From assembly GCA_041661645.1 (NCBI GenBank), contig JBAZUA010000003.1:86841-150840 (forward strand): a stretch of DNA of 64,000 bases. The letters are read 5' to 3'. Origin of the DNA: Minisyncoccota bacterium. GTDB lineage: Bacteria > Patescibacteriota > Minisyncoccia > Phycocordibacterales > UBA6065. Below, piece after piece: positions 1-64,000 of the stretch. Position 1 is the stretch's first letter; the number at the start of each line of letters is the position of its first letter. The position numbers and the translations under genes were made by a program. A model generated the notes under the pieces. It did not search any database. It was not told where the DNA came from and saw nothing but the letters and a program-made list of their open reading frames with translations.

Positions 1-76
1 TTGATACACTTATGGAATCGGCCGAAGACATATGCCGAATTAATCCATAATGTTCGCCGATTAACAAACACATAAC

Positions 77-853
77 ATGCATATCATGGAAAATCCCCAG
101 ATTAAGAAGATTGCGGTCATATTGGGCATCGTGCTCGTCATCTTTGTCGCGGCAAAGACCATAAGCGAGCTCAAGTCCATGAGCTACATCGGAAAGAGCG
201 TGAATGCCGCCAACGTCATAACCGTCTCCGGCAAGGGAGAGGTGTTCGCCACCCCGGACATAGCGACTTTCTCCTTTAGCGTCACCCAGGAGGCCGCCAA
301 TGTGGGCGATGCCCAGGCAAACGCGACCGAGAAGACCAACAAGATTCTCGCCTCGATAAAGGCTGCCGGCGTCGAGGACAAGGACATAAAGACCTCCTCA
401 TACAATATTTACCCTCGATACGAGTATCTGAACGCCGGCCCATATAGCTCGGGCACCCAGCGTCTCGCCGCCTATGTCGTCTCCCAGAGCGTGCAGGTCA
501 AGGTCCGCAAGCTCGAGGATGCCGGCAAGATCCTCTCGGACATCGGAAGCCTCGGCGCAACTGACGTGTCGGGACTCTCGTTCTCGGTGGACAAGCAGGA
601 TGACTTCGCGCGCGACGCCCGAAACCTCGCCATAAAGGACGCCCGAGATCAGGCTGCCGTTTTGGCCCACGCCCTCGGCGTCGATCTCGGCAGCATCACG
701 ACCTTCTATGAGTCGTCACCATCCCAGCCATATCCGATGTATTACGCAAAGGACATGATGGCATCTTCGGTACGGGTTGAGGCGGCGCCAAGCCTTCCAG
801 CGGGGGAGAGCAAGATCACGTCGAACGTGACTATCACGTACGAGATCAAGTAG
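77..853 (+). CDS. SIMPL-domain (DUF541-like) membrane-anchored periplasmic protein
   Basis: N-terminal TM helix, then SIMPL-like pattern VTVSGKGEV..PD.A.FSFSV..EA....AQA...KTNKIL..IKAAGV..KDIKT; start may be the second ATG at 86. Confidence 0.5.
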   Translation: MHIMENPQIKKIAVILGIVLVIFVAAKTISELKSMSYIGKSVNAANVITVSGKGEVFATPDIATFSFSVTQEAANVGDAQANATEKTNKILASIKAAGVEDKDIKTSSYNIYPRYEYLNAGPYSSGTQRLAAYVVSQSVQVKVRKLEDAGKILSDIGSLGATDVSGLSFSVDKQDDFARDARNLAIKDARDQAAVLAHALGVDLGSITTFYESSPSQPYPMYYAKDMMASSVRVEAAPSLPAGESKITSNVTITYEIK

Positions 854-987
854 TCGCTCGTGTCTCTTTTGAAAGGCACGGATATTTTCTTGCTAGAAAA
901 TTCCTCGAGCTCGCGCCGTCGCGCTCGCTAGTCCTTTCAAAAGAGACACCCGCTCCTTATTGCGAAGACAGCCTTAACGGGCTGTCT

Positions 988-1278
988 TTGCTTTTACTGA
1001 TTGGTGGGTGTAGTATCGGCCGGAGAAAGTTCACCATGAAAACATATAAAAAATACCACGTTCGCATGATTGGGTTTGTGTGCTCCGCATCCGTTGTCGG
1101 ATGGCTCATATCACTTGGAATGGTCTCGGCGTTTGGTCTTAAATTAACCCCATCGGGAGTCGCGCTCCTTTTTGTCCTTTTCGCAAGTCTGGCGCTTCTT
1201 ATGATTTGGTCTTTGCGGGTTCGTTTCAAGACCGATCCCAATTATGCGATGAGGGACTTCGGCATGGAGGAGCCGTGA
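988..1278 (+). CDS. hypothetical small membrane protein (2 TM helices)
   Basis: ORF with two hydrophobic helices; terminator hairpin follows; start uncertain (possibly MKTYKK). Confidence 0.3.
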   Translation: MLLLIGGCSIGRRKFTMKTYKKYHVRMIGFVCSASVVGWLISLGMVSAFGLKLTPSGVALLFVLFASLALLMIWSLRVRFKTDPNYAMRDFGMEEP

Positions 1279-1291
1279 ACTCCGACACTCA

Positions 1292-1320
1292 GGCCCTGTG
1301 AAAACAGGGTCTTTACTTTT
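1292..1320 (+). terminator. rho-independent terminator
   Basis: GGCCCTGtgaaaaCAGGGTC followed by TTTACTTTT. Confidence 0.5.
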
Positions 1321-1389
1321 CCTTTATCTTAGAGTATTATATCCCCAACAGCCCACCGGGGCGGTTTTTATTAACCAAAATTTCAACCT

Positions 1390-1575
1390 ATGAAACTCGT
1401 CGAATACATCAAAGAAACGAAAGGGGAAATGAAGCACGTCACCTGGCCGACCAGGAAGCAGGCAACCAATTACACGTTCCTCGTAATAGGCGTGTCCGTC
1501 GCCGTGGCCCTTCTCCTCGCCCTCGCCGACAAGATATTCGCCCTCGGTCTCGAGAAGCTCATATTCAACAAATAA
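1390..1575 (+). CDS. secE: preprotein translocase subunit SecE
   Basis: 61 aa, single C-terminal TM helix, immediately upstream of nusG (conserved secE-nusG-rplK order). Confidence 0.75.
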   Translation: MKLVEYIKETKGEMKHVTWPTRKQATNYTFLVIGVSVAVALLLALADKIFALGLEKLIFNK

Positions 1576-1577
1576 CC

Positions 1578-2123
1578 ATGTCTAAACAGCAAACAGGCGG
1601 AGAGCGCCACTGGTACGCGATTCACACCTATGCCGGATACGAGAATGCCGTCGCCCGAAACCTCAGGCAGCGCATCGACTCGCTCGGCATGCAGGACAGG
1701 ATATTCAACGTGCTCGTCCCGACCGAGACCAAGATAAAGGTGAAGGGAGGCAAGCGCATCGAGGAGGAGGAAAAGGTATATCCCGGATACATCCTCGTGG
1801 ACATGATCGTGACCGATGACTCGTGGTTCATGGTTCGAAACACCCCTCGCGTCACCGGCTTCGTCGGCTCCGGCGTCCACCCAGTGCCCCTCACCCAGAA
1901 GGAGATCGACCAGCTCCTCGGACGCATGGACTCTGCGACCGTCAAGCACGAGATAAACCTCGCCCAGGACGACATCGTCCGCATCGCGGACGGCCCGTTC
2001 AAGGACATGGAGGGTCGTGTCAGCGAAGTCGACGACAATCGCGGCAAGGTCAAGGTCCTCGTGGCCATGTTCGGCCGAGAGACCCCCGTCGAGCTCGATT
2101 TCTTGCAGGTTAAGAAGATTTAA
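1578..2123 (+). CDS. nusG: transcription termination/antitermination factor NusG
   Basis: NGN domain (WYAIHTYAGYENAV) and C-terminal KOW motif (GPFKDMEGRVSEVDDNRGKVKV). Confidence 0.9.
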   Translation: MSKQQTGGERHWYAIHTYAGYENAVARNLRQRIDSLGMQDRIFNVLVPTETKIKVKGGKRIEEEEKVYPGYILVDMIVTDDSWFMVRNTPRVTGFVGSGVHPVPLTQKEIDQLLGRMDSATVKHEINLAQDDIVRIADGPFKDMEGRVSEVDDNRGKVKVLVAMFGRETPVELDFLQVKKI

Positions 2124-2153
2124 GGTAGTCTACTCCTCACTAAACAAACCATT

Positions 2154-2576
2154 ATGGCAAAGAAAATTACAAAGATGCTCAAGCTTCAGATTCCAGGCGG
2201 CAAGGCCGTTCCAGGCCAGGCCCTGGGTCCAGCCCTCGGTTCCGCCGGCATCAACATCGGCGAGTTCGTCAAGCGCTTCAACGACGAGACCAAGGCCCGC
2301 ATCGGCGAGGTGGTTCCTACCATCATCGAGGTGTACGACGACCGAAGCTACAAGCTCATCTACAAGACCGAGCCCGCATCAAAGATGATCCTCAAGGTCC
2401 TCGGAAAGGAGAGCGGTTCCGGCAAGCCTAACACCGTGAAGGTGGGCACCATCACCAAGGCTCAGGTCAAGGTGATTGCCGAGAAGAAGCTTCCCGACCT
2501 CAACACCGACGATGTCGCCGCGGCCATGAGGATGGTCGAGGGCACCGCCCGAAACATGGGAGTCGACGTCAAGTAA
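2154..2576 (+). CDS. rplK: 50S ribosomal protein L11
   Basis: MAKKITKMLKLQIPGGKA.PG.ALGPALG..GIN...F.K.FN is canonical L11. Confidence 0.95.
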   Translation: MAKKITKMLKLQIPGGKAVPGQALGPALGSAGINIGEFVKRFNDETKARIGEVVPTIIEVYDDRSYKLIYKTEPASKMILKVLGKESGSGKPNTVKVGTITKAQVKVIAEKKLPDLNTDDVAAAMRMVEGTARNMGVDVK

Positions 2577-2592
2577 GTTCACATACGAAAAG

Positions 2593-2624
2593 AAAAAGTC
2601 GCCCTTATGGGCGACTTTTTTTAT
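2593..2624 (+). terminator. rho-independent terminator after rplK
   Basis: AAAAAGTCGCCCttatGGGCGACTTTTTTT. Confidence 0.8.
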
Positions 2625-2650
2625 GCGAAGGGAAGATATATACTTCTGGC

Positions 2651-3154
2651 ATGAGCGAAAACACATCATCGGCACACATCCGCCCTTCCTGGGACGAGTA
2701 CTTCATGAAGATTTGTGGGGTCGTGGGAGAGAGGGGGACCTGCGATAGGGGCAGGGCAAGCTGTGTCATTGTGAAAGACAAGCGTATCCTGGTCACGGGC
2801 TATGCTGGCGCACCCGCTGGCGTGAGGCATTGCGATGAGGTTGGCCATGAGATTCACACGGTTATTCAGGAGGATGGAACCCAGTCAAAGCACTGCATAC
2901 GGACCAGCCATGCCGAACAGAACGCCATAGCCAATGCGGCCCGAAACGGGGTGGCGGTTTTCGAGGGCACCGTGTATTGCAATATGACCCCCTGCTATAC
3001 CTGCGCCAAGATACTCATCAATGCGGGCATAAGGAGGGTCGTTGCCAACAAGGACTATCATGCCGCCAAAAGGAGCAAGGAGGTGTTTGCCGAGGCGGGC
3101 GTGGAACTCGTCATACTCCACAACGAGGTCGAGACCTATTCGAATATGAAATAA
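2651..3154 (+). CDS. dCMP deaminase (cytidine/deoxycytidylate deaminase family)
   Basis: Zn-binding motifs HAEQNA and PCYTC..C, ComEB-like length. Confidence 0.85.
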   Translation: MSENTSSAHIRPSWDEYFMKICGVVGERGTCDRGRASCVIVKDKRILVTGYAGAPAGVRHCDEVGHEIHTVIQEDGTQSKHCIRTSHAEQNAIANAARNGVAVFEGTVYCNMTPCYTCAKILINAGIRRVVANKDYHAAKRSKEVFAEAGVELVILHNEVETYSNMK

Positions 3155-3170
3155 AGGCCCAACAGGGGCA

Positions 3171-3203
3171 CGAAAAACACCTCATTTATTGAGGTGTTTT
3201 TCG
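3171..3203. terminator. bidirectional terminator between convergent dCMP deaminase and thyX
   Basis: GAAAAACACCTCAtttatTGAGGTGTTTTTCG, with A/T tracts on both sides. Confidence 0.75.
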
Positions 3204-3224
3204 CGCCCTAGTGTAGGCCTGCTT

Positions 3225-4517
3225 TTAATCCTTTCTCACGATATCCTGCGCGCCACGCTTGATGTTCCAGGTTCCCGGCGACATGTCATGGTGCATGGCG
3301 AGACCGGGGACAGCGGCCTTGAGGGCCTCTCCCATCCTTTGGGCCTGCAGACGAAGGGTTGGATGTACGGTATCCGAAGATCTAAGCTCTGCTGTATAGA
3401 CGGCTGCGGGGAGAGGACATGTCATCTTTACGACAACTGTGTATCCCATTGCTACATAATATTGTTTGACCTCATCGCCTGCGTCGAGGGCGTCGATCTT
3501 CTGGGCCTGTGCGGCGATGAGGGCCAATGCCTCGGCCTTGAGCGCCTCGGGAAGCTGCTCGAGATACCAGTCATAGAAGCCATGTTTGGTCGAGAGGAGC
3601 GGCATCTCCTGCACGCAGCTGCGATGCCGCTGAAGGTCGCGATATGATCCGAAGTCGAGGGGAAAAGAGAAAATGATGTTTCCGTACTGGCGAATGCGCT
3701 GATGGAGTTCGGCCTTTGCTGGGCGGTCGGAAAGGAGCTTGGCGTGTCGGGCGAGACCGTCGAGGTCGAGCTTTGACTGATACGAGAATCCCGTGATCGA
3801 GGCATCGTCGAAGAAGGCGAACTCCCTCATGCTCTCGGCGATGTACGCCTCCTCGCCCGGATACTCTTTGTGAGAGAAGCTCGATGGGTACTTCCTCTTC
3901 AGTTCATCGTGAATCATGGACGCAACCTCGCGCACCTCGGCGAGGGGATGGTTTCGCATCTCCTTGATATGGTCATATGCCTGGCGAAGATTGGTGTGCC
4001 ATGCCGCGTAGGTCGTGACGCCGGCGGGGAGGAAGCCTCGGGCTATGTCGAAGGCGCGGGCCTTGATGGCCTTCTCGTACATCGTGTCCTTCTCGCCCTC
4101 CTTCATGGGGAAGCGCTCCTTGAGCACGGGCATGAGGGCCTCGAGGATGTGCCTGTAGAATGCCATCCATCCGTCCTGTATCGCCTTGCCCTCGACGCTG
4201 CCCAGGGGATTGAGCACTTCCTGTGCCGCCATGTCGAGGTAGCGGGTGCTTGCCTCCTGTCCGCTGTAAAGCGGCCAGTCCTGCACGGCCTTTGCGACGA
4301 GCATGCTGACGTTCTCGATGAATATGCTGGCCGTTCCGCAGTCTCCGATGGACTTGTGCCCGTAGCCGACATAATAGCTCGCCATGAACTTCTCGGCGCC
4401 GCCTTCCTTCACCTTGGTCAGGTGCTCTTTGACGCTGCGCGGGCTGCGCGAGTACAGGGCCTGGAGCATGGCTACCACCTCGGGGGACAGGTCATCGACG
4501 ATTATGATTTCTTTCAT
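3225..4517 (-). CDS. thyX: flavin-dependent thymidylate synthase ThyX, long form (degenerate N-terminal ThyX-like half plus canonical C-terminal half)
   Basis: ThyX signature RHRX7S present as RHRSCVQEMPLLS; an HxS..EH..F-like segment in the N-half; context with dCMP deaminase, glyA, tmk, dut. Confidence 0.7.
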   Translation of the reverse strand: MKEIIIVDDLSPEVVAMLQALYSRSPRSVKEHLTKVKEGGAEKFMASYYVGYGHKSIGDCGTASIFIENVSMLVAKAVQDWPLYSGQEASTRYLDMAAQEVLNPLGSVEGKAIQDGWMAFYRHILEALMPVLKERFPMKEGEKDTMYEKAIKARAFDIARGFLPAGVTTYAAWHTNLRQAYDHIKEMRNHPLAEVREVASMIHDELKRKYPSSFSHKEYPGEEAYIAESMREFAFFDDASITGFSYQSKLDLDGLARHAKLLSDRPAKAELHQRIRQYGNIIFSFPLDFGSYRDLQRHRSCVQEMPLLSTKHGFYDWYLEQLPEALKAEALALIAAQAQKIDALDAGDEVKQYYVAMGYTVVVKMTCPLPAAVYTAELRSSDTVHPTLRLQAQRMGEALKAAVPGLAMHHDMSPGTWNIKRGAQDIVRKD

Positions 4518-4619
4518 GGGCCTATTGTAGCGGTTTTGGGTCCGGGAAAGAAGTGCAGAACTCTGTTGACCGATGGCGTTTTAAGGCGTATAAAAAGCAA
4601 CAGAACACCTTACATAACC

Positions 4620-5147
4620 ATGAATACAATCGTAAGATCAAGACCGCTCGTGATCCCGGCTCCCTTTGAGCCCGTCGATAGTCTGCTTGGTTGCATCGGC
4701 AACATTCATTGTCGTCGGCCGTCAGAGAAGATTGTCCCGAAATCCTCCTGTGTGCTCGACATTCACTTTGTCCCCATCGGCAGGATCTGTCGGGACGCCA
4801 CCGATCTCCATCAGGGAATGCTCGACGCGCTTATCACCCACAGGCTCAAGCCGGTGTCACTGTATCAGGCCCTGTGCTTCAACAAGGATAATCAGCCCTT
4901 TCAAAGGCATCAGCCGTTCGTTGCCGCAGGGCACGCCTTCGGATCCGCCGAGCGTGATCGCTTCCAGGGTCCGTATGACGAGAGGGTCAGTCTCGAGCTC
5001 TCGAATCTCCGTCAGTTCGCGAGCGGGGGCACGTCACCGTATCTCATCATGCTGGCGACGAACCCTACTTCGGTTGACCAAGGTTGTTTTGAGGGAGAGG
5101 TCCTGAATCAGGCTCTCAAGTCCCTCATGCCGCCATTTTCTTGGTAG
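4620..5147 (+). CDS. hypothetical protein (Cys-containing, about 175 aa)
   Basis: Downstream part of a long ORF; the ATG at 4620 has the genome-typical aaccATG context; upstream part rejected as antisense of thyX. Confidence 0.3.
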   Translation: MNTIVRSRPLVIPAPFEPVDSLLGCIGNIHCRRPSEKIVPKSSCVLDIHFVPIGRICRDATDLHQGMLDALITHRLKPVSLYQALCFNKDNQPFQRHQPFVAAGHAFGSAERDRFQGPYDERVSLELSNLRQFASGGTSPYLIMLATNPTSVDQGCFEGEVLNQALKSLMPPFSW

Positions 5148-5241
5148 GTTTCATAGAGCGGCCACCCTTCCGGTGACCGCTTTTTTTATTCGTTTTCCGC
5201 ATGATAGTATTGAGGCACTTATAAGCGTCACCATCATCCCC

Positions 5242-6411
5242 ATGAAAGACACCCAGATCAAGAAGCTCATACAGGCAGAGAAGTCTCGCCAGAAGTCGGC
5301 CACGAACCTCATCGCCTCCGAGAACTACGTCTCAAAGGACGTCCTCGAGGCCCTCGGTTCCGAGCTCACCAACAAGTACGCCGAGGGTTATCCCGGCAAG
5401 CGATACTACGGGGGGAATGTCATCATCGACAAGGTGGAGAATCTGGCCATCGAGCGCGCCCTCAAATTATATGGTCTCGATGCTGCCGAGTGGCATGTGA
5501 ACACGCAGGCGCTTTCGGGATCCCCGGCGAACCTTGCCGTCTATGTCGGCCTCCTCGAGAAGGGGGACAAGGTCATGGGCATGTCTCTCGATCATGGCGG
5601 ACACCTCACTCACGGTCACAAGGTCTCGGCCACCGGAAAATTCTGGACGCAGGTGCCGTACGGCGTCTCGAAGGACATTGAGGTGCTTGATTACGAAAAC
5701 CTGAAGGAGATCGCGTTGCGCGAGAAGCCAAAGATGATCATCGCCGGCTTCACCGCATACCCTCGCGTCATCGACTGGAAGAAGTTTCGCGAGATCACCG
5801 ATGCCTGCGGGGCGTATCTCATGGTGGACATGTCGCATGTCGCCGGTCTCGTCGCGGGCAATGCGTACCCAAGCCCTTTTCCATACGCCGACATCGTCAC
5901 GACCACGACGCACAAGACCTTGCGAGGGCCCCGAGGTGCCCTCATCTTTGCAAAGAAGGATGTTCGCGACCTCGGCAAGAAGATAGACAAGGCGGTGTTC
6001 CCCGGCCTTCAGGGCGGTCCGCACATGAATCAGACGGCTGCCATCGCTGTCGCCCTCAGGGAGGCTGCGACTCCGGCCTTCAGGAAGTACGCGACGCAGG
6101 TTAAGAAGAATGCCTCGGCCCTTGCCGGCGAACTGACCAGGCTCGGCTGGAGGGTCATATCGGGGGGCACCGACAGCCATCTCATCCTCGTCGACGTGTC
6201 AGGTGCCAACATCGGCGGCGCCGAGGCGAGCGACAGGCTCGAGAGGGCAGGCATCATCGTCAACAAGAATGCGATACCTTTCGACACTCGACCGCCCGTT
6301 GACCCTTCGGGAATCAGGCTCGGCACGGCGGGGGAGACGACCAAGGGAAGGAAGGAGAAGGACATGGTCGCCCTCGCGAGAAAGATAGACCTCATTTTAC
6401 GCAGGAAATAA
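5242..6411 (+). CDS. glyA: serine hydroxymethyltransferase
   Basis: IASENYVS..VLEA.GS.LTNKYAEGYPGKRYYGG, PLP-lysine region TTTTHKTLRGPRG. Confidence 0.95.
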   Translation: MKDTQIKKLIQAEKSRQKSATNLIASENYVSKDVLEALGSELTNKYAEGYPGKRYYGGNVIIDKVENLAIERALKLYGLDAAEWHVNTQALSGSPANLAVYVGLLEKGDKVMGMSLDHGGHLTHGHKVSATGKFWTQVPYGVSKDIEVLDYENLKEIALREKPKMIIAGFTAYPRVIDWKKFREITDACGAYLMVDMSHVAGLVAGNAYPSPFPYADIVTTTTHKTLRGPRGALIFAKKDVRDLGKKIDKAVFPGLQGGPHMNQTAAIAVALREAATPAFRKYATQVKKNASALAGELTRLGWRVISGGTDSHLILVDVSGANIGGAEASDRLERAGIIVNKNAIPFDTRPPVDPSGIRLGTAGETTKGRKEKDMVALARKIDLILRRK

Positions 6412-6444
6412 TCTCTGCTATCCTGCCCTCAAACAATTGATCTT

Positions 6445-7137
6445 ATGAAAACAGAAACACAAGGCAAAGGCAGGTTGATAGTGATCGATGGAACGGACGG
6501 CTCGGGCAAGGCGACGCAGACGAAGCTCCTCGTCCAAAAGATGCAGTCTCTGGGGCGAAAGGTCGCCACCATGGACTTTCCTCGGTATGCCGACAATTTC
6601 TACGGGAAGCTCATTCGAGAGTGTCTCGACGGCAAGCACGGCGATTTCATCGGCATGGATCCGTATGTTGCATCGACGCTCTATGCGAATGACAGGCTCG
6701 AGTCCAAGCCCGTCATCATGGCACATCTCGACGCGGGCGGCGACTGGGCCTTTGATCGTTACGTGAGCGCGAATAGCATCCATCAGGGAGGGAAGATCAG
6801 GGATGAAGGGGAACGAAGAAAGTATTTCTCCTGGTCCGAGTATCTCGAATATGTCAGGAACGGGCTCCCTCGTCCCGACATAACGGTGTATCTGAACCTG
6901 GATGTCTCGGTCAGCATGAGGTTGGCCCGAGAACGCGCGATTTCCAAGGGCCAGTCTCCCGATCAGTCGGAGGGAGACGCCAAACATCAGCACGAGGCGA
7001 GGGAAAGCGCGGTCTCCATCATCCGTCAGTCCAGCAATTGGGTTTTGGTCGATTGCAACGACGGGACGGGAGGAATCCTCTCTGTCGAGGCGATTCACCA
7101 AAAGGTCTGGGACGCAGTCAGGCATCTCTTTGCATAA
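6445..7137 (+). CDS. tmk: thymidylate kinase
   Basis: P-loop IVIDGTDGSGKATQ and DRY-like motif FDRY. Confidence 0.85.
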   Translation: MKTETQGKGRLIVIDGTDGSGKATQTKLLVQKMQSLGRKVATMDFPRYADNFYGKLIRECLDGKHGDFIGMDPYVASTLYANDRLESKPVIMAHLDAGGDWAFDRYVSANSIHQGGKIRDEGERRKYFSWSEYLEYVRNGLPRPDITVYLNLDVSVSMRLARERAISKGQSPDQSEGDAKHQHEARESAVSIIRQSSNWVLVDCNDGTGGILSVEAIHQKVWDAVRHLFA

Positions 7138-7140
7138 ACG

Positions 7141-7173
7141 AAGGCCCGCGCAGCGATGCGCGGGCTTTTTTCC
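7141..7173 (+). terminator. rho-independent terminator after tmk
   Basis: GGCCCGCGCagcgatGCGCGGGCTTTTTT. Confidence 0.8.
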
Positions 7174-7195
7174 TGTTTTTTGCTATATTTTACGT

Positions 7196-7630
7196 ATGAG
7201 AAAGACTCTCAAGATAGTCAGGGTGAGGGGCAATGTTCCCATGCCGAAGTATGCCCTCGCTGGCGATGCGGGTTTTGACCTCTATGTGAGTGAGCGCATA
7301 ACTCTCGCGTCCATGGAACGAACCTCGGTTAATACGGGTTACAAGATGGAGATCCCTGATGATCACGTCGGTATGATTCAGGAGAAAAGCGGTTTGGCCC
7401 ACAAACACGGCATCATCACCTTCGGTAACGTCATTGACGCGGGATACCGGGGTGAGGTCCGGGTTGGCGTCATGAATCTTGGCGCCGAATCATACACCTT
7501 CGAGCCCGGACACAAGATTGCCCAGATGATTGTCCATAAATACGAGACAATGAGATTCAAGGAGGTGAAGGATGGTGACCTCTCGACGTCGGACAGGGGA
7601 GAGCGAGGCTTCGGTAGCACGGGCAAATAA
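7196..7630 (+). CDS. dut: dUTP diphosphatase (dUTPase)
   Basis: AGDAGFDLY, GVIDAGYRGEV and C-terminal DRGERGFGSTG motifs; the ORF upstream of 7196 runs through the terminator. Confidence 0.9.
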   Translation: MRKTLKIVRVRGNVPMPKYALAGDAGFDLYVSERITLASMERTSVNTGYKMEIPDDHVGMIQEKSGLAHKHGIITFGNVIDAGYRGEVRVGVMNLGAESYTFEPGHKIAQMIVHKYETMRFKEVKDGDLSTSDRGERGFGSTGK

Positions 7631-7634
7631 ACAT

Positions 7635-9350
7635 ATGGTCATCCAAGACTTAAAATTACTCATACAGAAGGCTCTCAAGAATCTTTCGCTCGAAGCGGGA
7701 GATTTTACGATAGAGCATCCCGCCGACATGTCGCGCGGCGACTTTGCGACGAGCGTTGCACTCTCTCTGGCTAAACAGGCCAAGGTGAACCCTCGTGAGC
7801 TTGCCGATAGGATAGCGACGGAACTCAACCTCGCAAAGCCCTCGTACATCGAAAAAATGGAAGTCGCGGGCGCAGGGTTCATCAATATAACGCTTTCCAG
7901 GACTTTCTTTGCCCACGAGATGGAGGTCATTCTCAAGCGTGGCAAGCTCTATGGCTCGTCGAACGAGTGGAGGGGCACCAAGGCGCTCGTCGAATACACC
8001 GATCCGAACCCTCTCAAGGTGTTCCACATTGGTCACCTCATGTCGAACGCCATCGGAGAATCGATCGCGCGTCTTATCGCCTCGCAGGGCGCCAAGGTCC
8101 GCCGCATGTGCTATCAGGGAGACGTGGGCCTCCACATAGCCAAGACCCTGTGGGGGATCATGAGGCGAGAGGGGGAATTCCCGTCGCGTCGCGTGCCCAT
8201 CGCCGATCGAGTCGCCTTCCTCGGGGCCTGCTATGTTCAGGGGTCGAACGCATACGAGGATAGTCCCGAGGCAAAGACCGAGATAGAGGCCATAAACAAG
8301 AAGATATACGAGGGCTCCGACAGGAAGCTCATGAAGTACTATAAGCTCGGACGCACGTGGAGCCTCGACCATCTCGAGGGGATATACAAGAAGCTTGGAA
8401 CCAGGTTTGACTATTATGTGCTTGAGAGCGAGATCATGCACGACGGCGTCGCCATCGTGAACGAGTATCTCGAGAAGGGGATATTCGAGAAGAGCGACGG
8501 CGCTGTCGTCTTCAGGGGCGAGGCCCATGACCCGAAGCTCCACACCCGCGTCTTCATTAATTCTCAGGGACTGCCGACATATGAGGCAAAGGAACTCGGC
8601 CTTAATACTCGCAAGTGGAAGAGGGTCCGTCCCGACCGCTCGATCATAATCACGGCGAACGAGCAGTCGGACTATTTTCGCGTGGTGCTCAAGGCCTTCG
8701 AGCTTATCCTGCCCGAGGCACGCAAGGTGACCGAACATGTCTCTCATGGCATGATGCGCTTTGCCGACGGAAAGATGGGTTCCCGAAAGGGTAATATCAT
8801 CACCGGGGAATCCATGATCGAGGACGTCGAGAAGATGGTCTTCGAGAAGCTCGTCGGTCGCGACATGCCAGAGAAGGACAAGGCGGGCGTCGCCGAGATC
8901 GTCGCCGTGTCGGCAATCAAATATTCCATACTCAAGCAGACAACGTCGAGCGACATCATCTATGATTTCGACAAGTCCATATCGTTCGAGGGTGATTCGG
9001 GCCCGTACCTTTTGTATACCGCGGTCCGTGCCGGTGCGATTCTGGCAAAGGCAGATAAAGAAAAGATAAAAGGGAAGATAGCCCCTGACGCCGAGCCCGA
9101 TGCGATTTCAAGGACGCTTGCCCGCTTCCCGGAAGTCGTGTCTCGCGCCGCGAACGAGAAGGCTCCCCATTATGTCGCCACCTATCTGACCGAGCTCTCG
9201 TCACTTTTCAACTCGTGGTATGCGAATACGACCATTGTGAGCAAAGACGATCCTCTGTCCCCACACAGGGTTGCTTTGACCAGGGCTGTGCGCATCGTCC
9301 TCGTGAACGGGCTTGATCTGCTGGGCATCAAGGCACCTGAGAGGATGTAG
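7635..9350 (+). CDS. argS: arginyl-tRNA synthetase
   Basis: ArgRS N-terminal add-1 domain, HIGH-like HIGHLMSNAIGES, C-terminal DALR anticodon-binding region; start taken at the ATG with aacatATG context. Confidence 0.9.
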   Translation: MVIQDLKLLIQKALKNLSLEAGDFTIEHPADMSRGDFATSVALSLAKQAKVNPRELADRIATELNLAKPSYIEKMEVAGAGFINITLSRTFFAHEMEVILKRGKLYGSSNEWRGTKALVEYTDPNPLKVFHIGHLMSNAIGESIARLIASQGAKVRRMCYQGDVGLHIAKTLWGIMRREGEFPSRRVPIADRVAFLGACYVQGSNAYEDSPEAKTEIEAINKKIYEGSDRKLMKYYKLGRTWSLDHLEGIYKKLGTRFDYYVLESEIMHDGVAIVNEYLEKGIFEKSDGAVVFRGEAHDPKLHTRVFINSQGLPTYEAKELGLNTRKWKRVRPDRSIIITANEQSDYFRVVLKAFELILPEARKVTEHVSHGMMRFADGKMGSRKGNIITGESMIEDVEKMVFEKLVGRDMPEKDKAGVAEIVAVSAIKYSILKQTTSSDIIYDFDKSISFEGDSGPYLLYTAVRAGAILAKADKEKIKGKIAPDAEPDAISRTLARFPEVVSRAANEKAPHYVATYLTELSSLFNSWYANTTIVSKDDPLSPHRVALTRAVRIVLVNGLDLLGIKAPERM

Positions 9351-9398
9351 GTGGGGTGCCCTTGCCTTTATCTTATTTTCATGGGAATCTGACAATAG

Positions 9399-9911
9399 AT
9401 GTCGCACCAAATTGTTCCGTCAACCGCACCTAAACCAACAATCCAACAATTAATACAGAAAGGGTATTTAAGGCTTAACTATGATGACTCTGTCCCATTG
9501 CTCGCAAGGGCCGAGCTCGCAGGCATAGATGTCAGGAATCCCAATGTCAGGTTTATGCTCAGGGAACAGGCCCTGCCGAGGGGCATCAGCTTTCTGGGGA
9601 CGTTCCTTTGCAGACAGGTCTCGTCAGCCGTCAGGCGCGTGGATTTCCTTCGGGACACGTGCCGAGAGTTTGGCGATTGTCAGTTCGCCATCATTCCCGA
9701 GACAGTGGCGTTCCTTGCCGAATACGCGCCCTATTGTGGGTATCTGAGGGTCGTCTGTGCGAATTCGGGGATAGAGAGGCTTGGTGGGGACCATGTCCTG
9801 TCAATGTTTTTCAAGCGCAATCACGACACCCAGAAGATTGACGTCTCGGTGTCCGGGGGTAACGGCCAGGGTGTCCTGAGCAGGGATGACGTCGTCCTCT
9901 TCAAAAGGTGA
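9399..9911 (+). CDS. hypothetical protein
   Basis: 170-aa ORF with genome-typical codon usage and a downstream terminator; no recognisable domain. Confidence 0.4.
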   Translation: MSHQIVPSTAPKPTIQQLIQKGYLRLNYDDSVPLLARAELAGIDVRNPNVRFMLREQALPRGISFLGTFLCRQVSSAVRRVDFLRDTCREFGDCQFAIIPETVAFLAEYAPYCGYLRVVCANSGIERLGGDHVLSMFFKRNHDTQKIDVSVSGGNGQGVLSRDDVVLFKR

Positions 9912-9921
9912 AGTCGATTTT

Positions 9922-9954
9922 TCGCGGGGTTCCCAGAAGGAATCCCGCTTTTTT
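9922..9954 (+). terminator. rho-independent terminator
   Basis: CGCGGGGTTCCcagaaGGAATCCCGCTTTTTTG. Confidence 0.75.
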
Positions 9955-9991
9955 GTAAAAAAACCCGAAAATTGCTACTCTAAGTGTCTAT

Positions 9992-12900
9992 ATGGCAGAA
10001 AACACCAATAACCCGCAGGAGCCAAAAATCAAGTCAAAGCTCGTTGAATTGGAGGCCAAGACCCTGGCCTTCTGGAACGAGAGGCAGATTTTCAAGAAGA
10101 CCCTCGCCCGAAAAGGAAAGGACTTTGTCTTCTATGACGGGCCTCCGTTCGCGACGGGCCTTCCTCATTTCGGCCACCTTCTGCCGACCACCATCAAGGA
10201 CATCATCCCTCGATACAAGACCATGCAAGGGTATCGAGTTAAGCGACGCTGGGGCTGGGACTGTCACGGCCTTCCCGTCGAGAATCTCATCGAGAAGGAG
10301 CTCGGCCTCAAGTCTAAGAAGGACATACTCGACTATGGCATAGGCAAGTTCAACGCGGCCGCCGAGGCGAGCGTGCTTCGCTATGCCAAGGAGTGGAGGG
10401 AGATCATACCCCGCATCGGGCGATGGGTGGACATGGAGGAGGATTATCGCACCATGGACTGCGGATACACGGAATCCGTGTGGTGGGCATTCAAGACCCT
10501 TCATGACAAAGGGCTCGTCTATGAGGGATTCAAGTCCATGCAGATCTGTCCGCGCTGCGAGACGACGCTCTCTAACTTCGAGGTGAATCAGGGCTACAAG
10601 GACATCACTGATATATCGGTATTCGTTCGCCTCGAGCTCGTGGGGGAGGAGAACACGCATCTCCTCGCCTGGACCACGACGCCGTGGACCTTGCCTGGAA
10701 ACGTGGCGCTCGCCGTCGGTTCCGAGATCGACTATGCCCGCGTGTCCCATGATGGGGCGACCTACATAATCGCACGCGACAGAGTCGCCGATGTGTTTGC
10801 AGGCAAGGAGCACTCGCTCATGTCTGTCGAGAAGGGAAGCGCGCTTGTGGGCAAGGAATACAAGCCCCTTTTCTCCTATTTTGACAACGGGGGTCTCAAG
10901 AATCGCGCCAATGGGTTCAAGATATATGCCGCAGAGTTCGTCACGACTGCGGATGGTACCGGCATCGTGCACATCGCGCCCGCCTTCGGTGATGATGACC
11001 TCAAGCTGGGGCAGAAGCATGACCTTCCGTTCATACAGCACGTGGGCATGAATGGCGTGTTCGTTCCCGAGGTTCTCGACTTCAGGGGACTCGAGGTGAA
11101 GCCCAAGGGTGACCATCAGAGCACTGACATCGAGGTCATCAAGTGGCTCGCCCACAAGGGATTCCTCTTCGAGAAGAAGAAGATAATTCATTCGTATCCG
11201 CACTGCTGGCGTTGTGACACCCCTCTCCTTAACTATGCCACCTCTTCGTGGTTCGTTCGCGTCACCGATTTCAAGGACAAGCTCGTGGCGGCGAACAAGA
11301 AGGTGTCCTGGACGCCGTCTGACATCCGTGACGGGCGCTTCGGCAAATGGCTCGAGGGCGCGCGCGACTGGGCGATATCACGCTCCCGATTCTGGGGCGC
11401 GCCGATACCCGTCTGGAGGGGCATCAAGAGCGGAAAGATATATCCCGTCGGAAGCATAGGTGATCTCAAATCCCTCATAAGGAAATCAGGAAATTCGTAC
11501 ACGCTCCTGCGACATGGCGAGTCAGAGTCGAACGTCCTCGGCATACTCAATTCTGAATTCCCAAACAAATACCATTTGACCAAGAAGGGCAGGGAGCAGA
11601 TATCGGAGCGGGCAAAGGCCCTTGCCGCGCAGGGCGTCGACGTGATCGTCGCGTCGGACTTCCTTCGCACCAAGGAGAGCGCCAGAATCGTCGCCGAGGC
11701 CTGCGGCATGGACGCCAAGGACATCGTGTATGACGTGCGCCTTCGCGAGTACAGCGTCGGCCCCAATCTCGAGGGTCAGGCCTGGGAGAGCATAGAGGCC
11801 GCCGTGAGGAAACACGGCCTTCAGGCCGGCATGGAGACCCCTGCCGAGCTCAAGAGGCGCGTCCTTGACGCGATGTACGATATCGACAGGAAATATTTTG
11901 GCAAGAAAATACTTGTCATAAGTCACGGTGCGCCCCTCAACACCATCCTTCATGGCGTGCAGGAGGTGCCAGGAACCGACAAGGTCTCGCACAGCGAGCG
12001 CAAGAGCTTCCAGACTCCCGCCGAGATGCACTCTTTGGATTTCGTGGCGCTCCCTCATAACGAGCGATTCGACCTTGACCTTCATAGGCCATTCATCGAC
12101 AAGGTCGAGTGTGTCGCCCCAGACGGGGAGGAGCTTGTTCGCGTGTCCGAGGTCTTTGACTGCTGGTTCGAGTCAGGATCAATGCCGTTCGCCCAGTTCC
12201 ATTACACAGGCTCGGCACTGCCTCACTTTAACCCGCGCGGCGGACTCTTCAGGAAAGCGCTCGGCTTTCCCGCCGATTTTATCGCCGAGGGGGTAGACCA
12301 AACTCGGGGCTGGTTTTATACGCTCACCGTGCTTGGCGTGGCCCTCTTTGGGAGGTCTCCATTCAAGAATGTGATTGTGAACGGCATTGTTCTCGCCGAG
12401 GATGGGCAGAAGATGGCCAAGTCAAAAGGTAACTTCCCGCCGCTTCTTGACACTGTCGACAAATACGGCGCCGACTCGCTGCGATATTTCTTTGCCTCGA
12501 GTCCCGCGGTGAAGGCCGAGGACACGCGCTTCTCGGAGAAGGGCGTCGACGAGGTGTCAAAGAAGCTGCTTCAGAGGCTCGATAATGTTCTGTCGTTCTT
12601 CGAGCTCTACGGCGATGCCAAGACCCCGATGGTTCCTGATTCCGCCCACGTGCTCGACTCATGGATACGTGCGCGTCTTGCCGAGGTCCGAGACGAGGTG
12701 ACTGCCGCTCTCGATGCCTGCCAGATAGATCGTGCCGCACGACCCCTCATGGGCTTCGTCGACGATCTCTCGACCTGGTATATTCGCCGATCCCGAGACC
12801 GATTCAAGTCCGATAATGCCGTCGATCAGGCCCTCGCCCTCGGCACCACGAAATACGTCTTGCGCGAGTTTGCCAAGATATCCGCCCCTTTCATACCGTT

Positions 12901-13483
12901 CTATGCCGAATATCTCTTCGGTCGCGTTCGCGTTGACGCCAACGAGGAGAGTGTTCACCTCGAGCTGTGGCCAAGATGTGTCACAAAAAAGGAATCCCAG
13001 AAACTCATCGATGACATGTCCGAAATTCGCCGACTCGTCACCATTGGCCTCGAGCAAAGGGCCAAGGCGGGCATAAAGGTTCGCCAGCCGCTCGCGTCCC
13101 TTTCCATCAAGAAGGATCAGTTTTGCACGGACCTCCTCGACCTTGTGAAGGACGAGGTTAACGTAAAAGAGGTTCTTCTCGACACGTCTCTCGATCAGGA
13201 GGTTGTCCTCGATGTCGTGGTCACTGACGTCCTTAAGAAAGAGGGCGTCGCTCGCGATGTCATTCGCGCGGTGCAGGATCTCCGCAAGAAGGAGGGTCTG
13301 ACGGTGGGGGACAAGGTCTCGCTTCTTTTGGATTCCGATGAGAAGGGCAAGGAGCTGGTCCATGCTTTTCTCGGCGACATAAAGAGGGTGACCCTCGTTA
13401 CGGGGATCGAATATGCCACCCTTCCTCATGTCGAGCCCCTGGCCATCGAGGGCTACTCATTCAGGCTCGGCATCAGGAAGTAA
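9992..13483 (+). CDS. ileS: isoleucyl-tRNA synthetase, type 2 (eukaryote-like), carrying an inserted histidine-phosphatase domain
   Basis: HIGH = PPFATGLPHFGH; KMSKS = KMAKSKGN; EVFDCWFESGSMPFAQ matches the yeast ILS1 segment; 1163 aa. Confidence 0.9.
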   Translation: MAENTNNPQEPKIKSKLVELEAKTLAFWNERQIFKKTLARKGKDFVFYDGPPFATGLPHFGHLLPTTIKDIIPRYKTMQGYRVKRRWGWDCHGLPVENLIEKELGLKSKKDILDYGIGKFNAAAEASVLRYAKEWREIIPRIGRWVDMEEDYRTMDCGYTESVWWAFKTLHDKGLVYEGFKSMQICPRCETTLSNFEVNQGYKDITDISVFVRLELVGEENTHLLAWTTTPWTLPGNVALAVGSEIDYARVSHDGATYIIARDRVADVFAGKEHSLMSVEKGSALVGKEYKPLFSYFDNGGLKNRANGFKIYAAEFVTTADGTGIVHIAPAFGDDDLKLGQKHDLPFIQHVGMNGVFVPEVLDFRGLEVKPKGDHQSTDIEVIKWLAHKGFLFEKKKIIHSYPHCWRCDTPLLNYATSSWFVRVTDFKDKLVAANKKVSWTPSDIRDGRFGKWLEGARDWAISRSRFWGAPIPVWRGIKSGKIYPVGSIGDLKSLIRKSGNSYTLLRHGESESNVLGILNSEFPNKYHLTKKGREQISERAKALAAQGVDVIVASDFLRTKESARIVAEACGMDAKDIVYDVRLREYSVGPNLEGQAWESIEAAVRKHGLQAGMETPAELKRRVLDAMYDIDRKYFGKKILVISHGAPLNTILHGVQEVPGTDKVSHSERKSFQTPAEMHSLDFVALPHNERFDLDLHRPFIDKVECVAPDGEELVRVSEVFDCWFESGSMPFAQFHYTGSALPHFNPRGGLFRKALGFPADFIAEGVDQTRGWFYTLTVLGVALFGRSPFKNVIVNGIVLAEDGQKMAKSKGNFPPLLDTVDKYGADSLRYFFASSPAVKAEDTRFSEKGVDEVSKKLLQRLDNVLSFFELYGDAKTPMVPDSAHVLDSWIRARLAEVRDEVTAALDACQIDRAARPLMGFVDDLSTWYIRRSRDRFKSDNAVDQALALGTTKYVLREFAKISAPFIPFYAEYLFGRVRVDANEESVHLELWPRCVTKKESQKLIDDMSEIRRLVTIGLEQRAKAGIKVRQPLASLSIKKDQFCTDLLDLVKDEVNVKEVLLDTSLDQEVVLDVVVTDVLKKEGVARDVIRAVQDLRKKEGLTVGDKVSLLLDSDEKGKELVHAFLGDIKRVTLVTGIEYATLPHVEPLAIEGYSFRLGIRK
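11492..12070 (+). other. about 193-aa histidine-phosphatase (PGAM-like, branch 1) domain inserted in-frame in ileS between ...PIPVW..IRKSG and DLDLHRPFIDK..EVFDCWFESG
   Basis: LLRHGESESN (catalytic RHG) and ILVISHGAPL (second His); flanking residues align contiguously with yeast ILS1 (GVRNITDLHRDVIDK). Confidence 0.65.
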
Positions 13484-13495
13484 GTTCCCACAGGC

Positions 13496-14038
13496 ATGTC
13501 CTATTCCGTATACAGCACTCGCGGCTTCATTCTCGGAAGCGCGCCTTCGGGTGAGGCGGGCAAGACGTATTTCCTATACACCGAGCAGTTCGGGCTTGTC
13601 CGCGCCACGGCTATCGGCGTCCGCCACCTCAAGTCGAAGCTCCGCTATAATCTCGAGGATTACGGTTTCGTCACCTTTTCGCTGGTACGAGGCAAGGAGT
13701 TCTGGCGCATCACGGGTGCGGTGTCGGAAGCGGGCGCGGGCCACGACAGTCCTACGGGGCAGGACCTGCTCCAGGCCCGCGCCCGCATACTCAGCTTCAT
13801 GAAGCGCCTTGTCCAGGGCGAGGAACGCAACGACGATCTCTTTGTGGTGCTCCTCAGCCTTTTCGCCCAAGACGCATCGACGCTCGCGACTAAAGGGGAC
13901 CTCGTTGATTTCGAGACGCGCATTCTCGCCCGCTGCCTTGCCGCTCTCGGGTACGTAGACCTGGCCTCCATTGAGGGCATGGAACAGAGGGAGATGATTG
14001 TGGCGATCAACAAGGCCCTCAGGGAGAGTCATCTCTAG
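13496..14038 (+). CDS. recO: DNA repair protein RecO-like (short form)
   Basis: N-terminal OB-fold pattern (GFILGSAPSGEAGKTYFLYTEQFGLVRATAIGVRHLKSK) resembling the RecO N-domain; shorter than typical RecO. Confidence 0.45.
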   Translation: MSYSVYSTRGFILGSAPSGEAGKTYFLYTEQFGLVRATAIGVRHLKSKLRYNLEDYGFVTFSLVRGKEFWRITGAVSEAGAGHDSPTGQDLLQARARILSFMKRLVQGEERNDDLFVVLLSLFAQDASTLATKGDLVDFETRILARCLAALGYVDLASIEGMEQREMIVAINKALRESHL

Positions 14039-14076
14039 GAACTCCGAGGGCATCTCAGCGTGATATACTTTTAGCT

Positions 14077-16014
14077 ATGTTCGAAAGTGAAAAAAAGAGC
14101 CCTCTCGACAGGCTCAAGAAAGGACTCTACTCAAGGAATGACCTGTTCGGCGATTCCCCGCGACACGACATACGTAGGATTGAGCATGAGGAAATTCCCG
14201 TGTCTTGGGAGCGAGAGGGTATTCCCGAGGAGGGCCCTGCGTCTCCGGCTCAGTCGCCGCGGCCCCTTGGAGTCCGGAAGTCATATAAGATACTTTTCTT
14301 CTCAGCCGCATCTTTTCTCCTCATCGCCCTGGCCGTCGGTGCCTTCACCCTCTTTGGGGGCAGGAACTTCGTATCTGTCGATAACATGGACATACTCATC
14401 GATGGCCCTGTCTCGATCGGAGGGGGGGAGCCTCTTTCCCTCAATGTGTCCGTCAACAACAAGAATAATGCCGAGGTCGAACTGGTTGACCTCATAGCGA
14501 CGTACCCTCAGGGAACCAAGGACCCCCAGGACCCAACAAAGGACCTGGCTCGTACCAGACTCTCTCTTGGGACCATGCCTGCGGGCACCCTCACGCAGCG
14601 GACGTTTCAGTCTCTTATGTTCGGGGAGGAGGGCTCAGACAGGGAGGTTGTCTTCACCGTCGAATACAGGACGGCCAATTCAAACGCCATCTTCTATAAG
14701 GAAAAGTCATATAAGCTCAAGCTCGCGTCCTCGCCCGTCATTGTCTCTGTCGATGCCCTTGATAGGGTTCTGAGCGGTCAGGGCACGCCCGTTACCATCA
14801 CCATCTCTTCTAACACGACCTCGGTGGTCAAGGACCTCTTGCTCGTTCTAGAGTATCCCTCGGGATATTCCGTGACCTCAGCAAACCCCGCGGCAACCTA
14901 TTCAAACAACATATGGCGCATTGGCGATTTGGCGCCGGGCGCAAAGAGAGTGATCTTCCTGAACGGCTCGATTCAGGGCGAAGACGGCGACACGAGAACC
15001 ATTCATGCGAACATTGGCATACGCAACGCGGCAAACGAACGCGAGATCGCCACGCGCGTTGTTTCCAAGGATCATTCGTTCCAGCTAGAGAAGCCTTTCC
15101 TCGGACTGGACCTTGCCCTAAACGGCGTCAGGACCGACAATGTTCCCCTTGAGGCGGGAAGGGTTGTAAGGGCCGATGTCATCTGGACGAACAACAGCGC
15201 CACGAGGATCACCGGCGCTCGCATAGAGGCAAAGCTCTCGGGCAGTGCCCTCGACAGGGGCTCGATCAACGTGACGGGCGGATATTATGATTCGAAAATA
15301 GACACGATCATCTGGGAGGCGGGAAGGGTTTCCGGTCTCGATGCCATCACTCCCGGCGATACGAATCGCGTTGGCTTCACTTTCGCCTCGAAACAGGTGG
15401 TTCCCGGGAAACCCCTCATTAACCCCTCCATGTCCGTCGTCGTCACTGCCCGCGGCAACCGCGTCGATGAGACGGGGGTTTCGCAGGAGGTATCGACCGG
15501 GGTCTCTCGCTCAATCAGGCTCGTATCGAACCTTTCCCTGTCTTCCCGAATCCTCCGGTCCCAGGGTCCTTTCAATAACACAGGCCCTATTCCTCCGAAG
15601 GTTGACCAGGAGACGACCTATACCATCGTATGGACAGTGACTAACACTTCGAATAGTATCAATGACGCACGGGTCACGGCGACGCTCCCGCCCTATGTGT
15701 CGTGGGCTGGCGCCGTAAGCCCTGAGGGTGCGGATGTGACCTATAATCCGACAGGGGGACAGATAACGTGGCTTGTGGGATCGGTTCCCCAGAACGCGGA
15801 TGTGGGCTCAGGCGCACGCCAGGTGGCCTTTCAGGTCATCCTGAGGCCTAGCCTGACCCAGGCGGGATCAAGCCCCGAGGTTATCGGACAGAGCCTGATA
15901 GCCGGGACGGACTCTTTCACGGGAACGAATCTCACCAACTCGGCCCCGGGCCTCTCTACGGTCACGACGACGGATCCTCTCTGGCAGGATGGGCAGGGGG
16001 TAGTCACGAAATAA
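14077..16014 (+). CDS. hypothetical membrane-anchored surface protein with repeated beta-rich extracellular domains
   Basis: Cytoplasmic N-terminus, one TM helix (ILFFSAASFLLIALAVGAFTLF), about 550-aa extracellular region rich in T/S/N/V with repeated domain-like segments. Confidence 0.45.
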   Translation: MFESEKKSPLDRLKKGLYSRNDLFGDSPRHDIRRIEHEEIPVSWEREGIPEEGPASPAQSPRPLGVRKSYKILFFSAASFLLIALAVGAFTLFGGRNFVSVDNMDILIDGPVSIGGGEPLSLNVSVNNKNNAEVELVDLIATYPQGTKDPQDPTKDLARTRLSLGTMPAGTLTQRTFQSLMFGEEGSDREVVFTVEYRTANSNAIFYKEKSYKLKLASSPVIVSVDALDRVLSGQGTPVTITISSNTTSVVKDLLLVLEYPSGYSVTSANPAATYSNNIWRIGDLAPGAKRVIFLNGSIQGEDGDTRTIHANIGIRNAANEREIATRVVSKDHSFQLEKPFLGLDLALNGVRTDNVPLEAGRVVRADVIWTNNSATRITGARIEAKLSGSALDRGSINVTGGYYDSKIDTIIWEAGRVSGLDAITPGDTNRVGFTFASKQVVPGKPLINPSMSVVVTARGNRVDETGVSQEVSTGVSRSIRLVSNLSLSSRILRSQGPFNNTGPIPPKVDQETTYTIVWTVTNTSNSINDARVTATLPPYVSWAGAVSPEGADVTYNPTGGQITWLVGSVPQNADVGSGARQVAFQVILRPSLTQAGSSPEVIGQSLIAGTDSFTGTNLTNSAPGLSTVTTTDPLWQDGQGVVTK

Positions 16015-16024
16015 GGAAAACAAC

Positions 16025-17419
16025 ATGAACAAAGAAAAAACAGAAAAGACAGACACCATGGAAAATCTCATATCCCTCCTCAAAAGGCGCGGATTCATAT
16101 TTCAGGGATCGGAAATCTACGGAGGTCTCGCCGGAACCTGGGACTACGCGCCCCTCGGCGTCGCCCTCAAGAACAATGTAAAGGGCCTCTGGTGGAAGAG
16201 GTTCGTCACTGACCGTGACGATATGTATGGAATGGACGCTGCGATACTCATGAATCAGAACGTGTGGAAGTCCTCCGGGCATGTTGCAGGATTCGCCGAT
16301 CCTCTCGTCGAAGACAAGAAGACCAAGAAGCGATTTCGAGCGGACCATCTCCTTGAGGAGGCGGGCGTAAATCCAAAAGGGATGTCACTCGATCAGATGT
16401 CATTGGTCATGAAGGAGAAGGGTATCAAGAGCCCTGATGGCAACGAGCTTTCTGACGTGAAGCAGTTCAACATGATGTTCAAGACGCATGTCGGCGCCAT
16501 GGAGGACGAGACGGCCATATCATATCTTCGTCCGGAAACGGCCCAGGGTATGTTCGTCAATTTCAAGAACATTCTCGACACCATGCATCCAAAGCTCCCG
16601 TTCGGCATGGCCCAGATAGGAAAAGCATTTCGAAACGAGATTGCCCCTCGTGATTTCATATTCCGCACCCGCGAGTTCGAGCAGATGGAGATCGAGTACT
16701 TCGTCGACCCAAAGAACTGGGAGGCAACCTTCGACCATTTCGTTTCTCAAGTTCACGCGTACACCGACGACGTCGGCCTTCCCAAGGAGACTGTGCATGA
16801 GCTCGAGATAGCGAAAGAGGACCTCGCGCACTATTCGAAACGCACCATCGACTTCGAGTTTGACTATCCTTTCGGCAGGAAGGAGCTCTATGGACTCGCC
16901 TACAGAACGGACTTCGACCTCAAGGCTCACAGCCAGGGAAGCAATGTCGACCTCTCGTACTATGACGAGGAGTCAAAGGCTCGCTTCGTCCCTCATTGCA
17001 TCGAGCCATCATTCGGCGTCGATCGAACCGTGCTCGCCGTACTCTCGTCCGCGTATCGCGAGGACGAGCTGGGCGGCGAGAAGCGTGTCTACCTCAAGCT
17101 CTCTCCCAACGTCGCGCCGATAAAAATAGCGGTGTTTCCACTTCTCAAGAACAAGGAAGCCCTCACGGGCAAGGCCCGCGAGATTCACGCCGTCCTTCGC
17201 AGGGAATTCGGCGCCGTCCAGTACGACGAGACCGGATCCATCGGCAAGCGCTATCGCAAGCAGGACGAGATTGGCACGCCGTTTTGTGTCACCATTGATT
17301 TCGAGACCATAGAAAAAGACGGATCATTCGTCACCGTTCGTGATCGCGACACGGGTGCGCAGGAGAAGGTAAAGCTCGCCGAACTCGTGTCATACCTCTC
17401 GCAGAAGCTGGGAAGGTAG
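16025..17419 (+). CDS. glyQS: glycyl-tRNA synthetase (class II, alpha2 type)
   Basis: N-terminus RRGFIFQGSEIYGGLAGTWDYAPLG; class II motifs; C-terminal anticodon-binding domain. Confidence 0.9.
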   Translation: MNKEKTEKTDTMENLISLLKRRGFIFQGSEIYGGLAGTWDYAPLGVALKNNVKGLWWKRFVTDRDDMYGMDAAILMNQNVWKSSGHVAGFADPLVEDKKTKKRFRADHLLEEAGVNPKGMSLDQMSLVMKEKGIKSPDGNELSDVKQFNMMFKTHVGAMEDETAISYLRPETAQGMFVNFKNILDTMHPKLPFGMAQIGKAFRNEIAPRDFIFRTREFEQMEIEYFVDPKNWEATFDHFVSQVHAYTDDVGLPKETVHELEIAKEDLAHYSKRTIDFEFDYPFGRKELYGLAYRTDFDLKAHSQGSNVDLSYYDEESKARFVPHCIEPSFGVDRTVLAVLSSAYREDELGGEKRVYLKLSPNVAPIKIAVFPLLKNKEALTGKAREIHAVLRREFGAVQYDETGSIGKRYRKQDEIGTPFCVTIDFETIEKDGSFVTVRDRDTGAQEKVKLAELVSYLSQKLGR

Positions 17420-18052
17420 GATCCTCTCTAATATTTAAAATAAAAAAACTCCCCAGTGACCAATTATGTGGTATGGGGAGGAAAAACAGCCTCTGGCTGG
17501 TTTTCTAAGTTTACTCTCGTAGGCATCAACGATTTACGACAACTCCTGCAGGAGTCGATGGACGTCTTGTTCACCAGTTACCAAACTTTAAGCTGTGAAC
17601 AATCCTAGACGGTTGAACGTCTGTCGTTGATATTTTCCTACTACCTGAGCGTTATGCATACGAAACCAGAACCTAATCAGGCATCGCGTTCCCAGGTTTT
17701 TCCTTTCAGTGTGCTGTGTCTCTGTTTTTACCCTAACTGTCGTTTCTTATTAGGGTACTGGCACTTGTCTCTACTCATCCAATCGAGAAGGCTTTACGCA
17801 TAAAGCTTGGCGCATATCGATATCTCCAGATTATCGACGGCCTTGGTTCTCTTCATGGAACGTCTGAAGCATCATCAGAAATGCTTTTCATATATATCTT
17901 AACATGAGTAACTAGCAAAGTCAAGGATTTATGGCGGATTATTTTTGAGATGCCCCAAAGACGGCTTTATACAACGCTCATTAATAGTTAGAGTCATTCC
18001 GTTTTTTCTGCTAATGTGTATCTACGGTAATTAAACTAGACTTATAAACGCA

Positions 18053-19324
18053 ATGAAACACACCAAAACCATATTGGACAATGGCGTCCGCGTCATCACT
18101 GTGCCCATGGAGGGGAACCCGACCGTAACCGTCATGGTGACGGTGGGTACGGGTTCGTATCACGAGGAGGAGGGGGAGTTCGGCCTCTCGCATTTTCTCG
18201 AGCACATGTGCTTCAAAGGCACGTCCAAGCGACCCACATCGCTTTCCATCACGACCGAGCTCGATGGCATGGGCGCAATCTACAACGCCTTCACCTCAAA
18301 CGAGATAACGGGCTATTACGCCAAGGCCGACAGCAAGCATTTCGACCGCATCGGCGACATTGTCGTCGATATATACAAGAATTCCATATTTCCCGAGGCT
18401 GAGATCGAGAAGGAGAAGGGCGTGGTCTTGGGGGAGATAGACATGTATTCTGACGAGCCCCAGGAGAAGATTTCGGATGCCCTGCGCGAGTTCATGTACA
18501 GGGGACAGGTCGCGGCTCGGCAGATATTAGGCACCAAGGATACCGTTCGCTCGTTCACCCGGGCGGACATACTTCGCTACAGGGACATGCAGTACAAGGC
18601 GCAGAATACTCTCGTCACCATAGCGGGCGGAGTTTCCGAGGATTTCATGTTGTCTTTTGCCCGATCAGCCTTCGGTGACATGTCTTCTGGCGAGGCGCGG
18701 GCTGAGTTCAAGACCGTCGACAGGGAACAGTCTGGCCCCGAGACGGTCTTTCTCGAGAAGGACACTGATCAGGCCCATATGATTCTGGCCTGGAGGACAT
18801 TCGACCGTTCCCACAAGGAGCGCTTTGCCGCCCGCATCGTGAACGCCCTTCTCCGCGGGGGAATGAGCTCGAGGCTTTTCATAAAGCTGCGCGACGAGAT
18901 GGGTTCCGGATATTACATAGGGTCCGGACATGAGACATACAGCACCTTTGGCCAATTCCACATATCTACGGGTACGACCGCGGAGAGGGCTCCTGAAATT
19001 GCTACCGCCATAATTGGCGAGGTGAGACGTCTTCAGGACGAGGTCGTGCCGCAGGGCGAGCTCGAGAAAATAAAGGAGCTCATCAGGTCCCGCGTCCGCA
19101 TGTCCCTCGAGACTTCTGACGGGGTTGCCGATTTTTTTGCCGAACAGGAAATGTTCGAGGACGCGGTGCGCTCTCCCGAAGAGCTTGATGTCGTCCTCTC
19201 GTCTGTTACCGCTGAGGATGTCATTCGCGTCTCGAAAATTCTCTTCGACCCGTGCAGGCTGACCTTCGCCGCCATAGGCAAGGGCATAGACAGGGAAGCG
19301 GTTTCAAAAGCAATCGCAGCGTAG
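18053..19324 (+). CDS. M16 family zinc peptidase (pitrilysin/insulinase-like)
   Basis: Inverted zinc-binding motif HFLEH followed by a downstream Glu (LEHMCFKGT...E). Confidence 0.85.
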   Translation: MKHTKTILDNGVRVITVPMEGNPTVTVMVTVGTGSYHEEEGEFGLSHFLEHMCFKGTSKRPTSLSITTELDGMGAIYNAFTSNEITGYYAKADSKHFDRIGDIVVDIYKNSIFPEAEIEKEKGVVLGEIDMYSDEPQEKISDALREFMYRGQVAARQILGTKDTVRSFTRADILRYRDMQYKAQNTLVTIAGGVSEDFMLSFARSAFGDMSSGEARAEFKTVDREQSGPETVFLEKDTDQAHMILAWRTFDRSHKERFAARIVNALLRGGMSSRLFIKLRDEMGSGYYIGSGHETYSTFGQFHISTGTTAERAPEIATAIIGEVRRLQDEVVPQGELEKIKELIRSRVRMSLETSDGVADFFAEQEMFEDAVRSPEELDVVLSSVTAEDVIRVSKILFDPCRLTFAAIGKGIDREAVSKAIAA

Positions 19325-19336
19325 TATGATTGGGTC

Positions 19337-20443
19337 ATGAGCGAGACCCCTCGAGACTTTCGGGTAGAGATAACCGCGGGAACCGTCGTCAAGACGATAT
19401 TCCTCCTTATTTTGACGTATTTGCTCTTCATCCTGAAGGATATCGTGCTCGTCATATTGACCGCTGTGGTCATCGCCTCGTCGATCGAGCCCCTCACTCG
19501 CTGGTTCGTCCGCCGCAGCATTCCTCGCGTCTTTTCCGTGCTCATCATATACGTGCTCATGGGCGCAAGCCTCTTTGGCATGTTCTATGCCTTCGTGCCG
19601 ACCCTTCTGAGGGACACTTCTGAGTTCCTGGGATCGGTTCCCGAGTATATTGAAACCGTGTCGCTCTGGAATCCCCTTGGCACCGACGAGACCGTTCAGT
19701 CCAAGGCCGTCGTCACGAGCCTGGCCCAGGATCTGAATACGACACGGGCTGCCGTCCAGGATTCGAGCGACAGCGTCTCCCTGCAGGGCGTGTTGAGCGG
19801 CATCGACAACGCGATCTCGGACGTGTCCGCCGGCTTCATTCATTCCGCGAGCTCGATATTCGGAGGAGTCGTGAGCTTCATCCTCATCATAGTCCTCTCC
19901 TTCTATCTCGCCGTGCAGGAGGATGGCGTCGCGAGTTTCCTCAGAATCGTCACGCCGCGGAAGCAAGAGGCCTACATCCTCGATCTCTGGAGGCGAACCC
20001 AGACAAAAATTGGTCTTTGGATGCAGGGGCAGGTCGTTCTGGCGGTTCTTGTGGGCGTTCTCGTGTATCTGGGGCTCATGGTGCTCGGCGTGAAAAACGC
20101 CCTCCTGTTCGCCGTCTTTGCCGCCTTTCTTGAGATGATCCCGCTCTTCGGCCCCATTATCGCCGCAATTCCGGCGGTCATGTCATCATATGGAATTGAT
20201 GGGGCGTCGGGCGCCCTCATCGTCGGCGGCCTCTACCTCATAATCCATCAGTTCGAGAATCATCTTATCTATCCCCTGGTCGTTAAGAAGATCGTCGGCG
20301 TTCCGCCGATCCTCGTCATCATATCGCTCCTCGTCGGCTTCAAGCTTGCGGGCTTCCTCGGCATCATTCTCTCGGTCCCCCTCTCATCGATGCTCGTCGA
20401 GTTCATCGATGACGTTCATAAGAGGAAGTTTGCACGGGACTAG
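19337..20443 (+). CDS. AI-2E family transporter (PerM/UPF0118)
   Basis: 8-TM topology and conserved AI-2E C-terminal region (EMIPLFGPIIAAIPA). Confidence 0.75.
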   Translation: MSETPRDFRVEITAGTVVKTIFLLILTYLLFILKDIVLVILTAVVIASSIEPLTRWFVRRSIPRVFSVLIIYVLMGASLFGMFYAFVPTLLRDTSEFLGSVPEYIETVSLWNPLGTDETVQSKAVVTSLAQDLNTTRAAVQDSSDSVSLQGVLSGIDNAISDVSAGFIHSASSIFGGVVSFILIIVLSFYLAVQEDGVASFLRIVTPRKQEAYILDLWRRTQTKIGLWMQGQVVLAVLVGVLVYLGLMVLGVKNALLFAVFAAFLEMIPLFGPIIAAIPAVMSSYGIDGASGALIVGGLYLIIHQFENHLIYPLVVKKIVGVPPILVIISLLVGFKLAGFLGIILSVPLSSMLVEFIDDVHKRKFARD

Positions 20444-20476
20444 GGACAGGAGTATCATTCATCGCTACACATCATC

Positions 20477-21931
20477 ATGGAAAAGAAACCTTTCTATATA
20501 ACCACGACGCTGCCATATGTGAACGCCGAGGCCCATATGGGTCATGCGCTCGAGTTCATCCGCGCTGACATCATCGCACGTTGGAAGATGTCGCAGGGAT
20601 ATGACGTGTTCTTCAACACGGGCACCGACGAGCACGGACAGAAGCTGTTCGAGGCCGCCCAGAAAGAGGGGAAGGGGGTAAAGGAGTATGTCGACGACTA
20701 CTCAAATAGGTTCAAGGCCCTTTTGCCGAAGCTCGGCATGTCCTCGGACGTCCATTTCATTCGCACGACTGATGCCCATCACGAGAGGGCCGCTCAGGAG
20801 TTCTGGAAGCGCGTATCGGACAATGGATTCATATACAAGAAGGCCTACAAGACCAAATACTGCGTCGGCTGCGAGGAGAACAAGACCGAGAGCGAGCTCG
20901 TCGACGGTCGCTGCCCGATACACCCGAATCGGGAGCTTCAGCTCATAGACGAGGAGAATTACTTCTTCAAGTTCTCGGCATTCGGCGACAGGCTCATCGC
21001 CCTGTATGACGCGGCCCGAAAGGAGGGGAGGACATTCGTGGTGCCGGAGTTCCGCGAGAACGAGATGCGCGAGTTCATCAAACACGGCCTCGAGGATTTC
21101 AGCATCTCCCGTCTCAAGTCAAGGATGGAGTGGGGCATCAGCGTCCCCGGTGACGAAGAGCATGTCATGTACGTGTGGTTCGATGCTCTCGTGAACTACA
21201 TTTCCACTCTTGGTTGGCCAGAAAATATGGCCAATTTCGAGCGCTTCTGGCGCGACGGCATGCCGACCCAGTACTGCGGCAAGGATAATACGCGCTTTCA
21301 GTCCGTCATGTGGCAGTCCATGCTTATTGCCGCCGGTTTGCCCAACTCGCATACCATAGTCATAAACGGCTTCATCACCGGCGAGGGTGGGGTGAAGATG
21401 TCTAAGTCGCTTGGAAATGTCGTGAATCCGCTTGATGCCATAAACGAATACGGCACTGACTCCCTTCGCTATTTCCTCGCCCGCGAGATAGGCTCGTTCG
21501 AGGACTCTCCCTTCACCATCGAGCGCTTCAAGGCGGCGTACAATTCCGGGCTGGCGAATGGCCTCGGGAACCTCGTGTCGCGCGTCATGAGAATGGCGAC
21601 GACCAATCTTGACGCTCCCGCCTCGATTGTGGATGGGGTTTTGCCCCAGGATTATGTCGATGCTCTCAATTCCTTTGACATACAGAAGGCCACGGGGGTC
21701 ATCTGGAAGCACATATCTGACGCCGATCAGCTCATACAGGACAAGGCGCCGTTCAAGCTCGTGAAGACCGACAGGGCGGCGGCGCAGGAGATAATCAAAG
21801 ATTTGGTGTCTCGTGTGTATTTGATCGGATCAATGCTCGAGCCTGTTCTTCCGCCAATTGCTGAGGCCATCAAGAAGCTCGCCGTAGAGAACAAGATGCC
21901 CGAGACCCCGCTTTTCTTGAGAAAGGAATAA
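20477..21931 (+). CDS. metG: methionyl-tRNA synthetase (short form without C-terminal tRNA-binding domain)
   Basis: HIGH = TTLPYVNAEAHMGH; KMSKS = VKMSKSLGN; CxxC zinc knuckle (CVGC...CPIH). Confidence 0.9.
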   Translation: MEKKPFYITTTLPYVNAEAHMGHALEFIRADIIARWKMSQGYDVFFNTGTDEHGQKLFEAAQKEGKGVKEYVDDYSNRFKALLPKLGMSSDVHFIRTTDAHHERAAQEFWKRVSDNGFIYKKAYKTKYCVGCEENKTESELVDGRCPIHPNRELQLIDEENYFFKFSAFGDRLIALYDAARKEGRTFVVPEFRENEMREFIKHGLEDFSISRLKSRMEWGISVPGDEEHVMYVWFDALVNYISTLGWPENMANFERFWRDGMPTQYCGKDNTRFQSVMWQSMLIAAGLPNSHTIVINGFITGEGGVKMSKSLGNVVNPLDAINEYGTDSLRYFLAREIGSFEDSPFTIERFKAAYNSGLANGLGNLVSRVMRMATTNLDAPASIVDGVLPQDYVDALNSFDIQKATGVIWKHISDADQLIQDKAPFKLVKTDRAAAQEIIKDLVSRVYLIGSMLEPVLPPIAEAIKKLAVENKMPETPLFLRKE

Positions 21932-21950
21932 GCGCTGACGCACAATAGTC

Positions 21951-22811
21951 ATGAGGCCGCAATACATCGACATACACGCCCACACCAACTTCGCCCTCTT
22001 TGATGCCGACAGGAAGGAGGTGGTAGAGCGCGCGCTGAACGCCGGCGTCTGGATGATAAACATCGGCACTCAGCAGGACACCTCGCGGAAAGCTGTCGAG
22101 ATGACCCGAGAGTTTCCCGTCGGCGTTTACTCCATCATCGGCCTTCACCCAATTCACGTGAATCCCTCGTATCACGATGCCGAAGAGATCGGCCCGGAAG
22201 GGAAGACCTTCACCTCGCGTGGCGAAACATTCGATGCAGATTTTTACAGGAAGCTCGCCAAGGAGGGCGGGGCGAAGGTCCTCGGCATCGGCGAATGCGG
22301 CCTCGATTATTATCGACCTTCGACGCCTGAAGAGGATGCCCGCCAGCGCGAGGCGTTCATAGGTCAGATAGGGCTGGCTCTCGAGCTCGACTTGCCCCTC
22401 ATGCTCCATATCCGTTCGGGTGCCACCCGCAACGCCTATCGGGACGTCCTCGACATTCTCGCGACCTATAAAAAGTCCCATGGCGACAAGCTTCGCGGCG
22501 ACACCCATTTCTTTGCGGGAAGCGTAGACGAGGCGAAAGAGTTCCTCGCCCTTGGCTTCCACCTTTCATACACCGGCGTCGTCACCTTCGCCAAACAGTA
22601 CAAGGAGCTCGTCGAGGCGACGCCCGTTGACCGCATCATGTCCGAGACCGATTGTCCGTACGTCGCACCCGTTCCCGAGAGGGGGAAGAGGAATGAGCCG
22701 TCCTTTGTCATACACACGGCCAACAAGATCCTCGATATAAAGGGGTTGGGTCCCATAGAGGGGAGGAAGAGGTTGGTGGAGAATGCCTTTAAATTATTCA
22801 GCCTCAACTAG
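21951..22811 (+). CDS. tatD: TatD family hydrolase
   Basis: IDIHAHT start, GECGLDY and DCPY motifs; classical metG-tatD adjacency. Confidence 0.85.
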   Translation: MRPQYIDIHAHTNFALFDADRKEVVERALNAGVWMINIGTQQDTSRKAVEMTREFPVGVYSIIGLHPIHVNPSYHDAEEIGPEGKTFTSRGETFDADFYRKLAKEGGAKVLGIGECGLDYYRPSTPEEDARQREAFIGQIGLALELDLPLMLHIRSGATRNAYRDVLDILATYKKSHGDKLRGDTHFFAGSVDEAKEFLALGFHLSYTGVVTFAKQYKELVEATPVDRIMSETDCPYVAPVPERGKRNEPSFVIHTANKILDIKGLGPIEGRKRLVENAFKLFSLN

Positions 22812-22827
22812 GTCATAATAAAAGAAT

Positions 22828-22864
22828 TTGACAGAAATATACCAAAGTATATACTTTGGTATAT
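22828..22864 (+). promoter_or_regulatory. sigma70-like promoter (TTGACA-16-TATACT) overlapped by a 28-bp perfect palindrome operator, ATATACCAAAGTATATACTTTGGTATAT
   Basis: Perfect dyad at 22837-22864 overlapping the -10 and the dinJ start codon; predicted TSS at or next to the ATG (leaderless). Confidence 0.55.
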
Positions 22865-23135
22865 GAATACGAAAACGCTTCTGACGGTCAAAATGGAAAA
22901 GAGCCTCAAACAGGCGGCACAGGAAACCGCCGCTGAAATTGGCATTCCCTTGGGAACGCTTGTGAACGCGATTCTCAAGCAGTTCGTCAGGACGAAGGAG
23001 GTTAATCTTGATGTTTCGTATGAGCCTACAGAATATCTCAAATCGGTCATAAGAGAGAGCGAAGAAGAGTTTGCGAAAGGCCTGTCGCCAAAAGCGGCAA
23101 ACGTCGACGAGTTGATGAAGGAGCTGCTTTCTTAA
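22863..23135 (+). CDS. dinJ: type II antitoxin, RelB/DinJ family (RHH)
   Basis: Aligns with E. coli DinJ pattern (..R.D..LK..A...L...G...S.L....L......E..L.F); immediately upstream of the YafQ-like toxin. Confidence 0.7.
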   Translation: MNTKTLLTVKMEKSLKQAAQETAAEIGIPLGTLVNAILKQFVRTKEVNLDVSYEPTEYLKSVIRESEEEFAKGLSPKAANVDELMKELLS

Positions 23136-23150
23136 TTCATAGCTTTATTC

Positions 23151-23405
23151 ATGATATATCGATCTTCTCATTTCAAAAGACAGCTTAGGAAGCTTTCGCC
23201 TAAGTTGCAGAGGAAAGTGGCTGAAAGATTGCGATTGATGCTTGTGAATGAATTTGACCCGATTTTAAATAATCACAAGCTAGGTGGTGAATATGAGGGC
23301 GATAGAAGCATAAATATAACGGGAGACATCCGCCTTACCTATAAAAGGGAAAGAGATGATTTTTACTTGAGGGTTGTCGGCACCCATAGTCAGCTGTATA
23401 AATAG
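23151..23405 (+). CDS. yafQ: type II toxin, YafQ family (RelE/ParE superfamily mRNA interferase)
   Basis: HKLGGEYEGDRSINITGDIRLTYK...LRVVGTHSQLY aligns with E. coli YafQ HPLQGSWKGYRDAHVEPDWILIYK...LRFERTGTHAALF. Confidence 0.75.
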   Translation: MIYRSSHFKRQLRKLSPKLQRKVAERLRLMLVNEFDPILNNHKLGGEYEGDRSINITGDIRLTYKRERDDFYLRVVGTHSQLYK

Positions 23406-23508
23406 CAAGAACGCCGCCTTTCCTTGCTATTTCAGCCATTTCTGGTATTCTCTACTCCACTTGCTCTGGATTAAAAAGCAAGAAATTATAAGCCTAAACA
23501 GTCACAAT

Positions 23509-23979
23509 ATGACCAAAGAAACAGTTAAGACGTCTGGCACCGTCTACGAGGTGGGATTCCACATCGTTCCCGCTGTCTCTCCAGAGAATCTCCCCAAGGA
23601 GGTTGATGCTATCAAAGCAGTACTCGGAGCGCACGGAGCGACCATTATAAGCGAGGAGGCTCCAAAGCTTCGACCCCTCACCTTCACCATGGTGAAGGTC
23701 ATCGGACAGAATCGACACAAGTACGATACGGCCCATTTCGGCTGGATCAAGTTCGAGACCACCCCAGAGGCGGCGGTAGAGATAAACTCGGCTCTCGCCA
23801 CCTCGGAGAAGATCCTTCGCTATCTCCTCATCAAGACCGTCGCGGAGAACACCCTCTATGGCGAGAAGCTTCTCCCTCAGGAGAAGGAGGCGGGCGCAAA
23901 GACGGACGAAGCCGCAAAGGAGGCGGCACCGGTTGTGGCGGCTGAAATTGACAAGGCAGTCGAGAAGATTGTCGCGTAA
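23509..23979 (+). CDS. rpsF: 30S ribosomal protein S6 with acidic/Ala-rich C-terminal tail
   Basis: YE.GFHIVPAVSPENLPKEVDAIKAVL...G..I.S.E..KLRPL.F pattern; rpsF-ssb-rpsR order; upstream part of the ORF (from 23374) judged non-coding. Confidence 0.85.
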   Translation: MTKETVKTSGTVYEVGFHIVPAVSPENLPKEVDAIKAVLGAHGATIISEEAPKLRPLTFTMVKVIGQNRHKYDTAHFGWIKFETTPEAAVEINSALATSEKILRYLLIKTVAENTLYGEKLLPQEKEAGAKTDEAAKEAAPVVAAEIDKAVEKIVA

Positions 23980-24069
23980 GGTTCTTTAGAAAGGCTTCAT
24001 TTATAGGCGTGGACAGGGGGTTCTCGAACCGTTATAGTAACCTCATGTTACTAGCCTAAACCAAACAGC

Positions 24070-24552
24070 ATGTATCTCAACAAAGCCATCATCATCGGAA
24101 ACCTGACCCGAGACCCAGAGCTCAAGGCCCTGCCGTCGGGAATTCAGGTAACGTCGCTCTCTTTGGCCACCAACCGAGTCTGGAAGGACAAGGCCGGCGC
24201 CAAGCAGGAGGCATCTGACTTCCACAATGTCGTGGTGTTCGGACGCCAGGCAGAGACCTCTGCCCAGTACCTCAAGAAGGGACAGCAGGTCATGATAGAG
24301 GGAAGGATACAGACCCGCTCATGGGACGATAAGGCAACGGGCGAGAAGAAGTATCGCACCGAGATCGTCGCCGAGAGCGTCCAGTTCGGACCAAAGGCAG
24401 GCGCAGCCACGGGTGGCTCATACGCCCCTGCGGCATCGGGCCCATCGGCATCAAGCGCTCCAAAGTCAGCATCGGGAGCCAAGGCCGCCGACCCAGTCGA
24501 CACTATCGACTATCCGTCAGAGGACATCAACCCAGAAGACATCCCATTTTAG
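24070..24552 (+). CDS. ssb: single-stranded DNA-binding protein
   Basis: OB fold (NKAIIIGNLTRDPELK....NVVVFGRQAE) and C-terminal acidic tail ending DIPF. Confidence 0.9.
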   Translation: MYLNKAIIIGNLTRDPELKALPSGIQVTSLSLATNRVWKDKAGAKQEASDFHNVVVFGRQAETSAQYLKKGQQVMIEGRIQTRSWDDKATGEKKYRTEIVAESVQFGPKAGAATGGSYAPAASGPSASSAPKSASGAKAADPVDTIDYPSEDINPEDIPF

Positions 24553-24582
24553 AGATTCAATTTATCAACTTAGCAAACAATT

Positions 24583-24786
24583 ATGTCAAAGCAGTGTTTT
24601 TTCAAGGAGAATAACGTACAGCACATAGACTACAAGGATACCGATATCCTCAAGAAGTTCCTCAACCCTCATGCCCGCATCATGGCAAAGAAGAGGACCG
24701 CGGTAAGCGCCGGCAATCAGCGCAAGCTCGCCCTCGCCGTAAAGCGAGCAAGGTTCATGGGACTCCTCCCATACGTAGCGAGATAG
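24583..24786 (+). CDS. rpsR: 30S ribosomal protein S18
   Basis: IDYKDTDILKKFLNPHARIMAKKRT..SAGNQRKLALAVKRARFMGLLPY. Confidence 0.9.
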   Translation: MSKQCFFKENNVQHIDYKDTDILKKFLNPHARIMAKKRTAVSAGNQRKLALAVKRARFMGLLPYVAR

Positions 24787-24791
24787 GGGAC

Positions 24792-24888
24792 AGTCGGGGC
24801 GAGCTCTCGCTTGCTAGTCCTCGAAATAAAGACGCCCAGAGAAATCTGGGCGTCTTTATTTCTGCGGAGGCGCGCTTGAGCTCGCCCC
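24792..24888. terminator. nested inverted-repeat terminator (outer 16-bp stem CAGTCGGGGCGAGCTC/GAGCTCGCCCCGACTG, inner hairpin AAATAAAGACGCCCAGAgaaaTCTGGGCGTCTTTATTT)
   Basis: Both dyads seen directly; the inner hairpin is flanked by A and T tracts (bidirectional). Confidence 0.7.
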
Positions 24889-24964
24889 GACTGCCTTGTG
24901 TGGAAGCGGGCAATTGACTTAGGCGAGGGGGAAATGTAGTCTCTACAGTAAGTCCGCTCATTTT

Positions 24965-25363
24965 ATGTCTACCAACCTACCACCAACTGTCACTGAGAGG
25001 GAGATAGCGATTGCCATCAAGATCGCCGGGACCTGGTTCCGCGTCTTCCAGCCCGAAGGGGACGGGGCGAGGATGTATATGGAGCCCATAAGGGGCGAAA
25101 TCGAGCTCGCAGAGGAGGCCGACGTCAGCAAGCTCATCAGCACATCCTTCGATCGGGGTCATCCGCCGGAGTATTGGAAGCTCTTCGAGAGGATCGGTTT
25201 CAATCTCCTCGTGGACAAGAAGGCCGGCACCGCACACGCCACCTACTTTGCCTTCAAGGACGGAGTTTGGATGATCGAAAAGGGAGCCATCCAGGCTCTT
25301 CCCAGGATTACCTGCGTCTTCGCTCTCTTTCAGGCGGCTTGCCACGAACCTGTTGCCGCCTGA
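24965..25363 (+). CDS. hypothetical protein
   Basis: 132-aa ORF with its own terminator; no recognisable domain. Confidence 0.4.
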   Translation: MSTNLPPTVTEREIAIAIKIAGTWFRVFQPEGDGARMYMEPIRGEIELAEEADVSKLISTSFDRGHPPEYWKLFERIGFNLLVDKKAGTAHATYFAFKDGVWMIEKGAIQALPRITCVFALFQAACHEPVAA

Positions 25364-25375
25364 AGTTTGAAAATG

Positions 25376-25404
25376 AGGCCGCGCATCGCTGCGCGGCCTT
25401 TTTC
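25376..25404 (+). terminator. rho-independent terminator
   Basis: AGGCCGCGCatcgctGCGCGGCCTTTTTC. Confidence 0.8.
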
Positions 25405-25471
25405 TTACCCCACAAACGTGTTGACTTTGCGCGGTTCGGGCGTAGTATTTGCCCCGAAGGAGATATTTATT

Positions 25472-25834
25472 ATGAATAATAGTAGGCCCTGTAGACAGAT
25501 CGACCTTAGTCAATTCGGTCTTGTGCTTGTGTTGACGACTTCCGATAAGGCGGTTGAACGGATGTGGGCTAGCGACGACATCCGGGTTGCCGACTCTGAC
25601 ATGAGGCGGGAGGTGTTACGACACATCATTCCCCTTATCGAGAGGGGCGAGCGGGAAGGAAAGGCTTGTCTGAAGGGGATTTGTTTTTGGGAACGTGTCT
25701 CAAAGACCAGGAACGGCCTTCGCGCCGGGGAGACTTTGAATGTTCCTGTCTCCTGGCGGGCCATGTTGCCTTGGTGGCATCCTGACAACGCCCTGTGGTG
25801 GAAGAATCCTTTCTGTGGACGGATCGTCGACTGA
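25472..25834 (+). CDS. hypothetical protein (Trp/Cys-containing, about 120 aa)
   Basis: ORF with an ATG at 25472; it is the only gene here preceded by AAGGAG; own terminator. Confidence 0.35.
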   Translation: MNNSRPCRQIDLSQFGLVLVLTTSDKAVERMWASDDIRVADSDMRREVLRHIIPLIERGEREGKACLKGICFWERVSKTRNGLRAGETLNVPVSWRAMLPWWHPDNALWWKNPFCGRIVD

Positions 25835-25840
25835 ATGCTT

Positions 25841-25870
25841 GGGGCCGCGCTTTACAGCGCGGCCTTTTTT
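25841..25870 (+). terminator. rho-independent terminator
   Basis: GGGGCCGCGCtttacaGCGCGGCCTTTTTT. Confidence 0.8.
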
Positions 25871-25876
25871 CTTGCA

Positions 25877-25908
25877 AAATAAACACCTCAATCAAGTGAG
25901 GTGTTTAT
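25877..25908 (-). terminator. terminator of efp (minus strand), bidirectional hairpin
   Basis: AAATAAACACCTCAatcaagTGAGGTGTTTAT. Confidence 0.7.
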
Positions 25909-25947
25909 CGCGGCTCTATTAGGGCCTAATTCTGCCGTGAGGCGGGC

Positions 25948-26541
25948 CTAGAGCACTCGCTCTCGGTATTCTCCGGTGTCAGTGTTGATGCGAATGGTAT
26001 CACCCTCGTTCACGAACAGGGGAGTGGTGACCATCGCACCCGTCTCCACCTTCACAAGCTTGTTGCCGCCACGGGCGGTGTCGCCCTTAACACCCGGAGG
26101 GGCCTCGACTACCTTGAGGTCGACGGTCGCATCCAGCCTGACGCCGAATATGGTTCCCTCGTCATCGTCCTTCTCGGGGTCGATGAAGGCCTTGGTCTGG
26201 TACACAGTGTTTGGCTTAAGGAATTTTGCCTGTATGCCGAGGACCGCCTCGGGGATCTTGAATCGCCTGGCGGGGTTATCGATGTCGCAGAACCAGTACT
26301 CGCCCTTGTTCACGAAGAGGTACTTTGCATCCTTGGTGTCGATATCCGCCTCGGCAACCTTGTCTGCGGCGTGGAAGGTGGCCTCAACGACCCGGCCGTT
26401 CAGGAGGTTCTTGATCTTGGTCTTGTTCTGGGGCTTCCTCTGCTGCATGCGGAAGATGTTGTTCTCGATCACCTCGTAGGGCTCTCCCTCGAAGACGATG
26501 AATTTTCGGGTGACGATTTCGCTGTATTCGAGCAATGCCAT
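25948..26541 (-). CDS. efp: elongation factor P
   Basis: Three-domain EF-P with the KPG loop region (KFLKPNTVYQTKAFIDPEKDDDEGTIFGV) and C-terminal KVETGA..V.P.F...G. Confidence 0.85.
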   Translation of the reverse strand: MALLEYSEIVTRKFIVFEGEPYEVIENNIFRMQQRKPQNKTKIKNLLNGRVVEATFHAADKVAEADIDTKDAKYLFVNKGEYWFCDIDNPARRFKIPEAVLGIQAKFLKPNTVYQTKAFIDPEKDDDEGTIFGVRLDATVDLKVVEAPPGVKGDTARGGNKLVKVETGAMVTTPLFVNEGDTIRINTDTGEYRERVL

Positions 26542-26665
26542 AATGTTGATGTTTAGGCTGGAAAAGGCTTAATAGGGCTTCATAGTAGCCTAGGGGAGTG
26601 GGAATGTCCACCTAAAGCAAAGCCGCGCGCCTTCAGCGCGCGGCAATACTCGCTTGATGTTTTGA

Positions 26666-27781
26666 CTAGATCTCCTTGAGCTTTGCCCTGATCTTCTTGA
26701 GTATCTCGGTCGTCACCTTTGGATTCTCCTTGAGGAACTGTCGGGTGGCGTCATACCCTCGTCCGAGAGGGAGCTTCTCGCCAGCCTTGCCGTCCGCGCC
26801 TTCGGGGGTGTATGAATACGATGCACCCGACTTGGCGATGATGCCATGGGACTCGCCGAGGGCTATGATCTCGCCCTCGCGGGAGATGCCTTCGTTGTAC
26901 ATGAGGTCGAACTCGGTCTGTTTGAAGGGGGCAGCTACCTTGTTCTTGACCACCTTCACGCGGACGCGGCCTCCGACGATTTCCTCGCCCTTCTTTATCT
27001 GGGCGATGCGACGGATGTCGAGTCGGACCGATGTGTAGAATTTGAGAGCCTTGCCGCCCGGGGTAGTCTCTGGATTGCCGAACATGACGCCGATCTGCAT
27101 GCGGATCTGGTTGATGAAGATGACGACGGTCTTTGATTTTGCCGTGATGGCGGTTAATTTGCGGAGTGCCTGTGACATGAGGCGGGCCTGTTTACCCATA
27201 TGCGATGCGCCCATGTCGCCCTCAATCTCGTCCTTTGGGGTGAGTGCGGCGACCGAGTCTATGACGATGACGTCGAGCTTGCCCGAACGAACAAGAGACT
27301 CGACTATCTCGAGTGCCTGCTCGCCCGTGTCCGGCTGGGAGATGAGGAGGTTTTCGATCTTGACCCCGATTCGCTTTGAATATTCAGGATCCATGGCGTG
27401 CTCGGCGTCGATGAAGGCGCAGATGCCGCCGAGCTTCTGGGCCTCGGCAATGATGTGGAGGCAGAGAGTGGTCTTTCCTGAAGACTCTGGTCCGAAGATC
27501 TCGAGTATGCGCCCGCGAGGTACGCCGCCGATGCCGAGGGCCGCGTCAAGGCCTATCGAGCCGGTGGGGATGGCGTTTATGTTGACCCTCGGTTTGTCGC
27601 CGAGCTTCATGATGGCATCGTCGCCGAACTTCGTCCTGATGGCGTTCAGGGTGTCCTCGATGTTGGCGGGGGACTTGGATGTCTTTTCCTCGGCCTCGTC
27701 GTGCTCTACCGTGTCGAGCTCGCCGTCGTTCCGCTTGTCTGCCTTGCTGGTCTCTACCTTTTTCTCTTTTTTGCCTGCCAT
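26666..27781 (-). CDS. recA: recombinase RecA (with about 35-aa Lys/Glu-rich N-terminal extension)
   Basis: Walker [11 protein letters not shown]1/L2 loops, [14 protein letters not shown]; the only in-frame ATG is at 27781. Confidence 0.95.
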
Positions 27782-27782
27782 G

Positions 27783-28136
27783 TTATTTGTAGATTAATTG
27801 TAATGTCTGTGCGGTCTTTCGGCCGAATCGATCCCGTGCGTCGAGCTCCATTATATTATATCCGCGGGAGAGAAGTACGCTTTCGCTGAACTTGCCGCTC
27901 TCGTCGGTGAATATCTTGTTGCCGTTGAGCGTCAGGTACGATATGTTCTTTGCCGTCCCTTCGATGGTTATGAGCGATTCGTTCGATATGACTCCATTCC
28001 GAGGGGAGGTGACCTCTATGGTTGGCCCTTTGGCAAAGGCCTGTGCCTGGAAGGCCGCATAGCCGGCAATGACGACGATAAAGGCGAGGATGATCCATAT
28101 CTTCACGAACCTCTTCACTTTCATTCGATCGGTCAT
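27783..28136 (-). CDS. hypothetical membrane-anchored small protein (signal anchor plus beta-rich domain)
   Basis: N-terminal TM helix and a ~90-aa domain ([24 protein letters not shown]...); stop codon abuts the recA start. Confidence 0.4.
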
Positions 28137-28173
28137 TGTCTGTTTGTATGGTTACACGCGGCCGTTCAAGGAC

Positions 28174-30447
28174 TTATAAAGATTTGTCAGAGTTATCCAC
28201 ATCATCGCCCGAATCATCGTCTCCCACGGCTGCCGCCGGGCTTGCACCGGCGACAGAGCGAGCCTTGGAGCCATCCGCGGCGCCTATGACTCCTCGTTCC
28301 TCGAGCAGGTCCATGAGGCGGGCGGCTCTAGAGTAGCCCACACGAAGCTTTCTCTGTATATAGGAGGTTGATGCCTTTCCTGCCTCGAGCACCACCTTGC
28401 GGGCCTCCTCGTACATGTCGTCATCATCGTCTCCCGCACCCTCCGGCTCGTCAAAGCTTGAAGAGAAGATGGCGTTAGGATCCTTTACCGCGTCGGGGCT
28501 GAGGTTTATCTCGTCATTGAGCTCCTCCGAATGGCTTGAAATAAGGTATTTGACCACGGCCTTCACCTCAGCCTCTGATATATAGGCCGACTGGATACGC
28601 GTGGGCTGGGACATCTCGCCGCCGAGATAGAGCATGTCTCCCTGACCGAGGAGCTTTTCGGCCCCCATCATGTCAAGAATGGTTCGGGAGTCGATCTGGG
28701 AGGCAACCTGAAGGGCGAGGCGGGCTGGGATGTTCGCCTTGATGAGGCCGGTAATGACATTGACTGAGGGTCGCTGGGTCGAGAGCATGAGGTGGATACC
28801 GACGGCTCGGGACATCTGGGCCAGGCGGACGATGCCGGCCTCGAGCTCGCGGGGGTATGTCTGCATGATGTCTGCAAGCTCGTCGATGATGACGACGATA
28901 TAGGGAAGGGGCTCTGGTCCGCGCTCCTCGGTTTCCTCGCCATCCTTTTTTATCTTGAACTTCTTTACAGAGGGCTCATAGATGTTTTTATGATACGAGT
29001 CGAGATCTCGCACGCCATGGGATTGGAGAACGTCATAGCGTCGATCCATCTCTTTGGCTGCCCATTTGAGGGAGAGGATGGCTTTCTTTGCGTCGGTGAT
29101 GACGGGGGTGAGGAGATGGGGAATCTTGTTATAGAGGGTGAGTTCGACGCGCTTTGGGTCGATCATGATGAATTTCAGCTTCTGAGGGGAGTTGCGGAAG
29201 AGAAGGGAGACGATAAGGGCGTGAATGGTGACGGACTTTCCGGAACCTGTGGCGCCCGCGATGAGAAGGTGGGGCATCTTGGCGACGTTGGCGAAATGGG
29301 CCTTGCCGGAGATTCCCTTGCCGAGGCCGACGAGAAGAGGCTTCTCCGATGTCTGGTATTCTTCCGCGGAAAGGAGCGTGCCGAGGCCGACGGTGGTCTT
29401 GGTGGTGTTCGGCATCTCGATGCCGACGAGGGACTTGCCCGGGATAGGGGCCTCGATGCGGAGAGGGTGGGCGGCCAGGGCAAGGGAGAGGTCGTTCTGG
29501 AGTCCGAGTATGCGGGAAACTTTGACGCCTTCGGCAGGCTTGAGGGCGTAGCGGGTGACTGATGGTCCGATAGACACCTCATCCATCTCGACGTTGATGC
29601 CGAAGTTCGCGAGGGTTCTCTTTATGATGTTGGCATTCGCCTTGACGTCGCCCACGACCGGTCGGCCCTTGTCCTTCTCGAGGAGGGTGAGTGGGGGAGG
29701 GGTGTACTCCTTGTCCGAGTCCTTGGACTTCTTGATGAAGTCCTTGCCTTCGTCTTCGTTGATCGCAACCTTAAACTTAGACGCCTTTTCCGTTTTTGGT
29801 TTCTCCTCCGTTTCAGCATCGTCCTTCTTCTCCTTTCGCTTCTTCGGAGTCTCTTCCTCGACGGGGAGTGACAGCTTGAGGTTCAGGTCCTCTTCCTCCT
29901 TCTCGTCCTCGTCGACGTTTTTCTTGTCGAAGGAGAGGAGTGATTTTATGTCGAGCTCTTCATTGAAGGCCACGAGCACCGAGACGATCACAAGCGCCGA
30001 GAGGACGACGAGGCTCGCTGACATGTCGAAGAGTCTCACGAAGGGCCAGGCAACCCAAGTGCCGATGAAGCCTCCGCTGCCGACAGACACTATATCTATG
30101 ATTCCCAGGGTGAAGGTCAGGAAGCCCAGTGAGCCATAGAGTTTGATGGCGTTGAATCGGCTGTGGATATTTCGAAGGGACAAGGTTCCCAGTATGAAGA
30201 ATATGAGGGGGAGAAGATAGTAGCCCACGCCGAGGAGATAGGAGAGTCCCTTATAGGTGTAATGACCCGCCGCCCCGCCGCCCCAGATGGCGAGGGATGT
30301 AAACACCGCAAGGGTAAACCAGAGCACCGCAAAGATTCCCTGTATCGTCTCGTCATGGAGGCCGGAGAGTATCCCGGCCGACGCCTCTTTCTTTTCCGTC
30401 TTTCTGCTGATTTTTTCGGGCTTGTCGGCCTGTTTCTTTTTTGCCAT
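28174..30447 (-). CDS. ftsK: DNA translocase FtsK/SpoIIIE
   Basis: 4 N-terminal TM helices, acidic linker, motor domain with Walker A GATGSGKS, C-terminal gamma wHTH; start at MAKKKQ (the ORF upstream of it reads through the promoter region). Confidence 0.9.
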   Translation of the reverse strand: MAKKKQADKPEKISRKTEKKEASAGILSGLHDETIQGIFAVLWFTLAVFTSLAIWGGGAAGHYTYKGLSYLLGVGYYLLPLIFFILGTLSLRNIHSRFNAIKLYGSLGFLTFTLGIIDIVSVGSGGFIGTWVAWPFVRLFDMSASLVVLSALVIVSVLVAFNEELDIKSLLSFDKKNVDEDEKEEEDLNLKLSLPVEEETPKKRKEKKDDAETEEKPKTEKASKFKVAINEDEGKDFIKKSKDSDKEYTPPPLTLLEKDKGRPVVGDVKANANIIKRTLANFGINVEMDEVSIGPSVTRYALKPAEGVKVSRILGLQNDLSLALAAHPLRIEAPIPGKSLVGIEMPNTTKTTVGLGTLLSAEEYQTSEKPLLVGLGKGISGKAHFANVAKMPHLLIAGATGSGKSVTIHALIVSLLFRNSPQKLKFIMIDPKRVELTLYNKIPHLLTPVITDAKKAILSLKWAAKEMDRRYDVLQSHGVRDLDSYHKNIYEPSVKKFKIKKDGEETEERGPEPLPYIVVIIDELADIMQTYPRELEAGIVRLAQMSRAVGIHLMLSTQRPSVNVITGLIKANIPARLALQVASQIDSRTILDMMGAEKLLGQGDMLYLGGEMSQPTRIQSAYISEAEVKAVVKYLISSHSEELNDEINLSPDAVKDPNAIFSSSFDEPEGAGDDDDDMYEEARKVVLEAGKASTSYIQRKLRVGYSRAARLMDLLEERGVIGAADGSKARSVAGASPAAAVGDDDSGDDVDNSDKSL

Positions 30448-30573
30448 GCGGCCATTATACCACTTTACATAAGGCTGTAATAAGGCCCGTTTGCGTCCCG
30501 GGATATTTCGTGTCGCAGGGCGTAAATGCCCTTTACGTCCTTTACCTCTCGGACATATAATGGACAGACTCTC

Positions 30574-30602
30574 TTGACATTTTCCTATAAAGGACATATT
30601 AT
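30574..30602 (+). promoter_or_regulatory. candidate sigma70 promoter (TTGACA-17-TATTAT) for the 30665 gene in the ftsK divergent region
   Basis: Hexamers with 17-nt spacing about 60 nt upstream of the ORF. Confidence 0.35.
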
Positions 30603-30664
30603 ATATAGGACAAAAACAAGGTTCCGGAAGAGACAAACTAAAGGACGAATCATAAAAGACATAT

Positions 30665-31444
30665 ATGGAATCACCTCGAATGGACACGGATAAGACGATG
30701 GGAGGCATAATGGTCTTCAGCCAGAATAACCATTTCGCCTATATCTATAAAAAGACCGAGAAGCTCGTCACGGCGGTCTATATGATTACTAATTTCATCA
30801 AGGACAACGAGCCTCTCAAGTGGCGCATTCGAGAGAAGTCTCTCGAGCTCCTCTCCCTTAACGTGTCTCTGAACACGGTGTCCCTCTCGGACAGGAAGGA
30901 CCTTCTCAAGAAGTATCGGGCGCGCTCGGTCGAGATTGTGTCCCTTTCGAGCATCGCCAATCATTCCGGCCTTATCTCAGAAATGAACTGCGATATCCTT
31001 AAAAGGGAATTCAACAATCTTGCTTCAACGATAGAGAAAGACGAAAACAAGAAGGCAAGCGAGGAGACCGTCATTCTGAGTCCGAGCTTTTTTGATACTC
31101 CTATCGCGTCTCAGCAGATCCAGGAACAGACCCAATTGGCCCCAAGGGTAGTTCCCGTGCCGTCTGCCCAAATCGCCCCCATCGCCGCGGCCCCTCAGAA
31201 TGTCCTTTATAAGAGACAGGGGGTCTCACAGGCTACGCCAAGGAAGGCTGAGTCAAAGAACGATCGTCAGGAGTCTATACTTAAGGTCCTTTCAACTCGG
31301 AACAAGCTTTCCGTAAAGGACTTTACCGATACCATCAAAGGCGTGAGCGAGAAAACTATCCAGCGCGAGCTTCTGTCGATGGTTTCCTCGGGTGTCCTTA
31401 AGAAAGAGGGGGAGAGGCGCTGGAGTACCTACTCTATTGCCTAG
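30665..31444 (+). CDS. hypothetical protein with predicted C-terminal winged-helix (HTH) DNA-binding domain
   Basis: C-terminus RQESILKVLSTRNKLSVKDFTDTIKGVSEKTIQRELLSMVSSGVLKKEG resembles a DeoR/HTH_11-type wHTH; Gln/Pro-rich linker; start uncertain. Confidence 0.4.
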   Translation: MESPRMDTDKTMGGIMVFSQNNHFAYIYKKTEKLVTAVYMITNFIKDNEPLKWRIREKSLELLSLNVSLNTVSLSDRKDLLKKYRARSVEIVSLSSIANHSGLISEMNCDILKREFNNLASTIEKDENKKASEETVILSPSFFDTPIASQQIQEQTQLAPRVVPVPSAQIAPIAAAPQNVLYKRQGVSQATPRKAESKNDRQESILKVLSTRNKLSVKDFTDTIKGVSEKTIQRELLSMVSSGVLKKEGERRWSTYSIA

Positions 31445-31946
31445 GGCTCAAGCCGCTTGCCTTTAGGGTCATTTTGGTGTAGTATTGATGGGTGGATAGC
31501 AGTTATCCACATTCCATTATTTGAGGCCATTTGCACGCAAATGCCTCAAATTATATACTTATGGGAAGTCCCTGTGAGTATTCCTTGGCCCTTGAAAACC
31601 GAATAGCGATTTCAATCACCGATAATCTGAATTTGATTCCGGACGGAATGCCGTATTTCCGAATAACCACTTCATCCTATCAACTATCCCCGAGCCTTGT
31701 GTCGATCTCTCGGGCGAATCAAAAGTTCGCTCGAGAGAAAAATGAGTATCGGGGAATAGTGGAGCGATGGACGTGACGAGTAATATCGTCACGGCCCATG
31801 CGCACACATTCCTTCTCGTTGCCGTCGAAGCGTGAGAGGGAGTGACGGCCGGCTTTAGCTTAGTCACACAGAAGTCTGATATTGCGGACAATTAAAAGTT
31901 ATCCCGCGGTCCAGGCTTCTTCATTACTTAAAGTACACACTTATAT

Positions 31947-33890
31947 ATGTCAACCAATAAAATCGTTGCGGCAGCAGTGGGATTCTCACTCGCCTTCGCA
32001 GCTTTCGTAGGAGTTGGAGCAGCATCGGCAGGCGCACAGTCTATGACTTTGAGCCAGCTCGTTGACCTCTTCATCTCTCTCGGAATCATCTCTTCTGACA
32101 AGGCAGCAGCAGCAAAGGCAGCTGTTACCTCTTCCGCAACCGTCGCAGCTACTACCTTCAGCAAGGATCTCACCATCGGTTCTACCGGTGCTGATGTTTC
32201 CGCTCTCCAGGCAGCAGTCGGCGTAACTCCTGCTACTGGCTACTTCGGTGCAATCACCAAGGCAGCTGTTCAGGCTTACCAGACTTCAAAGGGAATCAGC
32301 GCTACCGGTTACGTAGGACCACTCACCCGAGCGGCTCTCAACGGATCAGTAACGACTACGACCACGACCACCACTACGACCCCTTCGACCACCACGACCA
32401 CGACCGTAGTTAACTCTGGCGTAGAAGGAATTCTTACCGCAGACAAGGCTTCTATCTCTAACTCGACCGTTTACGAGGGAGACACGATGCACACTGTTCT
32501 CGGTATCAAGCTCCAGGCCCGACTCTCTGACATCAACGTACAGCGCGTTCGATTGAACCTCGGTGCAGATACTTCTATCTACACGAAGGCATTCAAGACG
32601 ATGTACCTCGTTGACGACGCAGGAAAGGTCATCGCTCAGGCAGACCTCAACTCAAACACTGTTGTAAAGGATAGCTCTGTCTATCTCCTTACCTTCGGTG
32701 GATTCAACTACGCAGTTGCAAAGGATACTACCAAGTACCTCTGGGTTAAGGCTGATGCTTACTCGTCGTTCAAGACCACTGGAAGCACGAACTGTGCTTC
32801 TACGGCCTCGACTTGTACCATCGCTCTCGCCGACAGCAACGGAGTTCGAGGAGTTGACGGAGCAGGTATTGATCAGAATGCTGGTGGAACCACCGGTTTC
32901 GCTCAGACCATTACCCTCCAGACCAGCCTCATCGAAAACGCTACCCTTGACCTTTCTGTCAGCCCATCAAACGTCAAGACTGGCGATGTAGTTGCTTCGG
33001 AAGGTGCAAACAATGACGAGCTTGATCAGATGTCAGTTCTCGTGTTTGACGTTCGCGCAAACAAGGACTCACTCGACATCACTGACCTCACTGCAAGCAT
33101 CACTTCGACCGCAGCTCTCGCTACCGCAACGACCGCTTACCTCTACGATGGTTCAACCCTCGTCCAGACTGAGTCGATCAACGGTACGACCGTAACCTTC
33201 TCTGACATCAGCAACCTCTCTGTCGCAAAGGACACCACTAAGTCCCTTACGCTCAAGATTGATGTTCGAAGCGCCGTCGCTACTCCTGATTCGTTCGCCG
33301 CATCTATCGCTGCAAGCGGTATAACTGCTGAGAACTCATTGGGTACTACTGTACGCAACACTTCAGCTATCACTGGTGAGAATCAGATTGTCCGAAACGC
33401 AGGTCCAGTATTCACTCTTAAGAGCATCGTCAACGGTACTCCTTCGAAGACTACTGACCAGAACGGTCAGGCAACTTCTACCTTGCCTGTAACCTTCAAC
33501 CTCAACATTGCTGCCAAGGGATCAGACATCACCTTCGGTGCAAACGGTGGGGTTTGGGCTCTCGCAACGACCGGTCAGGCTGTCTTCTACGAGAACAACG
33601 TACTTACCGCAACCTCAAGCATCATGGCTTCTGGCTCTAACGTATCTGTTCTCTACACGGCACCTTCGACTGGTGTAACTAACGGAACCGACGTCTTCAC
33701 TCTTGCAAAGGGTGCAAACATTGACCTTCCTGTTATCGTAAGCATCACGGTTGGAAAGGCTTCTGGATCTGCAGCATACTCTGTTGGATTCAGCGGATTC
33801 AACTGGGGTCTCTCTGGAGCGGCTACTACGACTTCTACCTTCATGTCTGGTAAGACTGAGTGGAGAAGCACGAACGTAACCCTTCCTTAG
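31947..33890 (+). CDS. secreted cell-surface protein: signal peptide, peptidoglycan-binding domain, poly-Thr linker, large beta-rich domain (S-layer-like candidate)
   Basis: Signal peptide (AFAAFVGVGAASAGAQS); PG_binding_1-like repeat (GADVSALQAAVGV..TGYFGAITKAAVQAYQ...GYVGPLTRAAL); TTTTTTTTTPSTTTTTT linker; codon usage differs from neighbours (more GCA/GCT/TCT); own terminator. Confidence 0.65.
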   Translation: MSTNKIVAAAVGFSLAFAAFVGVGAASAGAQSMTLSQLVDLFISLGIISSDKAAAAKAAVTSSATVAATTFSKDLTIGSTGADVSALQAAVGVTPATGYFGAITKAAVQAYQTSKGISATGYVGPLTRAALNGSVTTTTTTTTTTPSTTTTTTVVNSGVEGILTADKASISNSTVYEGDTMHTVLGIKLQARLSDINVQRVRLNLGADTSIYTKAFKTMYLVDDAGKVIAQADLNSNTVVKDSSVYLLTFGGFNYAVAKDTTKYLWVKADAYSSFKTTGSTNCASTASTCTIALADSNGVRGVDGAGIDQNAGGTTGFAQTITLQTSLIENATLDLSVSPSNVKTGDVVASEGANNDELDQMSVLVFDVRANKDSLDITDLTASITSTAALATATTAYLYDGSTLVQTESINGTTVTFSDISNLSVAKDTTKSLTLKIDVRSAVATPDSFAASIAASGITAENSLGTTVRNTSAITGENQIVRNAGPVFTLKSIVNGTPSKTTDQNGQATSTLPVTFNLNIAAKGSDITFGANGGVWALATTGQAVFYENNVLTATSSIMASGSNVSVLYTAPSTGVTNGTDVFTLAKGANIDLPVIVSITVGKASGSAAYSVGFSGFNWGLSGAATTTSTFMSGKTEWRSTNVTLP

Positions 33891-33941
33891 TAGGAAAGTT
33901 ACTGGACATAGCGCTGAATCGAAAGGTTTAGCCTAGTTCAA

Positions 33942-33976
33942 GCAAAAGCCGCACGAGCAATCGTGCGGCTTTTGCG
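33942..33976 (+). terminator. rho-independent terminator after the surface-protein gene
   Basis: CAAAAGCCGCACGAgcaaTCGTGCGGCTTTTGCG. Confidence 0.8.
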
Positions 33977-34042
33977 TTGGGAGAAAAGGAGATTGTTCTA
34001 TATAATAGGGCTATGAAAAAGGCATCGAACGAGGGCGGGTTC

Positions 34043-35005
34043 ATGAAGAAGATAGTCATAGTGACCGTGGCGGCCTGCATTGCATTTGTATTCCTATTCA
34101 AGTTTCTCCAGGATTTTCAGGCGACATCGTTCATCAACCTTTCCTCGGGCACGAATTATACGAGCCGATATCAGTCCGCGACGAACCCTTTGCTCGACTT
34201 TGGCAATTCCTCATATAGCCCATATTCGGACGATTCGAACAGGAGCGTGCCAAACTCTGATGGCAAGTTCACGTCGCCATATGCGGCGCAGGTAAGGTTG
34301 TCTTCTGGTAGCGCGAGCCAGGCTAATCAGACCTATGAGGAATACGTGACGCTCACCAACAGCGGCGCGCCCATCAACATTACGGGCTGGGTCATTGCAA
34401 ACGGCAAGGGGTCGAGGCCGATAGAGAATACTCAGATAAGCTATGCATATCCGGTAGCCGATTCTGCGACCATAGGGCAGGGGACCGAGTTCGTCTCCCC
34501 GGACGGCAAGTTTCAGGTTGGACCGATAGTTCTCAAGAGGGGCGACACGGCAATTCTTCAGACGGGAAGGCCCTTCTCGCAGTTTCCCTTTGCCCTCTAC
34601 ACGAGCTTCCGCGAGAACATGTGCATGGGCTATCTCGACAAATATCCTCTCGCGCCGCAGCTCAGCCTGTCATGCCCGTTCCCGACCAGCGACCCTTTCA
34701 TTCGAACGGTGACAGATCAGTGCTATGACTATCTCAACTCGCTTGCCCGCTGCCAGAGCCCGCAGGATGCGGTAAAGGGCCCGGAGAAGGATAGATATGA
34801 TCTTCTGACCTCCCAGTGCAAGTCTTTTGTCACCTCTCGCCTGAATTATCAGAGCTGCGTGGAGAATAATAGGGACGCCCAGGGCTTCTCGACCAATCAG
34901 TGGCGCGTGTTCCTCAACAGGGATCGCGAGCTTTGGGCAAGCTCCCGCGAGACCATCACCCTTTACGACGCTCAGGGATATGTGGTGGATAGGTTAACTT
35001 ACTGA
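34043..35005 (+). CDS. lamin-tail-domain (LTD) protein with N-terminal membrane anchor and C-terminal Cys-rich domain
   Basis: LTD motif EEYVTLTNSGAPINITGWVI; N-terminal TM; 8 Cys in the C-terminal 100 aa; alternative start at 34013. Confidence 0.65.
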   Translation: MKKIVIVTVAACIAFVFLFKFLQDFQATSFINLSSGTNYTSRYQSATNPLLDFGNSSYSPYSDDSNRSVPNSDGKFTSPYAAQVRLSSGSASQANQTYEEYVTLTNSGAPINITGWVIANGKGSRPIENTQISYAYPVADSATIGQGTEFVSPDGKFQVGPIVLKRGDTAILQTGRPFSQFPFALYTSFRENMCMGYLDKYPLAPQLSLSCPFPTSDPFIRTVTDQCYDYLNSLARCQSPQDAVKGPEKDRYDLLTSQCKSFVTSRLNYQSCVENNRDAQGFSTNQWRVFLNRDRELWASSRETITLYDAQGYVVDRLTY

Positions 35006-35046
35006 TTTCTTTAGGATTTCTTCGGCGGTCCTTCATGGCCTAATTG

Positions 35047-35076
35047 ATATTGTTTCTTCATATGAAGAAACAATAT
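35047..35076 (+). terminator. 30-bp perfect palindrome ATATTGTTTCTTCATATGAAGAAACAATAT plus T-tract, spanning the start codon of the next gene
   Basis: Perfect dyad centred on CATATG; the ATG at 35062 lies in the 3' arm; followed by TTTTTATTT. Confidence 0.55.
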
Positions 35077-36357
35077 TTTTATTTCACGATGATTGGAAGG
35101 AGGGTCTTTTGTCTGTCTGTCGCCATTCTGTCTGCCTTTGTCGCGCCAGTTGTTGCCTGCGCCCAGGTTATCATCACGGAGATAATGTACGATGTGCCCG
35201 GCCCGGATACGGGAAGGGAATGGATCGAGGTGAAAAATTCCGGTTCAGAGCCCGTAGATCTTTCAACGTGGAAACTGTTCGAGGCCAATACAAATCACAA
35301 GATAGTCGCCGTCGGAGCGGCGATCGTCGCACGGGGTTCCTTTGCCGTGATCGCTGATGTTCCTGAAAAGTTTATTGCCGATAATCCCGGTTTCTCCGGT
35401 CAGGTGTTCGATAGCACGTTCTCGCTTTCGGGCGACGGGGAGACGTTGGTCGTTCGTGATTCGTCCGGGGCCGATAGCGATTCGGTCTCGTATGACCCAT
35501 CGATCGGAGCCAAGGGAGACGGCCTTTCGTTGCAAAGGACATCCGATGGGAGGTGGATTGCCGCCAATCCTACCCTGGCCGCGCTGACCATCGCCACCCA
35601 GTCTGAGACAGTGAGGGTTCCTTCCAGTGAAACCGAAATATCCGCATCCGAGGCGCCTCCCTTGGCCGTGTCCGCCCCACAGGATTCTCAGGCAAATTCA
35701 GCCTATGCGAGCCAAGCCTTGGCGAACACGTCGGCAGATCAGTCTGACCTCGAGGTGACGTCTGGTCGGACGAGGCTCGGTTTCGTGGATACCGCGCTTG
35801 AGTTTCGGGCCAAGGTTCGAAAGGGAGGAAGTCCCACATCGACCATCGAGCATATTTGGTCCATGGGGGATGGGTCAATTTACCACGGGACGATCATAGA
35901 TCATGCCTACAGATTCGGCGGCCTTTATTCGGTCATTTTGAACAGTTCGACAAAACATTCTCAGGCCGTATCAAAGGTGTCCGTAAGGATTCTCGAACCG
36001 AGAATCTCCATTGTCGCCGTAACTGATCAGTATGTCGAGATACGAAACGATGATTCATCCGAGCTCAACCTGGGTGGCTGGTCAATCCAAACCGAGGTGA
36101 ATAGGTTTATCGTGGGCGACGATACGATAATGGCCCCTGGCATATCCGTGAAGTTTGCCTTTGCCGCGATTCCTCGGTTCGCCCCGCCCAAGGAATTCAT
36201 TCGCATCCTCAGCCCCTTCGGTCGCATCTTTGCCGAGTGGCACCCTGGCGTCGTGGCGGGGATAGCCCCGGATGGGGTGCTCATCGAATTGCCAGAGGGG
36301 ATGACGAGGGAATCACTCGAGACACTGTTTCGTAATGTTGTAAACAGCCATGAGTAA
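35062..36357 (+). CDS. tandem lamin-tail-domain (LTD) secreted protein
   Basis: LTD1 IITEIMYDVPGPDTGREWIEVKNSGSEPVDLSTWKL; LTD2 YVEIRNDDSSELNLGGWSI; N-terminal signal/anchor; Ser/Ala-rich linker. Confidence 0.7.
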   Translation: MKKQYFYFTMIGRRVFCLSVAILSAFVAPVVACAQVIITEIMYDVPGPDTGREWIEVKNSGSEPVDLSTWKLFEANTNHKIVAVGAAIVARGSFAVIADVPEKFIADNPGFSGQVFDSTFSLSGDGETLVVRDSSGADSDSVSYDPSIGAKGDGLSLQRTSDGRWIAANPTLAALTIATQSETVRVPSSETEISASEAPPLAVSAPQDSQANSAYASQALANTSADQSDLEVTSGRTRLGFVDTALEFRAKVRKGGSPTSTIEHIWSMGDGSIYHGTIIDHAYRFGGLYSVILNSSTKHSQAVSKVSVRILEPRISIVAVTDQYVEIRNDDSSELNLGGWSIQTEVNRFIVGDDTIMAPGISVKFAFAAIPRFAPPKEFIRILSPFGRIFAEWHPGVVAGIAPDGVLIELPEGMTRESLETLFRNVVNSHE

Positions 36358-39295
36358 AAGTGCACGCACCATAGCCTTCACCATCGTCTTTGCTGTTGGC
36401 GCATTTGGCTTTTTAAATGATGTTTTTGCGGATACCATCGTTACGGGTCAGTTAAATTCTGACACGACATGGACGAAGGAGGGAAGTCCCTACATCGTAG
36501 GGACATATCGGGTCAATAAGGGCGTCACCCTCACCATTGAGCCCGGTGTCACCGTTGGCTTCGGCACCGGGATGCCCTCCCTTGATGTATATGGAAGTCT
36601 TATTGCGCATGGCACTTCCGCCGAGCCAATAACCATCGCCTATACCTATCAACAGGCCTATATTCTTCAAATCCAAGTCTTCGGGGGAGTCATGGATTTG
36701 TCGTATCTCACAATCTCGGGTTTTGCCAGCCTGTCTGGACTAAACGGGGCGCATATCAGTTTTGATCATGTGAAATCGATTGATTTTCAGATATTCGTGT
36801 CCGCCTCCTCTCTCGTGATGAATGATTCGGTGTGTTTAAACACCGGACATCCTGTGACCATCCGTGTGGCCGTGAACAAGGGCGTGATCCCTACTGTGCT
36901 TATTCGAAATTCGGTTATCTTGGGAAAGAGATATTATGCCCTTTCTGCTGACTCTGGAGCTGCGGTTGATGTGAGAAATAACTTTTGGGGTGACGTATCT
37001 GGTCCCTACCACTCTGTCTTTAACAAGACTGGAAAGGGGGACCCTATCTCTGGCAATGTTGATTTCTCCCCATGGCTTTCCAGGGACCCTTTCGCATGCT
37101 GTTCAAGCGTCCTTTTCCTTCCGGGCTTCGAGGGCAGTCGGCTCTATGTGTCAGATGATCCATCGAGCACCAGTACCTCGTCCGGCGATAACAGGATTTG
37201 GGAGCCAAACCGCGATAAGGACATTGAATCGCTTGGCCTTACCCCTTCTGGCGCGAGTGCGAATAGGGTGTACTCAAAGATTGGGGATATCATCGACGAG
37301 GCGTATGTTTCTCTCGCGGGACCCAACATATACAAGTCATTTATGGCTGATATGAATGATCTCGTCGCCACGGGTACCGTAAAGAGTTGGCTCCCGGCCG
37401 CATACGATTGGAGGCTTTCTCTGGATCAGTTGCTTAATATGGGGAACGCGTCATCGAGCGGTTTGATTTCGTATCTTGATTCAACATCTACTCCGTATCT
37501 GGTCCAGGAGTTCTATAAGCTCGCCCGCGAGTCAAAGACCGGCAGGGTGAGCATCGTGGCCCATTCAAACGGCGGCCTTCTTGCCAAGGCTTTGGTGTCG
37601 TATGTCGAGAGTCGCGGGGATGCGGATCTCGTGGACAAGATACTGTTCGTGGCCGTGCCCCAGGTGGGAACCCCTCATGCGATCGGGGCGTTGCTGCATG
37701 GCTTCAAGGAGGGGATATGGCCCTTTACCTCGCCGCAGGCAATGCGTCGACTTGGTCAGAATATGCCGGGCGCATACAATCTTTTGCCGTCGCTTCGATA
37801 CGCTGACTTCGTCTCTAGCCCCATCATCAGTTTTTCGTCGGCCACATCATCGCCATTGCTTGTAGATATGCATGACGCGTATGGCGATGGCATCAGACTT
37901 TTTTCATCCCTCGTAGGTTTCTTGAAGGGCAGCGAGGGCAGGCGGGCGCCCACCTACGCTGACCTGTCTGCGCCCGAGATCCTCAGCCCGTCGCTTCTCG
38001 ATAGCGCGTCCACTACGCATGCGGTTCTTGATGCCTGGATTCCATCACCGAGCTCTGAACTGTTTGAGATCGCGGGCAGGGGCCTCGACACTGTTTCGGG
38101 AATTGAATATTACGAGGGAAGGAAGGGCAGGAAGAAGGCGCTTCTCTATAGGCCGATTTTTTCCTCTGATGGTGATGGCACCGTCATGCTCTCGAGCGCC
38201 TGGGCAACACCCTCGACCGAGAATGTCCATAGATACTGGGTTGACCTCAAGCTCGCGAGCGCGGGACTTAATCGCAATCGGGACCATTCGAACATTCTTG
38301 AGGTCGACGATTTGAGGGACTTCATAAAGGAGATACTTTCCGAGGCTCCCCATGCCATACGTCATCGGGCGCAGGTTGCCGATGCCTCAGTCGTGCCCAA
38401 GAAGCCATTTCAGAAAACCACTCGCGTTTTGCTGCATTCTCCCGATGCTTCTCTGGGCGTTAATGACAGCCAGGGGAGGCATACCGGAAGGTCATCATCT
38501 GGATTCGTCGAGACGCAGATTCCCGGCAGCCAGTATCAGGAGCTTGGCGATGTCACATATGTGAGCATCCCTGATTCCCCGTCATCGGATGGTCCCGCTC
38601 CCGTCATCCAGATAACGTCAGGTTCCACAACCTCCTCGATGTCTGATTCGGCCTTTTCGGTCGATGTCGAGCGGGCCACGGATGACGATGTTGCCACCTC
38701 GTCTACCTTTGAGGACGTGGTGGTTCCGCCCGGCGGTACCCTGACCATTGTGCCTATTTCAGATGCGTCTTCATCGACGGTCCCCGTCCTCCAGATAGAC
38801 GATAACGGTGATGGTACGGTCGATAGGGAGGTGTTGCCGGGCGCGCCTATTCCCGAACCTGTGTCCGCGTCAGAACCCGAACCAGGGGTGGAACTAGAAC
38901 ATGTGCCCGAATTTGGCGCCCGTCATCTGTCATCGAGTGGCGGAAGGTCTTCGGCCCGATCATCTGTGCGCGTCACTTTGCCGACCCCGTCTCCCTCATC
39001 GACTGAGTCGTTTTCAATAGCCACGACACAGGCCGCCTCTGCGACTGAGACTTTACCCATGATCGTTAATCACGCGTCGCTCAAAGACGCATCATTGGAA
39101 ATTGCCGACAAGGAGGTTCCTCCCGGGGCAGGGCATCGGTCGACCAACCTGGCGGCGGCATATATCAGCGTGGCCACGACAGCGACCTCGGCCGCGGCTT
39201 CGGGCCCGAGGGCGAGCCTTTCCCTCATCTCGGCTTTTCTCGTCGCCCTTGCCATCCTCTGGCTCTTGTCTTGCAAAATATCGAAATCCAGGTAA
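36350..39295 (+). CDS. large secreted protein: N-terminal right-handed beta-helix-like domain, LCAT-like (PF02450-type) phospholipase/acyltransferase alpha/beta-hydrolase domain, Ser/Pro-rich stalk and C-terminal membrane anchor
   Basis: Signal peptide; beta-helix-like repeats (GVTLTIEPGVTVGFG); LCAT-family hallmarks AAYDWRLS and nucleophile elbow VAHSNGG; C-terminal hydrophobic helix plus KISKSR; start ATG overlaps the upstream stop (ATGAGTAA). Confidence 0.6.
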   Translation: MSKSARTIAFTIVFAVGAFGFLNDVFADTIVTGQLNSDTTWTKEGSPYIVGTYRVNKGVTLTIEPGVTVGFGTGMPSLDVYGSLIAHGTSAEPITIAYTYQQAYILQIQVFGGVMDLSYLTISGFASLSGLNGAHISFDHVKSIDFQIFVSASSLVMNDSVCLNTGHPVTIRVAVNKGVIPTVLIRNSVILGKRYYALSADSGAAVDVRNNFWGDVSGPYHSVFNKTGKGDPISGNVDFSPWLSRDPFACCSSVLFLPGFEGSRLYVSDDPSSTSTSSGDNRIWEPNRDKDIESLGLTPSGASANRVYSKIGDIIDEAYVSLAGPNIYKSFMADMNDLVATGTVKSWLPAAYDWRLSLDQLLNMGNASSSGLISYLDSTSTPYLVQEFYKLARESKTGRVSIVAHSNGGLLAKALVSYVESRGDADLVDKILFVAVPQVGTPHAIGALLHGFKEGIWPFTSPQAMRRLGQNMPGAYNLLPSLRYADFVSSPIISFSSATSSPLLVDMHDAYGDGIRLFSSLVGFLKGSEGRRAPTYADLSAPEILSPSLLDSASTTHAVLDAWIPSPSSELFEIAGRGLDTVSGIEYYEGRKGRKKALLYRPIFSSDGDGTVMLSSAWATPSTENVHRYWVDLKLASAGLNRNRDHSNILEVDDLRDFIKEILSEAPHAIRHRAQVADASVVPKKPFQKTTRVLLHSPDASLGVNDSQGRHTGRSSSGFVETQIPGSQYQELGDVTYVSIPDSPSSDGPAPVIQITSGSTTSSMSDSAFSVDVERATDDDVATSSTFEDVVVPPGGTLTIVPISDASSSTVPVLQIDDNGDGTVDREVLPGAPIPEPVSASEPEPGVELEHVPEFGARHLSSSGGRSSARSSVRVTLPTPSPSSTESFSIATTQAASATETLPMIVNHASLKDASLEIADKEVPPGAGHRSTNLAAAYISVATTATSAAASGPRASLSLISAFLVALAILWLLSCKISKSR

Positions 39296-39466
39296 TATCA
39301 GTATTCAAAGGCCGGAGAAAGCAGGCGACTCGCGAGAGTCCTAATCCCGAAAGGGCAAGCCTGCCGAGGTCGAAACGCATGTCGCAAGGCATGTCGTCTC
39401 TACTCCAATTCCGGCCCACCGCAAGGTGGCCGGGCCTTTTATTATTAGCGGCTTATCCAACATCAT
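39296..39466 (+). promoter_or_regulatory. candidate ribosomal protein L10 leader (autoregulatory 5' UTR of rplJL)
   Basis: 170-nt structured untranslated region directly upstream of rplJ with the hairpin GGCCCACCgcaaGGTGGCCGGGCC; location-based inference. Confidence 0.3.
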
Positions 39467-39958
39467 ATGGCCATAAGCAAGGACAAGAAGAAGGTAATTC
39501 TCGAAGGTCTCCGAACCATCCTCAAGGATGCGTCAACGGTAGTCTTCGTGAACTTCAAGGGACTCAAGGTGAACGACGCGGTCAAGCTCCGCAAGGACTT
39601 GAAGAAGCAGGGCGTCGGATACACTGTCGCCAAGAAGACTCTCATGGGCATCGCCTTGGGCGAGCAGAAAGTCGAGGGCGCACAGCCGGATCTAGCAGGC
39701 GAGGTGGCGATTGCCTACGGCAAGGACCAGATCGCGCCGGCTCGAGAGATCCACGAGTTCGCGAAGAAGAACAAGGGAGTCATGACGATCATCGGAGGCG
39801 TGTTCGACGGCAAGTTCGTCGACGCAAACAAGATGATCTCGATCGCATCGATCCCATCGATGCAGACCCTCAGGGCTCAGTTCGTCAATCTCATCAATTC
39901 CCCTATACAGGGATTTGTCATGGCGGCGAGCGAGATAGCGAAGAAGAAACAGCAGTAA
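39467..39958 (+). CDS. rplJ: 50S ribosomal protein L10
   Basis: MAISKDKKK..VILEGLRTILKDASTVVFVNFKGLKVNDAVKLRK.L...GV.Y.V.K.TL. Confidence 0.9.
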   Translation: MAISKDKKKVILEGLRTILKDASTVVFVNFKGLKVNDAVKLRKDLKKQGVGYTVAKKTLMGIALGEQKVEGAQPDLAGEVAIAYGKDQIAPAREIHEFAKKNKGVMTIIGGVFDGKFVDANKMISIASIPSMQTLRAQFVNLINSPIQGFVMAASEIAKKKQQ

Positions 39959-39986
39959 CACTTATCAGCGGTACTATTAAAAAACT

Positions 39987-40358
39987 ATGGAAACCCCAGC
40001 AAAGTTCAAGTCAATCGTCGAGGCAATCGAGACCATGTCAGTTCTCGACCTCCACGAGCTCGTAAAGCACCTCGAGGAGAAGTTCGGCGTCTCGGCAGCG
40101 GCAGTCGCGGTTGCGGCTCCTGCGGCAGCGGCGGCGGGCGAGGAGAAGTCTACCTTCACGGTAGAGCTCACCGACGGCGGCGCATCGAAGATCAGCGTTA
40201 TCAAGGTTGTTAAGGAGGCTCTCGGTCTCGGACTCAAGGAGGCAAAGGATCTCGTTGACGGCGCTCCAAAGGTTCTCAAGGAGGGAGTCAAGAAGGAGGA
40301 CGCTGACAAGCTCAAGAAGGACATCGAGGCGGCAGGCGGAAAGGTCACCCTCAAGTAA
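39987..40358 (+). CDS. rplL: 50S ribosomal protein L7/L12
   Basis: N-terminal dimerisation helix, Ala-rich hinge [16 protein letters not shown]-terminal domain [48 protein letters not shown]. Confidence 0.95.
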
Positions 40359-40381
40359 ATCTGTCCCCAGGACACGTTTCG

Positions 40382-40412
40382 AAGGCGCCCCGCTTGGGGC
40401 GCTTTTGTTTTG
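40382..40412 (+). terminator. rho-independent terminator after rplL
   Basis: AAGGCGCCCCgcttGGGGCGCTTTTGTTTT. Confidence 0.8.
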
Positions 40413-40447
40413 TGGTATACTCCATTTTACCTATAAACAGAAACACC

Positions 40448-41041
40448 ATGGATACCCTTTCAAGACTTTTCGGTACGGAGCTGCGAGTGAAGATGATGAG
40501 GCTGTTTCTTTTCAACGCCGACGTCGCCTTCGATGTCGAGCAGCTCGAGAAGAAGATGCTCTCGAGGAAGAAGGCCGTGCTCAGGGAGACGGCGTTCCTC
40601 AAGAAGGCCGGTTTGGTCAGGGAGGTCAAGAAGGTTACCGAGTCAAAGAAGAGGGTCAAGGCATTCATCCTCGATCCCAAGTTTGAGTTCACAGACGCCC
40701 TCATGGAGTTCTTCGTGCGCACCCATTCCCTCGAGCACAAGGCCATGGTCAGGAAGATAGAGAAGTCAGGTAAGGTCAAGCTCATTCTCGTCTCGGGCAT
40801 ATTCACCCGTGACACTGAGAGCCGACTCGACCTCTTCGTGGTGGGGGATAACATAAAGACTGCGTCCATAGATCGCATCGTCAAGGGCATTGAGTCTGAT
40901 ATGGGCAAGGACATACGCTATGCCGTGCTTTCGGCCCCCGACTTTGCCTACAGGATGGGCATGAACGACAAGCTCGTTCGCGACATATTCGAGTATCCAT
41001 ACAAGCTTTTGGTGGACAAGCTCGGGGTGGGAAAGGCATAG
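40448..41041 (+). CDS. hypothetical protein (possible wHTH N-terminus)
   Basis: 197-aa ORF starting at an aacaccATG; basic, helix-rich N-terminal ~70 aa; no confident domain. Confidence 0.4.
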   Translation: MDTLSRLFGTELRVKMMRLFLFNADVAFDVEQLEKKMLSRKKAVLRETAFLKKAGLVREVKKVTESKKRVKAFILDPKFEFTDALMEFFVRTHSLEHKAMVRKIEKSGKVKLILVSGIFTRDTESRLDLFVVGDNIKTASIDRIVKGIESDMGKDIRYAVLSAPDFAYRMGMNDKLVRDIFEYPYKLLVDKLGVGKA

Positions 41042-41100
41042 GAAGGTGGTATAATTAGGAGGTAGGGTTTTACAAGCAACTTACTCTTAATCTACACATT

Positions 41101-41799
41101 ATGGTATTGCAAACGTGGGGAAGCACGATCACGGGATCATTTGAGGGCATCTGGGCCGGAGCCATTTCCTTCCTTCCTAACTTCATCGTGGCCGTCGTCA
41201 TCTTTATCATCGGCTGGATCATCGCTACTCTTATCGGCAAGGTCATCGCCCAGCTCATTAAGGCCCTCAAGCTTGATCACGCCCTCGAGCAGGCCGGATT
41301 CGGTGCAGTCGTAAAGCGCGCCGGATTTACCCTCGACTCAGGTGCCTTCATCGGTGGCCTCGTCAAGTGGTTTGTCATCGTTGCCTTCCTCGTCGCCTCG
41401 TTCGAGGTTCTCGGGCTCAATCAGGTCAATGTCTTCCTCCAGAGCGTCGTCCTCCTCTATCTGCCTCAGGTGATAGTCGCGGTACTCATACTCTTGGTCG
41501 CCATTGTTATCGCTGACGTCGTCCGAAAGTTCATTGTCGGCGCCGCTCGAGCCGCAGGCGTCAAGTCTGCTAATTTCCTCGGCACCATTACCAAGTGGGC
41601 CATCTGGATCTTCGCTCTTCTTGCGGCCCTCGTGCAGCTCGGCATTGCGGTTGGATTCATCCAGACTCTCTTCACCGGCGTCGTCGTAGCCCTTTCTCTC
41701 GCGTTCGGACTCGCGTTCGGACTCGGAGGTCAGGAGGCGGCAGCCCGCTCGATCGAGAAGATCAAGCAGGAGATCGCGGACCATCAGCATCACGAATAG
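41101..41799 (+). CDS. membrane protein with tandem conserved-TM-helix repeats (MscS-associated TM_helix type)
   Basis: Two internal repeats (IGKVIAQLIKALKLDHALEQAGF / VVRKFIVGAARAAGVKSANFLG), each following a TM helix; 6 predicted TM segments. Confidence 0.45.
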   Translation: MVLQTWGSTITGSFEGIWAGAISFLPNFIVAVVIFIIGWIIATLIGKVIAQLIKALKLDHALEQAGFGAVVKRAGFTLDSGAFIGGLVKWFVIVAFLVASFEVLGLNQVNVFLQSVVLLYLPQVIVAVLILLVAIVIADVVRKFIVGAARAAGVKSANFLGTITKWAIWIFALLAALVQLGIAVGFIQTLFTGVVVALSLAFGLAFGLGGQEAAARSIEKIKQEIADHQHHE

Positions 41800-41830
41800 T
41801 CTTTCCCGAAAGGGGAGTTGGTCCCGGTGA

Positions 41831-41866
41831 GAAAAGAACGCCTCAATCAATTGAGGCGTTCTTTTC
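41831..41866 (+). terminator. rho-independent terminator
   Basis: GAAAAGAACGCCTCAatcaatTGAGGCGTTCTTTTC. Confidence 0.8.
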
Positions 41867-41964
41867 ATTTTAGACAGCGTCCCATTTGAGCCTTTATTTA
41901 AGAGCCTTTTAAACGAGCCAACATACTTTCGTGAGGGAAAAGCCTTGAATCGTCCCCGAATCCT

Positions 41965-41992
41965 TGACTATTAAACAGCCCTGAGTATACTT
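41965..41992 (+). promoter_or_regulatory. candidate 23S-5S rRNA operon promoter (TTGACT-16-TATACT)
   Basis: Spacer shares the motif AAcAGCCCTGaGTATAcT with the 16S promoter (AAAGCCCTGTGTATAAT). Confidence 0.5.
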
Positions 41993-42885
41993 ATCTCTAT
42001 TCCGATTATGTTAAACCCTCAATCAAAAGCGGACTAGATAAGACCAGTTTCTGGCCTTGTTTAAGTACCGCTCAGACCGAGCGGTTTTTAATTTTCGGGA
42101 GGTGCTGTTATTTGAAATACGAACCCCGTCCCACTAGTCTTCCGCCCTCAAAAGCGGATGGTCTTTTCAAGAGTGGAGACGACTACATTCGTACGTTAGA
42201 TCGTGCGGATGTAAAACCTGCATCTTTCTCCCAGGAAGAGAGGATGCAGTGCAACAGGTAAAAATTAAATTGTATGAGTGTTCGTTGTAAGCGAACACTC
42301 TCATTGAGAATGAGTTTAAGTGGTTTTTAAATTTCCTAATAGGAAATTTAAGAGCATATGGTGGATGCCTTGGCTTCTGAGAAGCGATGAAGGACGTTGC
42401 GTAGCGACGATATGTTCGGGGAGCTGCCGAGCGAGCTTTGATCCGAACGTTTCCGAATGAGGAAACTCCATGTCGAGTGATCGACATGACCTTGGCCTTT
42501 ATGGTCAAGGAGCATACCCTGGGAAGTAAAACATTTCAGTACCAGGAGGAAGAGAAAACAATGTCCGCGTACTGCGGACGATATTTCCTTAGTAGTGGCG
42601 AGCGAAAGGGAAAGAGCCCAAACCTAGTCTTAATCGTGCGGTATGTCGCAAGACGTGCAGCGCGATTAAGACTGGGGGTTGTAAGATGATGATGTCACTA
42701 TTTATAGTGGAAAGAGTTACAAAATGTTTTGTTAGCAGAATTGGCTGGAAAGCCAGACCCTAGTGAGTGATAGTCTCGTATGCGAAAATAAAACATCTCT
42801 TTTATTGTCATTCTTGAGTACCCCAGGACACGAAAAGCTTGGGGGAATCTACCGGAACTAACCGGTAAGGCTAAATATTCCAGAA

Positions 42886-42918
<33 letters not shown>

Positions 42919-43505
42919 CGAAAAGAACCCCGGAGAGGGGAGTGAAATAGACCTGAAACCATATGCTTACAAGGAGTCGGAGCGGTAATTTATTACCGTC
43001 ACGGCGTGCCTATTGAAGAATGAGCCAACGAGTTAATGCATGCTGCAAGGCTAAGGGCTTGAATGCCCGGAGCCGCAGGGAAACCGAGTGTGAATAGCGC
43101 GACTCAGTAGTATGTATTAGACCCGAAGCCGGGTGAGCTTGCCATGTGCAGGTTGAAGTTTGTCGAAAGACAGATGGAGGACCGAACGCTAGAGACGTGC
43201 AATACTCTGCGATGACATGTGGTATGGAGTGATAAGCTCATCGAACTCGGTAATAGCTGGTTCTCTCCGAAATATGTTTAGGCATAGCGTCGTATGTTCC
43301 CACGAGGGGTAGAGCACTGGAAGATTCTGACAGGTAGAAATACCGCAGAACCTATCAAACTCCGAATACTCGTGGTTAAAAGTACGGCAGTAAGACCGTG
43401 GGGGCTAAGCTCCACAGGTCAAAAGGGAAACAGCCCGCATCTCAATTTAAGGTCCCAAAATTCATGCTAAGTACAAGTGAGGTGGTGAATCTTCTCTGAC
43501 GGTGA

Positions 43506-43537
<32 letters not shown>

Positions 43538-44389
43538 GAAAGCGTAACAGCTCACTCACTTAGAGGGTTTGCGCCGCAGATGATCGGGGTTAAAGCATGA
43601 TACCGAAACTGAGGATTGCATCCATATTCGTATGGGTGCACTGGTAGGAGAGTATTCTACTCTGCGATGAAGGCAAAGGGGTGACCCATGCTGGAGCGTG
43701 TAGAAGTAAGAATGTTGGCACAAGTAACCACAATGCGGATGAGAAATCCGCACGCCGGAAGATTAAGGTTTCCTTCGCAATGGATTTCAGCGAAGGGTTA
43801 GTCGGGCCTAAGGGGATGGTGAAAACCGTACCTGATGGACACATGGTTAATATTCCATGACTGGCGTTTGGTGCGATGGGAGGACGGAGCACAGTATGTG
43901 TAGCCCCTTATTGGATTGGGGTTGTTGGTCTCAGGGCGATATGCGAGGAAAATCCCGCATTCTGCATTTATTTGCGAGCCTAAGGACAGACGGGAAGGCT
44001 GGGTTCGCCCAGCGGAACTACACAGAGCGAGCTTTCAAGAAAATTCTCTAAGCATAACCAAACGCTATCCGTACCGAAAACCGAAACAGGTGATCGGCTC
44101 GAGGAGAGCAAGGCGAACGAGTGAAGGTCCTTCAAGGAACTCGGCAAAAAATCAGCCGTAAGTTAGCGATAAGGCTTGCCCTCTCTTTATTGAGGGGGCC
44201 GCAGCGAAAGTATGCCTGGCGACTGTTTATCAAAAACACAGCTCCCTGCGAACTCGTAAGAGGATGTATAGGGGGTGACACTTGACCAATGCCAGAAGGT
44301 CAACCAGCGGCGTTGCCACGTATTTATACGTGGTGGTGACTGCTGTAAGCCCTGGTGAATGTCGGCGGTAACTATAACCGTCCTAAGGT

Positions 44390-44606
44390 TCTGCATCTTT
44401 CGCAAGAAGGGTGCAGAAGGACTGGGACGGTCATAGCAGTGTTAGATGAACAAGAACCTAATAGAAGTTACACAAATAGCTACCTGACATCGCAGTAATG
44501 CATTGTCAGTCCACACATGATCAACAAGAGACCAACGTCATGGATCCGAACTCGTCAATTCGTTGATGGGAGGATTAAGATAGAGTCCGACTTAGAGGAA
44601 TAGTTG
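44390..44606 (+). ncRNA. putative group I intron (217 nt) in 23S, between E. coli-equivalent U1931 and A1932 (CCUAAGGU | AGCGAAAUUCC)
   Basis: Exon sequence is contiguous with E. coli once 44390-44606 is removed; 5' exon ends in U, insert ends in G; internal AAGATAGAGTCCGAC resembles the group I J8/7-P7 3' strand. Confidence 0.5.
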
Positions 44607-45267
44607 AGCGCAATTCCTTGTCAGGTAAGTTCTGACGCGTTGAATAGTGTAACGTCTGGGCAACTGTCTCGAAGGACAGCTCGGTGAAAATACAATCCCG
44701 GTGAAGATGCCGGGTACCTGCAGTTAGACGAAAAGACCCTAGAAGCTTTACTATAGCTTGATATTGAGTATACGATTCTGATGCGTAGCATAGACGTGAG
44801 GATTTGAAGTGCGCTTTCGGGTAGCATGGATCCGCCAGTGAAATAGCGTTCTTCAGTGTTGTATATTCTAACCCCGAGGGCAAAAACCGCGGGAGACAGT
44901 ATCTGGTGGGTAGTTTTAGTGGGGCGCTATCCTCCTAAAAAGTAACGGAGGAGCCTATTAAGGTCAGTTAGCCGTGAATGGAAACCATGGCGATAGTGTA
45001 TGGGCATAAACTGGCTTAACTGTAAGACGTACATGTCGAGCAGATGCGAAAGCAGAGCTAAGTGAACCGACGGATCGCGTTAGATGCGGCCGGAGATTAT
45101 CGGACAAAAGCTACCCTAGGGATAACAGGCTCGTTCCGCCTAAGAGTTCATATCGACGGCGGAGTTCGGCACCTCGATGTCGGCTCATCTTATCCTGGGG
45201 CTGGAGAAGGTCCCAAGGGTTTGGCTGTTCGCCAATTAAAAAGGTACGTGAGCTGGGTTCAGACCGT

Positions 45268-45556
45268 TCAGAAGGTGATTGCGCATAGTCGCGCGATCAT
45301 GCACTGGACAGTCTGAATCCCTCGGACATCATGAGGAAAAAAGAGACAACAACCAATCACGGCGCCCGCAACGAGCAATCATTGCGGAGCCAGTTAACTA
45401 ATATCGGTGAAGCCCGACAGGCGCAAGCTTGGGGTAATACCGAGGGAAGCAGAGTCATATCTGCACCCGTAGAGACTACACGTTAACCTCCACATCGAAA
45501 TAATGAGATGTGGATGAAGATATAGTCCAATGCACAGAGTAATTTGTGAAAACATG
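45268..45556 (+). ncRNA. putative group I intron (289 nt) in 23S at the E. coli-equivalent L2593 site (GAACGU | CGUGAGACAG)
   Basis: Exons rejoin to GAGCTGGGTTCAGACCGT/CGTGAGACAGGTTGGTC; 5' exon ends in U, intron ends in G; contains GTAGAGACTACACG (P7 5'-like GACUA) and GAAGATATAGTCC, which matches the Tetrahymena J8/7-P7 element AAGAUAUAGUC. Confidence 0.6.
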
Positions 45557-45956
45557 CGTGAGACAGGTTGGTCTCCTATCTACTGCAGGCGTTGATTCTT
45601 GAGGAGTTTTGCTTCTAGTACGAGAGGACCGAAGTGAACGGACCGCTGGTCTGCCTGCTGTCACGCCCGTGGCAACGCAGGGTAGCTATGTCCGGAACGG
45701 ATAACCACTGAAAGCATCTAAGTGGGAAGCCGCCTCCAAGATAAGGAATCGTTTGAGGGCCCTAGGAGACTACTAGGTTGATAGGCTTTAGGTGTACACG
45801 CAGCAATGCGTTGAGCCGAGAAGTACTAATTACCCGATCTTATTAGGAAATTTATGAATCACTCATGGCGAGGGCCATGATTACTGATTCTTGATGATTT
45901 AATTATATTTGTTGCAAGTTCGTATTCCTGAAAACAGCACGATTGAATTCTGTGTT

Positions 45957-46062
45957 CTGGTGATTTAACGCGGTGGCACCACCTCTTCCCATCCCGAACA
46001 GAGAAGTTAAACGCCGTAGTGCCGATGATAGTCCTTATGGGCGAAAGTAGGTAGTCGCCAGT
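45957..46062 (+). rRNA. rrf: 5S ribosomal RNA
   Basis: GCGGTGGCACCACCTCTTCCCATCCCGAACAGAGAAGTTAAACGCCGTAGTGCCGATGATAGT...GTAGGTAGTCGCCAG; flanking processing stem GATTGAATTCTGTG / CACAGAATTCAATC. Confidence 0.85.
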
Positions 46063-46081
46063 ACACAGAATTCAATCAAAG

Positions 46082-46111
46082 AAAAAGCCGCCCGCAAGGG
46101 CGGCTTTTTCT
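46082..46111 (+). terminator. rho-independent terminator of the 23S-5S operon
   Basis: AAAAAGCCGCCCgcaaGGGCGGCTTTTTCTTT. Confidence 0.85.
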
Positions 46112-46166
46112 TTGGGTATTGTCCAAAGGGGCGGGGGAGGGCCTCTTTTAGCCTTTATGGGGTGTA

Positions 46167-46195
46167 TTGACAATATAGATAATAGGGTGTATAAT
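46167..46195 (+). promoter_or_regulatory. consensus sigma70 promoter TTGACA-17-TATAAT
   Basis: Perfect -35 and -10 hexamers with a 17-nt spacer, about 100 nt upstream of the 46302 ORF. Confidence 0.6.
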
Positions 46196-46301
46196 ATATA
46201 AGAATATAGGTCTTTGAAGCGTTTGGTTGGGGAAAGAAGGAAATGACTTAATTCCGGGCAATTGCCCAGTCGTTTCCATTAACTCCAACTAAAACAAAAC
46301 C

Positions 46302-46523
46302 ATGAACAGAAATAAACTCTGTCTCCTCAGTCTTCTCGTTATGATCCTGGTCGTCGTGCTGGGTGTCATTCACGCTGTCACCCGCCCCGAAGAGTCTCGG
46401 GTCATTGACGGTCTTTATGCTGTCTCGTGCTCGATGCTCATGATTGTGGCCGCTGTTATTTTCGCCTGCAATCATGAACGCAAGGATGAGGGGTCTTTCA
46501 GATCGGAGCAGAAGGACCAGTAG
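46302..46523 (+). CDS. hypothetical small membrane protein (2 TM)
   Basis: 73-aa ORF between the consensus promoter and a terminator; two hydrophobic helices. Confidence 0.4.
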   Translation: MNRNKLCLLSLLVMILVVVLGVIHAVTRPEESRVIDGLYAVSCSMLMIVAAVIFACNHERKDEGSFRSEQKDQ

Positions 46524-46534
46524 CGAGGGCTTTA

Positions 46535-46578
46535 ACCCACCAATAGCAGAAAACCTGCTCGGTGGGTTTTCTTTTTTT
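46535..46578 (+). terminator. rho-independent terminator
   Basis: CCCACCaatagcagaaaacctgctcGGTGGGTTTTCTTTTTTT. Confidence 0.6.
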
Positions 46579-46739
46579 ATTTGAATAAGTAAAAGGGAAA
46601 CAAGGCAGATGTATGCTCCCTCGAGAAGCCTCCGCAGGGGAGAATCCGTCAAGGCTTCCTTTTGACGGATTCGACCCGAGGACGGGCTACGAGAGGGAGC
46701 TATACACTGCCTCCCTTTCCCTTTATACTTAGTGCACTT

Positions 46740-47501
46740 ATGGCTTCCTGGTCCAACACTCGAAAATACGGATATCTGACGGCGCTTATCGCCTCCATCG
46801 TCATCTTTGTGGGCGTTCCGACCCTTCTTTTGCTCTACAGGGCGCCGACGTGTTTTGATGGCAAGCAGAACGGGGGGGAGAGTGGTATTGATTGCGGTGG
46901 TGCCTGCGCGAAGCTCTGCCTTGCGGATTTCGCCGCACCCCACATTCTCTGGAGCTATTCGACACGCGTCGCCCCGGGCGTTTTCAATGCCGTGGCATAT
47001 GTGCAGAACCCCAATCAGTCCGTCCAGGCCTCATCCATGCGGTATCTTTTCAGGCTCTATGACGATCAGGGCCTCCTCGTTGCCCAGCGCACCGGCAGCG
47101 CCTTTATACCGGCCGGACAGCGTCTCGCGGTTTTCGAGGGCGGCATACAGACGGGTTCCCGAAGTCCCGCAAAGACCACCTTTGAGTTCACGTCTGATCC
47201 CGAGTGGCGTGCCGGGCAGCCTTTTACCAGCCTGAGGGTCACTTTCGTCGATATTGCAACGTCGACATCGCCGTCGGCGGAGGTTCGGGTCGAGAACCAA
47301 GCTCTCGACAGGGGTTTTTCCGACATTACCGCCATCCTCGTTCTCTATGACAAGGATGACAATCGCGTCACATTCTCGAAGACGGTCATTTCCAAGATTC
47401 TTCCCGGCGGCTCTGAGATCCTGTATTTCACCTGGCCCGAGGCCTTTCCATCGGACATAGTGCGTTCTGAGGTTCTCTTCTCGGCGCCCGGGAGCCGATA
47501 G
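46740..47501 (+). CDS. hypothetical membrane-anchored protein with Cys-rich N-terminal extracytoplasmic segment
   Basis: TM anchor (LTALIASIVIFVGVPTLLLL), then CFDGKQNGGESGIDCGGACAKLC; immediately upstream of the SEDS gene; aacttATG context at 46740. Confidence 0.45.
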   Translation: MASWSNTRKYGYLTALIASIVIFVGVPTLLLLYRAPTCFDGKQNGGESGIDCGGACAKLCLADFAAPHILWSYSTRVAPGVFNAVAYVQNPNQSVQASSMRYLFRLYDDQGLLVAQRTGSAFIPAGQRLAVFEGGIQTGSRSPAKTTFEFTSDPEWRAGQPFTSLRVTFVDIATSTSPSAEVRVENQALDRGFSDITAILVLYDKDDNRVTFSKTVISKILPGGSEILYFTWPEAFPSDIVRSEVLFSAPGSR

Positions 47502-47508
47502 TTTTTCC

Positions 47509-48654
47509 ATGACAGAAATCGCAAAGAACATATCCTCTCGCATAGGGAGGACTCATATCGACTGGATCATGCTGGGCGCCGCCATCCTCCTGGTCTGCTT
47601 TGGCCTGGTGACCATGAACTCGTTTGTCGAGAGCAATTACTTTTTCGAGAAACAGATTGTCTGGCTTCTCATATCGATCGGCGTCTTTTTCGGGGCAAGT
47701 TTCGTCGATTGGTCTTTCCTCAAGCGCAGCCAGGTGCTCGTGACGCTCTTCGCCGGCATGGTGGCACTCCTCCTTTTTCTATTCGTGGTGGCCAAGGCCA
47801 CCAACGGCGCTCAGAGCTGGCTCAATTTCGGCCTCTTTGCCTTTCAGCCGACCGACATGGCGAAGGTCATACTCATCCTCATATTGGCGAAGTATTTTTC
47901 GAGGCGTCACATAGAGATAGCCCACATACGCCATATCATCGTCTCGGGAGTCTATGCCTTCATACTTTTCATCCTCATCGCCCTGCAGCCTGACTTTGGA
48001 AGCGCCATCATGCTTGCCTGTGTGTGGCTCGGAATGGTGCTGGTTTCGGGAATATCGAAGAAGCACCTTTTCATACTGTTCTCGTGCGGCGCGATAGCCT
48101 TCGCCCTGCTCTGGGGCTTCGGCTTCAAGCAATATCAGAAGGATCGTATTCTTAATTTTCTGCACCCTCTCTCGGACATACGTAACACCGGATATAACGC
48201 CTATCAGGCGACCATTGCCGTGGGTTCGGGCGAACTTCTGGGGAAGGGCATCGGTTATGGCACTCAGTCGAAGCTCAAGTTCCTTCCCGAATATCAGACC
48301 GACTTCATCTTCGCCGCCTTTGCCGAGGAGTGGGGCTTCGTGGGCGTGCTCATATTCTTCATGGTCTTCGGCGTCCTCATTTGGCGTATCATCGCCAACG
48401 CCCGCAGGGGTGCGGGCAACTTTGAGATACTCTTTGGCCTGGGTGTGGCGATACTCTTCATGAGCCATTTCTTCATCAACGTGGGCATGAACATCGGGTT
48501 GCTTCCCGTGACGGGAATAACGTTGCCGTTCATGAGCTATGGCGGGTCTCATCTCATAGCGTCATTCTTCTCCCTGGGCGTCCTCGTATCCATGCGTCGC
48601 TATATGAGGAGCGTGCACAAGGAGGAGACGAAGTATGAGTTCGTGGGAATCTAG
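47509..48654 (+). CDS. SEDS-family peptidoglycan glycosyltransferase (RodA/FtsW)
   Basis: 10-TM topology; conserved SEDS motifs (PTDMAKV.LIL.LA.YF; GSGELLGKGIGYGTQSKLKFLPE..TDFIFAAFAEEWGF). Confidence 0.85.
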   Translation: MTEIAKNISSRIGRTHIDWIMLGAAILLVCFGLVTMNSFVESNYFFEKQIVWLLISIGVFFGASFVDWSFLKRSQVLVTLFAGMVALLLFLFVVAKATNGAQSWLNFGLFAFQPTDMAKVILILILAKYFSRRHIEIAHIRHIIVSGVYAFILFILIALQPDFGSAIMLACVWLGMVLVSGISKKHLFILFSCGAIAFALLWGFGFKQYQKDRILNFLHPLSDIRNTGYNAYQATIAVGSGELLGKGIGYGTQSKLKFLPEYQTDFIFAAFAEEWGFVGVLIFFMVFGVLIWRIIANARRGAGNFEILFGLGVAILFMSHFFINVGMNIGLLPVTGITLPFMSYGGSHLIASFFSLGVLVSMRRYMRSVHKEETKYEFVGI

Positions 48655-48661
48655 CGCGGTC

Positions 48662-49780
48662 TTATTTCTCGTATACCGCTGAGGTCTTTTCTACCATGCG
48701 GGCAAGGGAGAATTCCGTGCGGACCCTCTTTTCGAGACTATCGCCAAACCCATCGGCGGCCTTTCTGTTCTGGTGAATGAAGGCGAGCGAGCTAGCGATT
48801 TCCTTTTGGCTCTTTGAGTGGATGAGCACGCCTGATTCCATGTCTTTGATTATCTCGGGTATGCCGCCGACGCTTGTCGCTATGACCGGCGTGTGGGAGT
48901 ATCCCGCCTCGAGCAGCACGTATCCGAAGGCCTCGGAGAGGGAGGGGAGGAGGAACACGTCGAATGCCGGTATGAGGGTCCATGCGTCGGGAATGAATCC
49001 TGTCAGGCGGGCGCTTGCCTTGAGGGTGACGTCATCGGCGACTATTTTCTCAAGAGACTCTTTTAGGTCGCCTGTGCCTATGAGGGTATATGAGTAGGGA
49101 AAAGGGAGGGTTTTGAGGGCTCCTAGGGCGTATTCAAGGCCTTTTACAGGGTGTAATTCGGCTATGGTGCCTATGGCGAAGGCATCCTTTGGTATCAAAA
49201 GCCTTGTTCGGGCCTCGTCTCTTGAGAGGGGGTTGAAGGGGTCTATTCCGAGGTGTATGACCTCAATCTTCTCCTTCATGAAGGGGAGGTGGGCCATCTG
49301 GTCCTTGACCCCTTGGGATACCGCTATCGCCCGCGTGCAGAGGAATACCGTGAGCCAGTGAAGGGTGCCGATCGCGAGCTTGGAGAATGGCCCGCGATTC
49401 TCGTTGAATGCCCAGGCATGTGCGGTGAAGACAGTCTTGGTGCGTGGGGATACGAGGGCCGCGATCGCTCCCATGATGCCGACTTTTGAGCTGTTAAGGT
49501 GGAGCACGTCCGGCCTCTCCTTTCGTATGAGCAGGGCGAGGGAGAGCAGGGAATGAAGGTCCTTGAGCGGACTCACATTCCTTCCAAGGGTGGTAAGGGG
49601 AATGGTACGGACGCCCGCTTCCTTGAGCTTTTCCACGAGCGTGCCGTTGCCGCCGCAGGCAACGGCCACGTCATATCTGCCAACGAGCGATCGGGAGAGG
49701 TCGAGAACGTAGCGCTGGGCGCCGCCGAAGTTGGATTTCGTGATGACGATCAGGAGTTTCTTCTGGGGCGTCTCTGCCAT
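48662..49780 (-). CDS. glycosyltransferase family 4 (GT-B fold)
   Basis: N-terminus KSNFGGAQRYVLDL; C-terminal EX7E-like region (PSLSEAFGYVLLEAGYSHTPVIATSVGGIPEII). Confidence 0.8.
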   Translation of the reverse strand: MAETPQKKLLIVITKSNFGGAQRYVLDLSRSLVGRYDVAVACGGNGTLVEKLKEAGVRTIPLTTLGRNVSPLKDLHSLLSLALLIRKERPDVLHLNSSKVGIMGAIAALVSPRTKTVFTAHAWAFNENRGPFSKLAIGTLHWLTVFLCTRAIAVSQGVKDQMAHLPFMKEKIEVIHLGIDPFNPLSRDEARTRLLIPKDAFAIGTIAELHPVKGLEYALGALKTLPFPYSYTLIGTGDLKESLEKIVADDVTLKASARLTGFIPDAWTLIPAFDVFLLPSLSEAFGYVLLEAGYSHTPVIATSVGGIPEIIKDMESGVLIHSKSQKEIASSLAFIHQNRKAADGFGDSLEKRVRTEFSLARMVEKTSAVYEK

Positions 49781-49830
49781 AATGCCTTTGATTATAGCGC
49801 ATAATATTGTATTATTGCACTTGCCCGAAT

Positions 49831-51171
49831 ATGTCCATACTCAGCCGAAAAACCCCCTATATTCTGCTCGTGGGCGATATCGTCTTCTTCGTCCTGTCTC
49901 TCTGGACGGCTCTCTTCGTCCGCTACGGCTCTATCCCCGAGAAGCAGGTGTTCCTGGGACACCTCGCCCCATTCTCCATATTGTTCGTCGTCTGGGTGGT
50001 TGTCTACTTCATCGCCGGCCTCTATGAGCAGAAGACGTCCGTCCTCAGGAACAATCTTTCCCAGAGGCTCCTTTCCACACAGATCATAAACTCAGCCCTT
50101 GCCGCGGTTTTCTTTTATTTCGTCACCTTCACGAGCATCGCGCCGAAGACCAATCTCCTGGTCTATCTCGGGGTATCCCTGCTCTTTGCCTTTGCCTGGA
50201 GGCGATTCGCCTATCCGATCATGAGCATGAGGAGGAGGGAGCAGGCCATCCTCATCGGACGCGGTGCCGAGGTGACGGAGCTCGAGAGGGAGGTCAATGG
50301 CAACTCGCGCTATCATTTTGAATTTGTCCTGACCATCGACCTCGACAAGGACGCCTCTGGCGTCGCGCGCGGGCTTCTGTCCTCGAAGATAGCCGAGGGC
50401 GGCATATCGGCGGTCGTCGTCGATTTCTATGATTCAAAGGCACAGGCCATGCTTCCCGAGCTGTACGAGCTTCTCTTTGCCAAGGTCCGATTCGTCGACA
50501 TGCATCGCGTGTACGAGGAGGTGTTCAGCAGGGTGGCCCTCTCCCTCCTCAATCACAGCTGGTTTCTCGAGAATGTCTCCGCCTATCCAAAGTATGCCTA
50601 TGATGCCCTCAAGCGGGCCATGGATTTCGCCATCGCCCTCGGCCTTGGGACCGTGTCCCTCGTCATATACCCATTCGTTTTCCTTGCCATAAAGCTCGAT
50701 GACGGAGGCGCGATATTCATCATGCAGGAGCGTGTGGGACGGGATGGCGCCATCATCCGCATACCGAAGTTCAGGAGCATGAAGGCAAGTGACAGGGGCG
50801 TCTGGGTCAAGGAGAACGACGACCGCATAACCCGCGTGGGCAAGATCCTTCGCACCTCGCGAATCGACGAGCTTCCCCAGCTTCTCTCGGTTCTGAAAGG
50901 GGATATGTCCCTCGTCGGACCGCGACCCGACATCAAGGCTCTCGGCATCGATCTCTCTTCCCAGATTCCTTACTATGCCATGCGCAACATCATAAAGCCG
51001 GGCCTGTCGGGATGGGCTCAGACCAGGCAGGAGCTTCCGCCGCAGTCGCTCGAGGAGACCAAGATGCGCCTGGCCTATGACTTTTATTACATTAAATACC
51101 GATCCCTCTTCCTCGACCTCAAGATTGCCCTTCAGACCCTTGCAACCTTGGCATCGAGAATGGGAAAATAG
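49831..51171 (+). CDS. polyprenyl-phosphate sugar phosphotransferase (bacterial sugar transferase, WbaP/EpsB-like)
   Basis: 4 N-terminal TM helices; C-terminal PF02397 core (IFIMQERVGRDG..I.KFRSM....G....ENDDRIT.VGKILRTSRIDELPQLLSVLKGDMSLVGPRP). Confidence 0.85.
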   Translation: MSILSRKTPYILLVGDIVFFVLSLWTALFVRYGSIPEKQVFLGHLAPFSILFVVWVVVYFIAGLYEQKTSVLRNNLSQRLLSTQIINSALAAVFFYFVTFTSIAPKTNLLVYLGVSLLFAFAWRRFAYPIMSMRRREQAILIGRGAEVTELEREVNGNSRYHFEFVLTIDLDKDASGVARGLLSSKIAEGGISAVVVDFYDSKAQAMLPELYELLFAKVRFVDMHRVYEEVFSRVALSLLNHSWFLENVSAYPKYAYDALKRAMDFAIALGLGTVSLVIYPFVFLAIKLDDGGAIFIMQERVGRDGAIIRIPKFRSMKASDRGVWVKENDDRITRVGKILRTSRIDELPQLLSVLKGDMSLVGPRPDIKALGIDLSSQIPYYAMRNIIKPGLSGWAQTRQELPPQSLEETKMRLAYDFYYIKYRSLFLDLKIALQTLATLASRMGK

Positions 51172-51177
51172 AAACCT

Positions 51178-52230
51178 ATGCATAAACTATTCATCACCGG
51201 AGGGTCGGGATATGTCGGCGCCATGCTCGTTCGCGAGTTCGCGGCACGGCCTGACGTCGAGGCCATTTTCACCATCGACAAGGAGGAGCCTTCCGAGCTC
51301 TACGCCGGGGACAAGAAGGTGACTTTCATAAAGACCAATATGGCGGACACGGAGAATTGGCTCGATAAGGCAAGGGCTTTTGCGCCCGACGTCGTCGTTC
51401 ACACGGCATGGCAGATCAGGGAGATGTACGGCGAGAAGGCCAAGCAGTGGAGGTGGAACATCGACGGCTCTGACTCCGTGTTTGATTTCGCCTTCTCCAC
51501 GCCGTCCGTAAAGAAACTCATTCATTTCTCCACCGTCGCGTCGTACGGCGCCTTCGCCGACAACGAGATCGACCATCTCTTCACCGAGAAGGATCCGTTT
51601 CGAAAGGTTGACTATCTCTATGCGGAGGAGAAGAGGATAACGGAAGAGCATCTGGAAGAGCGATATGTCACCGCAAAGTCAAAGGGTGTCGTCCCCCAGG
51701 TCTTTGTCGTCCGTCCCGCCGCCGTCACTGGCCCTCGCGGCAGATACATGCGCATCAGGTTCGGTCTTCAGGCGGCGCTTTCAGGCCAGCTCAAGGAGAC
51801 CTTTATTCACAGACTCATCTCGGCCATGGTTTCGTTCGTGCCGATCACCAAGAAATGGTGCAGGCAGTTTATACACGAGGACGATGTCGTCAGTATCGTG
51901 AAGCTTCTCTCGTTCGAGAATCTAAAGGGCGAGTATGAGGTGTTTAACATCTGTCCACCGGGTCCCGTCGTCACGGGCGAGGACATGGCCAGGGCCGTGA
52001 ACAAGAAGGCCGTCCGCATTCACCCATACCTCATTCGACCCGTCTTCTTCATAATGTGGCATATTTCGAGGGGCAAGGTTCCAACGTCCAAGGGTGGCTG
52101 GAAGTCCTATTCCTACCCAATCGCCGTCGACGGATCCAAGCTCACCAAGATGTACGGATTCGCCTACACGTTCCAGCCAAAGGACGCCTTCGTCAAAAAG
52201 GAGGGCACGTACATGGAATTCGTCAAATAG
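51178..52230 (+). CDS. NAD-dependent epimerase/dehydratase family protein (SDR)
   Basis: Rossmann motif ITGGSGYVGAML, YxxxK-like catalytic region. Confidence 0.7.
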   Translation: MHKLFITGGSGYVGAMLVREFAARPDVEAIFTIDKEEPSELYAGDKKVTFIKTNMADTENWLDKARAFAPDVVVHTAWQIREMYGEKAKQWRWNIDGSDSVFDFAFSTPSVKKLIHFSTVASYGAFADNEIDHLFTEKDPFRKVDYLYAEEKRITEEHLEERYVTAKSKGVVPQVFVVRPAAVTGPRGRYMRIRFGLQAALSGQLKETFIHRLISAMVSFVPITKKWCRQFIHEDDVVSIVKLLSFENLKGEYEVFNICPPGPVVTGEDMARAVNKKAVRIHPYLIRPVFFIMWHISRGKVPTSKGGWKSYSYPIAVDGSKLTKMYGFAYTFQPKDAFVKKEGTYMEFVK

Positions 52231-52308
52231 GGCCGAGTTTCGTTGATTTATAGACAAAAGAGGGGTAGGATACCCCTATTCATTACATCAGAACGAATAT
52301 TAACGAAC

Positions 52309-53628
52309 ATGTGGAAAAAACGAATCTCAGCTCTCGTCCTTATAGCAGTAGCCGTTGCCGTAGCATTCTTTACCTATGATCCAGCGGGGACGACCTCAAA
52401 GTTTCCCTACAAGCTCGGACTCGACCTTTCGGGTGGTTCGCATCTCGTGTTTCAGGCAGACGTTTCCGCCCTCGATTCAGCCGAAGTGAGTGGCGCCATG
52501 ATCTCCCTGGCTGACGTAGTCGAGCGACGCATCAACCTTTTTGGCGTGTCCGAGCCTATCGTTCAGGTTCAGGAAGGGGGCGTTGTCGGAGAGGCCGCAC
52601 ATCGACTCATCGTTGAACTTCCCGGCGTTACTGACGTGAAGCAGGCGGTCGATCTCATCGGCAAGACGCCGACCCTCGACTTCAGGCTCGTCCGATCGGG
52701 CGTCGAGAAGCTGACTCCTGCGCAGCGCGCAAGCTCGACTCTCGACGAGCTTTTCGTGTCGACCGGTCTCACCGGACGCTATCTCAAGAAGGCTCATCTC
52801 CAGTTCGACCAGACCACCTATGCGCCTACCGTAGGCATCGAATTCGACGATCAGGGAACCAAGCTTTTCGCCCAGATCACCAAGGCAAATGTCGGAAGCG
52901 TGCTCGCCATCTTCCTTGATGGCAACCCTATCTCGACCCCTGTTATCAACCAGGAGATTTCGGGCGGACAGGCAACCATTAGCGGAAACTTCAAGCTCGA
53001 GGAGGCAAAGACCCTCGTTCGCGACCTTAACTACGGCGCGCTTCCTGTTCCTATAAATCTCGTCTCGACCCAGACCGTCGGAGCGTCTCTCGGAGACGGC
53101 GCCGTTGCCGCGAGCCTTCGAGCGGGAGCGATGGCCTTCCTCGCGGTCGCCATATTCCTCATGCTCTGGTATCGAATCCCTGGCCTCGTCGCCGTTCTCG
53201 CCCTTGCCATCTATACGGCGCTCAACCTTGCGCTCTTCAAGCTCATTCCCGTGACCCTCACCTCTGCAGGCATTGCAGGATTCATCCTGTCCCTCGGCAT
53301 GGCCGTCGATGCAAACGTGCTCATCTTTGAGCGCATGAAGGAGGAGCTTAGGCGTGGCAGGAATCTCCCTGATGCCATCAAGGAGGGCTTCCATCGCGCA
53401 TGGCTCTCTATCCGAGACTCAAACCTCTCCTCGATTATCACCGCCGTCATTCTCTATTACTTCGCATCGACCCCAGTCATCAAAGGCTTCGCCCTTGTCT
53501 TCGGACTCGGCGTCGTGGTCAGCATGTTCTCGGCCATAACGGCATCGCGAACCCTCCTCCTCGCCGTTGGTGCGAAAGGGGATGGCAGGCTCGCCCGCTT
53601 CTTGTTCGGATCAGGAATAAAGTCATAA
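52309..53628 (+). CDS. secD: protein translocase subunit SecD
   Basis: N-terminal TM, periplasmic P1 head (LGLDLSGGSHLVFQAD...), C-terminal 5-TM with GMAVDANVLIFERMKEE. Confidence 0.9.
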   Translation: MWKKRISALVLIAVAVAVAFFTYDPAGTTSKFPYKLGLDLSGGSHLVFQADVSALDSAEVSGAMISLADVVERRINLFGVSEPIVQVQEGGVVGEAAHRLIVELPGVTDVKQAVDLIGKTPTLDFRLVRSGVEKLTPAQRASSTLDELFVSTGLTGRYLKKAHLQFDQTTYAPTVGIEFDDQGTKLFAQITKANVGSVLAIFLDGNPISTPVINQEISGGQATISGNFKLEEAKTLVRDLNYGALPVPINLVSTQTVGASLGDGAVAASLRAGAMAFLAVAIFLMLWYRIPGLVAVLALAIYTALNLALFKLIPVTLTSAGIAGFILSLGMAVDANVLIFERMKEELRRGRNLPDAIKEGFHRAWLSIRDSNLSSIITAVILYYFASTPVIKGFALVFGLGVVVSMFSAITASRTLLLAVGAKGDGRLARFLFGSGIKS

Positions 53629-53637
53629 TCAACTACC

Positions 53638-54546
53638 ATGTTCATAGTAAAATACCGAAAGTTTTTCTACGCATTCTCGATCGCCCTCGTCCTGGTTGGC
53701 ATTGCGGCGCTCTCGATCTGGGGCCTCAAGCCCGGCATTGACTTCAAGGGAGGCTCTCTCATAGAGGTCTCCTATATGGATGTGCGTCCTGATGCCGACG
53801 CCCTTCGTGCCGCCGTCGACAAGCTTTCCCTCGGTGCCTCGTCTATTCGACCTACTGGCGACAAGGGTTACCTCGTTCGTACCGAGGAGCTCAATCCCGA
53901 GTCCCATGCGGCCGTCCTTGCCGCCCTTTCGCAGAATGGAACCCTCAAGCTCGAGGAGAAGCGCTTCAACTCGATTGGCCCTGTTCTCGGAAAGGAGGCG
54001 ATTCAGAAGTCATACATGTCCATTGTCTTCGTCCTTCTCGCGATAGTCCTCTTCATCACCTTCGTCTTCAGGAAGGTTTCCCGACCAGTTTCCTCGTGGA
54101 AATACGGTCTCATCGCCATCGTCGCCCTGGCACATGATGTCATCATCCCTGCGGGCGCCTTCGCAATCATGGGACATTTCGGGGGCATCGAGGTCGACAC
54201 GCTCTTCGTGACGGCCCTTCTCGTCATCCTCGGATTCTCCATTCATGACACCATCGTGGTCTTTGACAGAATCCGCGAGAACCTCCATCGAAACACCGAG
54301 CATCACGAGAAGAAGGAGTTCTCGACTATAGTGGGGGAGAGCATCAACCAGACCTTCGTCCGATCGATCAATACCTCGCTCACCACACTCATCGCCGTTG
54401 CCGTCCTTTATGTCGTTGGCCCCGACGCCACCAAGCATTTCGCCCTGGCGCTCCTCATCGGCATCACCGCCGGAACCTACTCGTCGGTATTCATCGGCTC
54501 TCCTCTCCTTGTCACCGTGCAGGCCCTGCAGGGCAAGAGGAAGTAG
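53638..54546 (+). CDS. secF: protein translocase subunit SecF
   Basis: GIDFKGGSLIEV, C-terminal TM bundle with SIHDTIVVFDRIREN. Confidence 0.9.
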   Translation: MFIVKYRKFFYAFSIALVLVGIAALSIWGLKPGIDFKGGSLIEVSYMDVRPDADALRAAVDKLSLGASSIRPTGDKGYLVRTEELNPESHAAVLAALSQNGTLKLEEKRFNSIGPVLGKEAIQKSYMSIVFVLLAIVLFITFVFRKVSRPVSSWKYGLIAIVALAHDVIIPAGAFAIMGHFGGIEVDTLFVTALLVILGFSIHDTIVVFDRIRENLHRNTEHHEKKEFSTIVGESINQTFVRSINTSLTTLIAVAVLYVVGPDATKHFALALLIGITAGTYSSVFIGSPLLVTVQALQGKRK

Positions 54547-54590
54547 GCCTGTGATAAACTAGACGGACCGCCGCCATACGGCACACCATT

Positions 54591-56156
54591 ATGCTCACCC
54601 CACGAATAGACAACCTCCTCTCTCGCGACCTCCGGGCGCCCGAGCGCCTGAAGGCGGCGAATTCCGAGCCGACAATATCAGTTCACCGCATCACCAACAA
54701 GGCCGCTGTGCTCTATGAGAAGCTCCGCTACCTCGTGGACTACAAGGACGAGAACACCATTCGCCGCAGCGCCATCGAACGCATACTCCGCCGCGCCATC
54801 GTCATCGAGAATCGCGCCGACGTGGGAACCTTGCTTCTACGGGAGCTCGTGAGCGCGGGATACCTGCCAAACGAGACCGTGCCCGAGAGGGAGGCGGCGG
54901 TGCTGTCGACCTTCGTCGACGCCTATCGATCCGCCTTTCCGACCCTGAGCCAGAAGATAACCATGACCGAGACCGAGAAGGTCCTGCTCTCGCTTATGGC
55001 GAGCGAGGTAGAGGCATATCTCTATCCATCGCTCGTGAATGACGCGGTTGCGGACGCATTCTTCCAGACCATTAAGGAGCGCGTCCGCTGTGTCGGCGCG
55101 ATATCCGCTGACGAACTCGACATGCAGCTTTACATAGCGTCGAGGCGCGCCCTTCTGCGCGAGGACGACGAGGCCGTGGCGTACGCCTTGTGGTGCAGGA
55201 CTCTGGGCACTGTGCCGGGATCGCTCGATACGTCAAAGGCCGTCGAAATGAGTCAGGACGTGCCGGGCACCATCGCGCGCATCAGGCTGTCCCTTCGCCA
55301 TCGCATAGGCCCGATGATCATGGGCAAGATAAAGAACGATGCCATCTGCTTTACCGTCATAGCCGAGCTCATACGCCTCTCGCCGGCGAATCCAAAGGCA
55401 TTCTTCGATGATCAGAAGGTCCTTCATGATCAGGCTGAGGCGTTTCTCTCGTCCAAATACAAGATCGAGAACAGCCGTGTCATGCAGAGCAGCCTTCGTG
55501 CCGTCGCCTACATATTCTGCACCAAGATACTGGTTGCCTTGGCACTCGAGGTTCCCTATGATCTCTATATCTCGGGCGTATTTGACTATGTTCCTCTCGC
55601 CATAAACATCATCTTCCACCCGTTTCTCCTGTTCCTCATCACCCGAAACATAAAGCTCCTCGGTCCAGAGAACACCAAGAGCGTCGTCAGTCGCATCGAT
55701 GCCATCGTGTACGGTGGGGAAGCAAAATCGATACCGCTCAAGTACAAGGCATCCGCAGGCGGCCTCAATCTCTTCTTCGGCCTCCTCTACGGTATGATGT
55801 TCCTCGTCTCGTTCGGCGTCATCGTCTGGGCCTTGGCATCCCTTGGTTTTAATCCGGTCGGCATACTTCTGTTCCTGCTCTTCCTTGCCCTCGTCAGCTA
55901 CTTTGGCCTGCGCATCAGGTACAATGCCCAAAGGTGGAGGTTCGCCGTCGCCGAGGATCGCGTGCTGTTCCTCATCTGGAGCTTCCTGACCCTGCCTGTC
56001 ATCCGCGCGGGACGATGGCTCACCGAGAAATTTTCGACCGTCAACATCTTCGTCTTCGTCCTCGACGTCATCATCGAGGCGCCGTTCAAGCTGGCCCTCA
56101 AGCTCTCCGACCTCTTCATCCTGTTCCTGAAGGACAAGAAGGAGGAGACGTATTAG
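54591..56156 (+). CDS. hypothetical polytopic membrane protein
   Basis: 521-aa ORF; soluble N-terminal ~330 aa then at least 5 TM helices; the antisense 330-aa ORF is acidic low-complexity and rejected. Confidence 0.45.
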   Translation: MLTPRIDNLLSRDLRAPERLKAANSEPTISVHRITNKAAVLYEKLRYLVDYKDENTIRRSAIERILRRAIVIENRADVGTLLLRELVSAGYLPNETVPEREAAVLSTFVDAYRSAFPTLSQKITMTETEKVLLSLMASEVEAYLYPSLVNDAVADAFFQTIKERVRCVGAISADELDMQLYIASRRALLREDDEAVAYALWCRTLGTVPGSLDTSKAVEMSQDVPGTIARIRLSLRHRIGPMIMGKIKNDAICFTVIAELIRLSPANPKAFFDDQKVLHDQAEAFLSSKYKIENSRVMQSSLRAVAYIFCTKILVALALEVPYDLYISGVFDYVPLAINIIFHPFLLFLITRNIKLLGPENTKSVVSRIDAIVYGGEAKSIPLKYKASAGGLNLFFGLLYGMMFLVSFGVIVWALASLGFNPVGILLFLLFLALVSYFGLRIRYNAQRWRFAVAEDRVLFLIWSFLTLPVIRAGRWLTEKFSTVNIFVFVLDVIIEAPFKLALKLSDLFILFLKDKKEETY

Positions 56157-56173
56157 GATATAGTGGTTCACAT

Positions 56174-56256
56174 GTCGAAGTGGTGGAATGGCAGACACGC
56201 TGCGTTCAGGTCGCAGTGAGCTCACGCTCGTGGGGGTTCAAGTCCCCCCTTCGACA
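56174..56256 (+). tRNA. tRNA-Leu (anticodon CAG), long variable arm, no encoded CCA
   Basis: Acceptor GTCGAAG/CTTCGAC, anticodon stem CTGCG/CGCAG with loop TTCAGGT, variable arm, T-arm GGGGGTTCAAGTCCCCC, discriminator A. Confidence 0.8.
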
Positions 56257-56264
56257 CAATAGGT

Positions 56265-57077
56265 TTACTCTCTAATTATCTTCGAAAACTCGGGGTCATT
56301 CGCATATTTCATCGCCCTGTCATTTATCTGGAACCTTTTCCTCGCCTCGGCGAATGTCAGGTCGGTATTGATAAGTCCCAGGTCATAGGCAAAATGGTCG
56401 GATTGGCCGGGCACCAGAATGGTGATATTGAAGGGGATCTCGTGCGGTATGACCTTGTTCACATGGGTCATGATATTCGTGGTGCAGGTATTGGTGAGGG
56501 TGTTATAGAACTCGGGCTTGGTGGTCAGGGCATTCGCTCGATTGAGCATGTCCACGAATATGTCTCGCGTTGCCTGCGTCGTCGCGCGTATGGGATATAG
56601 AAACACTTTGTCGTTTCGATAGTTGGTGCGGAGTTTTATTACATCTTTCTCGTCCGCCACCACGTACATTATTTCGTATTGTCTGAAGAGGCCCTTGAGA
56701 GGGGAGAACGACTCGCCCTTTTCCTTGCGTATCTCGACCGATATCGAGACATAGTGGTCACCCTTGAATCCGAATGAGAGGAAAGTGTGCGCCAAATTGC
56801 CGCCCTTTGAAAACGGCTCGACCACATACCACAGGGACTCGATGTCGTTCAGATTAAAGGTCTTGTCGTAATAGGCGGGGGTGTATGAGGTCGTGGAGGC
56901 GTAACTGAAATTGCGGATATTGCGCACGGTAACCAGGTCGCCGTTGAATTCCGCGCTCGGCAATATGGCCTGATCGACCGACCAATCTCGGTCATTGTCT
57001 GGTCTGAAGGTGGTCACGAATAGCCCATAGAGGGCGAAAGGGAGGATACAAAGGCCTAAAATAAGCTTCTTTTTCAT
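56265..57077 (-). CDS. DUF4105-like lipoprotein/periplasmic protein
   Basis: Signal peptide (MKKKLILGLCILPFALYG); YNTLTNTCTTN motif characteristic of DUF4105 (Lnb N-terminal domain). Confidence 0.5.
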   Translation of the reverse strand: MKKKLILGLCILPFALYGLFVTTFRPDNDRDWSVDQAILPSAEFNGDLVTVRNIRNFSYASTTSYTPAYYDKTFNLNDIESLWYVVEPFSKGGNLAHTFLSFGFKGDHYVSISVEIRKEKGESFSPLKGLFRQYEIMYVVADEKDVIKLRTNYRNDKVFLYPIRATTQATRDIFVDMLNRANALTTKPEFYNTLTNTCTTNIMTHVNKVIPHEIPFNITILVPGQSDHFAYDLGLINTDLTFAEARKRFQINDRAMKYANDPEFSKIIRE

Positions 57078-57190
57078 ATGTGTATGAGTACAAGAATAGC
57101 ACCTTTTTTGCCCTATGCCCATAAATACGGCCTGTTTACTGGCTTAAATTGGTGTCGCTGATACTTTATTTAAACTTCACACGAAAGTCC

Positions 57191-57218
57191 TTGACCCCTT
57201 TAAAGCCCTGTGTATAAT
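57191..57218 (+). promoter_or_regulatory. candidate 16S rRNA promoter (TTGACC-16-TGTATAAT, extended -10)
   Basis: Hexamers plus TG; spacer motif shared with the 23S promoter. Confidence 0.5.
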
Positions 57219-57532
57219 GGTTGTTACCCCTCAAGTAGAGGGGGAAAAAGTTTTCGGTCTTTGAAATAATTATTGTTATTAAATATTTGAGAACGTGCAG
57301 TAGAAAACTGGTTATAAAGTTTCTACGCATTGTGCAAGTTAATTCAATTGAGAAGTTGGTTGTCGCAATTCGATGCAGATTCAGCATTCGATGCGACGTT
57401 AAACATATATAGGATTGTGGAGACCCCGGTAGCACGGGGAATCCCAGAACAAAGTAGTGAGCACTCATACTGTGATCTATTTTGTTCCGTTCGTCTTTCA
57501 GTGCACTCTTTCGGGAGTTTGCTGAAAGATTT

Positions 57533-59023
57533 AAAACAAGAGTTTGATCCTAGCTCAGGATGAACGCTGGCGGCGTGGATAAGGCATGCAAGTCAAGGGG
57601 GCCGCAAGGCAACCGGCGAACGAGGTAGTAATAAGTAGGTACGAACCTTCAAGTCAAGCATAGCTCGTCGAAAGACGGGGTAATTCTTGATAGTCCCTTC
57701 GGGGTAAAGATTTATCGCTTGAAGATCGGCCTGCTCGGTATCAGCTAGTTGGTGAGGTAAAAGCTCACCAAGGCAATGACGCCTAGGGGACCTGAGAGGG
57801 TGACCCCCACCGATGGAACTGAGACACGGTCCATACACCTACGGGTGGCCGCAGTCGAGAATCTTCCGCAATGGACGAAAGTCTGACGGAGCGACGCCGC
57901 GTGCAGGATGAAGTCCTTCGGGATGTAAACTGCTTTTATAGGGGAGGAAGTTTATTGACGTTACCCTAAGAATAAGAGGTTGCTAAACTCGTGCCAGCAG
58001 CAGCGGTAATACGAGTGCCTCAAGCGTTATCCGGAATCATTGGGCGTAAAGGGTTTGTAGGTGGTCATGTTAGTCTTTCGTTAAATTTCCCGGCTTAACC
58101 GGGAACATGCGGAGGAAACGGCATGACTTGAGGATGCAAGGGGTCTGCGGAACTCATAGTGTAGCGGTGAAATGCGTTGATATTATGGGGAACACCAAAA
58201 GCGAAGGCAGCAGACTGGGGCACTCCTGACACTGAAAAACGAAAGCGTGGGTAGCGAATGGGATTAGATACCCCAGTAGTCCACGCCCTAAACGATCTTC
58301 TCTAGCTATTTGGAGTATCGACCCTCTGAGTGGCGTAGCTAACGCGTTAAGAGAAGCGCCTGGGTAGTACGACCGCAAGGTTAAAACTCAAAGGAATAGA
58401 CGGGGACTTGCACAAGCGGAGGATCATGTGGTTTAATTCGATGGTAAACGAAGAACCTTACCAGGGTTGGAAATCTAGTTGAAGCCGAGCAGAAACGTTC
58501 GGCGCCGCAAGGCAATTAGACAGGTGCTGCATGGTCGTCGTCAGTTCGTGATTTGAATTGTTCCCTTCAGTGGGGTAACGAACGCAACCCTCATTGCCTG
58601 TTACAAGTGTCAGGCGAGACTGCCCAGCTTTTTGGTCACAATCGAAAGATTGCGCACAAGAAGCTGGGAGGAAGGTGAGGATGACGCCAGATCAGCATGG
58701 CCCTTTGATACCCTGGGCTACACACGTGATACAATGGCACTTACAACGCGAAGCGACGGGGAAACCCTGAGCAAATCGTTTAAAGAGTGCCCTAGTTCGG
58801 ATAGGAGTCTGCAACTCGACTCCTTGAAGCTGGATTCGCTAGTAATCTCGGGTCAGCTATACCGAGGTGAATACGTTCTCAAGTCTTGTACTCACCGCCC
58901 GTCAACTCAAGGGAGTTGGGAGTGCCCGAAGTCCGCGCTTGTCGCGGCCTAAGGCAAGCTCAATGACAGGGAGTAAGTCGTAACAAGGCACGGGTAGCGG
59001 AAGCTGCTCGTGGATTATTTCAA
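57533..59023 (+). rRNA. rrs: 16S ribosomal RNA (about 1.49 kb, no intron), 3' tail lacking the CCUCC anti-Shine-Dalgarno
   Basis: 5' AGAGTTTGATCCTAGCTCAGGATGAACGCTGGCGGCG; GTGCCAGCAGCAGCGGTAATAC (515 site variant); 3' GTCGTAACAAGGCACGGGTAGCGGAAGCTGCTCGTGGATTATTTCA. Confidence 0.9.
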
Positions 59024-59160
59024 GTGAAAACCGCTTTCCACTCTGTGGAGAGCTTACGGAGTCGATCATATTTATATGGGTTTTTCAGATACCTACAACT
59101 GAATGGACGTCAGGGAAGAACTGGCAAACAGAACGGAGCAAAGTAGAGGATAGTATGAAG

Positions 59161-59190
59161 AAAAAACCACCCGAAAGGGTGGTTTTTTCG
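59161..59190 (+). terminator. rho-independent terminator downstream of 16S
   Basis: AAAAAACCACCCgaaaGGGTGGTTTTTTCG. Confidence 0.75.
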
Positions 59191-59227
59191 TTGTGGCATA
59201 AGGGTTTTACGGAAGTAGGGGAAGGTA

Positions 59228-59255
59228 TTGACAAAAGTGTTGTATATGATATGAT
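59228..59255 (+). promoter_or_regulatory. candidate promoter (TTGACA-16-TATGAT) for the small ORF and tRNA-Ile
   Basis: Hexamers with 16-nt spacing between the 16S terminator and the 59328 ORF. Confidence 0.35.
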
Positions 59256-59327
59256 TATAATGTAAAAGCTCGGAGGGAGACCTCCTTTTGTCAGTCAGAG
59301 GGAATAGGAAACAGCCTGATTTCATCA

Positions 59328-59576
59328 ATGAAAACCAGTAGAACTCTTACGGATCTTGGTGTCGGTCACCATGAATCCCTGGGGGAGAAATTCCTCCGTC
59401 TCGTGAGCTCTGTAACGGAACTCACCGCGAAGCAGAAGATTCTGCTCGCCATCCCGGTCGGAATTGTCAGCGCTCCTCTTGCGTTTGGCATGATCCGATT
59501 CATCCTCATCGTTGGTTTCGGAAAATCAGCAGTCCCCATCATGTGGTTGGACTGGTGGTGGGTTTGGCTTCGGTAG
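59328..59576 (+). CDS. hypothetical small membrane protein
   Basis: 82-aa ORF with a C-terminal hydrophobic/Trp-rich segment; terminator follows. Confidence 0.3.
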   Translation: MKTSRTLTDLGVGHHESLGEKFLRLVSSVTELTAKQKILLAIPVGIVSAPLAFGMIRFILIVGFGKSAVPIMWLDWWWVWLR

Positions 59577-59588
59577 CCACCCACAAAC

Positions 59589-59628
59589 TCTGCGCCCCTG
59601 GCACCCGTGCCCGCGGCGCAGTTTTTTA
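59589..59628 (+). terminator. rho-independent terminator
   Basis: CTGCGCCcctggcacccgtgcccgcGGCGCAGTTTTTT. Confidence 0.6.
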
Positions 59629-59700
59629 TTGTCAAAACAGCCGTTTTCTGCTATATTTTCCAAGCTTCAAGCCAGGGTTGGGGCAGGGGTTCATAGACAT

Positions 59701-59773
59701 GCGCGTATAGCTCAGTTGGTAGAGCACATCACTGATACTGATGGGGTCCTAGGTTCAAATCCTAGTACGCGCA
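59701..59773 (+). tRNA. tRNA-Ile (anticodon GAT), no encoded CCA
   Basis: GCGCGTA acceptor, D-arm GCTCAGTTGGTAGAGC, anticodon loop CTGATAC, T-arm CTAGGTTCAAATCCTAG, 3' TACGCGCA. Confidence 0.85.
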
Positions 59774-59788
59774 CTAATACACAAAGCC

Positions 59789-60460
59789 ATGCACAAAGCT
59801 TTCACCATAGGTCAGTCCCTCGCGTTCGGTTGGGCAGAGTACAGGAAGAACATCTATTTTCTGACCCTTGTCACGGCGGCACTATTCCTCATTCAGATAG
59901 TCATCGGTGGCAAGACCTCGAGCGTCACCGTGGCAGTCACGAGGCAGATCTTCGACATCATCCTCGGGGGATTTGCCACATTCACCTCTGTCCGCATCGG
60001 TCTCAGGGCCCTCAAAGGGCAATCCTTTTCCTGGAAGGACATGTTCGACGTGCGTTGGAACGTGTTCGGCATGTATCTCATCGGCATGGCGCTCTTTACT
60101 CTCTGCTATCTTGTCGGCTTCGTCTTCTTCTTTATCCCCGGCCTTATCGCCATCATCCGCCTGAACTTCTTCGCCTTCATACTCGTCGACGAGGGTCTGT
60201 CGCCCCTCGACGCTCTCAAGAAAAGCTTTGCCATCACCAAAGGGCACTTCTGGAGACTTGCCGGATTCGCCTTGGTGCTTGATCTCATTATCATGGCCGG
60301 GGTGCTTGCCCTTGGCATAGGTGCGCTCGTCGCCATTCCTGTTTGTCTTCTTTCCACGGCTTTTGTGTACGGCAGACTCAAGCACGCGGCTTCGTCCCAC
60401 GCCCACAGTCATCCGCAGCCGACGCTCTCCCACTCACACGCCCATACCCCTGCGGCATAG
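59789..60460 (+). CDS. hypothetical polytopic membrane protein with His-rich C-terminal tail
   Basis: 223-aa ORF, about 5 TM helices, C-terminus SSHAHSHPQPTLSHSHAHTP. Confidence 0.4.
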   Translation: MHKAFTIGQSLAFGWAEYRKNIYFLTLVTAALFLIQIVIGGKTSSVTVAVTRQIFDIILGGFATFTSVRIGLRALKGQSFSWKDMFDVRWNVFGMYLIGMALFTLCYLVGFVFFFIPGLIAIIRLNFFAFILVDEGLSPLDALKKSFAITKGHFWRLAGFALVLDLIIMAGVLALGIGALVAIPVCLLSTAFVYGRLKHAASSHAHSHPQPTLSHSHAHTPAA

Positions 60461-60569
60461 GCATTTTTCGCCCCGTCTCCCTCGAAAGGCCCTCTGGATT
60501 GTGTTCTGGAGGGTTTTTCTGTATCATGTAAACTCGTTTTAATTTTTAACAATTAGGCCACCACACACC

Positions 60570-61988
60570 ATGACCACCAAGAAAACCAAGATTGTCTGCA
60601 CCATAGGACCAGCCACCGAATCCCAGGAAAAGCTCGAGGCTCTCCTCAAGGCCGGCATGAACGTCATGCGACTGAACTTCTCTCATGGCGACTTCAAGGA
60701 GCATCAGGCTCGTGTGGCCAATGTCCGCAAGGCGTCTGAGAAGACCGGAATACCGGTGGCCGTTCTCCAGGACCTCGCCGGACCGAAGATTCGCATCGGA
60801 ACCTTCAAGACCGACGCCGTCATGCTGAAGGAGGGTGCCAAGTTCACCATCACCACCGACAAGGTCGAGGGCGACGAGACCAGGGTCTCCGTGAACTACC
60901 CAAGCTTCGCCAAGGAGGTGAAGAAGGGCCATATCGTCTTCCTCCACGACGGCCGCAAGAAGCTCGAGGTTCTCGAGGTGAAGGGCAATGACGTCGTTTG
61001 CAGGATCTTGGTCGGCGGCGAGATCAAGGGTAAGCGAGGCGTCAACCTTCCTGACTCTGACCTTTCCATATCAGCCCTCACCGAGAAGGATCGTACCGAC
61101 CTCGAGTTTGGCGTGAAGAACAAGGTGGACTTCTTTGCCCTCTCGTTCGTTCGCCGAGCGGCCGACATCACCGAGCTCCGCGCCATCCTCGATGCCAAGA
61201 AGTCGAAGGCAAAGATCATAGCCAAGATAGAGACCCCTCAGTCCCTCGCCTGCATAGACGAGATACTCGACCTCGTCGACGGCATCATGGTGGCCCGAGG
61301 CGACCTCGCCATCGAGATCCCCGCAGAGAAGGTTCCTGCCGCCCAGAAGATGCTCATACGCAAGTGCAACGAGCGAGGCCTTCCCGTCATCACCGCGACC
61401 CAGATGCTTGAGTCTATGATCAAGGCACCCGTTCCTACCCGAGCCGAGGTCTCTGACGTCGCGAACGCCATCATCGACGGCACCGACGCCGTCATGCTCT
61501 CCGAGGAGACAACCCTCGGTGACTTCCCGGTACTCGCCGTAGAGGTCATGTCCAAGGTTGCCCTTCAGGTGGAGAGCGAGCTCATGGGCGAGCAGTTCTT
61601 CGCGCCTGTTGGCGAGGATGGCTCTGAGAGCGTGGGCGAGGCCATGACCGCCTCTGCCGTCGACACTGCCGATCGAGTGGATGCAAAGTTCCTCGTATCG
61701 TTCACCAACGGGGGATATAGCGCTCGCATGATTTCGAGGCATAAGCCGGCACAGCGAATATTCGCCTTCACCCCGAACGAGGTTACCTTCCGACAGACGA
61801 CCCTCTCATGGGGCGTCACCCCGGTTCTGGTCGAGAAGACCACGAGCTTCGATGAGATCACCAAGGTTGTCCGAGAGCACTTCCTCAAGAGCAAGCTCGC
61901 GGCCAAGGGCGACAAGATCGTCATGGCATCGACCCTTCCTTTCGGAAAGTCGCTCGAGACCAACATGGTCCTTGTCGAGACTCTCTAA
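60570..61988 (+). CDS. pyk: pyruvate kinase
   Basis: KIVCTIGPAT, MNVMRLNFSHG, IIAKIE..Q...IDEIL...DGIMVARGDLAIEIP, MLESM. Confidence 0.9.
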   Translation: MTTKKTKIVCTIGPATESQEKLEALLKAGMNVMRLNFSHGDFKEHQARVANVRKASEKTGIPVAVLQDLAGPKIRIGTFKTDAVMLKEGAKFTITTDKVEGDETRVSVNYPSFAKEVKKGHIVFLHDGRKKLEVLEVKGNDVVCRILVGGEIKGKRGVNLPDSDLSISALTEKDRTDLEFGVKNKVDFFALSFVRRAADITELRAILDAKKSKAKIIAKIETPQSLACIDEILDLVDGIMVARGDLAIEIPAEKVPAAQKMLIRKCNERGLPVITATQMLESMIKAPVPTRAEVSDVANAIIDGTDAVMLSEETTLGDFPVLAVEVMSKVALQVESELMGEQFFAPVGEDGSESVGEAMTASAVDTADRVDAKFLVSFTNGGYSARMISRHKPAQRIFAFTPNEVTFRQTTLSWGVTPVLVEKTTSFDEITKVVREHFLKSKLAAKGDKIVMASTLPFGKSLETNMVLVETL

Positions 61989-62028
61989 ATTAAGGCCCAC
62001 AATTGTCCATTGTGGACAGAAGAGAGAG

Positions 62029-62057
62029 GAGTCGCCCCTTGCGGGGCGATTTTTCGT
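62029..62057 (+). terminator. rho-independent terminator after pyk
   Basis: GAGTCGCCCCttgcGGGGCGATTTTTCG. Confidence 0.8.
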
Positions 62058-62091
62058 GATACAATTTATCGCATATACATAAAGCACATCT

Positions 62092-62637
62092 ATGAACACA
62101 TCATTGATCACACGATCCATCATCTTTGCCGGCGCCTTCGCCCTATGCGCGACGCTTGCTCCAAACCTTGCCTCGGCCCAGACCTGGACGGCCCCGACGC
62201 TCACCCCTCCGGGAGGTAACGTTTCTGAGCCGATAAACGCCAGCTCCTCGTCCCAGACCAAGGTGGGAGGGCTTTCTCTCGGAAGCCTCAATGTGACGGG
62301 GAACGCTAGCGCTGTTGGGAGCATGTCCGCCGCCTCTTTCCTCTATTCTTCCGACAGGTCTCTCAAGGAGAACATACAGACGTTTGCGAATCCTCTCGCC
62401 ACTGTGCTTGGGCTTCGCGGGGTTTCGTTCACCTGGAAGAAGGGTGGGCAGAAGGACTTCGGCGTCATCGCCCAGGAGGTTGAAAAGGTCATTCCCGAGG
62501 CTGTTCATATCAATGTGGGTACAGGCCTCAAGTCTGTTGAATACGGAAACCTCGTCGGAGTGCTGATCGAGGCAATAAAGGCTCAACAGGTTGAAATCGA
62601 CGCTCTCAAGGCGAGAGTGGATTCCTTAACTAAATAA
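62092..62637 (+). CDS. secreted protein with C-terminal phage tail-fibre/endosialidase intramolecular-chaperone (Peptidase_S74-like) domain
   Basis: Signal peptide (AFALCATLAPNLASAQT); C-terminus SDRSLKENIQTF..LATVLGLRGVSFTWKKGGQKDFGVIAQEVEKVIPEAV...VEYGNLVGVLIEAIKAQQVEIDALKARVDSL matches the S74 chaperone-domain consensus (SDRRLKENI...G.IAQEV..V.PE.V....Y..L....I.A.QE.Q..I..L). Confidence 0.55.
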   Translation: MNTSLITRSIIFAGAFALCATLAPNLASAQTWTAPTLTPPGGNVSEPINASSSSQTKVGGLSLGSLNVTGNASAVGSMSAASFLYSSDRSLKENIQTFANPLATVLGLRGVSFTWKKGGQKDFGVIAQEVEKVIPEAVHINVGTGLKSVEYGNLVGVLIEAIKAQQVEIDALKARVDSLTK

Positions 62638-62638
62638 C

Positions 62639-64000
62639 ATGCTGAGACGCTTCCTTAGGACATCGCCGCTCATCGTTGCGCTTGTTGCGGGGGTGCTGTG
62701 CGTCGGCGCGCTCTATGCGGCGCAATCATATTCGGTCACCAAAGGCGGTGGCTCGCTTGTCGTGAACGAGTTCGGAACCTGCAAGAGGGTGACGAACAAC
62801 AATGCAAAGGACATCTTCGTCCCGACCAAGACCACGAATGAGTGGAGCCTGTTCAGGACCAACGCTCAAAATGTCACGCTCGGGGATTGCGTGGTCGGAC
62901 TCATGAGGACTGACGTGTTTCGAAATGATGGGACCAACAGCACCTACGCCACGACGTCGCCGGCGGGTACCCAGTACGCCATAATCAAAGCCTATGGCGC
63001 AGGAGGAGGGGGCACTGACAGAACCTGGGGTAAGGTCAGTACCGCGAACGGCGGGTACGGCGGATACGTGGCGGCGCAATACGCAATCTCTGGCGGAGAG
63101 TCTTTGACCATCATGCCCGGAGGCGGAGGAGGATCAGGTGGCTCGGGGGCAGGGAATGGATACGGCCCCGGTGGCGGCGGCATGACAAAGGTTGTGACGT
63201 CCCTCGGCACGCTGTGGGCGGGAGGTGGCGGCGGCGCGGCAGGAAACTCCTACAGTCAGGGACCCGCAAGCAATCAGGTCGTTGTGGATGGTGATCCCGC
63301 TGTTTATACCGGCAGCTCTGCGGGAACATGGACCACGGCGGGAGGCGGGGACAATGGCACCCTTGGCCTGGGAGGCAACGGAAAGACTCAGTCTGGCTCT
63401 CCACAGGGCAACGGCGGCTGGAACGGCGGCGGTTCGGGTGGAGCCCATTACACCCAACATGCCGGAGGCGGCGGAGGCGGAGGCGGCTATTATGGAGGAT
63501 CGGGAGGAAATAGGGGCTATGGATCGAACGGCTCTGGTGGCGACATCACGTCCTCCCCTGGCTATGGCGGATCATCATATGCGAACGGCTCCCCGACAGG
63601 TCTCACATATCTGCCCGCACGTATACCATCAGCGACATCACAGAGGCTCGCGTACGATTCGGCACTTAACAAGTATTTCTATATTAATTCTACAGCGGTG
63701 GCAGAGGGGAGCTATACCGAGGGTGGGTATTCTTCAATCACGGCACCCGTGCCTCCTGGCGCGACGAAGACGGACATCGTGATAACCGTCGCCGCCTCGT
63801 ATCAGACTCAGTGTACCCGTACGGGATGCGTCACTGTGCCGGCCGTAAAGAAAAACGGCTATTCCGTGAGTGATCCCGGGGCGGGAAAGGTCTGGACCTT
63901 CAACGTACCCAATCAGGACTTCGAGGCATTCCTTCCGGGAACTGGCTATCTCGAGAACACTGATTACACCTCTCACTCGTTTGGGACTTTCAACATAGGT
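62639..64000 (+). CDS. Gly-rich secreted protein (5' partial; continues beyond the window, more than 453 aa)
   Basis: ATG at 62639 two nt after the upstream stop; N-terminal signal peptide; long GGxGG/GYGG low-complexity region (GGGGGSGGSGAGNGYGPGGGG...GGGGGGGGYYGGSGGNRGYG); no stop before 64000; absent from the supplied ORF track because it is open-ended. Confidence 0.5.
   Translation, partial: MLRRFLRTSPLIVALVAGVLCVGALYAAQSYSVTKGGGSLVVNEFGTCKRVTNNNAKDIFVPTKTTNEWSLFRTNAQNVTLGDCVVGLMRTDVFRNDGTNSTYATTSPAGTQYAIIKAYGAGGGGTDRTWGKVSTANGGYGGYVAAQYAISGGESLTIMPGGGGGSGGSGAGNGYGPGGGGMTKVVTSLGTLWAGGGGGAAGNSYSQGPASNQVVVDGDPAVYTGSSAGTWTTAGGGDNGTLGLGGNGKTQSGSPQGNGGWNGGGSGGAHYTQHAGGGGGGGGYYGGSGGNRGYGSNGSGGDITSSPGYGGSSYANGSPTGLTYLPARIPSATSQRLAYDSALNKYFYINSTAVAEGSYTEGGYSSITAPVPPGATKTDIVITVAASYQTQCTRTGCVTVPAVKKNGYSVSDPGAGKVWTFNVPNQDFEAFLPGTGYLENTDYTSHSFGTFNIG

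Follow-up and report, generated by a model that had tools for sequence, protein, structure and literature searches.

What is a gene whose product ends in a phage tail-fibre chaperone domain doing in a bacterial genome, directly in front of a gene for a glycine-rich secreted protein? The two genes, ORF1 and ORF2, lie at the end of a 64,000-nt window (the whole stretch of DNA that was analyzed), and their source record is a metagenome-assembled genome of Candidatus Paceibacterota, a member of the Candidate Phyla Radiation. An earlier note on this DNA offered two readings of the pair, a prophage remnant or a domesticated cell-surface fibre system. On balance, we believe that ORF1 and ORF2 form a surface adhesin of two components, with exchangeable heads, that follows the design of phage tail fibres and is chromosomal rather than part of a prophage. 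A public contig (L001) with 100% identity to the window over 61990-64000 supplied the sequence past the window edge. The features of ORF1 are as follows.

62092..62637, + strand: ORF1, 181 aa, TAA stop at 62635-62637; NCBI MFA6158640.1, "tail fiber domain-containing protein", Candidatus Paceibacterota
62092..62178, + strand: ORF1 signal peptide, residues 1-29, with predicted Sec cleavage after A-S-A and before QTW
62179..62349, + strand: predicted mature part of ORF1, residues 30-86, 57 aa, consisting of a collar and a short stem that ends in SFLYS
62350..62634, + strand: ORF1 S74 domain, residues 87-181, an intramolecular chaperone/autoprotease with a C-terminal helix at 152-180
62350-62352 and 62365-62367, + strand: Ser87 and Lys92, the dyad of the SDRSLK motif

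ORF1 is a minimal S74 fibre protein with a Ser87/Lys92 dyad, and it is probably secreted. The Pfam profile PF13884 (Peptidase_S74) matched residues 87-139 over its full length (profile positions 1-58) with an E-value of 1.4e-16 and 61 bits, against a cut-off of 22, which bears out the assignment of this domain to the end of the 181-aa protein in the earlier note. PHROG tail-fibre C-termini matched residues ~64-180 with E-values down to 1.9e-37, NCBIfam gave no match to ORF1, and the sole significant phmmer match among the sequences of solved structures was S16 gp37 (6f45_A, E=2.4e-7). The autoproteolytic Ser-Lys dyad, which the same note had proposed to look for, is present: S87, D88, and K92 are invariant in the family alignment of 21 sequences (A3), and the SDxxxK motif occurs in 119 of the 120 best ORF1 homologues. 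In the AlphaFold2 model, residues 87-181 had pLDDT values above 87, and Foldseek matched the modelled S74 domain to the ICA domain of MyRF (7dc3, E=8e-6, TM 0.66) and to the intramolecular chaperone of the K1F endosialidase (3gw6). These best structural matches, covering ORF1 ~60-181, represent the same Ser-Lys autoproteolytic trimerisation device. However, domains of the MyRF and K1F type mature a long beta-helical stalk, a transcription factor, or an enzyme, whereas almost nothing precedes the domain in ORF1.

The signal peptides of both proteins were judged by eye. That of ORF1 comprises a basic n-region, a hydrophobic core, and A-S-A preceding QTW; a helix was modelled at residues 4-27, and throughout the family (alignment A3) the conserved Trp is immediately preceded by A-x-A. 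The predicted mature part begins with the collar motif W-T-x-P-x3-PP-x-G-N-V-x-x-P-I-N...Q-x-K-x-G-x-L (family alignment A3). Among ORF1 homologues, the most frequent distance between the collar Trp and the dyad is 55 aa, and ORF1 therefore represents the minimal form of the family. Residues 30-86 had pLDDT values below 50, a low confidence that is to be expected when a trimeric stem is modelled as a single chain.

62639..64000, + strand: ORF2, 475 aa in full, with residues 1-454 in the window; NCBI MFA6158641.1, "hypothetical protein WC763_03410"
62639..62719, + strand: ORF2 signal peptide, residues 1-27, ending in GALYA before A, by inspection
62720..62893, + strand: ORF2 N-module, residues 28-85, ~57 aa, bracketed by Cys48...Cys84
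62900..63628, + strand: ALK/LTK-type glycine-rich domain of ORF2, residues 88-330, a beta-sandwich with polyglycine-II helices and putative ligand-binding head
63629..64000, + strand: C-terminal region of ORF2, residues 331-454 (to 475 outside the window), non-glycine-rich, followed by the closing strand GGPGAAIIEYYGY

The ATG start of ORF2 (62639) lies 1 nt past the TAA of ORF1, and not two as had been noted before. ORF2 leaves the window after 454 codons and ends 66 nt further, its last 21 residues being known from L001, so that the earlier description of a secreted glycine-rich protein of more than 450 aa running off the window holds. The V/I-Y-A-A motif at the end of its signal peptide is kept across the ORF2 family, and helices were modelled within residues 2-25.

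Behind the signal peptide lies the N-module, with the motif C-K-x-V-x-N-N-x3-D-I-F-V-P-T-x-T-x2-E-W-x2-F-R. Residues C48, P62, E68, and C84 are invariant in the alignment, and the model of this part contains strands at 30-33, 39-44, 47-53, and 59-62, a helix at 66-75, and a strand at 79-83, with pLDDT values of 88-96. The N-module had no match in Pfam, NCBIfam, or PHROG, and ORF2 as a whole had none in NCBIfam or PHROG. The homologues of ORF2 were taken from an exhaustive HMMER search, which gave 363 matches, most of them confined to the N-module stretch. A word-indexed search with full-length ORF2 recovered none of them, not even ORF2 itself, because of its glycine bias; the same kind of search with the N-module profile returned 12 short proteins only, and a scan of genome contigs with a narrow pattern returned one contig of 3.2 kb (L010).

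Glycine accounts for 22% of ORF2 and for 37% of residues 118-320, and no DNA tandem repeat was found in the glycine-rich stretch. The top 17 Foldseek matches of ORF2 in the PDB were all ALK/LTK glycine-rich domains, with probabilities of ~0.9-1.0 over 116-149 aligned columns and weak E-values of 6e-3 to 0.3. The resemblance of ORF2 ~88-330 to the ALK/LTK glycine-rich (TG) domain (PF12810/PF21722) extends from the fold to profile-level sequence matches: the ORF2 family profile matched LTK at E=9e-6 and ALK at about 1e-4, and PF21722 and PF12810 were detected in 5 of 6 (best 2e-7) and 2 of 6 (best 1.6e-12) ORF2 homologues, respectively. ORF2 alone, in contrast, stayed below every Pfam threshold, with no match to PF21722 or PF12810 even at E<=10, and its glycine-rich domain is fused to the N-module and to a C-terminal region of about 145 aa. 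In ALK/LTK, the glycine-rich domain binds a protein ligand. The second half of the glycine-rich domain and the C-terminal region of ORF2 had pLDDT values below 50, in a model built without the last 21 residues and thus without the probable closing strand; the C-terminus itself is known from L001. Among known relatives, the C-terminal region is common only to one protein (P0123).

The N-module marks a class of genes sited directly downstream of S74 fibre genes. An N-module ORF lay directly downstream on the same strand in 6 of 6 S74 mini-fibres (P0001, P0002, P0010, P0020, P0014, and P0027; stop-to-start gaps of about 1-27 nt), and a metagenome scan found an N-module neighbour in 6 of the 7 closest relatives and nine loci with a strong N-module ORF adjoining an S74 ORF (computed gaps of -22 to +53 nt), these forward counts being biased by sampling around S74 genes. 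In the reverse direction, an S74 gene was located directly upstream of 4 of 5 N-module proteins (P0133, P0190, P0121, and P0176), a small sample of n=5. Some close S74 relatives precede a different secreted protein (L015, L028, and L032), indicating that the pairing is strong but not obligatory. P0123 is homologous to the glycine-rich and C-terminal parts of ORF2 and has neither the N-module nor an S74 neighbour; the link to S74 genes therefore resides in the N-module and not in the glycine-rich domain.

The heads behind the N-module are very different from each other, including RCC1 (L005), Kelch (L008), and NHL propeller (L174) domains, Gly_rich_2 (L006), an arabinofuranosidase-like sandwich (L030), six DUF285 repeats (P0176), and a Cys-rich MopE motif (P0127). 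Glycine richness was considered as the mark of the partner class and rejected, since L005, L008, and L174 have propeller partners. The proposal of a domesticated cell-surface fibre system is supported in a sharpened form, in which the conserved N-module defines the partner class. On the other side of the pair, the partner-linked S74 proteins range from 174 to 1303 aa and differ in their N-termini, having in common the S74 domain and the stem just before the dyad. The S74 domains of these partner-linked proteins grouped together on clustering: at 50% identity, one cluster consisted of 10 partner-linked and 0 viral domains, and 12 of 15 had a nearest neighbour that was partner-linked as well. 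The collar motif of ORF1 was also considered as a docking site, and was rejected because partner-linked S74 proteins have unrelated N-termini. The occurrence of the same pairing with different heads in related bacteria suggests a previously undescribed two-part surface adhesin.

The N-module could instead be a general envelope-targeting or anchoring domain, directed for example to the cell wall, S-layer, or a pilus, in which case the S74 mini-fibre would be merely co-transcribed with it and the two proteins would not dock. An N-module gene without any S74 gene occurs in a Bdellovibrionales metagenome-assembled genome (L171), and second and third N-module genes without an S74 gene directly in front were found in L008 and L179. 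The position of the N-module right after the signal peptide on proteins with such varied heads is typical of anchoring domains, and other secreted families, for example GYAWSDxIGW-repeat proteins, cluster with these genes. However, an anchoring domain of this type would be expected beside many kinds of genes, whereas the N-module genes show tight adjacency (a 1-nt gap or overlap) to S74 genes, always in the order S74 then N-module, even though the N-termini of the S74 proteins are unrelated. The separate subgroup formed by partner-linked S74 domains and the combined absence of N-module and S74 neighbour in P0123 also argue against a generic anchor, and we consider this explanation unlikely.

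In a second alternative, ORF1 would not be displayed at all, acting in trans as a trimerisation or folding scaffold or as a secretion escort for ORF2, and would perhaps be discarded after cleavage. The order would be the reverse of that in phages, where the gene for a tail-fibre assembly protein comes after that for the fibre. S74 domains are known to chaperone folding and trimerisation (PMC10769870), and the 1-nt gap between the genes fits translational coupling and a fixed stoichiometry. Moreover, a mature part of only 57 aa is hard to picture as a functional fibre; this stub is very short for a fibre, and no cell-wall or membrane anchor was recognizable in ORF1 or ORF2 after signal-peptide cleavage, both of which speak against the adhesin reading. 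Nevertheless, the known S74 domains work in cis, on the chain that immediately precedes them, and the conserved collar of ORF1 suggests a separate function for the mature stub. Partners of this class are also encoded behind S74 proteins of 1303 aa, which are clearly genuine fibres (L030). A trans-acting assembly factor therefore appears rather improbable to us, and a displayed fibre that carries its head on a second protein remains the reading that we prefer.

The position of the two genes in the genome bears on their origin. The following features lie upstream of ORF1.

ends at 61988: pyruvate kinase gene, upstream of the fibre operon
62032..62054, + strand: terminator-like hairpin, TCGCCCC-TTGC-GGGGCGA followed by TTTTT, read from the sequence
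62057..62065, + strand: extended -10-like element TGaTACAAT, 27 nt upstream of the ORF1 start, by inspection

As read from its sequence, the hairpin divides the fibre operon from the upstream pyruvate kinase gene. It was absent from the list of a consensus terminator scan of the + strand, probably because an extension of the stem absorbs the T run. The TGaTACAAT element, recognized by inspection, is a possible promoter of the two-gene operon. The upstream neighbours include genes for pyruvate kinase, 16S rRNA/tRNA-Ile, SecDF, FtsW, and glycosyltransferases, and the downstream neighbours encode a PALP enzyme, a LysW-like zinc ribbon, and a Mur ligase. In a relative with 66% identity (L005), the layout is as here, running from pyruvate kinase to the S74 gene, its partner, and the genes for the PALP enzyme, zinc ribbon, and Mur ligase; the pair thus occupies the same chromosomal slot with a different head (RCC1). 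No phage genes, and no integrase, att sites, or head, tail, or lysis genes, were seen in ~18 kb upstream (Pfam scan), the rRNA/tRNA region covered by rRNA/tRNA calls, or 2.5 kb downstream, and the remaining ~45 kb of the window were judged for phage genes from the ORF list. No paralogue of ORF1 or ORF2 was found elsewhere in the window. Among 100 viral S74 ORFs from 80 IMG/VR loci, none had an N-module neighbour and none had a signal peptide or collar, and neither three protein scans nor a back-translated motif scan detected the N-module in IMG/VR.

ORF1 and ORF2 are therefore a chromosomal two-gene operon and not a prophage, given the housekeeping flanks and the metagenome-assembled Candidatus Paceibacterota genome. 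Although S74 domains and glycine-rich domains (the latter including the ALK/LTK type, which is common in tail-associated phage proteins) both occur widely in phage tail proteins, and the gene order mimics phage gp37-gp38, the idea that the pair is the leftover tail-fibre and adhesin genes of a degraded phage is very hard to reconcile with the lack of phage genes in the regions scanned, the conserved slot in L005 with its different head, the signal peptides of both proteins (by eye), which the viral S74 proteins examined lack, and the failure to find the N-module in IMG/VR, and we regard it as highly improbable. The earlier note had named housekeeping genes downstream and a non-significant S74 similarity as grounds against its interpretation; the downstream genes are indeed of the housekeeping type, and the S74 match is strongly significant.

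Our literature search found no description of S74 or tail-fibre proteins in Patescibacteria. By published description rather than direct sequence comparison, the closest cellular relatives of the ORF1 system are the MAT (mosaic adhesive trimer) fibres of Bdellovibrio bacteriovorus, specifically the S74 subgroup such as Bd3182 (Caulton et al. 2024, PMC10769870), in which cellular S74 fibres are prey-handling adhesins (PMC10769870). Like ORF1, MAT proteins are cell-encoded and have a signal peptide (assigned to ORF1 by inspection) and a C-terminal S74 domain with an SDxxxK dyad. Both systems are also diversified by "tip swapping" and belong to bacteria that must attach to other bacteria (PMC10769870). 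However, MAT fibres are long, at about 900 aa or more, and have the adhesive tip in the same polypeptide, whereas ORF1 has 181 aa and the head is located on the separate ORF2. In addition, MAT proteins have a conserved beta-rich N-terminal domain of ~130 aa after the signal peptide, while ORF1 has 57 mature residues with a different collar motif; with only 57 residues between the cleavage site and Ser87, a 130-aa domain of the MAT type cannot fit. The MAT head is thus provided in cis, and here the variable head belongs to a tightly coupled gene product with a conserved N-module of its own.

A two-protein arrangement is known from T2/S16-type phages. In the summary of Dunne et al. 2018 given in PMC6851490, the S16 gp37 trimer carries a single gp38 adhesin with a polyglycine domain (PDB 6F45). 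The gp37-gp38 pair resembles ORF1/ORF2 in that a fibre gene with an S74-type chaperone is followed at once (here after 1 nt) by a separate adhesin gene, and gp38 resembles ORF2 in having a conserved N-terminal part and a glycine-rich binding part, which is of the polyglycine-II type in gp38. According to the same summary, however, the attachment domain of gp38 is a three-helix bundle with apical Trp residues, whereas the N-module is predicted to form four strands, a helix, and a strand; the parallel with gp38 is therefore an analogy and not homology. The polyglycine-II sandwich of gp38 has hypervariable loops. ORF2 is also rich in glycine, but its structural and profile matches are to the ALK/LTK glycine-rich domain, and model confidence is low in the second half. 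Among the Foldseek matches listed for ORF2 and among its sequence matches, gp38 (6F45 chain D) was absent, and the only phmmer match of ORF2 to the sequences of solved structures was a spurious one to a Gly-Ser linker. T2/S16 genes also belong to a virion gene set, in contrast to the housekeeping neighbours and signal peptides of ORF1 and ORF2, and the N-module partners, unlike gp38 of T2/S16, swap to wholly different folds (propellers and repeat domains).

In the two-component adhesin that we favour, ORF1 would be exported, and its S74 domain would drive trimerisation and then cleave itself off at Ser87 with Lys92 as the base, leaving a trimeric stub of 57 residues with an N-terminal collar and a short stem. 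ORF2 would likewise be exported, with the ~57-aa N-module as the part tied to S74 fibres and the ALK/LTK-type domain as one of many interchangeable ligand-binding heads. The docking site of the N-module may be the S74-proximal fibre tip, whether uncovered by cleavage or with the S74 domain still attached, by analogy with the capping of the gp37 trimer by gp38 in T2/S16. The cell would then display exchangeable heads for attachment to other cells, which in the case of an episymbiont might be its host.

Tentatively, we extend this proposal further, to a version that we consider possible though less than probable. A modular system of a fibre plus an exchangeable cap may have gone unrecognized in members of the Candidate Phyla Radiation and in some further bacteria, predatory ones among them. 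Its universal socket would be the trimeric stub or fibre produced by S74 maturation, and a new disulfide-bracketed N-module of ~57 aa would plug in glycine-rich, beta-propeller, or repeat heads that would set the choice of host or prey. Cells would then have an equivalent of the phage gp37-gp38 host-range cassette, and Paceibacterota a first candidate for a determinant of host specificity.

To our knowledge, the means by which ultrasmall episymbiotic bacteria of the Candidate Phyla Radiation recognize and attach to their hosts are largely unknown, and the work on cultivated members that we found in the literature concerns type IV pili in Saccharibacteria. The ORF1/ORF2 locus points to another candidate for attachment, one that sequence searches suffice to detect: a phage-style fibre whose heads are exchangeable, encoded in the midst of core chromosomal genes. 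If the proposed docking is correct, the N-module would represent a novel domain for docking between proteins, and the partner genes would serve as natural host-range markers in uncultured lineages. Under the same assumption, the minimal 181-aa S74 protein could be a convenient model for S74-driven trimerisation, and arbitrary binding domains might be displayed on its trimeric scaffold. With this locus, the known range of cellular S74 fibres now reaches past the MAT family of Bdellovibrio.

Two adjacent genes on the forward strand encoded a small, predicted secreted fibre protein with a Peptidase_S74 (S74) intramolecular chaperone/autoprotease domain (ORF1) and a glycine-rich partner likewise predicted to be secreted (ORF2), with the following features in the window and on L001, a public contig overlapping it:

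62032-62054: hairpin and T run after the pyruvate kinase gene
62092-62637, + strand: ORF1, 181 aa
ATG at 62639 to beyond the window edge, + strand: ORF2, 454 codons inside the window
L001 4348-4376: promoter-like site after ORF2

The hairpin/T run and the promoter-like site set ORF1 and ORF2 apart as their own unit. The gap between the TAA of ORF1 and the ATG of ORF2 was 1 nt, where the earlier note had placed the start 2 nt past the stop. An exact-sequence look-up of ORF1 returned four public contigs, including L001 (6.6 kb), which was 100% identical to the window across 61990-64000 and continued past it. The extension beyond 64000 recommended previously was thereby obtained, giving the downstream neighbours and the full ORF2 of 475 aa (C-terminal end ...GGPGAAIIEYYGY; 21 residues outside the window). 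In NCBI, both proteins lie on one 169.5-kb contig of a metagenome-assembled genome labelled Candidatus Paceibacterota, as 'tail fiber domain-containing protein' (MFA6158640.1) and 'hypothetical protein' (MFA6158641.1).

The upstream part of the window contained genes for FtsW/RodA, two glycosyltransferases, an epimerase, SecD/SecF, tRNA-Leu, 16S rRNA, tRNA-Ile, a DUF7847 membrane protein, and pyruvate kinase. Downstream on L001, we found genes for a 153-aa secreted protein, a PALP-fold enzyme, a LysW-like zinc ribbon, and a protein whose counterpart in the locus L005 is a Mur ligase. In L005, where the ORF1 homologue is 66% identical, the pair occupied the same slot, between pyruvate kinase and the PALP enzyme. 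The housekeeping flanks, as read in the ~18 kb upstream scanned with Pfam and in 2.5 kb downstream, and the conserved slot speak against the earlier suggestion of a prophage remnant; the pair is most probably not a prophage. The 153-aa protein (L001 4481-4942, just past the window end) had no Pfam match and shared 34% identity (E=1e-16) with a 160-aa protein (L005 4967-5449) whose gene directly precedes the S74 gene of this syntenic relative, and the 153/160-aa family is a conserved neighbour. A 521-aa predicted multi-pass membrane protein, also without a Pfam match, was encoded at 54591-56156 of the window, between secF and tRNA-Leu. The rRNA genes of the window were unlinked (42334-46063 and 57532-59774), with 23S and 5S 11.5 kb upstream of 16S and protein-coding genes between them, and 16S was followed by tRNA-Ile(GAT) only. 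The 23S gene, in which no intron family was found at the gathering threshold, was 3517 nt long versus 2925 nt for the Rfam model (approximately 590 nt extra). Both the separation of 23S/5S from 16S and the long 23S agree with a Candidate Phyla Radiation organism.

The Peptidase_S74 domain proposed earlier for the 181-aa protein was confirmed by Pfam at residues 87-139 (E=1.4e-16), and PHROG tail-fibre C-termini matched residues 64-180 with E-values down to 1.9e-37. A phmmer alignment with the solved-structure sequence of gp37, the fibre of phage S16 (6f45_A, E=2.4e-7), included the SSDR-x-K motif and the entire chaperone domain. The AlphaFold2 model of ORF1 had pLDDT >87 across residues 87-181, and its best Foldseek matches were the MyRF ICA domain and the K1F endosialidase intramolecular chaperone. 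The Ser-Lys dyad that was to be looked for was present as Ser87 and Lys92, which were invariant together with Asp88 in a 21-member ORF1 alignment, and SDxxxK occurred in 119 of the best 120 homologues. ORF1 showed every testable feature of the S74 family. Judged by eye, the N-terminus showed the basic n-region, hydrophobic core, and A-S-A of the signal peptide noted before; the alignment of homologues, likewise read by eye, showed A-x-A directly before an invariant Trp, as signal peptidase I sites do. With cleavage placed by this A-x-A/Trp pattern, the predicted mature protein has only 57 residues ahead of Ser87. These include a conserved motif, here called the collar (W-T-x-P-x3-P-P-x-G-N-V-x-x-P-I-N...Q-x-K-x-G-x-L), and past it a stem of about 25 residues terminating in SFLYS. 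Since the commonest Trp-to-dyad spacing in collar-bearing relatives is 55 aa, ORF1 is the minimal version of its family. The family comprised >670 homologues, mostly of 110-310 aa, and its few named members were attributed to Paceibacterota, Peribacteraceae, 'Patescibacteria group', Chloroflexi, and Bacteriovoracaceae.

ORF2 matched no Pfam, NCBIfam, or PHROG model. A word-indexed homology search was unproductive owing to its glycine bias, and an exhaustive HMMER search over 1.84 billion cluster representatives gave 363 matches, mostly aligned to residues ~1-86 alone. This part consists of a signal peptide (..GALYA, then A after the cleavage site) and a conserved stretch of ~57 aa, which we term the N-module, bracketed by Cys48 and Cys84 (C-K-x-V-x-N-N-x3-D-I-F-V-P-T-x-T-x2-E-W-x2-F-R). 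C48, P62, E68, and C84 were invariant among 23 N-module sequences, and the AlphaFold2 model (pLDDT 88-96) comprised four strands, a helix, and a fifth strand. Two regions follow:

ORF2 residues ~88-330: glycine-rich domain
ORF2 residues 331-475: C-terminal region

Glycine made up 37% of residues 118-320, in keeping with the earlier description of a secreted Gly-rich protein of more than 450 aa. The top 17 Foldseek PDB matches of the ORF2 model, which lacks the last 21 residues and is poor past residue 205, were all ALK/LTK glycine-rich ('TG') domains. A profile built from ORF2 together with five of its homologues matched LTK (E=9e-6) and ALK (about 1e-4); five of these six sequences matched Gly_rich_2 (Pfam) and two matched ALK_LTK_GRD, ORF2 by itself matching neither. 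Predicted viral structures with an ALK/LTK-type glycine-rich domain are common in tailed phages. Residues 331-475 were common to P0123 only, a 597-aa homologue of the glycine-rich and C-terminal regions (L180 4001-5794) from the same sequencing sample as L001. P0123 has a different N-terminus and adjoins rpsL/rpsG; possibly it is a paralogue, from this genome or one related to it.

The S74 and N-module genes are a conserved gene pair with exchangeable heads, the heads being the variable C-terminal parts behind the N-module. Profile HMMs built for the N-module and the ORF1 family were run over every ORF of the retrieved loci. An RCC1 beta-propeller gene started 2 nt past the S74 stop codon in L005, and a Kelch propeller gene held that position in L008, both beginning with the same N-module as ORF2. 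An N-module ORF lay directly downstream on the same strand in all six ORF1 relatives looked up (P0001, P0002, P0010, P0020, P0014, and P0027), and six of the seven closest relatives had an N-module neighbour. The ORF1 family retrieved 80 metagenome loci, many phage-like, and in nine of these a strong N-module ORF lay beside the S74 ORF (computed gaps, -22 to +53 nt). In a small reverse sample (n=5), an S74 gene was directly upstream of four N-module proteins (P0133, P0190, P0121, and P0176), and the fifth, without S74 upstream, was from a Bdellovibrionales metagenome-assembled genome. P0123, which has glycine-rich and C-terminal parts and no N-module, had no S74 neighbour, indicating that the S74 link is to the N-module and not to glycine richness. 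In IMG/VR, none of 100 S74 ORFs (80 contigs) had an N-module neighbour, and the S74 proteins of these contigs were without signal peptides and collars; three protein scans and a back-translated scan for F-[VI]-P-T-x-T-x2-E-W-x2-F found no N-module there.

The partnered S74 proteins were 174 to 1303 aa long, had at least three unrelated N-terminal types, and shared the S74 domain and the stem directly before the dyad. Their S74 domains grouped together: one 50%-identity cluster held 10 partner-linked and no viral domains, and the nearest neighbour was partner-linked for 12 of 15. The pairing is not obligatory, as stand-alone and arrayed N-module genes exist and another secreted family follows some close S74 relatives instead. 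Heads included glycine-rich domains, RCC1, Kelch, and NHL propellers, an arabinofuranosidase-like sandwich, six DUF285 repeats, and a Cys-rich MopE motif. In arrays, two or three N-module genes of differing heads (Kelch, FG-GAP, and others; L008 10716-11888 and 12392-12547; L179 8617-9855) lay behind a single S74 gene, and these could be alternative caps for one fibre. Small S74 proteins with another type of N-terminus ('..SNR(W/L)LY..GVYA..GHN(A/S)DEIDF..'; P0036-P0038, P0042, P0056, P0058, L014 267-989, and L016 261-1268), some of them with weak Pfam Shufflon_N matches, were likewise paired with N-module genes.

S74 domains trimerise the segment upstream and then cleave at Ser, as was shown for Bd3182, a cellular fibre of Bdellovibrio, and for the S782A mutant of Bd3182 (PMC10769870). 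In phage S16, the gp37 trimer is capped by a single gp38 adhesin, which combines a conserved attachment domain at its N-terminus with a polyglycine receptor-binding domain and whose gene adjoins that of gp37 (PMC6851490). By analogy, ORF1 would be secreted, trimerised, and cut at Ser87, the N-module of ORF2 would dock onto the tip beside the S74 domain, and the glycine-rich domain would be displayed as a binding head; heads would have been swapped in evolution behind a constant N-module. The very short stub of predicted mature ORF1 is a weak point of the reading, and no cell anchor was evident on ORF1 or ORF2. Among the organisms named in these families are Candidate Phyla Radiation lineages and Bdellovibrio-like predators, and both groups live by attachment to other cells, making a role of the pair in cell-cell attachment plausible.

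Because the N-module is unlike the helical attachment domain of gp38, the gp38 parallel is one of analogy and not homology. ORF1/ORF2 differ from gp37-gp38 in attachment-domain fold and virion context, and ORF1 differs from the mosaic adhesive trimer fibres of Bdellovibrio in its N-terminal domain and in their single-polypeptide architecture. The single domains are already known, ORF1 being labelled a tail-fibre-domain protein by NCBI; the literature searched appears to contain no description of the N-module, of its systematic link with S74 genes, or of the head swapping behind it.

A narrow-pattern scan gave a sole genome-collection match for the N-module (L010 373-1266), beside an MreB-like gene on a contig of 3.2 kb from a metagenome-assembled genome labelled 'uncultured Gammaproteobacteria'; this contig, which may be mis-binned, had no S74 ORF and only 372 nt upstream of the N-module gene. 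Between fusA (EF-G) and tuf (EF-Tu)/rpsJ, in a str-operon region that is highly conserved otherwise, L174 (5001-8521) carried two S74 genes in succession, each with its own downstream gene; the N-module-like motif of the second partner was only weak. Repeated 'GYAWSDxIGWI(S/D)' motifs marked a third secreted family, which has no member in the window and recurred beside S74/N-module pairs:

L174 4030-4944
L006 5044-5970
L008 3748-5904
L175 1620-2678
L176 1399-2520
L015 831-2513

These genes were located just upstream of the S74 gene or just past the partner, except in L015, where the partner position itself was occupied; the family may contribute another component to the gene cluster.
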